Source of the DNA: Kondoa subrosea
Taxonomy: Eukaryota
Length of the DNA stretch: 64,000 nucleotides
Reading direction: 5' to 3'
NCBI GenBank assembly: GCA_039545335.1
Contig: BCIN01000001.1
Span: forward strand, 1,919,129 to 1,983,128
Shown here: positions 1-64,000 of the stretch, piece by piece
Numbering within the stretch: position 1 is the stretch's first letter
How the letters are laid out: every line of letters begins with the position of its first letter
Position numbers and translations under genes: made by a program
The notes under the pieces: generated by a model
Database searches by the model: none
Seen by the model: only the letters and a program-made list of their open reading frames with translations
Told to the model about the DNA's origin: nothing

Positions 1-314
1 GCTTCTGCTCAGGCGTTCCATATTGAAGGTCTATCATGGTCTTGAGTAGCTCTGAACTGTTCTTTGCAGCATCGTGATCGTTTTTCCAATGATTCTGATG
101 GTATTGGCGGATTTGATCATCTTGCGCAGAAGGGTTCCAACGATGTGTAGAACCCTGAAAGTAGTGCACAACTGGGTCAGCTCGTCAAGTTCAAATGGAT
201 ACTCGTGCTTACCATGTTCTGCCAGGTTGTTTGGTTGGTAGCAACCCGAACAGAATGTGGTTGTACCGCGGAGTGAAAGTCAGGGTGGGGTTTGATGATC
301 TCTGAGTAAGGCAT
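1..314 (-). CDS. Hypothetical protein, 5' part only (runs off window start)
   Basis: ATG at 314 (MPYSEIIKPHPDFHSAVQ...), GTAAG donor near 211, CAG acceptor near 155, open frame continues to the window edge. No recognisable motif. Confidence 0.45.
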
Positions 315-699
315 AGTCTTTGCTTCGCTACAGTGATGCAACAGAAGAAGCAGTATTGCGGAGAGATGAACGAACGAATGAGATAGACTATACAGTCAGG
401 CAAGAGGCAAACAAGCTTTGAATTCGTTTTAGGGTCGAAGACACCTTCGCACGAACGTTTCTTTTGTTTTTTTGATGTATTTTAGGCAATAAGTAATCAG
501 ATTAAGTTTGAAATTCGGAAGCGGAATGGAAGATTATAAATGATGAGTATACGAATTTGCGGTCGGTACAATAGTACAGAAGACGCAGAAGACTGTAATT
601 ATGAGAGCGTCAGCGACGCAGGAAGATAGAGAGCGAACAAGAGCTGACTGACAGTTTATATGCAAAGTGATGATTCCGGACGTTGCACGCTACGTGAAA

Positions 700-1726
700 T
701 CACCAGGTTGAAACGTCGCCGTTTCCGGTATCAGAGACGTCTTTATTTTCCCAGTATCGGCCAGACACGCCATTAATGTCGTCTAGCGCAAGTCGAACTG
801 GAATTCGAGCGCCTTGTTCTGCAAGACATTGAGCCCTGATGCAAAGGACGACCATAGAAGTACCAACCTGGGGTCTTCTTGGGACTGCCGATGAGCCCTC
901 CCATGTCAGTGGCTACCCATCCTACAATGAAAGACATTTGTCAGAAATGCATGAACTAACGAAAACGCGACTAACCTGGACAACAGCAATTAATCAGATA
1001 CTCAGGATTCTGACGGGCTAGAATAGCAGTGAAGGCATTGACAGCTGCTTTGGAGATGCAATAAGGCTTCTCGATTGGCCATCCGGTTTCTTTCTCCTTG
1101 CCATTTTTGAAAGCGTCCTGCACAAGTACAGAACATCTATAAGCGACGACGCAAATGAGGAAGAAATCCGTGAATTGATTCACCTCGTATTCCTTGACCA
1201 ATTCATCGAGATCCTCCAAAGTCATGTCCGTGAAGGCTCGTTTGAATCGATCTTGAATCGGTTTGCTGTATTGATTCAGCTTACAAGCGACCGAGGACAT
1301 GTTGACGATACGACCTCCTTTGTTCAATTTTGGCAGAGCTGAGCGGCACATGTTTAATGTCCCTCTGTAATTCGTGTCTAAAACGTTCATGTAAACTTCT
1401 GTAGTTTGCTTCTGACCAATCGACTGAGCGCCAGCGTTGTTGATCTAGCTGGGGTCATCAGCCAAGCTCTTCTGCCTCGCTTACTTGAAACTAACCAGCA
1501 CATCCAGCGAATCCAGCTTCGACAGGCATTGCTTGATAGATTGGGCATCACTGATATCCAGCTTGATACTCTTGACCTGACAATCTCCTTTGCTAGCAAC
1601 TCCAACATCCTCGCCTGATCGAGAAGCGGCATACACCACTAGAGGTTGAGAGCTGTCGACAAGAGCTTTCACGATGCCGAGCCCAATTCCTCGGTTTGCG
1701 CCTGTAACTAGAATAGTTCGTGACAT
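700..1726 (-). CDS. Short-chain dehydrogenase/reductase (carbonyl reductase-like), multi-exon
   Basis: MSRTILVTGANRGIG Rossmann motif, GRIVNMSS, catalytic YxxxK (YCISK), CCPGWVATDMG. Last exon ends ...DVSTW* at 700. Confidence 0.93.
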
Positions 1727-1842
1727 TCGAGCAATAGGTAAGCAGCGTTCAGAGCGATGTGGTGGATGTAGATCAAGAGTGAGGCGAATCGCGCGTAGGT
1801 CATCAATTACGCGCGGAGATCGCTTAGTGAACACAGACAGCC

Positions 1843-2468
1843 ATGAGTGCGGCAGCGAAGCAGATCGTGAAAGAGAATGTATGGGACTACCCGAGGCCTC
1901 CGCGCCTAGAGAAGACAGCAAGGCGACTCCGGGGTGTGTGCTGCAATCCGTAATCTACTTTCTTCAGATCTGATGTCTAAGTGTCTGATGACGCAGTATT
2001 ATACGAGGGAACGGTAATTGTGGATACGCGCAATGGGTATAGAGTACTAGAAACCAGTCGTGAGCCATTTCCAAGCTATCTTGGGATTCTTATGCGGAGT
2101 CATCACCTCATTATGATCTCTCAGATCCACCTACATATTACTTTCCTCCCGAAGATGTCAAAACCGAGTTTCTCAATCGCAACGCCAAATCAAGTTTCTG
2201 CGAATGGAAAGGTGTCGCTGCTTACTTCGACTTCCAAAGCCCGGATGGAAAGACAGTCAAGAATCGATTCTTTCAGTATCCTACACCTAGTAAAAGTTTT
2301 AAACCGATTACAAACTTCTTCAGTTGCTACGCCTCGCCTTTCCAGTGTTACGTTGACGAAGAAGCCGTCCAACCTCAACCCGGCGACTTCTATTCTGGAT
2401 GGATGGATAGTTCCATAACAGGAGGTGAAAGAGGAGTTAAAGGTGGTCCAGGGACGTTGGGTTGGTGA
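1843..2468 (+). CDS. DUF427 family protein
   Basis: Spliced translation gives ENVWDYPRPP...RVLETSHPPTYYFPP...SFCEWKG...QPGDFYSGW...KGGPGTLGW*, the typical DUF427 motifs. Confidence 0.9.
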
Positions 2469-2477
2469 AGAGACGCT

Positions 2478-5142
2478 TTAGTGCGAAACATCTTCCCAAG
2501 TTGCGGCAAGTACCTTGGCTGGTACTTCATCCCAAGCTCTGCCTTTAACTTGTTGTAAATCATCCATAGTGACTGTTTTCCCGCTGAAGTAGCCAGCCGC
2601 GATCTGTAATCAGAATGTTTAGTCATCTTCTTGGAATACTTTGTTTTCGGCATACCTTCGCGTCGATTTCGACTGTTCATACCCATCAGTAGAGTACAGC
2701 CGTGTTAGTTGAAGGCATACCTCGTGAATCAGGTGGAATCAGATGCTGTGCTCGAAAATCAGCTGCAGAATCTACAATTAGGAGATTGCTCACTTCAGGA
2801 ATTTCATGTCGTTCGTCAATCGGAATGCCGCTCCTGACTATGCTATCATGCTTCATATCACTAGATAGAGCAGTAAGCATGTTTGCATGGAGTAACTTCT
2901 GTAAAGGCTTACCTCATCGAAACCATATGGTGAATGTGTTTGACACCGAGCCAGTGCAAGACATCAGGCATGAGAGCTTGGAACCGCATGTCCTTAACAC
3001 CGGCAATATCTTCTGTACGCTGGAAATAGGCTGATGCTTTATCGTCACTTCGTTTACGCTGTGATTTGGCCTATACGTGAGTGACCGAGGTCAGCACATA
3101 GTATTAGCCTACTCACCGCATTATAGACCTATTATGTTCAGTTAGCGGTGTCATAGAAGGAAAGCCGTTGTACTGACAAGGTATTTCGTGACTTCTCCGA
3201 GTGCACGACCTTCTTTACGGAAATACACTACCAAACCTACACCACCTTTCTGTGCTCCTCGAATAGCTTCCTCGATACCATAAAGAAGATCTATTGTTGA
3301 TTAGTATCTTGCGATCCCCACATGAAGAGGATACTAACAGGGTCGGCAAGCTACAAGCATGGTTCAGTTTCTTAATACCAAACACAGTGTTGCTTTGGAC
3401 TTACTACAAATATCAGAGCCAAAGACATCGGATCCGTTACTAAATAGAGTGTTAGCTTGGGAATCTAACTTTCCCAAGGGCTGTTTACCATTCGTCATGT
3501 CTGGAACCGATCGGCATCAGCTAAAATCAAGCTTGAGAACATGCCACGTACACTCTCACTGTAAAAGGACCACGGGTAAGAGCAGAAGTGAACAAGAGCT
3601 TGTTGGAACTTACCTGTAAGCTCCTTCGAAGGATCTGACAGATATTCCGGAGGACCAAAGATGTATACAGTCTAGGCAAGTAGTATGCGCTTCAGCCTAT
3701 ACAAGATGCATGCTTGAGCACTCGACATACCAGACCACCGATTGGCGGCAGGAAAACTTTGAGACTATTATTCGATCAGCGACAAATCAGCTGGCACAGA
3801 TCTGTACGTACTCAGGTCTTGTGATCAATTCAGGGTAAGATCCTCCGCTATCTTCAAACAGAGCTCGGCGAAGTAGACCTTCAGTAATACCGAAGCGTTC
3901 GGCTACTCCAGGAAGGTACCAAACAGCTGCTCTAGCATCAGTATAGGTCACCACACCGAAAGAAAAACATTTTCTTACGTTCGACAGCAGCTTTACTGAC
4001 GTTCACTTCGACTCCTAGATCTTGTTGCCCACTACCCAACCCGGTAGACAACTTAGCCGCAACGCTGTCGGTAGTGGAAGGCAAGACGATTTTTCCATCC
4101 ACTGGTATTCTACCCGCTCGAACGGCTTCGTCAATTTCAGAGACTTTGAGATGAGCTTTAGTGATAGCTATAGTAGGTCGAACATCGATGCCTTCATCGT
4201 ATTGCTTCTTAAAGATCGAAGGAGCTAAGTGGCCCCATGGATCCATCGCTACCAAAGCTTTAGGATCAGACCAAGCAGGCTGATAGGGTATGTCGAAGGC
4301 GGGTTCGGTGTTCGTGAAGTTGGGCCTGTGAAGCTGCAGAGGGAAAAGAAAGGAGAAGATGTCGGCGACAAAGAAAGTTGCTTTTGGAGAGACTCAACAT
4401 ACGTGATTGAGTTCCCCGATAGCAGTAGCTAGAGCCTTGTATGTAGCATAAGACCCATTGTAGCTAGATCAAACTGTAAGAACACGGTATGCCGATAGAG
4501 TAGATAGACGCACGTTCCGATAGCGTTTCTGAACTTGATCGAGTTCGGATGTCTAGAAGCTAGCACAACACCACGAGATTGAGGATCAGGATGTCCCCAG
4601 CTCAAAGGTAACGCTGTTCATAGAATATCTCAGTCATACAGCTCTCATGTTGTTTGTCCTGCTGTCACTCACGATTGATGCCCACTTGGCCAGGGTAAGA
4701 AGTGAGAATAATACGACCGCTGTAGGGATTAGGTTCCTTCTTCTCCTTCTCTGGTGCTTTCGGGCTACTCGCTTGTTTCCTTTGCCATTCGGCGAACCTT
4801 TCACGTCCTTCGTTGGCAGACGAGTCTATGCTCTGTCTAGGAGTGCTTCTGCCATTTGGATGCGGGGATGAGATAGGGATAGGCCGAGATCCCAGAGCAG
4901 CAGGTAAGGGAGCAGCAGGAGGCGAGACGCTCAAGGCAGCAGAGAGGGAAGAGTGCTGAGGTTGTACAAGAGGACTAGCTGGCTGTCCAAGCACTAGAGA
5001 TTCAAGCTTATCCTCTAGTTGGCGTTGATTTGACTTGAGTTCGCGAAGTTCGAGCAAGACTGAGCGGATACACTCAGACTTATTTAAGCGACATTCTGTA
5101 GCACCACTTACTGCTCTGTAACACGTTCTGATCTGCTTGCAT
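2478..5142 (-). CDS. URC1: GTP cyclohydrolase II-like uracil catabolism protein (Urc1/Urg1 family), many exons
   Basis: YSGRIILTSYPGQVGI, MDPWGH, DVRPTIAITKAHLK, MPDVLHWLG, C-terminal AAGYFSG...GRAWDEV. Low-complexity/coiled N-terminal extension starting MQADQNVLQ. Confidence 0.88.
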
Positions 5143-5283
5143 GGCTGTTATGTGCAGAAAGATACCGACAGATAAGGCAGAAACAGCCCTTTGTCCGGGG
5201 TAACGACTCCGAAGCAGACGACGTGTCTGATGTTGCCTAAGGATCATACCAGCGACAGGATACTCCAATCTTAGCGGGGCAGC

Positions 5284-6887
5284 ATGCGACCGCCAAGATG
5301 TCGAACGATTGCAGCATGGATTCCGGCATTCGTGTGCTCAAGTCTGCTAGGCTGGGCTTACATCGAGCACATCTACATCATCAGCTATCTCATATCGAGA
5401 TCTCTATACTCTAGAGCTTTGATTTCAGGGTTGGTCTAGTTACTATGCTTTGACCGCAGAAGCATCTCATGACTTTTATCAGGCTGTTGACGCATTGGCT
5501 ATGGGGCTCTGCTGTCTTCTCATTCATTGCTATCTTCCAACGTGGACCAGGCTTTGCTTCAGCCGAATTGGTAACCGAGAAGGCGCAATCTTCCGATGAC
5601 CTTGCCATAGAAGAAGAGGAAACGCATACTAGTCTGGATGAAGAGGATGACGATATGACTCTAGATCGCCTAGCGTCTCAAGCGAGTCCATTCATTGGTC
5701 TGATGTCAAGGCGACAAGAAAGGGAGATCATCAGAGAAGCTGAAGAGAGTCTTACTGTCAAATCAAATGGCGAAAGACGATTCTGTAGGAAGTGCAACAT
5801 ACCTAAGTCTGATAGACAACACCACTGCTCGGTATGCAATCGCTGTATCAAGAAAATGGATCACCATTGCGGTATCATCGGCGTGTGCATCGGTGTAAGC
5901 CAATCTTGCTTCTACTTCAAGTCCAAGCTGATGCCGTCCTATAGTGGGGAAACTATGTGAGTCACTTGAAGCTCTTTGTCAGTTTGACCTGACAACAATG
6001 GAAGAAATCTTTTTTGCTATTTCTCATCTATACATGTCTGTTCTCTATCTACTCAACATTCATTTGCGCATGGACTTTGTTCGACTTTGTTGAGAATGTG
6101 CCCGATGTACGTGGAGACCAGTGATGTTGAGCATACGCAGTGGTCTGACCGGCTGTACAGGGGTTCGAATTGGCTCCTGTTGGATTCGCCATTCTGATGA
6201 TGCTGGGAAGGTGAGCGACAATGGTAGCAACCGGAAATACTCTCAATCGTGATGCTTGATTCAGCGCTATCGGTCTGTCATGAGAACTATTTCTGTTTCT
6301 GCCTGAAGAAGCGCTTATATTCTGCATAGGCCTAGTGTTGGGCGGCTTTGCTATCTTCCATCTGTTCCTTGTCTCGCGTAACAGGTTTGTGTACCTTCCG
6401 GCCGAAACCTATTTGCTCTAATGATTTTGGAATTCACAGAACAACTATAGAAAACATTGAAAGCACCCGAGTCCGAACTTCACATGATTCTGGACAACAT
6501 CAATTGACTTCTGACCAAAGGCGTAAGCTTAGAAGAGGGGCTGTGAAATATCGTGAGTTTTCTTTCTGATAAAAAATGCGCTGTTCCCGGCGGAATCAGC
6601 TGACATGAATGTGTGATTGATCAGATATATATGATTTAGGCGTACGCAAGAACTTCGCTAGCGTATTTCAGGCGTCTTCAGTGATCGGGTGGATTCTCGT
6701 GAGTCAAATGATCTTGATTAAACACCTGTCACTCTTTGACCCTTGCTCTCTACAGCCTCTGCACCCACCAAAAGGCTCAGGTCGGACCTTTCCTGTCAAT
6801 CCCAAGAATGTTGAGAAACTCCGCCGACTGGATGAAGAAGTCAGAGGAATGCGCAGAGTGGAAGAAGAAGAAGAGCAGTATCATTGA
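5284..6887 (+). CDS. DHHC palmitoyltransferase (Pfa3-like)
   Basis: TVKSNGERRFCRKCNIPKSDRQHHCSVCNRCIKKMDHHC domain, flanking hydrophobic segments, TTIE motif, YDLG motif. Confidence 0.92.
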
Positions 6888-7421
6888 ATGTCGTTAGCAT
6901 ACATGTATATACGACATTAGCATACCTTGCATCATATATGACATACTTGACTTCACAAGTTGACGACAATAGGCTGAATGTGATCGTGTCCCTTCTTCTC
7001 AAACCGTTCCAATACCGCACGCTACACCACACGCCATAGGATACCCACACGATAAGCGCGGAAGATGACTGCGTGTCTCTGAGCCGCTCAATACCCCGTC
7101 TGTCTTGTCAGCAGACTGGTCAAGAAGCGTGACACTACTCGCAGCACTCTGAGACTCCTCGTTCTTGAGGAATCACATTCTCCTCTTGCTTCCTTCATCC
7201 TGCACTTGTCCAACACCTTGAGCTGTCCAGATGCAGTCTCCTGTTCCACTTCCTCGGTTTCGTAACCAGCCTATCAATCCTCTACTCGAAGGATGCTGGG
7301 TCTCTTCTTCTACAAGTCCTATGAGACATGCTGATCCTAATGGTTTCTGTATGTCCAAGTGCCAATCTGCGGAGCAACTAAGCTGAGACAATCATGAATA
7401 GACTTATCAATTGTCCTCGAG

Positions 7422-9913
7422 ATGGCAGCCGCAGCTCGCTTTCGAGGTGTTCAATTGAAGATCTGGCAAACCAGAGAGCTTTACAACGAAGATGTGGCTA
7501 TCGAACGCTCTTCCAGTCAAGATGATCTGTTCAAAGAAGATGTCCCAGTCAACTTTGATCAGAAACCTCTTTTGCCTCTGCAAATGCAGGTCTATTGTCA
7601 TGAATCTTCTGAAACTCTCAACTTGACTGCTGTGGGATTGGAACATGGTCCTGTGAGAAATCAGGTTGTTCTTTGGGAAGGCACATTCCATCCCAAGCCG
7701 AATGCTAATGGCGCGATTCTCTGTGGCTACTTTCACTCCTCAAGACCATATGTGGGTGTCTGTATCTAGTCATTGTTGAGTCCAGCTAACAGTTTGTGCA
7801 GTGGAAGACCCCGTCAATCGATCCTTCACCTTCCCCTGGTGATCACCTCATCACTCACTACTCCAGCCGGATTCTCAGCTCACCTGACCCGAATCGAAGA
7901 GAAATGGTTGCTTTGGCTCCTGAACTGCTCGAACGGATCTTCGAATCTGCTGTTGATCGGTCTTGCGAATGGCCAAATTGTACCATGCACACCAAACTAC
8001 AGTATGTCCATCATATGGCTCAACGCCTGCGCTGAATTCAGCTTTTCAGCATGCATCTGCTAGCCCAAGTATGCGAGCAATGGTGTGATGTAGCAAGAAG
8101 GCTACACCGAACTCGCCAGCTCTATGCTAAACGCTTGATTGAGCGAGCATCGCTTTATGAATACCGTCATGGTCTTGAATCACCGGATGACTTTACATGG
8201 GAAGAATCTGCTCAAATCTTTTCCGTCTCGGTTATTCTCGATGGTGACACAAGCAAATATTTCACCTCTGCCAGTCTAGAACTCAATCTATATGGCTCTG
8301 ACGTACCGTAAGCTAGTATCAGACCCTTTTCCAGCTACTTCTAATCGGCTTTCGCCAGTGCTACTGAAGTTGTTAGCCATTCACTTCAATTGATTGGATA
8401 CCTTTTCTGACTTTACAGCAGAGCATTCAATACATTGGAAGAGATATCACACAGTACAAGCGTCTTCAATCTCGCATCTATGTGGATCCAGAAGATCAAG
8501 AAGGCAAGCTCGAACCGCTGGGACGTCAAACTGGAGCCAACATTCCTCTCAATCTTCGTCTCGATACTTGGGATCTTTCAAGGCGAATCACAGGATATCA
8601 GATGTCTTTTGATTCTACTTGGAGTAGTCGTCAACTTTGGAAAGGTTCTTTTGATCTGACCAAATCATACTTTCTTGGCTACTTTAAAAGTTCTAGTCCT
8701 CTACAGTAAGCTCGCTGCCACTATGCGCCTCTTCTGAGCTGATATCTTTTGATAGATTCGATCGTGACCCAAATGGCGAACTGAATCATTTTACTGCTCG
8801 TGTCAGTATACCTAGTAAACGCAAACCCGGAAATAAGAACCTGCCTCCGATTATTCTGGAAGAGATCTTCAAGATGTGCAACACAAGCTCGGAAGATGGG
8901 GTTGGTCTGGCTTGGCAAGCTATCGGTGGAATTACTGCTTCACCTACCTGGTCTCAGGAATTAAAGACTTTTGCTGGCGTTTGCAAAGACTGGGCAACGG
9001 TCGCCGCCAGGTTGCATAGGTTCGAGAAACTGCTAGGACAGGTCAATGGGTATACACATGCTTCTTGGCGAGTTGACTCACGCGCGGAGCAGCCTAAAGG
9101 CTAATTCGTTCTTATTAGCTATCTCTTCAACAATACTGTCTCTGAACCCAATCATATTTTTGCCGTCTCCGTGATCTTCGAAGGAACTGCAGCAAAGAGT
9201 TTCTCAGGCAGTACTCTTACACTTTGTGTGCCAAGATCTTCTCCGCTCGTCGTGAGTTTTAATCCTTTGTTTCTTCAATATCTTACGCCTGCCATAGGAT
9301 GTCGAATACCTGGGCGATCACTATCGAAATGGCACGATCGAAGAAAGTGAAGAAGAATTCGCTGCTGGAACAGCCGTTCAAAATCAGACCTTGTGTCCCC
9401 TTTCTTTGTGCTTATGGCCTGCTTCTGGCGATGTCGACTCCTACCAAGTCACTATTCGCAATTATCCAGACAGTCGAAAATTATGCAAGAAGACTAAATG
9501 TAAGCTTCATTCGCTTGCATATTAAGAGATGCTAACGACAAGATTATAGATCTCCAGAGCAATTCCAATCGGCTCTTCTTTGGCTATTTCAGAAGCAATA
9601 GACCCTTTGCAGGTTCCGCCTCCAATGCTATTCCTTCTCAGTGAGTCTCTCCCTGAAAACATATCCTCGAGCTGATCCTGTTATCAGCATTATCCGTATC
9701 GCCTTGCCTGAGCCTCGAAGAAAACGCTTCTCTCCTCTTCCAGACCGAGTTCTCTCGCGTATCGCAGAAGCTGTCACTGAACTGAGCGACACGACGAAAA
9801 GAACTGATTCCTGGCGCGAGAACTTGGTCGCCATGTCACTCATCAACAGGAAGTTCAGAAAAGCTTCTCTTGCGCGGTTGGCAGAGCTAGAACCTAGCGA
9901 ATCTTCCCTATAA
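7422..9913 (+). CDS. Protein with three tandem [beta-rich domain + F-box-like] units; true start may lie upstream (~7064)
   Basis: Three GYF(H/K/R)S(S/N)xP motifs, each followed by an F-box-like segment: LAPELLERIF..VCEQWCDVARRLHR; LPPIILEEIF..VCKDWATVAARLHR; LPDRVLSRIA..SLINRKFRKAS. Confidence 0.7.
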
Positions 9914-10108
9914 GACAGATTCTGGTTTGTATATTTATGCATGTTTCCTCATCTTTGTAATCGTTCTGTAATACTCTTCTTGTATGCGTAGATCGCACAA
10001 TTGTAAATGCATGCTCTTCACTGGTGGATTTGAACAACATTAATTCTGCTGTAGCCTTCAAACAGTGACTTGCTATTTCAGATACCCGACTTGTTTGTGG
10101 ACTGAGTT

Positions 10109-13100
10109 ATGGATCTTGACGATCCAGCTACACCTCAAGAGGACATTCAAGAGCCTGTCGTTTCGACAGGGATTGAGGCAACTACTGAAATTGAAGAAGT
10201 CGAAGAAACAGACGAACTAGCTCCAAGCCCTGCTCCTGCTCTGCCTCTAGCTACTCAATCTGAATCAAGAGTAGCTACACCGAAATTGGATGAGCCTGAA
10301 TGGCAGGGAATTCAAGATCAAGTTGATATTTCCGTTGAAGAGCCTACGAAGTCAGATGCTGATTATGCTGCTTTGCAAGATGTCGTTATCAGTCAGTGAA
10401 ACTTATCAATCATTCTGACTGTCCCCCTTTCCTTATACAGTTGTGTTTATGTAGAATTGCAAGAAGATGCCGAGCAAGCTGAATTACAGCATGATGAAGC
10501 TCTGCATGATCTGAACAACAGAGTCGCAGAACTTGAGCAAGCTTTAGCGTCCAGTCAAGAATCAGCAGCTGCCTCAGCGGAGCGCGAAACTAGTCTGCAA
10601 GCTGAAAACGCGAGCTTGAAATCTGAAATCGATCAACTCAAATCTGCATCCCAAGGATCTATTTCCAAAGAAGATCTGGATCGTACTACTCTTGCGCAAA
10701 GCGAAAAGGAGAAGAGAGAATTGCTTAGCGTTGTTGAGAGGTTGGAAGCTGACAAGACTCAACTTGATGGTACGTCTAACCTAACATGGATTGACTTCAG
10801 CTCATCCTGTAGAATAGATACACTTCAAGGTCTGAGAACAACTCATTCAGCTACCTTAGCTTCTCTGCGACAACTCGAATCTTCTCTTACTACTTCATCC
10901 GATTCTGAAAGATCAGCTCGTCTACGTTTGCAAAGTATCGAATCCGAATTGGCCATTGTCATCAAAGATCGGGATTGGCACAAGAACGAATTGGAAGAAA
11001 GAGAAACGCAGTCTAAATCTTATCGAGCGGAAAAACATGCTCAAATAGTCAAACTACAGAACTCGCTCGAAACTGCTCAAAGAGAAGCTGAAACTTCTTC
11101 TAGTGCTCTCTCAAACTTACGTGTGGCTCATACTTCTCTTGAATCGAGGTTGAGCGAATCTTTAGCGAAATCTTCAGATTTGGCAGCTAAACTTGCTGAA
11201 GCTGAGATCGGCTTCAGAGACGATTTGGCTGCTCAGAAGAAATTGTGCTCTTTGTTGGAAGATCGTGATGCGAAAGCTAGCAAGAGATTGGATCAAGTTG
11301 AGCAGGAATGGAAAGAAGCTCGAGATGAGATCGAACAACGTGAAAGGTCTTTTGCAGAAGAGCTGGAGAAAGAGAAAGAAAGAGCAGATAGTCTTGAAAG
11401 TCGATTGCAAGAAGCGAGAGAATTGGCTGAGAGGCGTGCTATGGGAGTTGAAGAAGATGCGGAAATGCAAGTCGCTCTCTCTTCAGCTGGAACACCTGGA
11501 CCATCCTCTTCTGGTTTATCTGGTCTTCTGTCAACACCTAATGCCAACATGTCTTACACTAATGGTCGAACCTCCGCTATGGCTCTTTCACCTGCTGCCA
11601 GTCTCGCTACGAAGTTCCAGAAATCTGGTCGCTCTCATACTGAAGTTTATGCCGATTATGTTCGCATCCAGAACGAGCTAGCTATAGAGAAAGCAGAAGT
11701 CAAACGCTTGGGCGAATGTTTGAGCAGTATTCTTGCAGATATAGAAGATCGAGTCAGTCTTTATCTTTTACTTGGAGGTCTTGCATCATCCTAATGATCA
11801 AATTTAGGCTCCTCTCTTCCGTGAACAGAGAGCCGAATATGAGCGTGCAACAGCGGAGAATGCTGCTCTAGCTGGTCAATTAGCGCAAGTCATGGAAGAT
11901 CGCGATGGAGCAGAACGTCGTGCCATCAGCTCAAATCTGGACATTGATAACCTCAAACGCGAAAACACTACCCTTTCTCAGCAATTGCGTGATCTAGGTC
12001 GACAATCTCGAGAACTAGTACGAGAAATTGCGATGCGTGATGATCCCTCGATACAGGATCGCTCAATGGACGAACCTGATTTCGAAGACGAGATGGCAAC
12101 TTTAGCAGCTATCAACAATGTTTCGGACACGGATGCTGTCATCGATGCAAACCTAGTCACTTTCCGTTCTGTTTCTGAACTTCAAGCTCAGAATCAAAAA
12201 CTACTTCGAATCACTCGTGATCTTGGCCGTAAAATGGAAGAACAAGATCTCAATCTTCGCGAACGAATAGAACGAACAGAAAACGAAGCTGTTAACGAAG
12301 CGCATCAAGTCATTTTACGCTTACGAGAAGAATTGGAGAACGGTCGAAAGCAACTGGAAGGCGCTACTCGCGAGAGAGAAATGCTACGAAAGCTTCTAGC
12401 CCAAGCCTCACCTCAACGAAACACTCACTCTAATGGTTATTCTGATCCCTCTGCTTCTGATTCGGAAGCTTTGAGTGATCTTCGACGAATGCTAGCTGAT
12501 CAACAGGCCAATCACGAAGCATATCGAACCGAGATGACAACCGATCTCAACCGATTAAATGATGATCTTAAGACAGCTCAGACCGATGGGCGGAACTGGG
12601 AAGTTCAAGCGGCTAGAGCTAGTGCTCAAATTGATGGCCTAAGAGGTAAGCAGAACGACATTCTCCTGTATCAGTGAATCATTTCTGTTCGTAGATCGAC
12701 TTCAACTGGCGAATGATACAATAGATGGCAAGAGTAGAGAATCAGTTGAGCTCAATAAGACTATTGAAAGACTACAGAGCGCACTAGCTCGTCAAGACGA
12801 TGCTGTGTACCAAGTCAACGAGCAAGTGATGTCTCTTCGAAGCGAACGCGACCGTTTTAAGAACGATATTCGCAACCTGACCTCGGAGCGAGAAGTTTGG
12901 AAGGTGAAGCTTGTTCGAAGATTACTGATGGGGTTGCTGAATTGTGCCGTCAACAGAATACCGAAGCACGGCTGACTGCAGAAAACACCTCACTCGGCAC
13001 AGAACGCTCGCAACTGTCTGATCTCATGCGGAATCTGCAGACTATGCAGCATGAGATTGAGAGAGCATCTGGCGAAGCTCGGACTCGCTTGGAAGAGCAA

Positions 13101-16100
13101 GTCAACAGATTGGAGTCTCAACTGTAGGATAGCTTCTCCTTTGTTATATAATCGCTCTCTGACCCAAAATTTTACATTCAGGGATGATGCTCGTGGACGT
13201 CTGAACCAGGAGATGGAAGCTCATCGTCAAGCTGTACTTCGCCGAGAAGTCGAAAGCAAAGAGTTCCAAGAACGCATTGACAAGATCGTATGTTTCATTG
13301 CCTCCATGCTACTTATCATTGATGCTAAACCTGGACTCCAGACTTCCGACTTAGCTAAAGGGCATGAACAATTGAGCTTAGCTCGAAGCAGCGAAAGTCA
13401 TCTTCAGCAAAGAGTCGACGATCTGTCGACCGCTGTTGCTGCGAAAGAGGAAAAGCTCGCTGTCTACGAAGGTCGTAGCAGCTCAATTCGCGGCTCTGCG
13501 TCAGATTCGACTCTCAGTCGCGAACAGCAGCTGGAGATCGAGCTTGCCGAACTTCGGTGCGTTGCCTACACATGTATGTGTTTACAAGCTGAAGGCTTTT
13601 GTAGTGGTCAATTACGCGCAGCGCAAGTTGAAGCCAAGCAAGCTAGCCAGCATGCTCAACAATACAAGTCAATATCCATGGCTACGGAGGAAGCCTTGGC
13701 TGACCTCACTACCACCTATGATCAATACAAAGAATCAACTGAAGCGAGTCTGTCGAGCAAGGACGTGAGTCGAGACACTATCTGCTCCTTTGGCTTTTAC
13801 TAAAGGGCGCCCTTTCTTTGACAAAACAGACTGAGATAGCTACACTTCAAGAAAAGGTGCATTCCCTATCTAACGATATATCACAAGCGAACAGTGAAAA
13901 CTCCACTCTGCATCAAGACTTTGCTCGCCAAAAGAAAGAATTGGAAGACCAGATTCGCAGCATCGAGCAGTCGACCTCACATATTCATCAGTCCGAAAGT
14001 GAAGCACGATCTGCCGAAAGTGCCGCAAAGACAGATTTGCAAGCACAAGTTCGTTTGGCTACAGAAGCTCATGAGAAGTATGAACGAGAATTGGTAGCTC
14101 ATGCCGAAGATGTCAAGGCTTTGTCTCAGATCAAAGAAGATCTGTCCAAATTGCGCTCAGAAATGCAAGGTCACCGCCAAGCTGCTGAAACAGCTGAAGC
14201 AAACCTAACGGCATCGCGAACAAGCTGGACCAATCAGTCGGCCGCGCTAAATAAAGAGCTTGATGATCTCAGAAGCAGGTCAGTATCGCTACGGAGGTTT
14301 CAAGTCTCTTCTGACACTTTCCTTCTTCTCCTTTCAGGCATCAAGAGCTACGATCACAGAATGCGCTACTGCATCAACATCTCGAAACAGTGTCATCGCA
14401 AGCTGCCAAAATCCAGCAAACAGCTGCGAACGAGTCTTCGGTATCTGAAGACAGCTCAACGGACGACAAGCTATCGAAAGTGGTCCATTACCTGCGGGGT
14501 CAACAAGAAATTCTAGAATTGCAGCTACAGATCGAGAAGCAAGAGAAAGCACGCATGACTGCTAAACTAGAGAGCGCAGAACGTAATCTGGATGAAGCCA
14601 GGGCTCGATTAACAGAGGTACCGATCTATCCTACTCTTCCACTTCGTGTATCCCATAATGCGCGAGCAGGAACGCAACTCGGCAGGCGATTCTGTCGCTT
14701 CGCAAGCTCAGCACAATGAACTCTTGGCGAAGGTCAATCAGCTCAATGTTTTGAGGGAATCGAACGATACTTTGCGAGCAGAAAGTGAAAAGCACTCTCG
14801 TAAAGCTAGATCTCTTATGGAACACGTCCAATCGCTTGAAGATCAGCTAAGTCCGCTGCGAGAGCAAGTCGCGATCATGCAAGCCGAAATTCAGGCGCGA
14901 GACGCTCAAATCAAGCTGCTAGAACAAGACAACGCTCGATGGAAGGCTCGAAACGAGCAGGTCCTGGCGAAATACGAAAGGATCGATCCAGCAGATTTGC
15001 AGAACCTCAAGCAAGAAGTCCAGGAACTACAGTCTGCATTGGAAGGCCAGAAGAATGCCACAGCAGCAGCAGAATCCAGCTCAGATGCCTTGCAGGCAAG
15101 AATTAACGAGTTGAGTGCTGTTTCGGAAGAACGGGATTCTTTGCGAGAGCAGCTGTCGCAATTGCATGCATCCAGTCAGAGCAAAGCTATGGAGGTAAGC
15201 TATTTGATTGTGTTCCTAGAATTTGGCTTACAAATATCAGTCCGCCCAGCAAGCTGAAGAAGTTGCTAAGTGGACTCGAATCGCAGAAGACAATAACCGA
15301 CGCTTCAAGAGCATTCAGACGACTGCTAAAAATCAACGGACGGAAATCAATGCGCTGCAGAAACAATTCAACGATCAAGCGAAAGAGCTGGAAGCGGCGC
15401 AGAAAGCTCTTGAAACATCTAACAACAACAGCGGCCAGAACCTTGAGTCTCAGAAGGCCCTCGAAGAGGTAAATCGTGCAGCACGTCCCGGTTGCAAAAG
15501 CTTATTGTTCTTCACAGTCCCATGTCGCACAAACAGCCGAACTTGAAAAGCAGCTCGTGAGTCCATCACTTGAGCGTGTTTGCAAGCTGATCTTCGTTAT
15601 AGTCTGCTTTGCGATCAGCGTCAGCTGCTGCAGAGATCCAGCAAGCTCAATTGCAAGCAGCTCTCGACACCGCACGGAAGCAGGCCGAAGACGCTAAGCA
15701 ACTAGCGCAACAGGCCGCGAAAGAAGCCGAAGATGCTCAAACCCAGCTCACTACCTCTCTAGCGAACGCTTCCGCTCAAAAAGAGGAGACTGTTCGAGCA
15801 GAAGTGGAGAAGCGGCTTGCAGAGTCATCCATTCCGGCAGTCGCCGGTACAGAAGGCGAGACGGATGAAGCAAGACAGAAGCAAATCGCTGCTGCTCAAG
15901 ACAACATCAACAAGGAACGTTCTCGGGCCGTAGATGATGCTGTAAATCAAGCCAAGGCTGAACATGAACAAGCTTTGTCGACATTGCGCTCTCAGCTTGA
16001 GGAAGAAAGGACCTCTGCCTTGCAAGCGGTCAAGGAGGAGACTCTTGCGCTTCAATCAGCAGCTGTCCAGCAAGCGATTCAAGAGACCTCTGCTCAACTA

Positions 16101-16952
16101 CAAAAGCAACTGCAAGAGGCCGAAACTACTTACCAGTCTCAGCTCAAAGCCATCACAAACCAAGTGACTGATCTTACGGAGAAGCTTACAACCATACAAA
16201 CGCGTGAAGCGGAACTGCTAGCGAAACAAGCAGAACTCCAGAAGGCTGCCGATAGTGCATCTGCGCCTGTGCCAGAAGCATCGCCGTCTGTAGACATAGA
16301 CGCAATTGTTCAGCAAAAGTTGGCCGCAGACCGAGAAGAACAGCAAGCTCTGCACAAAAAAGTACTTGAAGACGAACGCAAAGCGCACGAAGCTGTCTTG
16401 CAAGAGAAAGTAGCGGCTGCCAGTAAAGAAGGCCAAAGCAAGATCAGCAACTACAAGACACAGCTTGACAAAGTTCGCTCAGAGAACTCCAAACTGAAAA
16501 ATCTGCTCGAAGCTAGCAAAAAGGAAGCATCCGCTACAGCATCAGCAAGCTCTTCTAATGGCGAGGGCAATGCGGCAAAACCTTCCGATATTCCTCCTGC
16601 ACCTACACCGAGCGCTTTCAATGTGAAAGGAAGAGCTTCTGATATTCCTCCTGCTCCGACTCCAGTTAAACCAGTCGTGAAAGCGAAAGCAGCAGAATCG
16701 CCAGATGCTGTTACAGTACCTCAGATCGGAAATCGTGGACGAGGGCAGTCGAACCGAGCGAGAAGAGGAGCTGCAGCCACGCGAGGCGGAGGTCCTGGAG
16801 GAAGGCAACTTTTACAAGTTGCAGCGGCGGCAGCAGCCAATGCGGCAGATTCAGCGACTGCAAGTCCCCCTCCTGGCACTCCTCCAACGAAACGTCAAAG
16901 GGAAGAAGGTGAAGTAAGCGAGACTGAGGGTAAAAGGCCGCGAGCAGGGTAA
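10109..16952 (+). CDS. MLP1: Nuclear basket coiled-coil nucleoporin Tpr/Mlp1
   Basis: Very long coiled-coil exons; SHTEVYADY, NLVTFRSVSELQAQNQKLLRITRDL, TPR/MLP1-type AHEKYERELVAHAED, YERIDPADL; RG-rich/basic C-terminus. Confidence 0.92.
16584..16663 (+). repeat. Short coding direct repeat (SDIPPAPTP twice) in the Tpr/Mlp1 tail
   Basis: tccgatattcctcctgcacctacacc and tctgatattcctcctgctccgactcc. Confidence 0.7.
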
Positions 16953-17199
16953 AGGTAAATTTTTGTTGTATGAAAATAGCATTGTATTATAGTACATTTG
17001 AAAGGGTTTATTCCTAGTTTGTGTTTTCTTGCTCGTCCCTATTTGATCCAAAATCCCAAACTACAACTAAACTCTGATTGAAACTGATGGACACAGCGAA
17101 TTCGTGAAAACATGATTGACGTGACCGTTAAAAGAGCGTGAGGGTATGAGTACGAGCATGATTGCGTAGAGCATGATTGAGAACGAAATGATGTAATGC

Positions 17200-20100
17200 T
17201 TATTTGAAGAGCTTGGATATGAAATGCTTGATACCGCTTTCTTTGCTTGAAGTGGAAAGAGAGCTTGGTGTTTTAGGACGAGCCATGAATCGAGAGCGAA
17301 GCGAGAATGCTGATTTGGTAGATGAGAAAGAAGGTCTTGCAGCGGCTTCGCTATCATATTGACGAGAAAGGTCGCACGAACGCCTGAGCACCTCGCGACT
17401 GTCGAAGCTTGGTTTACTTGAGGTGCTTGTGTTCATAAATTCGCGACACGTTGATACGGTACTGCGATTGAGTGGTGCAGTATGGAAGCGCAAAGTATTA
17501 TCTTCCACATATGGGGCTTGATGGACCAGTCTTGCAATTGGAGCTCTCCTTGCAGGTGTAGAAACTGTAGAGTTTGTCTAAAGCTTAGCAAGGAAAGCCA
17601 AGCCTCAAAGCAATGGGACTACTCACGAGAAGTTACGGAAGATTTGGAATTAGCAGGAGATTGTCCTTGGACAGGAGACTGATTTACTTTTCCGATATTT
17701 TCCTCTTTTGTAGAGCTAACTGGTGTGGGAGCGAACGAAAGTCGAATGCGCACTGTTGCAAAGTGTTAGCTTTTACAAGTTGATGCGGATTGAACAACAA
17801 ACTCTGCTGAGAACTGGGAGCGGTGAAAGATCTCGCTCTAGTGTTGACTACTTGTGTGCCGGTAAGCAGGGCAGGAGAAGCTTTGGATCTCAAAGAGCGA
17901 GCTGAAGCTGGGCGGAAAGGGGAAGGGGCGAAGGGCCGTTGCTCTTCACTTAAGCTCTTTCGAGCCTCTTTTACTATATTTTGGATTTTGTCTGTGAAAT
18001 CTTGAACTGGGTCGACAGGCGAAGCTGTAGTCCGGTCTGAAGTATATAAAGAAGAGGGACCTGTCCAACAATCTAAGCCCCGGCATTCACTTCAGATAGG
18101 GATAACTCACTGTTATCGGCACTGGACGACGCGATCGACTCGCCTTCGACCAAAGAGAAGCTAGAAGAAGGTCTCTTGCGGGTGATGGATCTCGATCGCG
18201 ATAAGGAAGAAGCCAGAGTATGTAAAGAAAGCGAAGAGCTCTTGGTAGATAGAGCTCGTCGAGGCTTATGTAAACGATTACTCTTGATGCTCTGACGACT
18301 TGCATTGGGCGATGCTACAACAGCGGTTGTGTCTTCACCCATCTGCTCAGACACAGCAATCCGAGGTGAATCTAGAAGGTAAATTAGCAGATTTTCGAGA
18401 TATACTGGCGAGAAGTTTACATTCTACATTCTTGACAGGAGAAGTAGCTCGAGCAGGACTATATTGACTTGTGTTCAGAAAATCTGCTTCCGGCCAAGAG
18501 TAAGCTCCGCTCTATGCAAATGCCTAAGCTTTACCTTTGACCTTGTCTTGTGCAACCCTCAAAGATGGCACAGGTGGAGCGTAAGGATCCTTGCAAGGAG
18601 ATAAAGGTCGAGATGAAGGTGATCTGATGCTGGAGCTGAGGTTTGATTTGGCTGGCGTGTTGTCATCGTTGTACTTCGCACGCCGGACAGAAGTAGGTAT
18701 ATGCACCTGAATTCTTGGTTGGATGTGAAGAGGTGTGCGAGGAGTAGAGGGAGCAGAAGTGATTACTAGTCACGGAGTCAAGCATCGACTAGAGCCAATG
18801 AAAGCGCTACTTACCCGAGTCTCGGTATATTTTAACCGGAGCAGGCTTGCGTTTTGGTGTTGAAGGTGAAGCTGTTACAGGTTTAAGATGTTTGGCAGCA
18901 CTTCGAGGTGTTTGAGCCAAGACACTGTTCGAGATTTCGCCTAAAGCAGATACAGATGACGGTCGGGCAGCAAGTGACAGCGTTGATTTGGCATCCAAGC
19001 TCAACGAAGTATGATTGGCTAACGTAGAACATGTGTCAGTAAGTGCAAGGACAGCTTGGGCTGTAGCTCACCTAGTTTCGGTCTTCGCACAGGTCTCTGG
19101 CCGAAGAAGTCATGTTCTTCAGCTCTTGCACAGCTTCTCATACGAATTTCGACATCAGCTTCAACCATTTGAGCAATCAGGTTTGCGAAGTCTGGAGAGA
19201 TATCGAATTTGCCATAGATCTGATTGGTGAGGGTTCGATTGTAGTAAACCTCCAGAGCTTCTTTTGTCAGGAACTCTTCACCGTCATGAGCCTCGAAAGC
19301 TGCACGATGCAATCAGCAAGCATTCGAAATTCCGAAATGAGAATGACTGACGTGTTCTGCCAACTACAATTTCGTAGAAAGTAACTCCCAAGCTCCAAAT
19401 ATCCGCCAATCGCTCATCGTGATCTTTTCCCTTTGCTCTTTCTGGCGAAAGGTATTCAGGTGCTGACAGCAACAATGAGTCGGCAGCCATTAAACAGTGA
19501 CGAGAACACTGACTACCCCAGCTGAGCTGACTCCTGAACGCAGGTCTTTTCGGGTCGGTCTCAAGTGAGTAAGATTGAGCAAAGCCAAAGTCACAAAGTC
19601 GAGGCGAATCGTCGTCACCAAGGAGTATGTTAGCGGGCTTAATGTCATTGTGAGCGACACCTGATACACTATCAGAGAAGATTCAGCAGCGAAAGAACAT
19701 TGTTTACCGTTTGTGTGCAGATAGCTGACAGCACTGAGCAGGGCTTTGAAGTAGACTCTTGCTTTACTTTCGGGGAGTTCAACTGGAATCAAGCGAGGAT
19801 GATAGTCCATGACCACAAGAGCATCTGTACACATAGACTCAGCTTCAATATAAAAAGCTTCGAACAGAACTTACAGCTGGGAGTGATGACGAAATCTTGG
19901 AAGTGTACAATATTGGGATGCGGCCTGCGCTTGAAGTCTCGCAAGACTTTGAACTCGGTCCACAAGCTTCGAACGCGAGCAGCTGTGGTGCTGGTTTTGC
20001 TTCTGTGCACGAGTTTGATGGCTAGAATTTCGTTGTCGTCGCGATTCTGAACCCTCCACACGCTGCCCCAATTGCCTATGGCTCTTGCTCAGAGAATGTG

Positions 20101-20386
20101 TGAGAACAAGCAAAACAATGACCAACCTGCACCAATTTCCTCGATGAATTGATATTTGCCAGCCAAGTCAATATCAGTCCAACCTGTGCTTCATATGGGC
20201 TACATTGAATTACATCACAGCTCAAGACTCACTGAAGATATCTTTCTTGTCTTCTGCTGGCTTGTTTGCCAAAGCATTGATTGAAGGTGAAGGAAGAGCC
20301 GAGGAGCAGCTTTTTGAGAGGTTATTATCTGCCCAAGCGGATGTAGGCGCTGTAAGGTGTGCAGAATGGACAACGGTAGCTGTCAT
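17200..20386 (-). CDS. Ser/Thr protein kinase with long Ser-rich C-terminal tail
   Basis: GNWGSVW, AIKLVH, HPNIV, HNDIKPANILL, DFG, WG.PEYLSPE, DIWSLGVTFYE in successive exons. Confidence 0.92.
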
Positions 20387-20842
20387 AGTCGACTAGAAAA
20401 GCGAGCAGAAGAAGTAAACAACGCTAAGTGTCGAGCTGAAGAGCGAACAAGAGTTGAAGGAAGAAAGTGAAGAGGCAACAGACTGATGAAGAAGCAGGCC
20501 AAGCAGAAGTACTGCCTGCAGCAGTGCGCGGGAACAAGAAAAAAACAAGAGAGCGTGTCGAGTTCTTTTCGATTCAGATGAAGTGGGAAGTTCAGCTCTG
20601 GGAGGGTTTCTGCAATGACTTCCATCGCTTTCGCCTTCTTCCTGAGCGGTACGATGAGAGGGGAAGGTGTCTATTGCATGAGAACATAGGGCCCGCATCG
20701 TTGTGTGCGGTTTTGAAGTGGAAATAACATGTCGACTGACAGGCTGGGGCTACTAATATAGTGTCAATGGTACTGGCTTCTGCTGAGACGCGCAGATGCA
20801 TCTTATATCCTACAGTAACTATTTTACATCGTTAGATCTACG

Positions 20843-23476
20843 CTACGCCTTCAGCGCTTCAGCAGCCCGCAACATCGCTTGTCGCAAGTTTGATAATTGC
20901 TCATTCGCCAGCTTCGCATCCTTGTCCAGCGTGATAGCTTCTGTTAAACCTGGCAGACTTACAGCTCCGTAGCCGAGCCACTAAAGAGGTGATATTAGTC
21001 CGATTTCAGAAATCAGATCAAAACTAACTCTACCGCTATACGTTCCAATTCGTAAGCATTATCATTCAACGCATTGACAGGAAGACTTACGGAGCGATAC
21101 CAAGATGTCTATACCAAGGTCTATTCGGTAATCCCTTCTCGGAAAGAAAAGCCATCTCGAACGCTTTCAGTCGGACATTGAGCAGTTTGGCTTTACGTTC
21201 TGCCTTGTTCTTCGCTGAGCGATGTCGTTTGGAGTGATTCAACGTATATTGAGCTTGCAGACCAAGTCTTTCTGCTTCAATGGCATTGGCGGCTGATATG
21301 ACCTCATTAACCGCTTCTCGCAACGAAGTGATGTTCAGATCATGGAAAGAGCCATGGATAGGTGTTACTGTTTTGGCCAAATGAGAGATCTTGTTGACTC
21401 CATTGTCCAATTCCCGAGCATAATCGACGAGATTGAGAGGCAGAACAAGGTTATGGGCTGCCTCCAGTACTGCTAGACCCATCACTTGTGCGATAGCAAC
21501 TTTGCGCTTGCCCGAAGGATCTCCATACTTTTCCATCCATTCTTGACTGTCGTACATCTGTTGATCTTATAAGCTTTCCAACACCAATACAATGTTTTAA
21601 CCTGAATCACTGACCGAATGATAGTGATAGACTTTACACACATTCCGTTAGCTCAATATCCTAAAGAAAGGATTTATCTTACCTGGATCTTTACTGCTAA
21701 AGGTGAACCCAACATCAACTGAAGCTATCCCAAGTCTTTGTAAGAAGACCGTATAATCGGATCCAGAACCTAATTGAGGTAGATGATCGTATTTTGCCAG
21801 ATAGTCAGCAAGCGTAGTATTAGCTTCATCAGGCGCAGCGACTTTAGCTGTTACTCTTTTGAATAGAGAAGCGAGAGAAGGTGAGGCTGCGAATTTGAAG
21901 ATGCTGCCTGCTACAGCAACGTCCACGTTCAGATACAGTGCGACCCTTTTCTGTATCATCTTCGAAAAGTCTTCACCAAATTCAGTGCTTCCGATCTGTT
22001 TGAGATTCTTCAGTTTTAGGCGCACAAATAGGCACAGCGAGCGAATGACTCACAAGTCCATACTCCTCGGCATCCCAAGAAGCGAACACAATCGTTCTTC
22101 GAGGCCTCCAACCCTTCTTTAGCAAAGCACCAACACCCTGCACAACCTGAGTCATAGCAGCTGTCCCGCTGATCGGATCACTAGCTCCTTTATCCCAAGC
22201 ATCCCGATGATTACCAACAAAGATGATCTCCTCTTCCGCTTCTCGACCAGGAATGACAGCATACATATTATAAATGGGTTTGATGCTTTCGTGAACTTGA
22301 TTATTCATTTCTACTTGAACTTCGGAAGGACCGGTATAGTATTCAACGCCTGAATTCGTCAATCCTCCATTCCATTCCGGTATTTGCTGACCAAGACCGT
22401 TCAAACTCTTTAACAAGGGTAAAGCATCTTCATAGCTGATTGGTAAAGAAGGGATTCTAGGTATGCTGAGATTCGGATCTTTCGTATCTAGACGAGTAGC
22501 ATTCTTGTAAGAAGGCAAACCGGGAGTAGTTGGATCACCAGGATAGAGAGATAGGAATTGGACTGAACCTCTTTGCACTGATGTGGGCTGACGAGCTGGT
22601 CCATTCGGATATGCTTCATAGCCATTCTCAATAGTGATCTCTCCATCGTCTCCAGGGTCAGAATAGATCAAGACGCCTGTACATTCAATCAGATCTATTT
22701 GCGGCATGGCTTGGAGACCCACCAATTGCCCCTGCGTTTTCTGCTTGACTAACTTTCAAGCCTCTAAAGATATGACCGTACTTGACTATCAAGATCTTTC
22801 CTTTCAAGTTTACACCTTCTTTCGCCAATCTTTCGAAATCTTCTCTAGTTCCATAATTTCCAAAGACCAATTCTCCTTTCGCTCTTCCACCTTTTGAGAA
22901 ACCGTGGAATGAAGGTACATCACTTTCTTCATGACCAGGGAAATTCCGTTCTTTTAATCCAGCTTGAAAGATCATACTCCCGTTTGAATCGAGCATCGAG
23001 AGAGAAGAATTACCCAACGGATGGTTTACGAGAGTGTAGTAAGTATCTAAATGAATTCTAGCTTTTCGTCCAACGTTCAAATCAAAGGCAGATTGAGATT
23101 CGATGGAACCAGATTCAAAGATCTCATCGCTCTTCTTCACATTCAACGCTTCCTCCCACTGTCTTCGCAAGATTTCGACTGATCTCAGACCTGCAGCCGT
23201 ACCCGCTATATGTGTTGACGAAGTAAGTGATCGAGAGATTTCACGAGCCGAAGTAGGATTAGGTCCATGTTTTAGGAAATAGTTCTCGATTTCAGTCTGA
23301 GTAGAGAAATGTTTGCGATGCTTGTATATTACTACTGGAGGTGCACATAAAGTCAAGCAGAGCAGAAGAAGCCATAATCGAAAAGTAATCAGTCGTATTA
23401 AAGGACTCCTTGATCGGCGCTCTACTGTACGAGGAGGGGTATCGATCAAAGGCGTCTTCTCGCTATATACAGTCAT
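20843..23476 (-). CDS. M28B glutamate carboxypeptidase II / transferrin-receptor-like peptidase (PA + TFR dimer domains), type II membrane
   Basis: N-terminal TM segment, PA domain (NYGTREDF, YGHIFRGLKV), GNHRDAW, GASDPISG, SWDAEEYGL, YLNVD, LGSGSDY, YHYHS, GLPNRPWYRH. Confidence 0.93.
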
Positions 23477-23619
23477 AACACAGGTATATTTACAGTAGCA
23501 CTTGGCTGCTTGTGGAGCAATAATGCACTTTTGTCTGCGAACTGGCTCGGTCCTCTTCAATTTAGGACTCTACAAGGGACATTCGTTGATCTCAAACGAC
23601 GACGGAGCAACGCAATGAA

Positions 23620-23840
23620 TATACAGTACCTTTGGTTCGCGTCTATGTTCGATCCCTATCCAACAAAACCCTCCCTTCACAAACCCCGAGACGCGCCTCA
23701 CGATGCCAAGCAAGCTCGATCCAGCGTCCAACAGCGACCAATGAATGATCCGTTCGGAGGTCACCCCAATGTAATGCACATCATATACCCCGACCAACCA
23801 GTCCAAGGACCAGAAGTTCGCAAGTGCCAATACGGGGCAA
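23620..23840 (-). ncRNA. Candidate omegaRNA (guide scaffold) of the Fanzor-like gene; boundaries approximate
   Basis: G/U-rich non-coding stretch 210-430 nt 3' of the Fanzor stop, same strand, with about six consecutive small stem-loops. The position fits Fanzor/TnpB omegaRNAs. Inference only. Confidence 0.45.
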
Positions 23841-24052
23841 CAAAAGAGACGTAAATGCTCAAGAGGTTCGAAAGAAATTGAGTTGTTGAAAAGGATGCCA
23901 TAGTATAAGCGAAGTCACAGCAATGTCGAGAGAAAGTTGAAAGAAAGAAAGCTGACATGAGCAATAATCAAATTGATACATCTGGTCAAGAGGAAGTTGA
24001 CTCACATAACGATACTTTGCCCGAGATGAACAACATACTGCAGAACAGCTTT

Positions 24053-27000
24053 TCATGCAGTTGAACGTTTGTGGAGATGATTGTTATAGTAGGGGTTGGC
24101 GAGAGTGCCTGCAATGCGATTGACCCAAGGTCCGGAGTTTCGTGCAGTTTGTTCAGCTTGACGAATGCGATTCACTGCAGCAGGATGCATGTTGTATATC
24201 GGTCGTTGACCATTCGCACGAATAGTTGCTTTACCAATATCTCCCACAGTACTGGAAGCACCACCATCTCTGGAGATTATGATTACCAAGTCAGCACGAT
24301 CCGTAGATTGAGCGGGAGGAACATGGCGATTGAAGTTGTTAGGTGCAGGAGGCGGAGGAGGAGGATGATCAGGAGCCATCATGCGCAGGTTCTTGTCAGG
24401 CAGTACTGTTTCCGGAGGAGCATTGCAAATAGTACAGCCAACTAATCGACTTGCTTCTCTCCAAACTCGGTGCTTGTGCTTCGTAGTGAGCCGCAAAGTT
24501 CCATCAGGCATCTTGCAATGTCTTCGCTTCTTGTGACTACCTGATCCTTGTGGTCGAGCATAAACAATCCTATAGTATAGTTTCAGCACATATCGCAGGG
24601 ATACAGTCAAGTAAAGCTTACTCATGACCATCAGGGCAAGCCCATACCCGACTAGCTATCTTGACACCCTTGTGAGGCGTCATTCCAGAAAGCCTTTCAG
24701 CAGGATCGGCACCAGCCAAAGGCGGAGGCAAAGCAACATCAATGGGAGCAGAAGAATGTGAGCAGAGCGCAGTAGTATTGTACGGGTGGACCAGAACCAC
24801 TCCATTGCCGCCATGAACTGCTGAAGATCTTGCCATTTCCTGTCATCTGTCATTAACAAAAATCTTGCCAAAATACTTTAGATTGCTTACCTTCTGAGCA
24901 GTGGCGCGTCTGCCTCGTGCTGCTTTTCCGTAACCCATCTCCCAAAACACAAGAGCAGGTACTCTCTTCTGCCTTGGCTCCTTCTCAACTGTCGGAATGC
25001 CTTTATATAAACTCTTTCGGCGCTTTCCTCGTACTCGCTTCTTTCGCCGTTTCCTATTTTCTCTAAAAACTATCTTCTGACCTTCTTCGAGGAAGTAGTC
25101 ACGAGACAAGTTGAAAGAGATAAAATCGTCTGCTTTCCGCTTTGCATGAGCATCCGCAGCCTGACGATCGAAATGTCTTGAAGAAGCTTTACAAATTCGA
25201 TTAACGAAGCGAGACATCGGGCCGTAGTGATCGCAGTGGATAGAGAAGTATTGAGAAAAAGCTTGAAGACCGCCAACAACGATGCTTTTGGATGTTTCTT
25301 CCAATTGTTTCATGCGCTCATCGTAACTTGGCGGTCCAGTCAGATCTCTGCTCTTGTATGCTTGAGCATTTCTTCTTCTCTTCAGCGCGACGATACGCTC
25401 ATCACGAGCTGTGAGGGTTTGCTCGGCAATCCATTTTCCTGAGATAGACCGCCTATGAGATTTGTATTCTTTCGAAGCTTCTTTAGTAGCTTCATCAAGT
25501 TCTTGTTGTTCTTCAGGTGTCAGATTAGGATTCGTATCAACAACAAACTTCACATGCTGCAATTTCAGTCCCAAGACCTCTCTACTTGTTCTTGCATTTT
25601 GGTCGACGGATTGTGTAAGATAGGTCTGACCAGGATCCACTTGGATCACCTTGCTCTGACCTGGCCCTGGATTATCGAGGAAGCGATCGGCAGGAAGAAG
25701 CGGATTGTTATTCAAAGTTGTTAGAAATCCAGTGTTGTCGGTGTCTGGAAATACTTGATCTACCAAAGGCATCTGCTGATGCTTGTTTGCATTGAGATGA
25801 AGCTCATCGTAGTCCGCTACGCGATTTGCTAAAGCCAAGTGAGGTTTCCTAGCTAATTGTTCCGCTGTTGCCTCCCATTCAAAGCAGAATTGCAGTTCTT
25901 TCTCTCCGTCGCTTTTGAAGTACAATTTCGTCAGAGGAAGGTCTTCTTTGCACTTTCGATAGAAGAACCGAGATCCGGTAGCGTTGCCTTTCAGATGCGG
26001 GGTGTTGGGAAAGGCGTCACGAAAGTTGCCATTCGGATGCAAACGTGTAAAGAAATGAGCCATAGTGCTGATTTGAGTTTCCACATCTTCGGATCTTCCA
26101 GGTTTGCGGCGCCTTCCGGTCTGAGAAGCAAAGTTCAGCTTACATCTTCATTCGAATTAAGATCACTTACACTATCAACAATCAACAGTCTTTCTGGAGT
26201 GATTGCTGGCAAGGAATAGTATTTCTTCTGAACAGCCGGGATAATCACACGGACGAGCAGTTCATGATTTATGGCAATAATTTCAGTCTTCAGCTTTGTT
26301 TTTCTAGGACAGATTTCGATGGGAGAGAAAGAGGGGGGAAGCTCATCGTCTTCGTTGTATGAAAGGGAGGTATATCGAGCGGATAAGTAAACCATGATCG
26401 TTGCTGCAGATTCATATAAAGTCTCGTTGTCGCCAATGACTGATGACCAATCAGCCCCAACTCGAGTGATCTCAAAGCGAGCTGTTGAAGTTGAATCTGG
26501 TACGGGATTAGGCGCATCGGGAATAATTTTCCGCTTGCGACCTGAAAGATCTTCTCGCTCAGGATCAAGAGACCAGACTAGAAGAGACCAGATGTTCATC
26601 AAAGAATTGACTATGACTTGGCGATCAGCTTGGTTGTAATCAAAGAGAGGTTGATTGTTGTTGTTGAAAAACAAAGTATGATTAGGACCCCAATTGTATT
26701 CAGGGAGCGGATTTTGAGCGTGTCGGTTAGCCACATAGAGAGGTTGAAAGAAAATTTGAGATAGCGTAGAGAAGGCCGTACTTTCTTCAGCTGAGATAGG
26801 TAAATTGGACAATTCGCATTCGATGACTTTCTTAAGAGCCGAATCAAAGTTGTGCTTATAGTAGCCTTTGAGTTCGCCCATAAGAAATGGAGCTTGGCTT
26901 TTCTTCAAATAATAGAATTGCTGTGATCGAGAGGGATTTCTCAGCTCGCGAAGGTTGATTTTGCTAGGATCGGTATGAGCTGGAGCAGTTGCTGGAAAGG

Positions 27001-27520
27001 CATGGTTTGCAGGAAGGTTAGGAACTAGACCAGGCCGAATAACGTGTTGATAAGTCTCACTTAGACGATGTTGATAAACTCCAGGCTGAGCTTTTCCAGG
27101 ATCGGTTCTGATAGTTTCCAAGACACCTTCACCAAAGCTTGTGTTAAACCGAATTTCAGGTTGCGAGATCGTGGGTATAGGTAAAGGAGGTGAGTCTGAG
27201 TTGATTGGGCTGAAGAAGACTTGGCCAACTGGATTTGGGATGTGAATGTCAGTTGTCGGGTGATTGGTCAAGAAGATTGGTGATTGCGCCGCTTGAACAG
27301 CAAAGCCTTCGTTGATAAGAAACCGGTAGGCACCTCTTCGAATATGAGCACCAAGAAGGTAGAGAGCAACAAAATGCCATCTAGTCCAAAGTTTGGCCAA
27401 ACTTCGAATTTCAGCCCTGAAGCGCAAAGCTCCTTTGTCACCGAGGACTGATTTCGATACACCGCTAGCTAAAGTGCCATGTCTTCTGGTCTTTCTTTTG
27501 CGAGTCTTCTTTGCAGGCAT
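24053..27520 (-). CDS. Fanzor1-like RNA-guided RuvC endonuclease (TnpB/Cas12 family), ~1104 aa, 4 coding exons: 27520-26171, 26120-24891, 24839-24622, 24569-24053
   Basis: RuvC-I VIQVDPGQTYL, RuvC-II region LVFWEMGYGKAARG and VVLVHPYNTTALCSH, Zn-finger half RLVGCTIC, RuvC-III ISRDGGASSTVGDIG, C-terminal GQRP.Y. Upstream FSPIEICP..IAINHELL and FKSDG motifs. Basic N-terminus MPAKKTRKRKTRR. Three 50-52-nt GT-AG introns join the ORFs in frame. Confidence 0.85.
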
Positions 27521-28948
27521 GCTATACAAATGTAAGGTGAGCTGCGGTGCGGTGGAGACTTTTCAAAACCAAACTTACATGTGAAGACAGATAGTACAGT
27601 AGGTTCAACAATATGTATTGAGTAGCAGAGAAGAAGATCCAATGGGACTGAATAGTTTGCAACGCGCACTTAGCCCTATTTTCGGCAACTGGGTCAATGC
27701 AGCTTACGTGCCCTCGTCACTGAGCGAAAGAACGTGAGCGAGGATCTATAGCTGCCGAAGCTTACTCACATTATGAAAAGGAGAAAGTGCGAACAGAACG
27801 TATATGCAGAAAACGAAAACGCAGCGAAGCCAGTACGAAGAGTGAAAAGTTTCGCAGATTAGAACGAAAAGGAGATCAAAGGACAAGCAAAGGAGTATCG
27901 AAGACTAATAAGAAGCGTCTCGACCCGTTTGCGAAGCGTTCAGTACATGAGCTGTCACGGTTGAGAGAAGAAGAAGTTTTTGGAAAAAAAGCCAAGTGCT
28001 TGAGTCGCTTCCTCCTCATCTCGAGCCACTACGATAGCGGAAGGAAGTGTGAACAGCAGCAGAGGTAGACAAATGTGCAGAGACACTTTTGAAAATGCAA
28101 CCTTGCGTTCTCTTGCTTCAACGAGCCAAACAATTCCCTTACCTCTTTGCTCTGTCTGCTCTCCTCATGAATGATCAGGCTGCGACCTACAGAGCAGTAC
28201 TTCACTTTCTGGTCTCGCTCTTGAGAACAGGGCGATAGTCCACTCCAAATCGATTCTTTTCAACGTTGAAAAACCCTTTTGCCGGACAGTTCGGAGCAAT
28301 TACTTTCACAGGCTGTATGCTACACTGAGTATGCCGCAACCAATCGCTGAGCAGGATCCCAAAACTCGAATGCAACATCTAGTCTTCTATTCTTTGTTCT
28401 CAAGTGATAAATATTTGGCAAAGCAACAAGTCATGGTGGTCTGTAGAGGGAAAGGTAGATCCTGGAATGCCGCATCGCCATCTCAATACACTTCATCTAA
28501 TATTCGCACTGCAATCTGGCTTCGACCTATGTTTTCGGTCATACTGCGAAAGGTTTCCATTGGCTTATGCACCTGTACTCTAGCTCGGTCAGTGAAGTCA
28601 TTGCTTCAAGCGTGATGCAGTATTTGCTAATCAATGCAGGAGTTACCCTTCTCACTTCAATCCAGGTAGCTAGCTGCTTTCTTTCTTGAGGCGATAGATT
28701 GGGTCGTGACACTTTCGCCTTTCTCGTACAGGCGGAACACTACATATTAAAGCTAGCTCTACTTTCAGTCGCATTTCAAAATTCCTTTGGTTTCAAATAC
28801 AAGTTCCTCTCAAGTCCGTTCCACCTTGACATTAGCATCGCAATACCGTCCCCTTCACTGAGCAGCTGGTCCATATGAAGTGTAGAATGCAAATCAGGAA
28901 CTAGATTCTTGTCTGGAAAGCGACAACATACCAAAACTGCACTCAAGT

Positions 28949-30067
28949 CTAAGCAATACGAGCTCGCTTTGAGCGTCTCAACGTTTCACTTGCGTCTTCA
29001 TGGGTTCTGCGAGCTGTACGAGTGGAAGGTCCTGGACTAGTAGGCATTCTTAAAACAAGACGAGGTCGTGCTGATGCAACAGGATTAGGAGCATGACTAG
29101 AACCAGAACCAGATGGAGCAGCAAAAGTAGAGCCAGAACCAGAGCCAGAGCCAGAGCCAGAGCCAGATGGAGCAGCAGCAGCAGTCTCACCCATAGTTGG
29201 ATCATCTGCAGTAGCCGAAGGATCTTCATCCTCTTCAGTTCTTGGATCGACATCGACGGAAGAAACAATCTTGGTCGAGTGCTTGCTGACCATTTGGCGG
29301 ATGAAGGTCATAATCTGTTCTTTGTTGAGCTGCTTGTCCTTGTTCTTCTTGCTCTGAATCTGATTTTGCAATTTCAACGAGCAAAATCCCAGCATAACCG
29401 TGAAAGGAGTTTTCTTGTTGCCCTTCTGTCTCAAAGTTTCCAAGATCTTCGAATCAAGCTCTTCATGTTCTTCAGGATGGTCAGTCAAATACATCCCAAC
29501 CATGACCGCGTTCAGCATGTTGCTTCCACCTGTCCAACCGTTGTACTTCAATTTCACCAATTCCGGCAGACTGCACGGATTGCCCTTTTGGATACACCAA
29601 ACCTCCTCTGCCATCTCTCCTGCTGTCAGGTCTTTCTTGCTCAACAAAGTAAAGCCATGAAGTCTTATTTTCATGTCCGTCTTCACATTCCCGCTCATGA
29701 CTACGAAAGTTTTCTTTTCGGTTAGATGCGCTGGGAATTTGGCTAAGAATTCGTCTCTAGCAGAATCCCATTTAATCGTTCTCAAAGATCTGCCGCTGGC
29801 TACTGTTTCTTCGACAGCTGGAGTTGGCGGATTTTCTTGACGAGCGCTCTGGGCTGTTCATGCTTTCATGAGCCTTGTAACAGATTGGTATCGTATTCAC
29901 ATACCTCCGCGACGGTGAGCCAGCTCAACCGCTGAAACAATTGCTTTCTTATAATCAGCAGCCAATTTCTGCTCTCTTCTCTCTTGTTCCTTCTTGTGCT
30001 TCTTATTGTTCGCCTTTATGGCTGAACCTATCATATCCTGCACATCTTCTCTCGAGATGGAGCTCAT
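28949..30067 (-). CDS. Orphan protein (2 exons): N-terminal coiled coil, globular core, Gly-Ser linker, basic C-terminal tail
   Basis: ATG at 30067 (MSSISREDVQ...), donor GTATGT at 29904 splices in frame into the 278-aa ORF, which ends ...LRRSKRARIA*. Confidence 0.7.
29129..29167. repeat. Hexamer microsatellite (AGAGCC)n encoding (SG)n
   Basis: agagccagaaccagagccagagccagagccagagccaga. Confidence 0.85.
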
Positions 30068-30607
30068 TTCTCGTCTGAACTCGACTGTTCAAAAAAAGAA
30101 CAAGCTGAAACACGTAATACAGAGTTCGGTATATCGGCGCGCATCTGCCGACCAAACACCGCAGTCTTTGCGATCAAGACCTACATCTTAGGGTTATGAG
30201 AGGTTTGAAATCCGCTTACTTCATTGGCTATTCCACTCATCAAATGCCTAGACCTCTATCAGGCTTTAACGTCACCGCAGCAACACTGCAAATCGTCGAC
30301 CATCCCGCCAATGTCCGTGCTACTAGCTACTTCACTTGGAGAGCTGATTGTGAGTTACTGGGCCAATCTACTGGAGACGCTAACAAAGCGGGGCATAGGT
30401 TGATCTTAAAGTAAACAGCTGTTTCAAGACTTGCGAGAAATACCTGTAGGTGAGCTTTGCATGAGCAGCTCTGGGACTTCAGCGAAAAATCTTGCTCTTT
30501 CAAAAGAGATGACAGATGAATGCAATGCAATGATTATTTACAAACGGTCTTATGAATTCACTTCAATTTACTACTCAGAATGTCCTCTTCTCTATCATCT
30601 AGAGCAC

Positions 30608-31393
30608 TTAGGAGGTGAAGGTGATGGTATCGATGACGAGGTAAGGACAGCCAGTATCAGTCTTGACGCGAGAGTCTTGTAAGTTGGAACTGTTCGAACC
30701 AAGTCAGACTGATCAGCATAACTCTCGACAGACTCGCAAAAGGAAGGCTCACATGGTAATGGTCGAGGTTTCCTCAAGTACCAAGTCGCCTTTGTAAGTG
30801 TAAACAGAAATACCATCGGCAGAATAAGCGTCGCCTGAAAATCAGAAGCAGATGAGCATGCAATGTTCAACTGCGAAAGGGCAAAAATCACCTTGCTGAC
30901 AGTCCCTAGTTCCAGTAACGCAGATTCTGAAAGCACCTCTATCATTCTTGGTATCGACATTGATGCTGCCGATCAGAGTCGAATCAGCAGGGACACAATG
31001 CACAATGCAATGCGGACGAACTTGAAAGTGGTAGACAATTCGGGAACGGCAATTTGCCAATAAGCAGAGCAGTTGTCAGTGTACTCGATAGCTTGACCAG
31101 CATTGTCTTGACCAGCAGTCCAAGATGGAGTAGTTTTAGCTGAAAGAGAAACACGAGGTATGAGCTGATCGAACTGAACGTGTGTATAATGACATACGAG
31201 CAACATAGTAGGTGACCTCAGGCGAGTTGCTGATCGCGAGAAGCAAGTCAGATGCAGCTCACTAAAGACTGTTGACGAGTACTGACGCGTGATACACTAC
31301 CGGCTCATGAGGTGCGCGTTTGGCAATAGAAGCTGCAGAGACGCTCATGACAGCAGCAGAGATGAGAGTGATGATAGAGATAATTTGAACCAT
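30608..31393 (-). CDS. Small secreted beta-sandwich protein (galactose-binding/CBM-like), ~165 aa, 5-6 exons
   Basis: Signal peptide MVQIISIITLISAAVMSVSA, Kex2-type KR site, then spliced ...DTKNDRGAFRICVTG..DAYSADG..TITISNLQD..PYLVIDTITFTS*. Four Cys. Confidence 0.7.
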
Positions 31394-31708
31394 GATGAAG
31401 ATGTCTTGTTGAATGCGAAAATGAGATTGAGGTCAGGTGGATGAGAAAGAATCAGAACAAGAGAGTAATCGCTGTGTTTTATATGAAAGCGAAGCACCGC
31501 CGAGATGATGTCGATAATGCAAGTACGGTCCGACTCTTCGCCTCACAAGTAGAAATCAATTTTCCCGTGCCCATTCCATAGAGCGTTGAAGAGGCGATGC
31601 CCAGCATCGCTACAAGGCAAAGAAAGGGAGAGAAAATGAGGGGCCTGTCTACAGTTTGAAAGGGCTATAAGGAAATTCATGATATGGAAGCGGCGAATTA
31701 CCTGCAGT

Positions 31709-33277
31709 CTATGCTTTGATGTTCTGCTCACGATCCTCTACCACTTCTTCGCATCCTTCCGCTGTCGAGGTAACAAATGATCGCCTTCTTCGATCAACAT
31801 CGTATCTTCTCGAGAACCCTCGGTCGTCCCGGATCGAATCTCTTCCGCTATCTCTTCTCGAATCTCTTCTATCGTCTCTTCTAGGACTACGGCTTCTAGT
31901 TCTCCTTCTTTTATTGCTAGAATGACTGTCCTCTTCCGCAAGATCAAAGACAATAGAATGACCTTCTCCTCGATGCGAAGGTGGAGGCGATCTGGAACGA
32001 CGATGTGATGGACCTTTGTTCGGTGGCGCTCCACCTCCACTGAAACATCCAATGAAACTTCAGTCTAGTATCCAATTCAAGCGGTAATTGGGATTCCACT
32101 TACGTTTTGCTAAAGACGCATTGCCCATGAAGATGCGGTACACCTGTGAGAGAGTGAAAAGTTAGCCAAAGCTTCATATATGTACACAGTGCATAAGAAG
32201 GACTGACTTTGAAAGATCTCAACATGAATACGCCTGTCGTCAATCAAGACATTATCCATCTTTACATAAGCTCTTTCCGCTTCTTCCCTCTTATCAAACT
32301 CGATGAAAGCATAATTCAAACTATCACCAGTTTTTTGACTTCACAACTCAGAATAGTACCAAATCTTGAAAAGATGAGTTCTAGATCTTCTGATCTTGTG
32401 ACTGCGTTGAATTTACAAACAAAGAGCACGTTTTCTGGTGGTCGAACATCAGCAAAAGGTAAATGTCCAACCATTTCCAAAGTGAGAGCTTGAGCTCGAG
32501 CTTCAGCTGCTCTTTCTTTTAGCTTCTTTTTCTTCTTCGTCTGCAGTAGGATCTTCTAGTTCTTCTTCATCACCTATTCGTAACGATTTGAGTTGAGCTT
32601 TAGTAGGTACTGGTGAATCTGGTGGAATGACCAAATCAGGCGGATCAGGAAATGGGTCGTCTTTTGTTTCTGTTAGTACTGCAAGTGAAAGACGGAAGGA
32701 AATAATGTCAGACGCACCAAGTGCTATAACATGCCGTATCCTGACATCCCTCAAAGGTCTATAACTCGCATCCACAAACACCTCATTCAATTTCCTTAAA
32801 GTCGTTATACTTTCTTCTCCTACGACCTTCCCAAAAGGTACATGTTTCCCATCTAGATAATCCATATCTTGTTTCAAAGTGAAGAAGAATTGAGAACCAC
32901 AAACTTCATTTGCTACTGCCATTGAAAGTGTACCGAAACATGCATGCCGAAGTTTAGGTAGTTTGAATTCTGGAGTGAAATAAGGAGAAGAAGGGAAGTA
33001 GGCTGATCCACCTGAACCTGAATCTGTTGGATCACCAGTTTGGGCGATGAAATCTTGCTGAACATTGAAGAAAGAGCACAAGTTGTAGTGATATGTTTTG
33101 CAGAGCTGCGGCCACACATGTTATATTCAGCGTGTGTATCTCTCAAGTAAAGCTAGAAGGAGAGCTCACCTTTAAGAAAGATCAACCTATTGCGTTGCTC
33201 TGTCAGCATAATGATACGTGAGGGACAAAGCCACTCACAATCAGATCTCCGAGCGAAGTCTCGAACACCACAGACAT
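31709..33277 (-). CDS. PPIL4: Cyclophilin-RRM protein PPIL4 (Cyp59/Rct1-like)
   Basis: [80 protein letters not shown]-rich tail. Confidence 0.93.
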
Positions 33278-33340
33278 TGGCGGACAAATGTCAACCTGCA
33301 CTCTTGCACCCAAACAATAATGTCGAAGTCGACATCGAAA

Positions 33341-34406
33341 ATGCTTGAAAGCAAGCAGCGATTTCTCGCAGGCTCTCGAACTCTATGAGATAAGCTGGAC
33401 AAGACTCATTGGAATGCGATAGATTGTTATCCTTGGAAGCGGCGGAATTGGGAAAAGTAGTCTTACTGTCCAATTCGTGCAGTAAGTGCTTATTTCAAGC
33501 GAAAGCCATAAGAGTTGACAATTGAATGCAGCTCGATATTTGTCGAAAAGTCAGTCACTCTCCTCATGTGTACGCGTATAATCATCATACCTACTCCTTT
33601 GGAATAGATACGAGTGAGTTCATGTAAAGATTTATCGCGTATTGATCTGACATGTGGTCCAGTCCGACGATCGAAGATAGCTACAGGAAAGTAGTGCAAG
33701 TGGATGGCAAAGCTATATCTGTCGAGATTGTCGACACAGCGGGCACAGAACAATTCATGTCTTTGCGTACGTCTTTTCCTTCGGGTCTGTTCTTTGGGCT
33801 CATCTCGCATATAGACTCGCTATACATAAAAGGAGGGGATGCTTTCGCGCGTACGTCTTTGCTGACTTTGTGCGAGACTCTCAATCAAATTATGCAATGT
33901 GTACAGTCGTCTTCAGTCTTACAAGTATAGACTCAGTCAATGAGCTGTCTGCGATAAGGCAGCAAATAGTAAGGATAAAGGAAAGTGAAGGTCTATCAGA
34001 AGTGCGTAGATTCCTACTCCGCCGTACAATGTTCAAACATTGCGAGCAGAAAGACATTCCCATGTGCATTGTTGGCAACAAATGGTGAGCTTCTTCCTTT
34101 GGCTTACAACAGTATATGCTGATGCGCAACAGCGATCTATCTGCACAAAGACAAGTACCGCGAGATGTAGCGATAGCTTTGTCGCGGATGTGGTTGGATG
34201 TACCGTACGTGACGAGATCTGGTCTTCCATCTGTGTTTTTGAACTAGCAACACAGGTACTATGAGACTTCTGCGCGGAAAGGAATCAACGTGGATGCAGT
34301 CTTTGAAGATTTAGTACGACAATTAATAAGGCGGGACGAGAACAGAGGTGCGAGTCGATCAAGAAGCAGACAAGGGAAACGGAAACATCGGTGTATTGTT
34401 ATTTGA
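33341..34406 (+). CDS. Rap1/Rsr1-like small GTPase (5' end uncertain)
   Basis: [36 protein letters not shown] (Rap-type Thr61), IVGNK, YETSA, C-terminal CAAX CIVI*. Confidence 0.9.
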
Positions 34407-34608
34407 TTCAGGCAAGGGGTTACGTACACATTATCACGATTTTTGTACAGTAGAATCACGTAATAATGCATGCACTCGCTCGTTTAGCAGTTTCGCTTGT
34501 TGACTTGTTTCCACGACTTCGAATATACCATTGCTTCAATCTCGACTCACTCAAAAGCCGCATATACCCTCTCAAGCATAGATCTATCCCTACAGTCTCT
34601 CTGCAAGC

Positions 34609-35454
34609 ATGTCTGTCCGCAATCTTATGAAACAGAAAAAAGCGACTGCCCAAATCTCGCATCCTTACGCTCGTACGCTGCTCTAAACCATCTCTAGTTA
34701 CAAGATAACTAATGTAAATGACAGGCTACACTACTAAAGGACTTTCCTGCTCTTTATGTTCCGTTCCAGTCAAGCATGAACAACTCTGGTCTGCGCATTT
34801 AACATCAAAGGGACACAGAGCTGCAGTCCAACAAGCTCAACTAGTGAAAGAACAACAATTAGCTGAAGAATCACGCAAACGAGCTCTGGAAGAAGAAGAA
34901 CAGTTAGAGGCAGAAAGTAGTAATAAGAAAGCTCGAACGGATGATGATGATGCAGGAGCAGGAGCAGGAGATTTACCTGATGGTTTCTTTGATGATCCTA
35001 CACAAGCACCACAATCGATATCGAAAGAAACAGAAGCAGAAGAAGTAGATGAAGAATGGCTAGCGTTTGAAAGAGATGTTTTGGCAGATAATTTGAACAC
35101 GAGCGAAGGAGCTGGTGCAACTATTTCTGCTCCCGCTCAGTTGCTGGATGAGGAAGCTGTTGATGATGGAGGAATTGAGTTGAAAGTACAACAATTTGAT
35201 GGTGTGACTGGTGAAGTGATAGAAGACACTCAGGAGACGGAAGAGGAGAAAAGGGATAGGGAAGAACGCGAGGAACTGATGTCTAGGATAGACGAGTGCG
35301 TATAGAACGATCCATCTGAATTGTTGCTGATTCGTCACTCAGAGAGGAAAGAGAACAGCAAGAAGCTGATGCAAGAGTGACTTCGCTCAAGGCCAGGTTG
35401 GAACTGATACGGCAGAACAAGCAGAACAAGCAGAAGGGCAAAGGGAGAACGTAG
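34609..35454 (+). CDS. ZNF830/CCDC16-like C2H2 zinc-finger coiled-coil protein
   Basis: ISHPYA.Y, CSLC...WSAHLTSKGH, LPDGFFDDP, VDEEWLAFERDV, C-terminal coiled coil. Confidence 0.8.
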
Positions 35455-35753
35455 TAGTACTTTGCGAATGTGGCAGCAAGCCAGCAGGCATGTATCGTTC
35501 TTTCCTGCCTCTGTTTCTTTCCTTCTCACTTGGTCACTCCATCAGTGAGATCTGAAGTCTCTCGAAACGCATTCGCATGGGCGTCTCGGCCATTCATCTT
35601 TCCGCGAAGTCCCTGTTTCCTTGTCCTCATACGAAATTCAGGGATCAGATTGTATTGGTGGAATTCAATTCCATTGATTGCTTTGAATTTCTTTGTTTTT
35701 CACTAAGTCTCAGCTCTATGGCTCTGTTTTGTCTGTCTTACATAATTCTCGTT

Positions 35754-36593
35754 CTACATGGAAACCTTCTCCAATCCCTCAGCCCAAGAATCAGCAATAG
35801 TCTTCAATCTGTGCATTATTGATTCTCAGTCTATTATTTTTTCTCTACTAGTGAAAGAGTGACTTACGCATCCTCGTTAGCGTTCTCAGCAGCTTCGGCG
35901 ATCAAGAAAGTTTTTGCGCTCTGAACAATCACAAGGGTAGGTTTGCCAGATGAAGTGAGAGTGCAAGTATCAGTCGTCTTGTTTGAGAAAGAGTAATCAG
36001 AGCCTTCGAAAGAGATTGATTTTGGTGGTTGACCAGTAACCTATTCAATACCAGTCAGTACAAGGGAAAAGAACCAGGTAGAAAAGGGGGAAGTTACGGT
36101 GTTGTTGGTTCCCTCTACTTCTCGCTGAACGGAAAGTAAAGCGTCTAGCAATTCACGGGTCTGTTCTTGAGAAATCTAGATGTCACAGTGTCAATATCTG
36201 CGCTCTCTCTGTCGCATCAAAAAGACTAACGTTGAACTTCTTTACGGATCCAGCGATCTGCAAAGCGTCGTCTTTGTCGAAGAGAGCAGCTCGAGAGACG
36301 TTCTTGTTGTCCAGAACACGTTCTTGTAAGGCTGTACATCTCTTATAAGTCAGAGTTTATGACGGGGAAACCGACTGACTCTTCTCAAGATCATTGTTGT
36401 TCAGCTTGGATGGGCGATCAGCAATATCCATGTCCTCTCCAGTCTTCTGCAGTAGTGACACCCGTATCAGCCAGAGCAATACTACGGAAAGGGGTATTCA
36501 ACGTACTTCCTTGCGGGAACTTGGCTGAGCCTCTTTTGGAGCGGCGGTGCCAGACTCGACGAATTTGTTATCAGGGACTCGGTTGTGCAGCAT
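35754..36593 (-). CDS. Divergent profilin-like protein with N-terminal extension
   Basis: Spliced translation LQERVLDNKNVSRAALFDKD..F.ISQEQTRELLDAL..ISFEGSDY..LVIVQSAKTFLIAE..LKTIADSW follows the profilin secondary-structure and motif order. Confidence 0.55.
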
Positions 36594-36940
36594 GTTGAGA
36601 AGTGAGTAGAAGACTTGGTGGTCAAAAGCGAGCTCTAGAATTTTTTAAGGTGCATCGATGCGGATCGTCATCATTTACAATTCTCAATTTCACGTCACGG
36701 AGCCTGATCTTGAGGCAGGTGCTCTGTAGCTGCTCCTCCAGGGCTGCTTGAACGAGGCCCGACGAGAAAAACGCGTCAAATCTTCTTACGTAATCTCGAA
36801 GAGCGTCATAGCTTGACCTGATAATATCGCTTGTCAGCGAATCTCGATTATTAGACTCTCTTCACAGTGATCTCCAGTGCAAGAAATCCGAGGTCGATCC
36901 TCTTGGAATTTAGTTGTACCGATCTCCTTAAGCTGCAACC

Positions 36941-37617
36941 ATGTTTGCCCATTCTATTCGACCTATTCGTACTGCAAGTCTAGCCAAAAGACAGCTTTCC
37001 ATCTCTGCACCTCGTCTTGCTGGATTCGGGCAAGCAGGAAAGGATGATAAAGCAGTTCCCGCTTCACAGGTATGGATCACGATGCACTTAAGAACTCGCG
37101 CTGATTTCAGGCTTTCAGGCAGCGAATCGCAACGCTGTAAGCTCCTGATCGATAACATCACAGGTAGCTAAGGCTCTTTCAGCAACCTGCTACTGGTGGA
37201 AGCAACCAACACGAAATCACTGGCGATATCAGCAAAGCAGGAAAGAATGCTAAGACTGGCGAAAGTATGTCTCGTCCATTACTACAATTGAGCTCGTCTT
37301 ACTCTTTCGCAGCTGCCTCAGGAACTGCTGATCCGGGTATATTGCCTTCCATATAACGCGAATCGCATGAGCTCATCTTTGATTAGCTTCTGCTTCCGCT
37401 TCTAGCTACAACAGTACTTTAGATGGAGGTGTACAAGAAGAAGCAGGTGCAGGTGGATCGTAAGTCAATTGTACGGAATTCTCTTAGAGTTGATCTGATT
37501 ATGTAATCTAGTGACATGGGTCAAATGTCGAGCGAAATCAACGCCGAGAAGAAAGGCAAGATGTCAGGTCAAGAAACTGTTGGACAGAATCTAAGAGAGA
37601 AGCGAGGTGTATCATAA
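36941..37617 (+). CDS. Small hydrophilic Gly-rich protein with mitochondrial presequence, multiple micro-exons
   Basis: MFAHSIRPIRTASLAKRQLSISAPRL presequence, short exons flanked by GT/AG, ends ...NLREKRGVS*. Confidence 0.6.
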
Positions 37618-37783
37618 ACCGTTTGCGCAAAGAATGTTAAATCAAATCTGCAGTATTGATCCTGAGTTCCTCTGCTCTTCTCGCGCTCGAGCTTCCATGA
37701 AAAGATGCAGGAGAATCGAATTGGTCATGTTTTCTAAACGCTCTAGCAAGATCTCTATTTCATACATTATGTCTCTACTTGTT

Positions 37784-39336
37784 TTACAACTTCGCTTCCT
37801 TCTCAGCTTTCGCCTTTTGTGCCTTTTCGCCATGACCCTCTTGACCCTAAACACGCAATGAGGGGAGCACCGATATAAAGATCCCTGATACGCACAAAGA
37901 CGGCATAATCAGTGTAACCATCAGTTGAACCGACTTTGTAGAAAGTATCTCGGTCGTACTTCGTCCATTCTTGACCGTTTTTGATTCTTGAAGGTAAATC
38001 GGGGCTATCCCAGCTTATGAACCCTATGTCTTTCCTCGGATCAAATGGCAGAACTTACTTTGAAATAAAATATCGACCAATAGCTATCAATTCGCTTCCT
38101 TTAGCATCAGCGACTTTCACAGCTGTTTCTGCATTGTAACCACCGCAGCTGATGAATAGTGTGGGGCACTCTTCAGTAGGTTCAGGGAAACTTTCATCCG
38201 TCGGTTTGTCAGCATCTATCTTTTCTGCTGTATGATTTGAAGTGTTGGAAGTGTGTCTGAAAATCGCTCTGAATGGATCATTGCTGCGAGGTTTGGTCTT
38301 CGTATTGTGTCCGCGCCTGGAAAGGGAAGATAAATCAGCTAGTCCTACAGCCGTGGGTTTCGTGTCACTCACCAGACGTCATTATCTTCAGTGATATGTA
38401 CAGCCGCAAATTTTGGGAAGTTAGAACGGATGTATGCGCAAAGGTATGTGTAAGTCTGCAATCTGCGTTAATAAGGTAATGTGGAGATGAGGGAAACAAC
38501 GTACTTCTATCAAGCCATTCACATCGGTGCTCTGCATTCCCTGGAAAGTAGTCCAAGGCGAAAATCTGATGCTTGTACGCTTTTCCCCGATCGCTGAACA
38601 GATTTCAGCGATAACTTCTCTCGTAAACCTTGTACGGTTTTCTACACTTCCTCCATACTTATCAGTGCGTTTGTTACATGCTGGCTCGAGGAACTGTTGC
38701 AGAAGATAACCATTGGCAGAGTCTGCCAGCGGAATTAGTGACGCATTTATGAAATGCCACAGCCAACTTACGGATCTCGACACCGTCAAACCCAGCTTCG
38801 ACCGCATTCTTTGCTGCTTGTCCGTAGGCCTTGATATAGCGTTGAATATCTTCGAGCGAAAGTGGTTCTGGCTTTACTCCACCTTCAAAAGCCAAATCAG
38901 ACGAAGAGACGACTTTCTTCAGATCTTGATTCCCCGGATTAGCTCGGCCAAGAGCTGTGAGAAATCAAGAAGCACAGACATGAGCGAATGAAAGCGCTAG
39001 TGAAGAGGATCTTGACATACCCCATAACTGCATGAAGATTATGCCCTTCTTGGCATGAACAGCTTTAGTAACTCGTTTCCAAGCTTCAATTTGTTCCCTT
39101 GAGAATATTCCAGGAGCAGCCGCAAGCCCACCCGCTTCCTCTGAAATGAAAGTTGCTTCAGTAATCAAGAGACCTCCTTCTGAAGCTCTTTGTCGATAGT
39201 ATTCTGCTGCAGCATCGATTGGCACATGGTTTGGAGATCTGAATCTGGTCAGTGGAGCCATCGCTACTCTGTGCAGGAGCTGCTTGTCGCCCAAGCGAAC
39301 AGGTTTGAAGAGCAAAGAAGAGGAAGGTGAGGACAT
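37784..39336 (-). CDS. Old yellow enzyme (NADH:flavin oxidoreductase)
   Basis: [39 protein letters not shown] across an intron, [33 protein letters not shown]. Confidence 0.95.
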
Positions 39337-39686
39337 CTTTGACTGGATACTTTATGGGAGGAGCAAGAGATAGATAGAGAATAGTAGAGGAACAAGGGGC
39401 AAACAAAGTAGGCAGAACCCAGCAAGAAAAAAATGCAATTGATGACACATATCCGCTTGCACTTTAGCCGAGAACAACAATGTCGCAATGTAACCGCAAG
39501 AGAAAAGTTGCATACACAAAAGGGAATCGTAGAGAGAGAGCAAGAGTGCTGCAAACGAACAGAAAATTGACAGGACAACGCGAGTCTTCTGGTCTTTCAT
39601 TCGTTTCATTCGCATGCAAATGGAGGCGTTAAGAGAATAAGCAGGTTCAAGCATGATGCTCGTTATCTCCTTGCAAACCATCACCG

Positions 39687-42600
39687 ATGTCGAGATATCC
39701 CGAAGACGAGGGTTTTGGCGACGCAAGATATGGCAATAACAATGACTTTAGTCGGAATTCAGCTTATCTTGATGAAGAGGGCAGCCTAGGTAGCTTGGAT
39801 GGTCATTTAGGCCGTGATTACGATGAAAGACTGCGAGATCACTATGGGAGCTCAGCGGAAATGGGTGTGTAATGGTTTGAGGGTGTTTGCGTATAACGCT
39901 GACTAAAGCTCTTAGGCCCGCAGTCTTATCATGGTAGCGGTGGCGTGGACGAATCCAACTCGTATCGCAATAGTGGGTCCTAGTCAAGCACCGCTAATCA
40001 AATCTCATGCGTGGAGCAGATGATCGTATCGATGATGTACGACGCGACTATGATGAGAGAAATAGTTATAATGGCCCAGGAGAATCAATCATGCAAGATT
40101 TTGGCTCACATCGAGACCAGTTTGAAGATTTGGATCATGCAGGAGGATTAGGCCAATACGAAGACTTGGCGAACCGCTTTGACAACTTCTCGGAAGGTCG
40201 CACAGATGGTTTGCATCTTGATTCAGGAGGCATGGACGGTCATCCGCACGATATGATGAATCATCGATCTCAAGGCTTGCCTGGCAGCTTTCATGATTTA
40301 CAAGACGAGGACTTCTCAGGCTCGGGACGGCGACATCCTTTCGAGAAGAATACTTTGGGTCTAGGAAGCTCATATCCGGATGTTGGGGTACATGCAAGCG
40401 ATTTGCAGGAGGAACATCTAGATCATGTTGAGCCTCACCGGTCGTCGTCCGTTTCCGGACCTGCGTTGGACGATCATGGCTTCAACGATGGATACGGAGA
40501 CAAGAATGACAGATTGTCATTAATTGGCGGACTAGGCGATGCAAACGATTATGGATTGCGAGATCACGATTTTACTTCTTCGATATCTTCTTTGCATCCA
40601 GAAGATCTGCACGACACTGGTTCTCTTTCATCTATGGGAGCCCAAGGCGATGACTTGCCTACCTCCATGCACGACTTGGACCATATAGCTTCTTCCCTTG
40701 GTCGAGAATCAGGCTTCCGCGAAGACATGCATACGTCTTACAATGCTGTCCACCCTGAATTGAGCAATATGTCTTCTTCTCTTCGTTCCGATTCTGGCTT
40801 CCCTGACGAAAGAAGATCTTTCAATGAAGCGATGAACTCTTCTTCTTTCGACAATCTTCTGTCTGGACAAAATAATGCCGATCCTTTGGCTCAGACCTAT
40901 GGCACGAATGACTTTCGAGATCCCCATCAGAACTTGTCTTCTTCCTTGGGTCGTCAACGCAGCTTCTCCGACTCAAGACAAGCTGATCTTCCAGGCGCTT
41001 TCGGTCGAACCTCAGGATCGGACGGGCCTTCTGCAAGCTACGGAACAATCGATGATAGCTTCCATGATCCACATCGCGATCTGTCGTCTTCTTTGGGCCG
41101 TCAGTCCGGAGACCCTTTTGAAAGCCAACATGGCCCAACGAGACGCGCTCTCGATCAGGAGTCCAGTTTTGACTCATCTCAGAGGATTCAAGATGATTAT
41201 GGAGCGTCCTTGGGTCTAGGCAACTCTGCTGGACGGGAAGATGGGCGAATGAGCAGATCTCTCGAGCAACGTCCTCTTTCCAATATGGCTCTCCCAGAAT
41301 CTGGATTGACTACCGGCATGCATAATACACCAACTATGGATTTTGTCAACTCCGCGCGTGATCTTCATTCTTCTTTGGGTCAACAGCCTCGCTCGAGAAG
41401 CGGAAGCCTAAGCTCCAACTCTGGACTGGACAATATGCCTGGCTCTTTCTCCCAGATGAATACTCAAGGCAGACAATCTAGCTTAGGCGGAAAGGATGGT
41501 GTGGATTTTATGGGCGGTATTGATCCATCTTTCCTTGGTAAGTTTGAGCTTTCGATGTAAACTGACGAAAGCTAATAGGTACATGGCAGATGCGTTCGCT
41601 AAAGAACAAATGCATCAGTCATCAGAAGGCTATGGACCAGACATGGGCACCAGCAGGAATGATTTGTCAAATGCCGAAAATCTCAATCGAGGCATTCCTA
41701 TTCCCGGTTCTGCTCCTTACCGCAGTTCAAATAAGATGCCGTTGAGATCGGACTATCGCGATCGAGACATTGACGATCTGAAATTTGACGGCATGAATTT
41801 GGGAAGCAATTATGAAGGACCTGGAACTGGTCAGCTTGATGATTATATGGCTCGGCAGCATTATCAACCTTCTTCTTATGGCTCAAACAATGGATTTAAA
41901 GATCGTAATGCCTATTCTTTGGCCAATGATTTGCTCGATTCTGGTCCATCTTACCGTGATCCGAATGCAACGGCCAACTACGGCTCGATGCCAAATATGA
42001 CTAGTCAAAGACGTATGTCTGGCTCGGATTTAGGCTTCGATGCAAATCGCCTAGCTGGAGATCTGCTCGACACCCAATATGCTTCACCTCGCTTGGACAG
42101 GCAAACCTCGAATGAATTTGGGCTCGGTGATAGACACGGATCTCCTCATCTCGACAGACGGAATTCGCTCGATAATTCAAATCCTTATAGTCCGGCTATG
42201 TCCAGTTATTCGGCTCTCGCCGAGGGCAATTATGGTCTTGAGAAAGAGAATTATGGCTCTCCCGATATTGATCGTATGGCTAAGCAATCCTTTCAGCAGG
42301 ATATGGGTTAGTGTATCTATATTAACACCTAATCAAAAGCTGAAGTGTTTATGTATGACTTCGACAGAGGCCGACACATATCGCGATCTTTTGTACTACC
42401 AGAACAGTCTCGATGCAAATGCTGCACTAAACGAGCAGGATAAGGAACGCAGATGGGCCGAAAGACTTCGATGGGAGCAAATGGACGATGCAACTCGTCG
42501 CGCTCAATGGTCAACCAGTATGTACCCACTGGCTTGTCTTGACATTGATCCTGATCCGTCTGTATTTGTAGTGCCTGAAACGCAGAGGATGTCTATGGGT

Positions 42601-43985
42601 CTCGAAAACAGTCACTATTCTCGCCTATACGAAAGTCCAGATTACTTCGAAAGAAGACTGAATGCCGATTATAATAGGGGCTACTTACAATCAGGTTCGT
42701 CAGTACCACGTCAGCTCTTCCACGCTGATTGACTTTTTGCCTCAGCTCTTCCTTTGAGCAGCGAAATCAGGTCGAGGTACCAAACTTACTTCCAACCAGA
42801 CTACATGTCGCGAGGGCATGAGTACCTGGATAACAACTACATGGCTGCAGCAGATCTTACTGCATACTCTCAAGCTTTGCAATATGATCAATCGTTGCAG
42901 GACACAGAGAGAAGAAGGCGGTGGAGCGAAAGATTGGCTTGGGAAGCAATGAACCGCCAGCAGTACGTTCCGTCTGTAGTTCATTTATCGTTTACTCAAT
43001 AACTGAAATCCTATAGGCAACATCAACAATACGAGCTGATGCAGGAAGATGCTCGCCTGCGATTGGGTCTTGGGTCAGTTTCAGCTGGATCGGACTTGGA
43101 GGTCGCTAACTGTCAAACAGACCACATGGATATCACGCTCAGCAATATAATTTCGCGCAAAATTATCAGCAGTACTTCAATCCCGAGCGGCTACAGCGTA
43201 TGTATATGCCTTTGCCTCAAAGCTTATCAGCAATGTACCAGCCATGTGAGCTCATAACGCATTGTGAAAGACTTAACCCATCGCTCAAGCTTGGTCTAAT
43301 AGATATGCAACAAGCCTTTCATCCGCAACAATTTAGGCAAAATGATGCATTCAATGCTGCAGCCTACTATGACCTACTTCGCTACGAGAATGAACTTCGT
43401 CGAGCTCGGAACCTGAATGAAGCTCAGCGATTAAAACTCTGGCAACAACGTTTGCAATTCCAAGAATTAGACGAAGCTCGTCGAAGAGCTAGATATTGGC
43501 AATTGACCGCTCAACAACGTCAATTACTCGGTCTTGGGTGAGCATTGTCAATCCCTTCGACTTGATCATATCTGATTCAAAAAATTGACAGACCAAATCG
43601 ATTCCTGGGAGCAAGATATGGTAACATTGGAAGAGGCTACGCTAATCCTCAATTAGCGAGAAGAACGGATTTGCGTTATCAACTACCTGTTGCAATGGCG
43701 AGAAGATTCAAGCCCTACATGGGAAAAACTTTCCCTATCAATGGTCCTGCTATTGGTGCTGGTTATTACGGACCTGAAGTGTATGCCCAAAGGTTACGAA
43801 GACAAATGGCAGAACGACAAGCGCGCTTAATCCAGCTTAATGCCAGACAAGCTTCTCTGAAAAATCAGAACTTGGCTGTTTTGAGACAGAAGGAGAACGA
43901 GAGTAGGAGATTGTTGGATCAGCTTGATCGTCAGAAAGCTTTAGCGAATGGTCATGTTGTTTCTGCAAAGACATGGCGTGCTTGA
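39687..43985 (+). CDS. Large hypothetical protein: D/G/S/H-rich low-complexity N-terminal half plus three Trp-anchored helical repeats
   Basis: Chain of + strand ORFs joined by short introns; repeats of the form YxDLLxY...RRWxERLxWE. Confidence 0.7.
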
Positions 43986-44071
43986 AACATGACTCACGGA
44001 AAGGCTGTATACAGAAGAGGTTGATATGCATTTAATTCAACTCGAATATATATAGCAGAAGCATATGATGA

Positions 44072-44854
44072 TTAAAATTCAAAGCTCTTGTTCATATCTT
44101 CCCTCAATAATTCTCGCATGCCCTTTGGCATAATTGGTTCTCCCTTCTCATCCGTCATATATCTGAAAGGCATTTCAACGCTTTCAGTCTTATCGAAATG
44201 AATTGTAGGGTGTTTGATAAATGGAATATCATCCAATTCCACTATTCAATCTTTGGTTGAGCTCTTGTAGTATGAGATAATTGGATGACTCACCCTGTGT
44301 TGTGATTACTCGATGTGTTACTCCTACTGCTGTATCGGTAGTCATTTGAACAGGACCAAGATGCCGCGAAGGATAACCAAGTTGTCTGAGTTCCGCTGTT
44401 CTGTCTCTAGGTGGATCATCTCCCAAAATTCCTCCGAACAAACTTAAAGATATATCTGTATTCAGCAATGTCAAAGCAAAAGCAAGCGCAAGACATACAA
44501 GGCATCAAAGAGTTGTGCATCAGAAGGTGAAAGTACTTGAGTAGCTTTCGGATCCAGTAGACATATTCTATCAGCTTTCCATTTACCCTGTTTGACTAAT
44601 TCCTCTATCCCTTGAGTTGAACATTTGGATTTCAAGTTTGAGGATAGAGTCGCTTGAATTTCAGGTGCGAGATGAGAAAAAAGAGCTCTATTCTCTGCGC
44701 TGCTTCAGCTTCTGTAACCCTTGAATTACGCTGAAGCGTACGATGAGGAAGTCAATTCGAGGATATGAGAGTATTCTAAGGTAACCCATGGCGGTAAAGC
44801 AGCAGAAGTGGACTCTATAGGTTCCATATGCTCAATGATATAAGTTGCAGGCAT
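44072..44854 (-). CDS. SFM1: SPOUT-family SAM-dependent methyltransferase Sfm1 (DUF431)
   Basis: YIIEHME..WVTLEY, ICLLDP, FGGILGDDPPRDRTAELR, RHLGPVQMTTDTAV, ESVEMPFRY, PIMPKGM. Confidence 0.92.
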
Positions 44855-44969
44855 CGTCAGCAATTAGTATCGCTCTTGCAGGTCGACAGCGAAAAAAAGA
44901 AAGATCATGCAAAGACGAATGCAATTATAGTACATTGTATTACAGCTCAATGAGCACACAGCCTTATCA

Positions 44970-45568
44970 TCATGTGAGATTCTTCGCTTGCTCTGTCTTT
45001 TGGGCTTCCGAGGTTTCCTTAGGGTTGACTTCCTGACCAGCTCCACCTCTGCGACTCTTTGATCAGTATCAATCCAAACAGATAATAAGAGTATCAACGC
45101 GGATGCTTCCATTCCAGCTCCACCTAGCATAATGAACACGGATCAATATCGAAATCCAAAGACATGCAACGCAGGATTGAGCCTGTAGCTCACCTCCAAG
45201 CATAATCTTCTGCCCTTTATCTTCAATAACCAATCTCGGCGCTTCATACATTTTATTCATAATCGCACATCTCTTCAATTGTTCAATGTCACTTTCTGCA
45301 GTCTTGAGCCAAGATTGATAACTCTCGCTTCCTTCTGCAGGTGCTTGACTGAATCGAATACTCGCTTGTCGTACACTGATTCGTGCACACGTTAATAGCG
45401 TCTACAGATGGAGATATGAAGCTCACAAGTATTCTCTGAAATTATAAGATGCGAAAGTGTTTGCCGCCTGTTCCAAGACAATCAGCGGGTTGTCATAAGG
45501 CCAATGTAGCCAAATTGTACCTGTGTATAGGCCTTTTGTAATGATGCCACTGATCTCGCTGCTGACAT
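44970..45568 (-). CDS. ISD11: LYR-family Fe-S cluster factor Isd11 (LYRM4)
   Basis: AANTFASYNFREYF...F...LKRCAIMNKMYEAPRLVIE, followed by a GGAGMEASAGG tail. Confidence 0.8.
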
Positions 45569-45647
45569 GATTGGTGGCTATAGGTCGAAAGTAACAGCGA
45601 AGAAATATTCTTGGACCTGGACGATGTCGGCCTCTTCTCGACTACCA

Positions 45648-46222
45648 GAGTAGACGAGCAGCTTTTGGACATGCAGCTTCAAGTTTTACAGAACTCTTGA
45701 GCTGAATACTGGTCTCGCGAGAAGCTGTGCAAATCAGCAAATGTCATCTCGGTCAAGTCTCGCTGGATTTTACGCAGTACTGCTATATGGTTGTCCTTGC
45801 CCCAACTCTGTTATGGTTCTGCCTTTACTGTGACTTTATCATACATATTTCGCGTATTCCGCAATCGGTCATGAGCTTTCGTCCGAGCACAGCGATTGTC
45901 CAAACATCCATTATCACCCGTCCCGTCATCTGCGATTGACACTGCTGTACCGCACAGTCTCTTGTGATCCGTTCGTGACATCGCCATTTCATGTTCGAGC
46001 GGTGAAGTTTCGACAGTGTGATCTGTGAAGCTTGTCTTCTTTTTTATCCTCGCTTTGAACGTTTCTATTACACACTGCATATCTACTCGCTGCTTGAAAA
46101 TTGTGTTTGCTTCCTTTTTTATGAGAGCATCGAAGTATTTTGCAAACAAAATCTTCGAAACAGGCTAGAAACAATAAGTTCAAGGTCAGTTCTGCTTCTC
46201 GAAATCGTTTTAAAGAGGTCAT
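45648..46222 (-). CDS. Possible small hypothetical protein
   Basis: 112-aa ORF (FAKYFDALIKKEANTIFKQRVDMQ...) with nearby splice-like signals. Ends not resolved. Confidence 0.35.
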
Positions 46223-46246
46223 AGCCTTACTGCATTAATACTTCAG

Positions 46247-48785
46247 ATGACCGACTATGTGGAGTACACCGATGAGTTCACTTACGGCTCAAATACTGCT
46301 CAACCTATTACAATCAGTCACGAGTACACTACATCAAATGACTATGGCTCTTATCAACCTTCTTCAGATTACAGCGATAGTTCGGTTTCTTCTTCTTACC
46401 AATCCACCAATTTCGATCTAGAGAAACCTGATTACCCTCAAACTTACGCTGGAGTTGGTTGGTCCAACCTAAATGACCCTTCGGACGGTTCTGCTTTTTT
46501 TGATCTGAAACAAGACAAGTACGATACTGCATACGATACTTCTTTCGATCAACTCAGTATGAGTTTACCTGTCCCTTTGCAAGATACTACTAATGGCGAA
46601 CACAAAGTCGATTGGCATACTTATACTTCTTTCGATGATCTCCACAGTAAAGCAGAAGAGACTACACGGAGTGCTACTAATTGGAACTCGTACTTTGATT
46701 TGGGTGGAAATGGAAAAGAAGTAAATGATCCATACCAGACCATCTATCATCAATCCCCTCTTATGGTCTACTCTTCTGTACCAGCTGAAGAACCAGGACC
46801 AGTATCTCTGGATCAATTGACTGATCAATTCGGTCAAGCAAGAATGGACGATTTCGATAGGCAAGATGAAGAAGGTCAACAAACTCAAGGCATCAACACT
46901 CCTTTGGCTTCATATGGGAGTTTACCTCCTCTACGCGGAGATTACGGCCTTTCGGACAATCAGCAAGCTCATGAACCTCATCTGGACTTGTAAGCCATCA
47001 CTTATCAGGCGAAAAATCGTTACTTACAGCCTGTGCAACAGACGAATTACCGATAATGGTTATCTTCATCCTCATGTTCAAAGTCCTGAAGATCAACAAT
47101 TGGCCCTTGTACCATTTCAATCGCAAGAACAGCTCGAAGATGACTACCGTTCCGCTACACCTCGCAACATATCTCCTCTGTTCTCGCCGCATCAAGATAT
47201 CTTTCAAGATGATAAGTTAGCGGAAGATCATACTAATGCCTTCTCTCCTCGAGGCCCAGTTCCTCTCAAACGGAACGACTCTTCCGGTTCCATTGAAGAA
47301 GCTTTCAATAACCCGATCTTCATGTCTCTTCCTCCATCGTACAATGATTCGCAGCCTTCTTCTTCTCTCGTTTCTTCAGCTCCTCAAAGTTCTTGGGGTC
47401 AAAATTCCGATTTCGAGCATCAACCTCGCTCTTTCGCTGAATTGCTGAAAGGTCAAGAAGATTCACCTCACTCTTCGAACAGCTCTCATCTCAGAGAAGA
47501 AGAGGATCCATACTTGGACCGGCGTCGTCAGTCCGAAGTGGATGGTGGCTATTTCAACAATGATCCTACAGACTTGTATAACGGTCAAGACGATGTACCT
47601 TGGATCTATGAAGAGCCTCCACCTAGAAGAAGAGGCAGTGGTCAAAGTTCGGTTCGTTTCGAAGACGAAGCAGACCGTAGAGAACCGCCTCCTCCTCCTC
47701 GACCTCGCAGTGCCCAATTTCAGCATATCAGAAATTTACCTTCTACACCTTCTTTCTACGAGATGCACCCTCAACCTATTTTTCCAATGTCTTATCCGCC
47801 TCAACAAGTTTATGCTGCTATGATGCCTCAATTCATGCCTCAGAACATCAACACTGCGTTGCCTTCACAAGATCAAGCAGCTCAGAATGACTTTGCCAAC
47901 TACTCTAGACAATTGCAACAAGAATCAGAGCGTCAGCGAGTGTATCAAGAGAGGCAGAACGCTCAAGACTATCAGCAGCAAGTACGCATGCAGCAACATT
48001 ATGCTGCGGAATTCCAGAGACAGCATCAGATGGAGACTGCTCAAGCTCATCGTGATCATATGTATGCGAATCAGATGCAGCAGCAGCAAAATCAGCAAGC
48101 GAGCGAAAGAGCTCGGCACCAACTTCAAGCTGATCAAGTGTTTCATGACCAACAGCAAAGAGTGGCAAAGCAGATTCTGGATCAGTAAGTCAGCTCCATC
48201 GTGCCATACTTGTCTGCTCATCCATGGTCCAGAGCAAATGCTATATCTCAACGAGCTATGAGCATGCCTGTGCACACAGCAGCTTTCAGACCTGGTATGG
48301 GAGTCTTTGGACAGGGATTGCCAGGGTTAGGAATGCCTGCGTGAATGTTTCTTCTCTGATTAGACTTGCACCTTATACCAATCGTTCTAGTATTCCGGGA
48401 ATGCCAATCGGTACTGGAGTTCAACCGATTATGCCAGGCGTTGGCTACGATCCACTTCAGCATGGTATCTCACTATTGTCCGGAACTCTCGATAATGTCA
48501 ACAACACGTTCCGAGGCTATCAATCCGACAAGATCAAAGTGAGTTGCTGTCTTTCCGCTCTCGATAAAGCTAAATAAATTCCAGGGTGAAGCTGTTGCAA
48601 ATATTGAAAGTCATCGCGGCAATGCCGCAAAGAAGATTGAAGCGCTTGCCAACCTCAATTCTGCTTTCAAGGTGAACTCATCAATCAACAACCCTGGCTT
48701 GGAAGAAGTAGCTCGTCGAGAAGGAATGAACGCGGCTGACCGGCGTCGGCTCCTCACAACAGCTCACAACAGGCGAACGACCTAA
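46247..48785 (+). CDS. Hypothetical low-complexity protein (D/S/Y-rich N-terminus, Gln-rich middle)
   Basis: 248-aa and 440-aa ORFs linked by an intron, further short exons, stop at 48783-48785. Confidence 0.7.
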
Positions 48786-48966
48786 TCTCTTCTCGCAGCT
48801 CGACTTTTGGCATGTCGTTCCATGTCTATGTAGTGTGTTTTCGGGTTGAATTGTACAAGTATGCTCGGTTTGCAGCTTTTGTGGAATACGCTTAACAAAT
48901 GTACAAAATTCCTATGCAAATGCAATTGATCTAAAGGTGTAAAAAGAGCATGAAGGGTCCTGTTTT

Positions 48967-50771
48967 CTACGCCTCTATTCGTGCGATCCGCAACGACTTC
49001 ATTCGTTCCCTTGCTACGTAACCATGATCGTTGAGCCCTGGTCACGGTTTTCAGCAAAGTACAATACTCAATAGAAAGACAAAGTACTGACCACCATTGA
49101 AAGCTTTCGAACAATCCTTCAACGCTTTATAACTCGCTTCCTCGTCTACTGCAAAAGCTCTAAAGACTGCCACACCACCAGGATGTGTAGCAGCGTAACC
49201 TCCAGCATCAACCGCATAAGAATCGATCAATAACACTAAAGGTCTTTTCAACGATCCAGCAGCCATGGCTCTTGTTGTCAATTCTTTGACATGTTTCGGT
49301 ACGTCTGCTTTGTGCCATATCGGTAGTTCTTCATCTTTTGGTACAGTCAAATGATGCGAATCGAGTTTTTGAACATTTGCTTGAGCTGCTAAGATATCTT
49401 CTGTTGATGTAGTGTGTAGGAGAGTTACAAAAGGACTGAGATGATGTAAGAGAAAGAGAAGCCATTTGGTTGGATCCCAATCAAGGAGAGAAACGCCATT
49501 TCGGTAATCTTTTGGAAAAGCGTGATGATAGTTCTGACCTCTCATCAGCGCATTTCAAATCTCGCAAATGAAACACCTTACATGATTTCCTTCACCGCCT
49601 GTTAACATCGCTAACAGCTGAGGTGTCAGATCATGATGAGCTCGACAATGAGCTCAATCAGCGCAAATGCTCACAAAGTTGCCCCTCGCTGTCAATTCTG
49701 TTGTATACTCCTGTTCACCTACCCAATGCGCCAAGGAATTGATCATGAACGTCACATGCCAGATAGCTAATCTCGCAATCACTCCTGCCCAAATATAAGC
49801 ACCTGTTGCATCGCCGTACAAGTAACCAAGGAAAGTGGGTAGGATGAAGCCCAGAACGAGTGTAAGAGGTAGATAGTACTTGTGTTGGAACCGTACTACA
49901 GGGTCATCGTTCAGATCTTTCTGGCTGATCACTGCAGCAAGATGAGTTTATAATGCCATTGAGTGAAAGGTAAACTAACAATGCATCTTTGCGTATTTCG
50001 GTTTGCGAAAGATCCAGCCGCAGTGAGTGTACCAAAGACCTTTGGAAGCGTCGTATCTGGATGGTAGAGAGACCGGTCAGTTTACTTCAATTCCAAACAA
50101 TGGCCTATTGCACATACGGATCATCTTCTGAGTCTGTCCATCGGTGATGTAGACGATGCCTGAGTACCCACCACTTGATTGATCCTTGGAAACCCAAACA
50201 ACCCATTCCTGTGCGACACGAACGAAACTCAATTTGACGATAAATATTGTTTTGCATGCCCGCGCACCTGCAAGGAGTATCCGCAGTGGCAGCCGTGCCT
50301 CATACGCTGCATAACACACGTCAACCTAGTCAACTTGGCAGTGCTCTGTCGACGAACCTCCATGACTCCACAATCTATCGCACACACAGTCAGCTAAGAT
50401 GCGCTGCTTAGTTGCTTCAGTACAGAGACACACCTATGATAACCCGCTGTTATCCCATAGATTGCCAATTGCCAGCTGATGAAAGCCATCCATTTAGTCC
50501 TGCTATCCAGTGTACTCCAAGGTGAAATGTAGATTGCTCCATACAAGCCCAATACATGCATGGACCAAAAGAAGATCATGTTAGACCACCAAATAGGTGC
50601 TTCCTCCTTCTTCCTTGCGATTGGGGTGGGTACGATCTGTGAAGCCAATTCATCTGATTCTTGATCTGAACCAGATGGACTTGAGGTCGGCGAGTGAGAG
50701 GTGTCTATAGGTATAGTACTGCGGTGCAATAGCTGACTCCCGCTACCTGCAGAAGTGGTATTCATGCGCAT
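48967..50771 (-). CDS. OLE1: Delta-9 fatty acid desaturase with C-terminal cytochrome b5 domain
   Basis: [41 protein letters not shown], cytochrome b5 heme motif HPGG. Confidence 0.93.
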
Positions 50772-50980
50772 GACAAATTGGGTTGGCCGAGCAAGTGAGA
50801 AAGCCGAGATTTTAAATCAATGACCAAGGCCGCGGATTGCGGATAACGAGGATTCCACGGATTACAAACAGGAGATAAGAATCATGTACACCGCGGTCCA
50901 GCACTTGTCTATCTTTTGTTCGATCCGAAAACACGTCCAACAAGAATAGACATCCCATTGAAAACACTCGATCTGACCCT

Positions 50981-52384
50981 TTATTGACTACTTGAGGAGC
51001 CTAATGTTTCATCGCTTGATGGCGCTGACGCCCTCGTTAGCTCAGGAAGATCTAGACTGGTAAATGAGTGAAAATACTGCTTATGTGACAGTACATACTC
51101 AGAAGCCATGGCGAGCACAATCTTCCAACGCTTCTCATAAAGGCACATGCTATGCCATGTACTGGATTGTGGCCGATTTGAAATGAACAGCTCAGGTTTC
51201 TTCCTTTTCTGCTTCCGCCTTTGCTTTGGCCATAGCTCTAGCTTTCGCTTCTGCCATACTTCTAGCTTGTAAATCATGTGCTATCATCACAAAAACATAA
51301 TCAGCATCTCATCCACTCTCTTCTTGAGAATTGCAAACTAACCCTGACAAATCTGATTAAAGATGATTAAAAGAGCCTCAACCGATTCTGATTTCAATTC
51401 CGCTTTTTTAAAAGTTTCCAAAATGATATGTTGAGCATGAGATTCAGTGAAAGAATCATTGTGCAATTTCGCTACTGCTACTTGTCCATCAATCAAAGTT
51501 CTGATATGAGCCAACAAATGAGCGGATTGTAATGCTGCTGTTGCTAATTGTGGATGAGGGGCAGTATGTTTCGGTGGTACTACTGCTGGAGCGGGAAGAG
51601 GTTTGGCTACTGTAGTAGTGTTGGTAATTGGAGTGGTGGAAGAAGCTTCAGTTTTGATAACCGGTTGAGGTTGCTCGAGTTCTGCTTTAGCTATTTCTAC
51701 TGCTGAATGAGAAACAGAGTCGATCATAGCTTGCAGATTGGCTTCGGGTGGATTATTTGGGATACTTGATGAGGAGGGTGCCGCAAAGACAGAAGGTAAA
51801 ACTGGTTTCGTTTCATACAACCCTGGTGATGGAGTAGGTGAAGGTGTATAAAGAGCGTTGACGCTATTTCCCGCTGCCGCGAGGTTCTTGACTGGTAATG
51901 GCAGAGCAGGTAAAGAGCTTGGAAGAGGTTTCACCGGGAGAGATTTGATTGAAGGTGTTGGCACTTCTTGCTTCACAGATACTGCTACTTCCTCCTTCCC
52001 ATTTGCAGTCGCAGCTTGCGCTATCGAAGCATCGAGAAAAGCAGATAGATCCAATCCGTCAGCTTCTTCTTCAGCTTTGACGCCTTTACCCGCTGCTGCC
52101 TTTGTTGCAGTGTTTGCAAAGTAGGCAGCGCTATTGGATGTATCCGCAGCTTTCTCTTGCACCGAAGGTATCCCTTGCTTCGCTTCATCTGCGTTTTCCG
52201 ACAACCCTTCTGTTCCAGCCAACAGGTTTGCCCAGATCTGATCATGTATCACCGCATCCTCATTCCCTTGCTCATGTGTAGAAGACCCTTTGGAAGCAGG
52301 AAGTTGCGATGTACTTGCTACAGGTGAAGCCAAATCTGGTGTTTGGGAAATACGTCTCTTCTTGGCAGAACGCTTTGCTGACAT
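50981..52384 (-). CDS. Hypothetical Pro/Ser/Ala-rich nuclear protein with helical C-terminal domain
   Basis: MSAKRSAKKRR NLS-like start, ~350-aa exon plus short 3' exons. Confidence 0.7.
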
Positions 52385-52679
52385 TGTTCCAATCTTGATT
52401 GAAGCAATACAAGAGACCGGGCGCAAGTATTGCTATGTTTCTTGAAGTCAAGACGCCGTTGAAAGCAACATACACAGGTTTGGAATTGGTAGGCAACTCG
52501 ATCTGCAATTGTCAGCGCTTGTGTTATTCGAGATGATATTGACAGCCTGATGTACTCGAACGAAAATCTACCATCATTCGGTCCCTTTTCATATTCCCCT
52601 ATACTTCACCTCAGTTTGGCCATTTGGCCAACTCATCTACAACCGAAGTCTTTCCGTCCATCCTATTCCATTCCAAACT

Positions 52680-53807
52680 TCAACGAGCATATTGACCCAA
52701 TTGAGCTCTCAAAGCCATGATCGCATTCCTCTGTTCCGGTCCCAGCGCATCAATCTGAGCCTGAGTCATGCTCATAACCTGTTGCAACAAAGCAGCTTGT
52801 TGAGCTTGACTCTGCTGTTGCTGTTGAGGTTGTTGTTGTGGTGGTGGTGCTTGTTGCTGAACGGGCTGAGGAGCGAATTGTTGTTGAAGAGGTGGAGGTT
52901 GCTGATAATAATTTTGAGCAGGAGGTGGAGCTTGTTGTTGTTGAGGCGGATAGTTGTATTGCTGAGGAGGTGGATTGGAAGGCATTTGTTGCTGTGGTGC
53001 GGAGGTGGAAAGCATGCGCTGCAGGATATCTGGGTTGACTACTTTCATTAAAACCATAGCTTGAAACAGAGCATATGCTAGCTGAGGATTGCCGTTGAGT
53101 AGTACTCGAGCTTGATCAGGCGATGTCGTAACAAGAGACTGGTTACTGAAGATGAGACATACTTTACTAACATCAAATCAAATGCCTGACTAACCTTCAT
53201 GTGTGACATAATATCCAATAATTGTTCAGGCGGTATCGTTGCTAATGTCTGAGAAATAGCGTCGGTTGCATTGACGCCGGGAGGTAGAGGAGTTCCAGCC
53301 GGAAGAGGTTTCGAATTGCCCATTTGAGGTCTGTTTTCCGGTGGAGGAATACGAGGAGCACCGCCAGTTGCACCTTTCCGCGACGAAGGATTCTTTTCCG
53401 GTTCAGCATGATCCACTCGAATAGCTCGACCAGCTAAATCGTAGCCATTCAGGTTTCTGACTGCCGAGGCAGCTGTTTCTACATCGTTATATTCCACGAA
53501 ACCTGTCGTACATTCAGCCTGCTGATCAATCACAGTATAGCCTTGTTTGCTGACCAAAGCCTTTCATTTTGCCAGTGTCTCTATCAAATACCAGACGCGC
53601 TGACACTACCGGTCCAACAGTTCTGAAAGCCTGCCCAGACTATCAGCAATGATTTCTTGAGTTGTAAAGCTGAGTAACGACATCGTAAAGCATCTCTTCT
53701 GTCTGTATAGCGATTGTCAGAATTTCGCGTTAAAAACAGCAATGACATAGACTAACGCAATTGTAAGGCAGATTGCCGATGAAGCAGCGATTTGTGGGTT
53801 GAGACAT
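52680..53807 (-). CDS. RNA15: Cleavage stimulation factor CstF-64/Rna15
   Basis: RRM (FIGNLPYN, LVFDRDTGKMKGFGFVEY, AASAVRNL), hinge DAISQTLATIPPEQLLDIMSHMK, C-terminal QVMSMTQAQIDAL.PEQR. Confidence 0.95.
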
Positions 53808-54016
53808 GCTTGTCTGTGAGTTGTAAATAGGTACGACAGGAAAACAAGAGGTTATAGCAAAACAGGATATAGGTTGCGAGAGCGGTCAAGTAGGCTACCA
53901 GAGCTCCTTATAAATTCGCTGCACAAATTCTGAGTGGCTCGAGCGAGTACCAGTATATGAGATCAAACGACGGACGTTGGAGCTCAACCAAGGTCCAGAA
54001 GATTTCAAGCAAGTGA

Positions 54017-55707
54017 ATGTCGGCTGTCAGAGCCGCAAAGCAGGCTGCAGGGAATCTCAGGCAGTATGCAACTGCGACTGCAAGCTCAAGCGCTATTCCT
54101 GTGAGTCTCTAGGCGATGTGATGGCAGAATTCCGAAATGACAGGCAAAAGCAGCCTATCTTGGAGGTAACGACTCTGTCCTCTGGTGTCAAGGTAGCTAC
54201 AGAGTCAACTCCTGGTCACTTTGCAGCCCTGGGTATCTATGTCAATTGCGGTAGTCGATATGAAACTACAGACACCCAAGGTGTCAGTCATTTGCTGGAT
54301 CGCATGTCCTTCTCTGTATGTTCTTTCGCTCTTTCCGATATGTGCTGCATCTAAATTCTTCGTACAGTCTTCCAAGAATCGAACAAGTGAGCAAATGACT
54401 GCCGAAATTGGTGCTCTGGGTGGCCAATTCTCTTCCACATCGTCGAGGGAAACCATGATCTATCAAGCTACTTCTTACTCTCACGCAATTCCACAAGCGC
54501 TCTCCATTCTTTCAGATACAGCGTTGAATCCGTCGCTGCATCCTGATGAAATTGATGTGCAACGAGATGCTGCATTCTATGAAATACAAGAGATTCGAGC
54601 AAAACCTGAGCTCATTATGCCAGAACTCCTGCATCAAGTAGCATACTCTGGGAAGACTTTGGGCAACTCGCTGCTGTGTCCTCAAAATCGAGTCAATGCA
54701 ATATCGCCGAATCTACTTCGAGCTTTCCATGAAGAATGGTACCGACCAGATCGGATGGTTGTGGCCGCTGCAGGAGTCAATCATGCTGAATTCGTCTCCC
54801 TCGTCGAAAATCAATTCAGTGCCTATGCTCCCAAACGCTTTGCTTCGCTCAATAACAGACTTAAATCCTCACCTTCTCTTGCCTTCATCCAGAAGCTTTC
54901 TACCTCTACCTCCTCCAAAGCTTCAATTCTTCCCGCATCAGCTACACCAGAAGCCTTATCCTCAGTTCCAGCAATTTACACCGGCGGAACTTCATACATC
55001 CCCGATCCAGAACTAGAATTCACTCATCTCTACATAGGATACGAATCTTTTTCGGTGCACGAAACAGAATACATCTACCCACTAGCCGTCTTGCAAACAC
55101 TGCTTGGAGGAGGTGGTTCTTTCTCAGCTGGTGGACCGGGCAAAGGAATGTATTCAAGATTGTACACTTCTGTTTTGAATCGATATCATCAAGTCGATTT
55201 CTGTTCGGCTTTCCATCATACGTACAACGATTCAGGTTTGTTTGGAATTAATATCGCTGTACATCCTCAAGCGACACATTTGGCACCTCGAATCATTGCG
55301 AGTGAATTGGAAAACTTGACTGTATTGAAAGGAAGAGGATGGGGAGCTAGTCAAGGGATCAGCGAGCAGGAATTGAAGAGAGCTAAAAATCAACTGAAGA
55401 GTATGTTGATGATGGCTTTAGAGTCCAGATCGATGCAGGTCAGTAAAGATGTGGTCAACGTTGAAGTTTAGGATGCTGATTCCAGATGGGATAGGTGGAA
55501 GATTTGGCCAGACAAGTTCAAGCTCAGGGTTACAAAGTTTCAGTAGAAGAAATGTGCGCCAAAGCGGATGCAGTCACGCTTCAGGATATTGTCAAAGTAG
55601 CCAATCTCATTCTCAAAAACGGCAAGAAACCGACGATACTGGCTAAAGGCAAACTGGATGGACTGCCTGATGTAGAAAGTTTGTTAAGAGCGCATGGATT
55701 GGCATAG
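54017..55707 (+). CDS. MAS2: Mitochondrial processing peptidase alpha subunit
   Basis: Presequence, GSRYE..GVSHLLDRMSF, SSRETMIYQ, glycine loop LLGGGGSFSAGGPGKGMYSRLY, RAKNQLKS. Confidence 0.96.
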
Positions 55708-56205
55708 GTGTGTTGTATTTGCTGTAATTGCGATATTTCAGCGGAAGCTCAATAAGCTGCTGCTTGAATCATGCGAAGGCTACTGCGCACTACACAACGA
55801 GAGACAATTGTAAAAAAAGGGCCTGAGCATAGATTAAACAATGCATTGTTCTTCACCATTCCGAGCAACTCCAATAGCCTCGGACGACCATCTGTGCTTA
55901 TAACTGCACCTTGACGACTCCGCTTGGTGGCCTGCGACAGGACAGGTAGAGCATTTGAAAGAACAAAGGGAACGTCAAATAAGGACAGATTCGCAAGAAG
56001 TCTGTGTTGCTCGGAAGCTGTGCACGTCCGTCTGTGGAGCTCTCTTCCTCTTCCTCTCTCCCTCTCTTTTCTACCTTCTACGAAGTCATTGGCCTTGTCT
56101 GGTTGATCGAATCGAAGAGCGAATTGCATACATTTCCCAAAGGTTGCAGCAAGAAACAGAATCGAAGCATATCTTGCTAGCCACCCTCCGCATCAGCAAG
56201 CTCGA

Positions 56206-58350
56206 ATGACAGCCGCTACCCAGCGTCTGCCTCCGATCTCAACCATTCAAGCAGTTCCGCACCTCGAGCAGAGACCTTCCTCACGGCCCTCTTCAGCTCA
56301 AAGCGCAACAGGTCGCTTTACTTCGCAAACGGCGGCTGCAATGACTTTGCAAGACTTGGCCTATTCTCCCAGGCATCAAGGCAATAGTACGTCTGGGAGT
56401 CATGCGCTCATTCATCAAAGCTGATCGAGAATTCAGCAACACCTGTCTTTATACCGCCGCTGACACCTAGAGGGGGACAAAACACGCCTTCTTCGCTTGC
56501 TCACGGCGAAACTTCGCCCAATAGATCGCCAGTCATATTAGACGGTAGAGGTCTTCGATCCAGCGGCCTACCTTCAACAGACGAGATGAATCGGAAGAGA
56601 ACAGCCTCTTCAGCAGGAATGAATGGGTCACGAAGACCTTCTTTTGGCAGTCAAGGGCAATCTTCGTATACTGGGATGAGGCATTCAGGTCCTGATTCTC
56701 ATGCGTACGCTTTCTCTGTGTTAACACTTTGCTATCGCCTATCTGACTATATTCTGCAGTAACGGAGAACCACAATCACCAGTAAAACAAGAACCTTCCG
56801 CTTCTCCGCCGAATCGCATGACTTTGCTCGCTAATAACGACGGTCAAACAGAAGAAGGGCAGCAAGAATCGGAAACAAGCCGTGGAAAGCGTCGCAAAGT
56901 GAACCTGAGTATCGGACAATCCAATTCAGCTCGATTACCTCCCTTGCATTTGAGCGCATCGACTCATCAACCGGGTCTAATGGCCCCTTCTGACGCTCAG
57001 CAATCGCCCGTCAGTCCTATCGTACAAGCTTTCGACGTCAACGCTGCTTTGCAAGATCCAAGCAGAGCTTCTCAGGTATTTCGATTGTTCAGCTAGACTC
57101 ATATCCAAGATTTTTATGTTCGAAATAGGTCCGCAAAAGCCTAAGCTTAATGGAGCAGCAGAAAGCTTTGATTGAGTCACGTAAATCAGGCGGACGTGCA
57201 ATCAGCGGCCAACAGCCTCAAGTCAGTGTCAAGGGTCAAGAAATGGAAGTCGATGAAAACGAGTGAGAGCTGTCAGACCCGATCAACGAAATCATTACTG
57301 ACTACGGCTTGCTCACAGAGAGTCAGAATCCGGTTCTGGAGGCTTAGCAGATCGTCGAGGTGAAAAGGCTCGAAACCTGAAGATTACTACTTCGATTGCT
57401 CGAGATCGAGCTGCTATCGGAATCCAAAGTGCCCCTATCAGACCTTCCAACTGGCAATCTTCAGTGCAGCAATCAGGTATGCGAACCAGCATCGACCATT
57501 CTGGACTCTTTCCTCCCATGCAGTCCCTGTCCAATCAAGGCGACAGAGAGCGATATCATCTTCCGCCCATGCAATTACGAGATCATCGATCTTTCAGTGG
57601 TCCGTCACGTCCTTCTGGCTATCCTTTAGGTGATAGACCTGCTCTATCTCCCATTCTTTCCGTCGGGGCCGATGCACCTCAATCCGCTTCTCAATACCAG
57701 CAACATCATCACTACGGCCAACCACACCGCTCTCCTATGCATCATCAGCAAGTCGATAAGGCTGCTTCCAAATCTGCTTTTCTAAACCTCTTCGACACCT
57801 TTTATGACTCGCTTGGGGATTCTCGAATCTTACAAGCCAATTTGGAGGAACAAATCAGAAGGTCTGCGCAACTTTTGGGCACTCTGCAACAATCTTCAGC
57901 TGTTTTTGAATCCTTGTTGGAAAGAAGGATTGCAGAATTGGTAAGTCTGCCTTTCCCTATTGCCTAATTCCTTCTCATTTAGTTTGTAAAAGGTCCGAAC
58001 GACTACTTTGGACTTTCAAGTTTTGGAGGGAAGGATCGAAAGACTGGAAAGAGCATATGAATCAAGCGGACCTTCCTTACCGCCTTTGACTCCTGGTTTG
58101 GCTTCTTTACAAAGACAACAGCAAGTACACGGTAATAATGCAGAAGGAACATTAAGTCAAGGTGCTCATCTTGTTGCTAATAGGCTAGAGAAATGTAAGT
58201 ACAGTTGCTATAATGCTAAGAAGAACGCTGAGAACTTTCGCTTTAGTGGAAAAGAGCTTGCAAGAAGGATCAGCTTTAGCTGGATCAGGCCTTTCTCGTC
58301 ATGCTACAAGCAATCTTCGTGGATCGGACAATGCAGTAGAAGAGAACTGA
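56206..58350 (+). CDS. Hypothetical Pro/Ser/Gln-rich protein with a C-terminal coiled-coil block
   Basis: Multiple exons; KSAFLNLFDTFYDSLGDSRILQANLEEQIRRSAQLL segment. Confidence 0.65.
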
Positions 58351-58766
58351 CCCACGTATACTCTAGTCCAGCATGCACAAGTACCTCGCAAGTCAGATTT
58401 TTGGCGGTGTTTCATCAGCATGAGTTTTAGTTATCGTCGTTATTATATGCCCTTGGTTTGTATAGCTTCACTCGTATAGATTGCACATAGATATCACCCT
58501 CTTCTGTATCATGCTCAAAACCCTTCAACGCTGTTCCTTGAATCCGATGACAACATGATTTTGGCGCTCGTCTTGATTCCACCACTTGCACATCTAGTCA
58601 GCGTCTCTGCGACCTCTTGACGCTTGTCTTGCTCTGTGCAGTACCGCTCTTGTCCGGAACCGCTCGCCTCTCGTTGAAAGCTCGAACCCAGCTCTCATTT
58701 TGGCGCAGTCTCTGTTTCCACACCTCACACATCTATTCTCGCTCGGATCAGAGAATCATAGCAATC

Positions 58767-60708
58767 ATGGCTACAGCTTCTCTTCAAAACATGGGGAAGA
58801 GCACTCTCCGTACAGTCAAGAATTATACGAAAGGCTACAGCGATGTTCAGCTTAAAGTCAGAGAAGCGACCTCGAATGACGGTAAGGCGGATTCACAAGG
58901 CATTCAGATAGTTTCTTACTCGCTCTGACGGATGGCTTACAGCTTGGGGTCCATCTGGAACTCAAATGAATGAAGTGGCTCAGATGACATACAACCAGTG
59001 CGTGATGCTTTTTGTTGTTCGCTTGTGAACTATAGTTGAACAGCTCAAGTACAGGCAAGATTTTGTTGAAGTGATGGAAATGCTCGACAAACGCTTGAAC
59101 GACAAAGGCAAGAATTGGCGTCATGTCTTCAAATCGCTTACCGTCTTGGATTACATTCTGCATGCTGGCAGTGAGAATGTAGTGCTATACTTCAGGTAAG
59201 ACATCCCCTTAGACACTCCGAAGTGATGCCCAGCCAGCATATTTCTATAGGGAGAATCTATACATCGTAAAGACGCTCAAAGAATTCGTCTACGTGGATG
59301 AGGATGGCAAAGACCAGGGTCAGAATGGTCAGTCGGTGCACGAGACTCTTCAGTATGAGCCTGATTCGTCCCGGCCCTATGATTGACAGTCCGCCAGAAA
59401 GCCAAGGATATCACCTCTTTGCTGATGGATGAAACCCGTCTGAAAGAAGCACGGAAAACTCGAGCACATATGCGAGAACGTCTAGCAGGTGGATCAACGG
59501 ATGTTCCAGTACCTGATGAATTCCTTGCTCCTCGTGCTGGTCGATCTTCTAGATCTACACCTCAACCTGAACGGCAAAGAAGAGGAGGAAGTACTAGAGA
59601 AGATGAGGATTTGAGGAGAGCGATTGAAGAAAGTAAGAGGATGGCAGAGAATGAATCTGGTCGACCGAGACAATCCAACAATGGCGATAAAGACTTGGAA
59701 GAAGCGTTGAGATTGAGTAGAGAAGAAGATGAGAAGCGAAGAAGAATGACGGAGAGCAGCAGTGCATTGTTTGATGAGCAACAGTATGTCAAGATAGTCT
59801 CTCGTCATGTCAAATTCTGACTGAAAGAGTCTTTCTCCATACAGAGAAGCCCGCGACTCGCTCATAGACTTGAATGGTCAACAGAATCAGCAAATGATGC
59901 CGCAGCAAACGGGAATGATGCCTCAATTCACCGGAATGCCTCAATTCAACTCTTACAACCCATATGCTGCACAACAACAAGCTCAGCAAGAAGAATATAT
60001 GCGAATGCAGCAGCAGTTGGAAATGCAAAGACAGGTGCGGGATTTTTAGGCGTGCTGTATTTATTATACTCTCTTCTAAAGTTCTTGGCACAGATGGAAG
60101 AACAGGCGGCAATGCAACAGATGATGCAGCAGCAAGCTTACTTACAGCAACAACAGCAACTTCAAGCTCAGCAACAGGCAATGCAAATGCAATATATGCA
60201 ACAAAATCAGCAACCTCTCGTACCTCAACCTACCGCCTTCGGCTCAAACAACCCTTTCGCAGGATTTGCTACTCCTTCACCTGCTCCTCAACCTATTCAG
60301 TCGCAAGTCACTGGGTTCGCACCTCAACAGACTTCTCCACCTCAACCTTCATCTGCTTTCGCTCCTTCTGCACCAGCACCTAAAAGACAGAATCAAGCCG
60401 ATAGCCAGCATGCTAATCTTGCTGCCGCTCTAGCTACTGGATCAGGTGTCGACACGTTCGTGTTTTCAGGCTGTCTTTGGATGAAAGCTGACTTCCGTGA
60501 TCTAGATTTGGTAATGCGGGAGATCTTCGTCTAGGTCAGGGAGATTTTTGGCAGAGATCAGCTAAGGCTGATCTGTTCAACTTCTTTGCTGACAGGCCAT
60601 ACCAATCCTTTCAACCGAGCGCAAAAGACTGGTTTGCAGAATCAACAGACTGGGTTTGGTGGTCAGCAACAGCAGCAACAACCAGCTCAACCTTTCTTCC
60701 AGCTGTGA
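58767..60708 (+). CDS. Epsin (ENTH, two UIM-like motifs, NPF motifs)
   Basis: [53 protein letters not shown] and [20 protein letters not shown], QxTG repeats. Confidence 0.95.
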
Positions 60709-61141
60709 GCAAGAGCAAGTAGGAGGGAGGGAAAAGCATGGACATCGTTATGAAGCTTTGATCTGTTTGTTTCGTGCTCCTTTGTACTGGGTATCAGTCC
60801 AATGGAAGTATCTGTGTATGCAATACTGATGTCAGACCATGAGACTTGTATTGACGCGTGGACTTGACATCGAAGCGTGAGCATCTTCCGTGCACTTTGC
60901 GCCGACTTGAGTTTGCTGCTTTCGCACTCCTATTCGACCGACTTTACGGAAAGAGACGATTCCTTTACATTAAGATTTCGCGTGTCAATGGGCGCTGCAA
61001 GACGTCACTTGTGTTCTCCTCTTGCATAAGAAAGAATTCGAACCTGGCCCGCAACTGCAAGCATTGACATAGACGAATCATCAAAGACTGATACCAGTGA
61101 TACCCTTGCAGCCCTTTATACCGTAGTGGCACAAGACTACC

Positions 61142-64000
61142 ATGTCAACGACGCCAGAGCGACCTGCCTCGAAACGGATCCAGCACAAAGATTCAGAGTC
61201 CTGGGATGATGACTTTCTCTGTGAGTAAAGGGCAATCTAATGCAGCAGACATTCCAGCTGATCTCTTCCTGTGATAGTCCAACAATCTGCTTCAGATCTG
61301 CACTTACCAATATCGTCAAACACGGCGTCACCTCAGAGTAAAGTCTCCAGAGCAACGCCTAAAGGATCAAAAGCTTTCCTTAATGGACCTTACAGCAAAG
61401 GATGGTCTTCAGCTGCAGCTTCTACTTTGAGCTTTGGCTCGGATTCAGAAAACGAGCCAACACTTACTCAAGCTACTATTTCAGCTCGAGCAAAAGGCAA
61501 ACTTTCTACTGCTTCTTCTTTTAACAAAGATGCTACGATCAAGCATCATCCAAATAAACAAAGACAAGCTTTGGCTGGTCCACGTAATGCTTCACATAGT
61601 TCTAGTTTTTCGACCAGTTCTTCTATTTCACCACATGATTGGCGATCTCCTACTCCTTCTTTGACTTCAGATATGGGTGGTTTAACAATATCAACGGAAG
61701 ATACCGAAAGTTGGGATGATTTGGATCGCTATCACTCAGCAACTGAAGCGGAAACGGAAGTTGAATGCGGTAGTATGGATTGTGGGAATGAGAGTTTCAA
61801 CAAGACTACTACGATGGATTCGTCAACGAAAAGAAGATCTGGGTTGAGAATGCCTTCTATTCCATCGATCTTCAAAGGCTCCCGAAGACGGTCTATGGTT
61901 CGAACAACATCACAGCAAGATTCGGATCGCTGGTCTAATGATCGTGATTTATCTTCTGAGCTACGAGCTGCCAAGACCAATGCTGCACAAGAAACAATTG
62001 GACCTATGGCAAAGCACAAACGAAGTGTTTCCATCCCTTCCACTGTCCAGTCAGACAATATCACTATCGTACCTCTAAGATCAAGAAACCGGTCAAGGAT
62101 AGAATCAAATGATGGGCAATCGATCAATCTTGGTACTCCGCCTCGGATGCCTCGACCTTCTCCTTCCGAAGCTTCGATGGATCGCCGTATTATGGACGCT
62201 ACATCCCTCGTATCAAATAGTCATGACAAATCATTAGAAGTATATCCGCAAAAAGCAGTCGCAAAAGCAACTTCTTCCACTGTGTCATTTGTCAGCGATT
62301 CAGCGGAAGATTCGGATGAGAGGGCTTCGCTTACATCCTCGAAACGCGTGAGGAAGAAGAAACTCAAGCGTCGAAGTAGAGTGGTGTCGATGACGACCGA
62401 TTCAAACGCCCTCACAACTTCACCAATAAGCTTGAGTGGGTCGATGGTGCAAATACCCAATAGCCCTGTCAATAGCCCTGTCGAGAGCGTGCCGCCCTTA
62501 TCACCTACCTTTTCTTTGAACTCCAGAACGTCAACGCAACAGAATACATCGCCAACGCCTAGAAGAAGACCTCTTTCTTTCAGCATGATGCTTCCGACTC
62601 GTTCACCTTCCCTGTCTTCTTCGCGACCATCAATAGCTCAAACACAATCTGACCTGGTCGCTTCTCGCCCGTCAACAGGCTGGAAGAAATTTCACCGACC
62701 TTCATCTTCAATTGGTTCTATTCCAACATCAATGTCATCTTCGACCCCTTCTTTACCTCTCGAACCAGCGCAAACTACTACTTCCGGACTGTTCGCTCGC
62801 GCTAGAGCTTTCTCTCGAGCTCGCTCTCCTCCTCCACCTGTTCCACCTGTTCCTTCAGTACATGCACATCATCAACAACCTCTTTCATCTATGCCAAAAT
62901 CATCTTCTGTAGCATCCACCCTTTCAGTACAGTCATCAGCATCTACTATCAGACCCACTAATCAGCGACAGCATTCAGCATCTTCTCAAACCAAAAGTTC
63001 ACCTTTCTCACACACGTTTGATTCCCCTCTTTCCAGTCATGTCTCAGATTTCGATACCATCAACGAAGCTCACGAACCTACGACACCTATCAAAGGTAAA
63101 GCTCTATCACGAACAACTTCAGCCAAGCACGATTTACCTCCTCTCAATCTTCCACCTATTCAACTTGTCACAAGAGCAGGAAGTAGTGAACAATTATCTG
63201 TTAGGACTCCTTCTCGACTAGCTCCGAATGGTCAAGCGCTAGATCCTACTCCTTCTTACTTCCCTTCACCTTCCAACAGCCTCAAACGACCCCTTACTAC
63301 AACAGCGACCTCTCGACCTAATTCTTACTTCACAATCGGTACTTCTTCGGGTGGGAACATCTCGCCTGGTAAAGATATTGCGCCTATAGAAGCTGGAAGA
63401 GGTTCACCAGTCATGAGAAGAGTTAGTTTGAGCGATCTAAGGATCCCAAGCAGGATTACGAATGCTCAAGCGAGGATTGGTCAAGATTTGAAAAGGGTTA
63501 AAGAGTTCAAAGCTGGTGTTGAAGGTGAGCATGGTATCGCTGCTATGCTGCGATATGTAGCTGAAGTGTCGCCATGGTGTTCATAGAGCTCAAAGAACTT
63601 CGCAAAACTTATCAATCTCTCATGTCTGGAGCTACTGCCACTGTATTCAATGCAACACCAGATATGGTCAAAGAAGGTACATCGCCTTCTCCTCAATCCC
63701 ATCCTCCTCCTCCAGCAGCAACTTCAGTCAAATTAGAAAGTGCAGTCAAGCGAATCGAAACTCAATATGCAGTGCATTGGGAATGTTGCGATGTCCTGAT
63801 CGATCTAGCTGATGGAACCGAGGATGAAACTCCTGCTGCTGTAGCTGCAAGAAGAGAACGCTGCGTTTCAATGATGCCCATCGGTGGTGGTGCAAGTCCA
63901 GCTCGAAATACATCAGCAACAAGTCAACAGGCTACTGCTGAGTTAGAAGCCTCTTTGACCGAAGAACCACTACTTTCACCTCAATTTCGGCAAATGGAAT
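61142..64000 (+). CDS. Large Ser-rich hypothetical protein, 3' end beyond window
   Basis: Exon 1 ends ESWDDDFL (GTGAGT donor), ~770-aa second exon, SLSDLRIPSRI..RVKEFKAGVE block. Confidence 0.75.

Follow-up and report, generated by a model that had tools for sequence, protein, structure and literature searches.

A gene model lies on the minus strand of the window (the whole 64,000-nucleotide stretch of Kondoa subrosea DNA that was analysed). It is drawn from four open frames (26135-27562, 24843-26147, 24618-24842 and 24053-24655). As the sequence-only reading had proposed, four minus-strand segments join in frame through introns 26170-26121, 24890-24840 and 24621-24570, and the CDS from ATG to stop is 3315 nt, encoding 1104 aa with 0 internal stops. 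The introns, also part of that proposal, are three GT-AG introns that all begin with GTAAG. The gene is laid out as follows.

24053..27520, minus strand: whole gene model, ATG at 27520, stop at 24055-24053, 4 exons, 1104 aa
26171..27520, minus strand: exon 1, aa 1-450
26121..26170, minus strand: intron 1, 50 nt, GTAAGT..CAG
24891..26120, minus strand: exon 2, aa 451-860
24840..24890, minus strand: intron 2, 51 nt, GTAAGC..CAG, with an in-frame TGA at the intron end
24622..24839, minus strand: exon 3, aa 861-932 plus 2 nt
24570..24621, minus strand: intron 3, 52 nt, GTAAGC..TAG, phase 2
24053..24569, minus strand: exon 4, aa 933-1104, then stop

All three junctions have comparative support, since metagenome locus L001 also has introns at the codon positions of introns 2 and 3, with intron 3 in the same phase, and relative P0002 aligns unbroken over the exon 1/exon 2 junction (spliced residues 433-860). 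The Fanzor1-like gene is probably spliced in this way in vivo. As read from the DNA, the eukaryotic, probably fungal, gene is intact, predicted to be spliced, and single-copy. One copy at a likeness of at least 80% was found in the ~19 Mb assembly, and each run on the locus returned one contig.

The N-terminus of the protein is basic, as had been claimed (MPAKKTRKRKTRR), with a predicted NLS-like stretch at aa 3-13. Every motif previously named, from FSPIEICP to GQRP, was located in its place in the spliced protein.

aa 214-233, exon 1: REC-like motif, block match 10.7 bits
aa 398-422, 26255-26329, minus strand: WED-like motif FSPIEICP..IAINHELL, block at 399, 14.7 bits
aa 398, exon 1: FSPIEICP, in the spliced translation
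aa 415, exon 1: IAINHELL, in the spliced translation
aa 518, 25905-25919, minus strand: FKSDG strand motif, exon 2
aa 611, minus strand: RuvC-I VDPG, D612 codon 25635-25637, exon 2
exon 2: helical insertion of ~230 aa, helices from a low-confidence AlphaFold model
exon 2, minus strand: basic run RENRKRRKKRVRGKRRK
exon 2, minus strand: RuvC-II strand ALVFWE, FWE at aa 842, E844 codon 24939-24941
exon 3, minus strand: VVLVHPYNTTALCSH, TNB first knuckle and alternative-Glu site, block match 20.1 bits
aa 879, exon 3, minus strand: PYNTTALCSH, P879 codon 24783-24785, Pro where Fanzors have Glu
aa 928-932, exon 3, minus strand: CPDGH motif
aa 977, 24425-24439, exon 4, minus strand: GCTIC of the second zinc knuckle SRLVGCTIC
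exon 4, minus strand: Pro-rich insertion of ~45 aa ahead of RuvC-III
aa 1032, exon 4, minus strand: RuvC-III SRD, D1034 codon 24266-24268
aa 1053, 24200-24211, exon 4, minus strand: GQRP

The first zinc knuckle consists of C-x-H only.

Similarity to Fanzor1 proteins

Fanzors are eukaryotic RNA-guided nucleases under development as genome editors. The Fanzor1 reference set comprised 57 giant-virus loci picked with one motif. An ORF of this set, L003, matched SpuFz1 (8gkh, E 1.1e-31), PpFz1 (9cf0, 3.5e-30) and GtFz1 (9cer, 4.9e-20), and PF07282 was present in 5/5 scanned ORFs of the set, 3/5 being under the Pfam cutoff. The giant-virus Fanzor1 profile matched the spliced protein at E 0.0011 in three colinear matches, with profile positions 250-284 corresponding to aa 399-433. 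Colinear matches at RuvC-I (P 0.0048) and RuvC-II/TNB (P 0.0065) were obtained with hhalign; its global mode found nothing.

A block-chain test was carried out with blocks chosen automatically by information content. The chain of the spliced protein scored 66.5 bits and 0/2000 shuffles were as high (mean 21.4, sd 4.8, maximum 39.8), statistics that are partly post hoc since the window was chosen by a reader seeking these motifs. Local shuffling gave 0/1000 as high (z 9.1), and z was 4.7 and 8.7 when the blocks were set in two other ways. As controls, seven further ORFs of the window were scored, with z values of -2.2 to 2.2. For the relatives, z was 5.6, 2.7 and 4.2 (L001) and 1.3, 2.5 and 4.4 (P0005). 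Fanzor1 blocks fall in order at aa 609, 874, 963 and 1031, corresponding to split RuvC I, II and III with the TNB between II and III. The blocks at aa 214 and 963, which were missing from the motif list of the sequence-only reading, also match.

ESM Atlas was queried with two sequences. DUF8286/PF07282 was carried by 22/30 of the clusters nearest to P0005 (score 0.95, 182 shared features), and DUF8286 by 20/30 of those nearest to window exon 2 (score 0.96, 170 shared features). Nucleocytoviricota, Mucoromycota and Zoopagomycota are the sources of these clusters. When 383 ORFs were ranked with the family profile, Fanzor ORFs made up nine of the top ten, a weak result as 1/20 column-shuffled profiles did equally well. 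MAFFT misaligned RuvC-II and RuvC-III when the family was combined with Fanzor1 ORFs, and that alignment was not used for folding. Together the profile match, the colinear block test (z ~9) and the two ESM Atlas look-ups support the TnpB-derived, split-RuvC Fanzor1-type identity that had been suggested, and the gene very probably encodes a Fanzor1-type homologue.

In curated libraries the profile comparison advised in the sequence-only reading produced nothing significant. In Pfam, PF07282 was the sole family for exon 3 (E 0.18, 12.4 bits vs a cutoff of 26.3) and for P0005 (E 0.024, 15.2 bits, at a position homologous to the exon 3 match), and neither PF07282 nor PF01385 matched exon 3 or P0005 above the gathering score. 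PDB sequence searches with exon 2, family profile A1, P0005 and exon-3 profile A4 returned no relevant match. Rows for flagellar hook, SMARCC2, BH2331 and alginate-lyase (E 0.056 to 0.85) were taken as chance, and the sole NCBIfam match, NuoI (E 0.13), as noise. A structural comparison had also been advised. AlphaFold models of exon 2 (8 rows, pLDDT 54.6) and P0005 (9 rows, pLDDT 45.2) were too poor for a fold search and neither was weighed as evidence; Foldseek of the exon 2 model gave 0 matches at E <= 0.001, which is meaningless at that quality and counts neither for nor against.

Seven relatives were found among 1.84 billion representative proteins, and a metagenome scan with family profile A2 yielded one locus. 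Homologue searches with exon 2 at longer lengths and with exon 4 found none, and viral contigs held no P0005-related loci. Family words such as FFYRKCKED, KASSRH and EQTLTA are absent from the supplementary tables of PMC10530073 and PMC10432273, a weak negative that covers cells of at most 400 characters and, in the first table, representatives only. The family alignment (8 sequences) has 7 invariant columns, among them D612 and G614; the RuvC-I Asp is invariant in 8/8 members. L001 is 50% identical to the window protein, and over 456 aligned codons pS was 0.76 (saturated) and pN 0.35. The exon-2 frame, ~400 aa long, is free of stops both in the window and in three relatives at ~50% identity. 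In P0002 the stretch past exon 2 lacks Cys motifs. Judged from the codon comparison with L001, the protein is under constraint.

The window protein resembles Fanzor1 (8gkh, 9cf0, 9cer, L003) in the order REC-like, WED, RuvC-I DPG, RuvC-II strand, TS..C, RuvC-III RD, RP, and also in its introns and basic N-terminus, both reported for Fanzors in PMC10530073. It differs in size, as had been claimed, with 1104 aa vs a Fanzor mean given as 620 in PMC10530073. There are ~135 extra residues from RuvC-I to RuvC-II, ~65 between the zinc knuckles and ~45 Pro-rich residues between the second knuckle and RuvC-III, the last an insertion that the earlier reading had correctly placed. The single copy, the C-x-H first knuckle and the lack of a significant Pfam or PDB sequence match are further differences.

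Position of the catalytic glutamate

According to PMC10530073, published Fanzors carry an alternative Glu shortly before TS..C, the canonical RuvC-II Glu position being occupied by Gly or Pro, and surveys reported there find this relocation uniform among Fanzors. The alternative Glu is called essential in published work on Fanzors. In the family alignment the window protein has W-E-M-G-Y where three close relatives have W-G-E-G. At the alternative-Glu site the window has HPYNTT, L001 PEYAST and Fanzor1 DEYNTS. L001 shows the Fanzor arrangement (WGEG with PEYAST). The rearranged Fanzor site is absent from the window protein, which has E844 with P879, and P0005 has the same E...P pair. A Glu at 844 is unusual in a Fanzor, since the published ones carry Gly or Pro at this point and rely on the Glu downstream; SpuFz1, for example, has D383, E541 and D606 (PMC10432273).

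The equivalence of E844 to the Fanzor Gly column comes from the family alignment; ungapped block placement sets the Fanzor Gly on G848 instead, with just 3.8 bits. A canonical TnpB profile was built from 51 bacterial and archaeal IS200/IS605 ORFs. It matched P0005 residues 357-378 (i-E 0.00022) and gave no assignment of the TnpB Glu to a window residue. With this profile Fanzor1-set ORFs had E values of 8e-7 to 1 and the window family overlapping values of 5e-5 to 0.12. Aligned with canonical TnpB, the window protein appears to share its D-E-D arrangement, together with a strand of hydrophobic residues that ends in Glu and the string (V)NP.xTS..C. Pro is the commonest TnpB residue at the alternative-Glu position according to bioRxiv 10.64898/2026.06.23.733943. 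By alignment, the pattern of a D-E-D triad with Pro at the alternative-Glu position, as in canonical TnpB, is present, and the catalytic Glu seems to occupy the bacterial TnpB position and not the usual Fanzor one.

The closest engineered parallel is ApmFz2-EP (G416E and E467P), in which the canonical Glu is restored and the former alternative Glu is Pro; this engineered return of the Fanzor glutamate is reported to turn on collateral cleavage (bioRxiv 10.64898/2026.06.23.733943). In ApmFz2-EP, a Fanzor2 altered by engineering, trans-cleavage was measured and cis-cleavage was weak, whereas the window protein is natural and Fanzor1-type, with residue equivalence by alignment alone.

Genomic setting and competing readings

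Transposon residence, a frequent though not invariable feature of Fanzor1, was not seen at this locus. Where neighbouring frames match Pfam, they are ordinary genes of the host, no second copy of the gene was found within the window, no convincing inverted repeats surround the gene, and no transposase was found near it. Inverted repeats and transposases are likewise missing from some of the Fanzor loci described in PMC10432273. The 3' region (23750-24150), where a Fanzor1 omega-RNA would be expected, had a fold z of +1.42, with 93/100 shuffles folding equally well or better, and no Rfam match. The gene appears to behave like a settled gene of the host rather than a recently mobile element.

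We favor, with a probability of roughly 0.55, an intact spliced single-copy gene encoding a highly divergent, oversized Fanzor1-lineage protein that would most likely be a guide-RNA nuclease with D612-E844-D1034 and a resident host gene. The domain order would be NLS, REC-like helices, WED, RuvC-I with D612, helical insertion, RuvC-II with E844, TNB with inserts, RuvC-III with D1034, and RP. The protein would bind a guide RNA and cut DNA with the D612-E844-D1034 triad, the canonical TnpB arrangement and not the Fanzor "alternative glutamate". We infer the fold, the identity of the catalytic Glu, RNA guidance and activity from sequence; that the protein is an active RNA-guided nuclease has about an even chance.

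Next in standing, and rather unlikely, is domestication: the host would have taken over a Fanzor1-derived gene whose nuclease, deprived of the alternative Glu and of half the first zinc knuckle, is impaired or dead, and whose product serves as an RNA- or DNA-binding factor instead of a cutter. Nuclease-dead TnpB-derived repressors of bacteria are a comparable case. The single copy without inverted repeats, transposase or nearby second copy would fit, as would intron positions common to 50%-identical L001, the constraint on the protein, the Pro at the alternative-Glu site and the degenerate first knuckle. D612 and D1034 are intact, however, and both members without an alternative Glu (window and P0005) have a Glu right after the RuvC-II strand, which looks like compensation and argues against a dead nuclease.

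A silent, decaying Fanzor1 relic that is intact in looks only is improbable. The degenerate first knuckle and the absence of Cys motifs past exon 2 in P0002 might point to decay, but 3315 nt without a stop over four exons, three clean introns, pN of 0.35 beside saturated synonymous sites in the comparison with L001, and exon-2 frames kept open among relatives at ~50% identity all speak against it. Least probable, by a little, is an unrelated eukaryotic protein with TnpB-like motifs by chance: a motif-selected finding with no significant match in Pfam, NCBIfam or PDB sequences and no usable structure leaves room for it, but 0/3000 shuffles reached the colinear block score, blocks outside the named motifs also match, L001 and P0005 give independent signals, the ESM Atlas look-ups agree, no family member departs from the catalytic Asp, and the TnpB-profile E values of the family overlap those of the Fanzor1-set ORFs.

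We tentatively suggest, at less than even odds, that a small uncatalogued Fanzor1-type family exists as a single-copy intron-bearing host gene in which the catalytic Glu has switched between the alternative site (L001) and the canonical site (window, P0005). If so, deep Fanzor branches escape profile-based catalogues, and the gene is a candidate for a Fanzor retained among the genes of its host instead of riding in a transposon. Should the protein be inactive, it would be a candidate eukaryotic domestication of a TnpB-type protein. If the glutamate switch is true, the window protein would be a natural counterpart of ApmFz2-EP, in which collateral cleavage is described as a gain. The way in which RuvC active-site wiring sets cis- against trans-cleavage in eukaryotic RNA-guided nucleases could then be tested on a natural protein, and together with the 50%-identical L001-type relative of Fanzor arrangement the window protein would form a ready-made enzyme pair.

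That E844 is odd for a Fanzor had gone unremarked in the sequence-only reading.

An intact, intron-split gene

Four open frames on the minus strand cover the gene.

Open frames in the ORF listing
26135-27562 (-), open frame
24843-26147 (-), open frame
24618-24842 (-), open frame
24053-24655 (-), open frame

The sequence-only reading had spliced these frames through three introns into a 1104-aa protein. Sequence and splice script bear this out. The introns measure 50, 51 and 52 nt; all three open with GTAAG and close with AG, and the joined CDS from the ATG at 27520 has 3315 nt (1104 codons) and zero internal stops. The motifs, including D612, E844 and D1034, were found by the splice script at the residues originally named.

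The metagenome locus L001, which encodes a relative, has introns at the same positions and phases as introns 2 and 3. The uninterrupted frame of the relative P0002 aligns with residues 433-860 of the spliced protein; because this alignment is unbroken, it spans the exon 1/exon 2 junction at 450/451. Together, L001 and P0002 give comparative support for all three junctions. No RNA runs covering the locus are listed, and we infer the splicing from sequence. Over 456 codons aligned with L001, pS is 0.76 (saturated) and pN is 0.35, so the protein has been kept under constraint. The gene at this locus is real, intact and split by introns. After residue ~428, the P0002 frame reads through the intron 2 position into an exon-3-like stretch without Cys motifs. 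This tail may stem from a degenerate copy or from an artefact of the frame.

Relationship to Fanzor1

Relatives are few. Exon 2 was searched with phmmer against 1.84 billion representative proteins and gave 7 matches at E ≤ 0.001, P0001 and P0002 at ~50% identity and the distant P0003-P0007 at 24-36%. P0008 was gained through a word-indexed profile search. None of the eight has an assigned name; their sources are run assemblies or ENA. L001, the sole locus confirmed among 256 pattern matches in a metagenome scan, is near-identical to P0001.

Standard libraries returned little. Pfam gave a single weak row for exon 3, PF07282 (Cas12f1-like TNB), at E 0.18. P0005 matched PF07282 at the homologous place (E 0.024). 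The NCBIfam search gave nothing useful, and four PDB sequence searches gave chance rows only. AlphaFold pLDDT was 45.2 for P0005 (9 rows) and 54.6 for exon 2 (8 rows); with the exon 2 model at this pLDDT, Foldseek found no match at E ≤ 0.001.

A Fanzor1 reference set was assembled by searching viral contigs for a short Fanzor motif taken from a published table. The 57 giant-virus loci recovered (L002-L058, IMG/VR) yielded 57 ORFs, 40 of at least 370 aa, 30 of these unique. The ORF of one, L003, matched the solved chains of SpuFz1 (E 1.1e-31), PpFz1 (3.5e-30) and GtFz1 (4.9e-20). PF07282 was found in 5/5 reference ORFs scanned, passing the curated cutoff in 2. Fanzor1 ORFs of ~612 aa recur in many of the giant-virus bins, 14/30 unique long ORFs form one 70%-identity cluster, and a separate 377-aa TnpB-like form (OrfB_IS605 + TNB) occurs among these loci. 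When scored with a canonical TnpB profile made from 51 ORFs, the Fanzor1 set gave E 8e-7 to 1 and the window family 5e-5 to 0.12, overlapping ranges. Since the Fanzor1 set is itself weak in this comparison, weak library matches are expected for the lineage.

The 30-ORF profile matched the spliced protein at E 0.0011 (one-sequence search) in three colinear stretches, aa 399-433 (FSPIEICP..IAINHELL), 603-628 (DPG) and 873-888 (TS..C). Hhalign recovered RuvC-I (P 0.0048) and RuvC-II/TNB (P 0.0065) with order kept. In a block-chain test, the profile's six most informative 16-column blocks were chosen automatically and their best colinear placement was scored. The window protein reached 66.5 bits, a score equalled in 0/2000 global shuffles (mean 21.4, sd 4.8, max 39.8) and 0/1000 local shuffles (z 9.1). 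Under two alternative block settings z was 4.7 and 8.7, and for seven long control frames of the same window it was -2.2 to 2.2. Among the relatives, z was 5.6, 2.7 and 4.2 for L001 and 1.3, 2.5 and 4.4 for P0005. Longer blocks placed aa 399 as well.

Block placements on the window protein
aa 218, REC-region motif, unnamed in the sequence-only reading
aa 609, RuvC-I
aa 874, TNB first knuckle
aa 963, second knuckle, with the GC of GCTIC at its end
aa 1031, RuvC-III

In the ESM Atlas, 20/30 matches of exon 2 (score 0.96, 170 shared features) and 22/30 of P0005 (score 0.95, 182 shared features) fell in DUF8286 / Cas12f1-TNB clusters originating from giant viruses, Mucoromycota and Zoopagomycota; the exon 2 recognition value was 1933, under the tool's mark of 2300. 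Ranking 383 viral-locus ORFs with the family profile, a weaker test, put Fanzor ORFs at 9 of the top 10, as did 1/20 shuffled profiles. The RuvC-I Asp and Gly lie within the only 7 invariant columns of the 8-sequence family alignment. The locus was picked by a motif-seeking reader and the homology statistics are thus partly post hoc; the motifs left unnamed, the relatives' signals and the Atlas result are less exposed to this bias. The Fanzor1-type identification holds on profile, block-chain, hhalign and Atlas results, and these sequence comparisons argue that the product is a deeply divergent Fanzor1-type protein.

Active site and inserts

Fanzors are described as replacing the canonical RuvC-II Glu with Gly or Pro and using an alternative Glu downstream (PMC10530073); the Mg ligands of SpuFz1 are D383, E541 and D606 (PMC10432273). 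As we read the aligned strands, Gly directly follows the hydrophobic strand of RuvC-II in 6/8 family members: three show WGEG, and MGEG, IGTG and TGIS occur once each. L001, the sole Gly-type member with exon 3 sequence, has the alternative Glu (PEYAST). The window protein has W-E-M-G at the columns of the WGEG-type strings and HPYNTT where L001 has PEYAST, which would put Glu in the canonical position and Pro in the alternative one. P0005 (~23% identity) has the same pair, WFEAG and VNPAGTS, the latter matching the canonical TnpB profile at i-E 0.00022. Exactly this pair was engineered into ApmFz2 (G416E + E467P) in a 2026 preprint, where the enzyme is reported to have gained collateral cleavage and lost cis-cleavage; Pro was picked as the commonest TnpB residue at that position (bioRxiv 10.64898/2026.06.23.733943). 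Ungapped block placement set the Fanzor Gly on G848, not E844, at 3.8 bits only. Family alignment and strand pattern give E844 about an even chance of being equivalent to the Fanzor Gly column.

At 1104 aa against a published Fanzor mean of 620 (PMC10530073), the protein is unusually large, as first claimed. Relative to the giant-virus Fanzor1 consensus (roughly 600 aa), it is ~150 residues longer ahead of the WED motif, and has ~135 extra, mostly helical residues from RuvC-I to RuvC-II with a basic run at the end, ~65 separating the zinc knuckles, where CPDGH and HC motifs are conserved, and a 50-residue tail. The predicted Pro-rich insertion in the Zn-finger/RuvC-III region amounts to ~45 residues from second knuckle to RuvC-III. 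The pattern CPDGH ... HC ... GCxxC (aa 928-981) is conserved at aligned positions in L001 and P0005 and could form an additional metal site specific to the family.

A host-gene neighbourhood

Two sequencing runs of a single sample, a possible source of this DNA, each gave one contig over 23000-28500 at ≥ 80% likeness, so the gene is single-copy in that sample; no second copy was found within the window. Its GC content is that of its surroundings. No convincing flanking inverted repeats and no transposase among flanking frames were found, and the 3' region had no RNA structure excess (z +1.42) and no Rfam match. Repeats and transposases are also missing from some Fanzor loci in the literature (PMC10432273), so a host-gene context is no bar to Fanzor1 membership. 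The neighbours that Pfam recognises are normal host genes; the majority of the remaining flanking frames match no Pfam family.

Neighbouring genes
10400-11794 (+), nucleoprotein-TPR-like protein
19284-19682 (-), protein kinase fragment
21087-23569 (-), transferrin-receptor-like M28 peptidase gene, directly downstream, in several frames (PA 22685-23569; Peptidase_M28 21982-22755; TFR_dimer 21087-21566)
32503-33120 (-), cyclophilin
34718-35305 (+), C2H2/JAZ zinc-finger protein
54197-55471 (+), M16 peptidase

Four features go beyond published descriptions: how far the protein has diverged (no curated profile matches significantly, and only 7 relatives were found in 1.84 billion representatives), its size and inserts, its host-gene-like context, and an apparent canonical D-E-D wiring. 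Family sequence words were absent from the supplements of two Fanzor surveys (PMC10530073, PMC10432273) in table cells cut at 400 characters, a weak absence. The protein is a candidate RNA-guided nuclease with putative guide RNA, omega-RNA, RuvC fold and activity.

The M28 peptidase gene, being spread over several frames, is probably intron-split too. Frame 28949-29857 (-), 302 aa with no Pfam match, carries at 29099-29184 a short tandem array whose 12-nt units are of the AGAGCC type.

Follow-up and report, generated by a model that had tools for sequence, protein, structure and literature searches.

A very divergent Fanzor1-like gene of Kondoa subrosea with proline at the alternative catalytic site and a candidate canonical-type RuvC-II glutamate

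We analyzed a 64,000-nucleotide stretch of Kondoa subrosea contig BCIN01000001.1 (assembly GCA_039545335.1, positions 1,919,129 to 1,983,128; hereafter the window) and studied a gene on its minus strand, at 27520..24053. Read on that strand and spliced by coordinates, the gene has four exons and three introns, the latter 50, 51 and 52 nt long and all with GT-AG boundaries, and forms a single open frame of 1,104 codons with no internal stops (Table 1). The spliced frame reproduces exactly the numbering under which an initial annotation of the window had reported D612, E844, P879 and D1034. Three spliceosomal-type introns and a location among host genes put the eukaryotic nature of the gene beyond doubt. 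The position of intron 2 looks common to the homologues, whose predicted proteins continue V-S, V-R or V-G past the same residue; a remote homologue, P0009, has no intron after strand 4. Exon 1 gave no family match in Pfam, NCBIfam or PHROGs, and the basic N-terminal MPAKKTRKRKTRRHG that it encodes resembles a nuclear localization signal.

The neighbors are ordinary host genes, encoding an M28/PA/TFR peptidase, a cyclophilin and TPR/MLP1. Among Logan contigs of about 19 million letters, one contig spanned positions 21000-29086 with 0 differences and no second copy of at least 80% identity was present; the 64-kb window held no further copy either. We found no terminal inverted repeats flanking the gene and no transposase domain in its neighborhood. 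Rfam gave no match, and the region 3' of the gene contained no structured RNA, folding no better than shuffled sequences (z = +1.36), a value from one sequence that cannot exclude a guide RNA; a structured stretch at 25240-25419 is one candidate source of such an RNA. The locus is an intact, spliced, single-copy eukaryotic gene.

Table 1. Positions, in window coordinates, of the exons, introns and candidate functional residues of the gene
Feature	Position	Strand	Description
Exon 1	26171..27520	-	residues 1-450; begins MPAKKTRKRKTRRHG, basic
Intron 1	26121..26170	-	50 nt, GTAAGT..CAG, phase 0
Exon 2	24891..26120	-	residues 451-860; wedge-like KSDG, RuvC-I, long helical insert, basic stretch, strand 4 and E844
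KSDGEK	25899..25916	-	residues 519-524; putative counterpart of the Fanzor1 wedge "TDG" motif, by-eye comparison
D612 codon GAT	25635..25637	-	KVIQVDPGQTY; RuvC-I aspartate inside DPG, aligns to the TnpB GIDxG column
E844 codon GAG	24939..24941	-	ALVFWEMGYGK; candidate canonical-type RuvC-II glutamate right behind candidate strand 4, by topology
Intron 2	24840..24890	-	51 nt, GTAAGC..CAG, phase 0, contains in-frame TGA
Exon 3	24622..24839	-	residues 861-933, last codon split; helix, strand 5, VHPYNTTALCSHS junction, start of large zinc-finger insert
P879 codon CCG	24783..24785	-	VVLVHPYNTTA (VHPYNTTALC); proline where Fanzors have the alternative glutamate
Intron 3	24570..24621	-	52 nt, GTAAGC..TAG, phase 2
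Exon 4 including stop	24053..24569	-	residues 933-1104; coding part 24569..24056, stop codon 24055-24053; remainder of zinc-finger insert, CTIC (978-981), LPDKNL, proline run, RDGGASSTVG, C-terminal tail
D991 codon GAC	24395..24397	-	LPDKNL, 9 residues past CTIC; rival RuvC-III aspartate candidate
D1034 codon GAT	24266..24268	-	IIISRDGGASS (SRDGGASSTVG); RuvC-III aspartate of the initial annotation

We compared the protein family with 47 prokaryotic TnpBs, 46 of which contain RuvC-I, and evaluated the HHalign score of each segment against the reversed profile and 60 column shuffles. The strand-5/TNB segment (RATAQK..VLVHPYNTTALCSHS) aligned to the TnpB profile with a probability of 89% and a score of 40.6, against 9.4 for the reversed profile and 12.7 for the top of the 60 shuffles; for the RuvC-I segment the score was 25.3, against 11.7 and 15.4, respectively. 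The two local alignments are collinear: D612 falls on RuvC-I, and P879 falls on a column occupied by Pro in canonical and by Glu in rearranged TnpBs. As the segment scores far exceed those of the shuffled and reversed controls, the superfamily motifs are more than chance, and by these alignments the protein is a member of the TnpB/Fanzor superfamily. No significant HHalign alignment to the 47 TnpBs was obtained for the strand-4 and RuvC-III segments, and the family as a whole reached a probability of only 7.6% over its full length.

Conventional searches of the window exons and/or P0009 against Pfam, NCBIfam, PHROGs and PDB sequences returned nothing significant. The Cas12f1-like TNB family of Pfam (PF07282) matched exon 3 with E = 0.15 (12.7 bits) and, at the same motif, P0009 with E = 0.024 (15.2 bits), both below the gathering cut-off of 26.3. 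The language-model clusters nearest to both P0009 and exon 2 (scores 0.95-0.96) belong to Nucleocytoviricota, Mucoromycota and Zoopagomycota and carry DUF8286 (PF26935) with or without TNB. The structures that AlphaFold2 predicted for exon 2 (10 sequences, pLDDT 50) and P0009 (13 sequences, pLDDT 44) were too poor for geometry; in the former, long helices were predicted between RuvC-I and strand 4 with pLDDT of only 60-75. The scaffold of Fanzor1 type that the initial annotation had proposed is upheld by motifs and profiles, though not at Pfam thresholds or by a structure.

We read the window protein as a highly divergent, Fanzor1-like representative of the TnpB/Fanzor superfamily, whose members are RNA-guided RuvC nucleases; it would presumably be RNA-guided itself. 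Like Fanzor1s, it has DPG at RuvC-I (11 of the 13 family sequences, against none of the 46 sampled TnpBs with RuvC-I), a putative wedge motif of the KSDG/TDG type, an RSISG-type motif after RuvC-I, and a long insert of predicted helices (about 230 residues from RuvC-I to strand 4). It further shares the V-x-[site]-x-x-T-[TS]-x-x-C junction, a candidate RuvC-III of the RD-G-x-A-S type, a basic N terminus and introns. The TDG motif of the Fanzor1 wedge is described in PMC10711439; compared by eye with the sequences of Jiang Data S1, the window protein reads YFKSDGEKELQF at residue 519, with an identical FKSDG in the family-4 proteins Fanzor50_0444 and Fanzor50_1148, and its RSISG is found as such in Fanzor50_0475. 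The homologues carry strand-G-[DE]-G...KG, and their strand-G-E-G...KG form resembles the G-D-W...KG of Fanzor1s in the same data set. As a source of Fanzor2 sequences, we considered 80 viral loci found by a scan with rearranged-type TnpBs; they were dropped because none has DPG. In 58 of them the RuvC-I Asp is followed by L and in 6 by I; in the other 16 this residue was not located.

The protein also differs from Fanzor1s. It has Pro for the alternative Glu and Glu for the Gly at the strand end, and its 1,104 residues compare with a Fanzor1 length of up to about 800 (Yoon et al., PMC10711439). The zinc finger is degenerate and holds an insert of about 90 residues, and 40-50 residues, including a proline run, separate the second knuckle from the RD motif. 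The gene is single copy, and neither transposon ends nor a transposase were observed. At the sequence level it is too dissimilar for any direct match to a published Fanzor.

Fanzors are described as having P or G at RuvC-II and a universal alternative Glu about 45 residues later (Jiang et al. 2023), and Yoon et al. 2023 (PMC10711439) present DPG together with this Glu (ExxxxxxC) as the molecular fingerprint of Fanzors, DPG being almost exclusively Fanzor, and treat "Fanzors with the canonical Glu" as prokaryotic TnpBs that were wrongly annotated. The Fanzor background assumed in the initial annotation holds according to these two sources. In the Fanzor1 SpuFz1, the catalytic residues are D383/E541/D606 (PMC10432273). 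Of the 47 sampled TnpBs, 22 have P at the second site, 10 have E, 9 have F, 3 have W and 3 have A; strand 4 ends strand-E-[DN]-L in canonical and strand-G in rearranged types, and in the window protein it ends strand-E. All 22 TnpBs with P have strand-E or close variants at strand 4, in agreement with the statement that TnpBs often have P at the second site.

Proline at the alternative site is well supported by the profile alignment, as had been read from the sequence. P879 lies seven residues upstream of the first zinc-finger Cys, C886, with six residues between the two, which is the ExxxxxxC position; the window protein reads PYNTTALC there and the alternative Glu is absent. It had been envisaged that another acidic residue might occupy the Fanzor site, but GVVLVHPYNTTALC contains no Asp or Glu, so this objection falls away. 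For the reading of E at the first site the argument is one of topology: E844 comes directly after the sole candidate for strand 4, the one stretch of hydrophobic, strand-like sequence that separates the helical insert from the helix aligning to TnpB, and the segment itself has no significant TnpB alignment. E844 and P879 are 35 residues apart, against about 45-52 in the sampled TnpBs, and D612 and E844 are separated by 232 residues, to be compared with 92 between D324 and G416 of ApmFz2; in Fanzor1s this interval contains an enlarged helical REC2.

Of the two RuvC aspartates reported as intact, D612 is aligned and unchanged in all 13 family sequences, while at RuvC-III D1034 is present but has a rival in D991. 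The D1034 motif, RDGGASSTVG, lies 52 residues beyond CTIC, with a proline run between, resembles the HRDGNAS of Fanzors and aligns to the D.NAA.NI of TnpBs, although not significantly. Both candidate motifs are kept in P0009, the one homologue with a C terminus, as RD..AS.T[IV]G and LPDRNL. The RDxN motif does read RDGG, but this gives no cause for concern, since HRDGNAS and HRDGVAA both occur in published Fanzors (Jiang Data S1). In the zinc finger, the first knuckle is C886-S-H-S instead of CxxC and the second is C978-T-I-C981, about 90 residues away, so the CxxC...CxxC pattern is incomplete in the window protein; P0009 has CPSS and CLH/CRYAAC.

The family is tiny, with seven representative clusters among 1.84 billion proteins and about eight homologue lineages, most of which have the Fanzor1 motif Gly-Glu-Gly at the end of strand 4, the nearest relatives being about 50% identical across 400 residues. 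Additional protein searches with exon 2 (restricted to longer proteins) and exon 4 found no homologue, and the same was true of metagenome contigs searched with alignment A2 and P0011 and of viral contigs searched with alignment A2 and P0009. A search of prokaryotic genome contigs with P0009, reaching close relatives only, found no relative.

Among the 11 informative homologues, Glu directly follows strand 4 in one and lies behind Gly, one residue later, in six (the Gly-Glu-Gly homologues include P0005, P0012, P0017, P0006 and P0008); in the remaining four it is absent, the residue being Q in two, I and T. Variation between E and Q occurs within one 90% cluster. The window protein and the remote P0009 (23% identical) both have E-x-G after the strand and Pro at the alternative site, P0009 reading PAGTSTTC at the ExxxxxxC position. 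P0006 (49% identical) has strand-G-E-G, and its tail proved to be exon 3 translated in the wrong frame: of the 64 positions, 42 are compatible with the window, and none of 2000 permutations gave more than 33. Its alternative site can therefore hold only E, K or Q, not P. Relatives that have diverged by only about 50% appear to include both glutamate layouts, and one remote member shows E...P again. The family tree (12 rows; P0010, truncated at 205 aa, was omitted) is poorly resolved, with support on 2 of 8 inner branches, and therefore does not decide whether the E...P layout arose once or twice.

We tentatively put first the explanation that the catalytic Glu has made a compensated return to its canonical slot, giving a D612-E844-D1034 (or D991) triad. 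The starting state would be the usual Fanzor1 motif still seen in the homologues, strand, Gly and acidic residue. Loss of the Gly, or a Gly-to-Glu change combined with one deletion further on, would bring the acidic residue to the strand end, so that E844 would occupy the end of the strand on which bacterial TnpBs bear their canonical RuvC-II glutamate, while the alternative glutamate of Fanzors would have been replaced by proline, P879. The resulting triad would be arranged as in TnpB and in the engineered ApmFz2-EP, and E844 would reach the active site of an active enzyme. We counted in favor of the return the invariance of D612, the RD..AS motif kept in P0009, the covariation of E with P and the precedent of the active ApmFz2-EP. 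Counted against it were the lack of conservation of the Glu, the lack of a significant strand-4 alignment, the low whole-length HHalign probability, the match of E844 to a noncatalytic Fanzor1 acid (see below), the 35-residue spacing, a degenerate finger not conserved in P0009, the two RuvC-III candidates and the lack of inverted repeats, transposase or structured 3' RNA at the locus.

The precedent is close in layout. ApmFz2 with G416E and E467P is catalytically active and has gained trans-cleavage, with cis-cleavage nearly lost (bioRxiv 10.64898/2026.06.23.733943). Like the window protein, it combines a canonical-site Glu with an alternative-site Pro in a Fanzor background; unlike it, ApmFz2-EP is an engineered, compact Fanzor2 of 520 residues with measured activity, whereas the window protein is natural, Fanzor1-like and known from sequence alone.

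The main rival, which we rate as possible but less probable, is a nuclease-dead or weakened domesticated Fanzor derivative. The alternative Glu would have been lost to Pro, and E844 would be an ordinary, noncatalytic acid of the kind that follows the Gly. Counted from the conserved [KR]-G nine residues downstream, E844 matches the noncatalytic acid after Gly, at position +1, in many Fanzor1s (Jiang Data S1), and could therefore be that residue and nothing more. The same reading is favored by the single copy among ordinary host genes with no inverted repeats, by the degenerate zinc finger, and by the Glu missing in 4 of 11 homologues and varying between E and Q inside one 90% cluster. Bacteria offer a precedent in TldRs, domesticated nuclease-dead TnpB derivatives that act as RNA-guided repressors (review PMC13565253). 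By analogy with them, the window protein may be an immobile, possibly domesticated derivative of a transposon nuclease that works under RNA guidance or simply binds DNA or RNA. Bacterial TldRs are not known to keep the catalytic residues or the C terminus, however, whereas the window protein keeps both aspartates and the candidate Glu. Against a dead nuclease also speak the 13 of 13 conservation of D612, the RD..AS motif common to the 23%-identical P0009 and the occurrence of Glu exactly at the strand end in both sequences with Pro at the alternative site.

A eukaryotic capture of a bacterial TnpB with the canonical Glu and Pro, independent of the Fanzor lineage, would make the E...P layout ancestral, and we consider it improbable. 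The layout is the commonest among prokaryotic TnpBs (Pro in 22 of 47, with strand-E or close variants), and the remote P0009, intronless after strand 4, has it as well. Canonical IS200/IS605 TnpBs such as ISDra2 also share with the window protein the D-E-D order, the Glu at the end of strand 4, the Pro before TS..C and a helix/strand-5/TNB segment that aligns at 89% probability. They have, however, D-hydrophobic-G, about 400 residues and a Glu 45-52 residues before the Pro, where the window protein has DPG, 1,104 residues and a spacing of 35, and unlike the window gene they keep the CxxC..CxxC finger intact, lie in a prokaryotic IS context and lack introns. The DPG, which Yoon et al. find almost exclusively in Fanzors, argues against capture, as do KSDG, RSISG and the G-[DE]-G...KG of the homologues, which match Fanzor1s in Jiang Data S1. 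No prokaryotic relative was seen among the genome contigs, within the reach of that search to close relatives, and the closest language-model clusters are eukaryotic or giant-virus. Of the three readings offered in the initial annotation, the separate capture is the least likely, because DPG occurs in the family and in 0 of 46 TnpBs and because the Gly motif of Fanzor1s is present in the homologues. This leaves the back-swap and the nuclease-dead binder.

More improbable still is that the protein has no kinship with TnpB or Fanzor at all and that its DPG, E, V.P..T..C and RD motifs are chance likenesses in an unrelated eukaryotic protein. The empty database searches, the low whole-length HHalign probability and AlphaFold2 models with no RuvC fold would fit such a protein, but the two collinear local alignments lie far above their controls, the weak TNB matches fall independently on the same motif in two proteins only 23% identical, and the language-model neighbors agree for two different queries. 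That the gene is a decaying, functionless Fanzor relic is the least probable of all: the family is tiny and some members have no Glu or are truncated (P0010), but the 1,104 codons are stop-free, the three introns keep intact GT-AG boundaries and correct phases, and identity to the closest relatives is about 50% across 400 residues, with an intron position apparently in common.

Pro at the alternative site together with a candidate Glu at the bacterial-type position appears not to have been described for natural eukaryotic Fanzors. Our literature search, with most subscription papers outside its reach, returned no report of a natural canonical-Glu Fanzor1 or of a domesticated Fanzor. On a far-reaching reading of the preferred compensated return, which we regard as doubtful, a natural eukaryotic Fanzor1 lineage would have undone the hallmark relocation of its RuvC-II glutamate: with one residue changed where strand 4 ends, the acidic residue of the "Gly + acidic" pair would have come into the canonical slot, and the alternative Glu would then have been free to become Pro. 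By analogy with the engineered ApmFz2-EP, the enzyme would favor TnpB/Cas12-like collateral (trans) over cis cleavage, and its occurrence as a single copy outside any transposon would suggest that the host has recruited it for a function.

A eukaryotic gene that has DPG yet lacks the alternative Glu runs contrary to the view, expressed by Jiang et al. 2023 and Yoon et al. 2023, that this Glu is universal and that exceptions are misannotations. A catalytic E844 would mean that the placement of the RuvC-II glutamate is evolutionarily reversible inside eukaryotes. The protein would then be nature's equivalent of the engineered "EP" Fanzor, with its gain of collateral cleavage, and would directly test whether the relocation was selected to suppress trans-cleavage in large genomes. 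If E844 is noncatalytic, the protein would be a candidate for the first domesticated nuclease-dead Fanzor, a eukaryotic analogue of TldR.

The minus strand of 27520-24053 reads as four open segments in differing frames, linked by three short GT..AG introns. Spliced by script from these coordinates, the gene had 1104 codons and no internal stops, and the residue numbering of the initial annotation was reproduced exactly; its placement of the codons of D612, E844, P879, and D1034 also proved right when the minus strand was read. In the spliced protein, these residues lie within KVIQVDPGQTY, ALVFWEMGYGK, VVLVHPYNTTA, and IIISRDGGASS, respectively, and the N terminus is basic (MPAKKTRKRKTRRHG).

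The Fanzor-like gene, its candidate RuvC-III residues, and its neighbors
Feature	Position	Strand	Description
TPR/MLP1 nucleoporin gene	10457-16952		neighbor
M28/PA/transferrin-receptor-like peptidase gene	21087-23560		neighbor
Cyclophilin gene	32503-33117		neighbor
Intron 1	26170-26121	minus	50 nt, phase 0, GT..AG
Intron 2	24890-24840	minus	51 nt, phase 0, GT..AG, in-frame TGA inside
Intron 3	24621-24570	minus	52 nt, phase 2, GT..AG
D1034			RDGGASSTVG, candidate RuvC-III Asp; proline run in between; 52 residues past the second knuckle
D991			LPDKNL, candidate RuvC-III Asp; 9 residues past the knuckle, near the usual spacing; LPDRNL in P0009

The surrounding genes are ordinary eukaryotic genes. 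One Logan contig spanned 21000-29086 with no differences, and the contigs of the two runs containing the window (∼19 million letters each) included no second contig of at least 80% identity to that region. No further copy was found within the 64,000-nt window by tblastn, and we found no inverted repeats flanking the gene. Upstream lies a minus-strand open frame of 278 residues (28949-29785) with a Ser/Gly-rich tail, SGSGSGSGSGS, and no Pfam match; the repeat within it (29087-29189) was skipped in read placement. The stretch at 30460-31000, some 3 kb upstream, is repeated or heterozygous, judging by several short contigs with variant letters, a raised summed depth, and a joint marked "goes back 196."

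Library searches gave few clues to the protein. The sole Pfam match was PF07282 (Cas12f1-like TNB) in exon 3, below the cut-off (E = 0.15; E = 0.024, also below the cut-off, for the corresponding motif of the remote homologue P0009), and NCBIfam, PHROGs, and PDB sequence searches returned no matches. For profile–profile alignment, we therefore assembled 47 complete prokaryotic TnpBs, drawn from 120 genome loci that matched the pattern TSQTCS.CG. The whole family aligned to the TnpB profile with a probability of 7.6%, pairing DPG with GIDxG and V.P..T..C with V.P.yTSQTC. The segment RATAQKEMARSSAVHGGNGVVLVHPYNTTALCSHS alone matched the TnpB helix/strand-5/TNB junction with a probability of 89% and a score of 40.6, compared with 9.4 for the reversed segment and a mean of 7.9 (maximum 12.7) for 60 column shuffles. 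The RuvC-I segment scored 25.3 (shuffle maximum 15.4), and the two alignments were mutually collinear. In the ESM Atlas, both P0009 and exon 2 adjoined DUF8286 clusters with or without a TNB domain (scores 0.95-0.96) from Nucleocytoviricota, Mucoromycota, and Zoopagomycota, a lead agreeing with the TnpB alignments. The protein very probably belongs to the TnpB/Fanzor superfamily.

Within the superfamily, Fanzors are defined by DPG at RuvC-I and an alternative Glu that precedes the zinc finger by six residues (Yoon et al., PMC10711439). DPG is present in the window protein and in 11 of the 13 family sequences but is absent from all 46 TnpBs of the sample that have RuvC-I. We compared the family with Data S1, the Fanzor table of Jiang et al. 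2023, by eye for its first part and by searching the full file for strings. By eye, YFKSDGEKELQF matches the Fanzor1 wedge motif TDG, RDGGAS resembles the Fanzor HRDGNAS and HRDGVAA, and the homologues' strand-G-E-G-x6-K-G resembles the Fanzor1 strand-G-[DANLK]-[WGAP]...KG, both spaced ten residues. FKSDG occurs verbatim in two family-4 entries, and the RSISG that follows RuvC-I is found in Fanzor50_0475. Nine of 12 strings of the family's own had no match in the file, in a version that truncates cells of more than 400 characters and so mostly covers the parts before the C terminus of the entries; the three that matched (RSISG, VDPGQ, FKSDG) are short generic motifs. The Fanzor1-type scaffold proposed initially is supported at the level of motifs (DPG, FKSDG, RSISG, RDG.AS) and profiles, and the evidence favors a Fanzor ancestry.

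The canonical RuvC-II Glu (first site) and the alternative Glu (second site) were both said to depart from the Fanzor state. For the second site, this was borne out: the profile alignment places P879 in the alternative-Glu column of TnpB (P 22, E 10, F 9, W 3, and A 3 among the 47 TnpBs), P879 is as far from C886 as the Glu of ExxxxxxC is from its Cys, and the spliced protein has no acidic residue nearby. At the first site, strand 4 is followed by E-[DN]-L in canonical and by G in rearranged types of the sampled TnpBs; the window reads PALVFW-E-M-G. From the basic region to the TnpB-aligning helix there is no other hydrophobic stretch resembling a strand, so E844 would, by topology, occupy the place taken by Glu in canonical TnpBs or by Gly in Fanzors. 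The strand-4 segment itself gave no significant alignment to the TnpB profile, and the AlphaFold2 models of exon 2 and P0009 (pLDDT 50 and 44) were too poor for use.

A full HMMER scan of exon 2 against 1.84 billion representatives found only seven proteins at E ≤ 0.001, and a profile search yielded one extra homologue, P0017; none of the homologues is a named protein. Most are gene-caller fragments whose predictions continue V-S, V-R, or V-G past the residue preceding window intron 2 (P0005, P0006, P0008, P0011, P0012, P0013, P0017), which suggests that the position and phase 0 of this intron are common to the family; P0009 has no intron there and reads straight through. Among 11 informative homologues (P0010, truncated before the site, was left out), the first site is strand-E-A-G in P0009, as in the window, strand-G-E-G in six (P0005, P0012, P0017, P0006, P0008, P0015), G-Q-G in two (P0013, P0016), G-I-S in P0007, and G-T-G in P0011. 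P0013, P0015, and P0016 share the ∼90% identity cluster of P0008, and the residue after the Gly is Glu in P0008 and P0015 and Gln in the other two, so this position is not strictly constrained there. The site can be read in two registers one residue apart. Measured from the strand, E844 takes the place of the Gly. Measured from the conserved [KR]-G downstream, every first-site Glu, E844 included, sits nine residues ahead of it, and on this count the window and P0009 may simply be without the Gly.

At the second site, P0009 has Pro (VNPAGTSTTC) and also retains RD..AS.TIG. The predicted protein of P0006, a homologue of 49% identity, passes through a 53-nt intron and continues into exon 3 out of frame, and we inferred its exon 3 by enumerating the codons compatible with the out-of-frame tail. 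The shifted-frame peptide was collinear with window exon 3 and compatible at 42 of 64 positions (2000 permutations: mean 23.8, maximum 33). Only E, K, or Q is possible at the P879 position, followed by Y/H, D/H/N/Y, and two positions allowing T, with C possible seven residues on. Across these three sequences, with one residue ambiguous, the window and P0009 have the layout E...P and P0006 has G(E)...[E/K/Q], as would be expected if the Glu had been relocated with compensation. A poorly resolved maximum likelihood tree of 12 rows needed two changes for E after the strand, and its supported branches were compatible with one.

The first zinc knuckle is C886-S-H-S rather than CxxC, followed after ∼90 residues by C978-T-I-C981, and these cysteines are not conserved in P0009. 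The proline run PDHPPPPPPAPNNF between the second knuckle and RDGG (24339-24371, exon 4) contains short GGAGG-type direct repeats (repeat family D5). In rearranged-type viral TnpBs from IMG/VR (loci L121-L200), as in L121, the alternative Glu is followed by NEESYTSKVDALAKEP, and zinc-finger cysteines are wholly lacking. Neither candidate RuvC-III segment aligned significantly to the TnpB profile; the D1034 motif is common to P0009 and resembles the Fanzor RDG.AS, and we consider D1034 about twice as probable as D991.

No guide RNA was found: there were no Rfam matches, and the 3' region of the gene folded no better than shuffles. Among 174 windows scanned on both strands (23560-28950), only minus-strand 25240-25419, in exon 2 and in the coding sequence of the helical insert, had z < –3 (180 nt, –55.5 kcal/mol, z = –3.34, none of 200 shuffles as good); it could be chance (∼0.07 expected) or an RNA element.

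Our likeliest, still tentative reading of the sequences is a Fanzor1-derived RuvC nuclease, in which the catalytic Glu would have returned to the canonical slot (E844) and the alternative site would have relaxed to Pro (P879). The main alternative, somewhat less likely, is a domesticated, catalytically dead binder in which E844 would be just the common +1 acidic residue. It is favored by the single copy, the lack of transposon marks, the degenerate zinc finger, and the unconserved first-site Glu; an invariant D612 (13 of 13 sequences) and RD..AS retained across 23% identity argue against it. Earlier "canonical-Glu Fanzors" were explicitly reassigned to bacteria (Yoon et al., PMC10711439). In the parts of the literature covered, including Jiang 2023, Yoon 2023, Schargel 2024, and Saito 2023, we found no natural Fanzor1 of a eukaryote that shows the canonical layout and no domesticated Fanzor, and the locus thus appears new as a Fanzor variant. 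The engineered ApmFz2 G416E/E467P (bioRxiv 10.64898/2026.06.23.733943) is described as active, with a shift from cis to trans cleavage; unlike the natural window protein, it is a designed Fanzor with the E...P layout, and its activity shows that this layout can work in a Fanzor.
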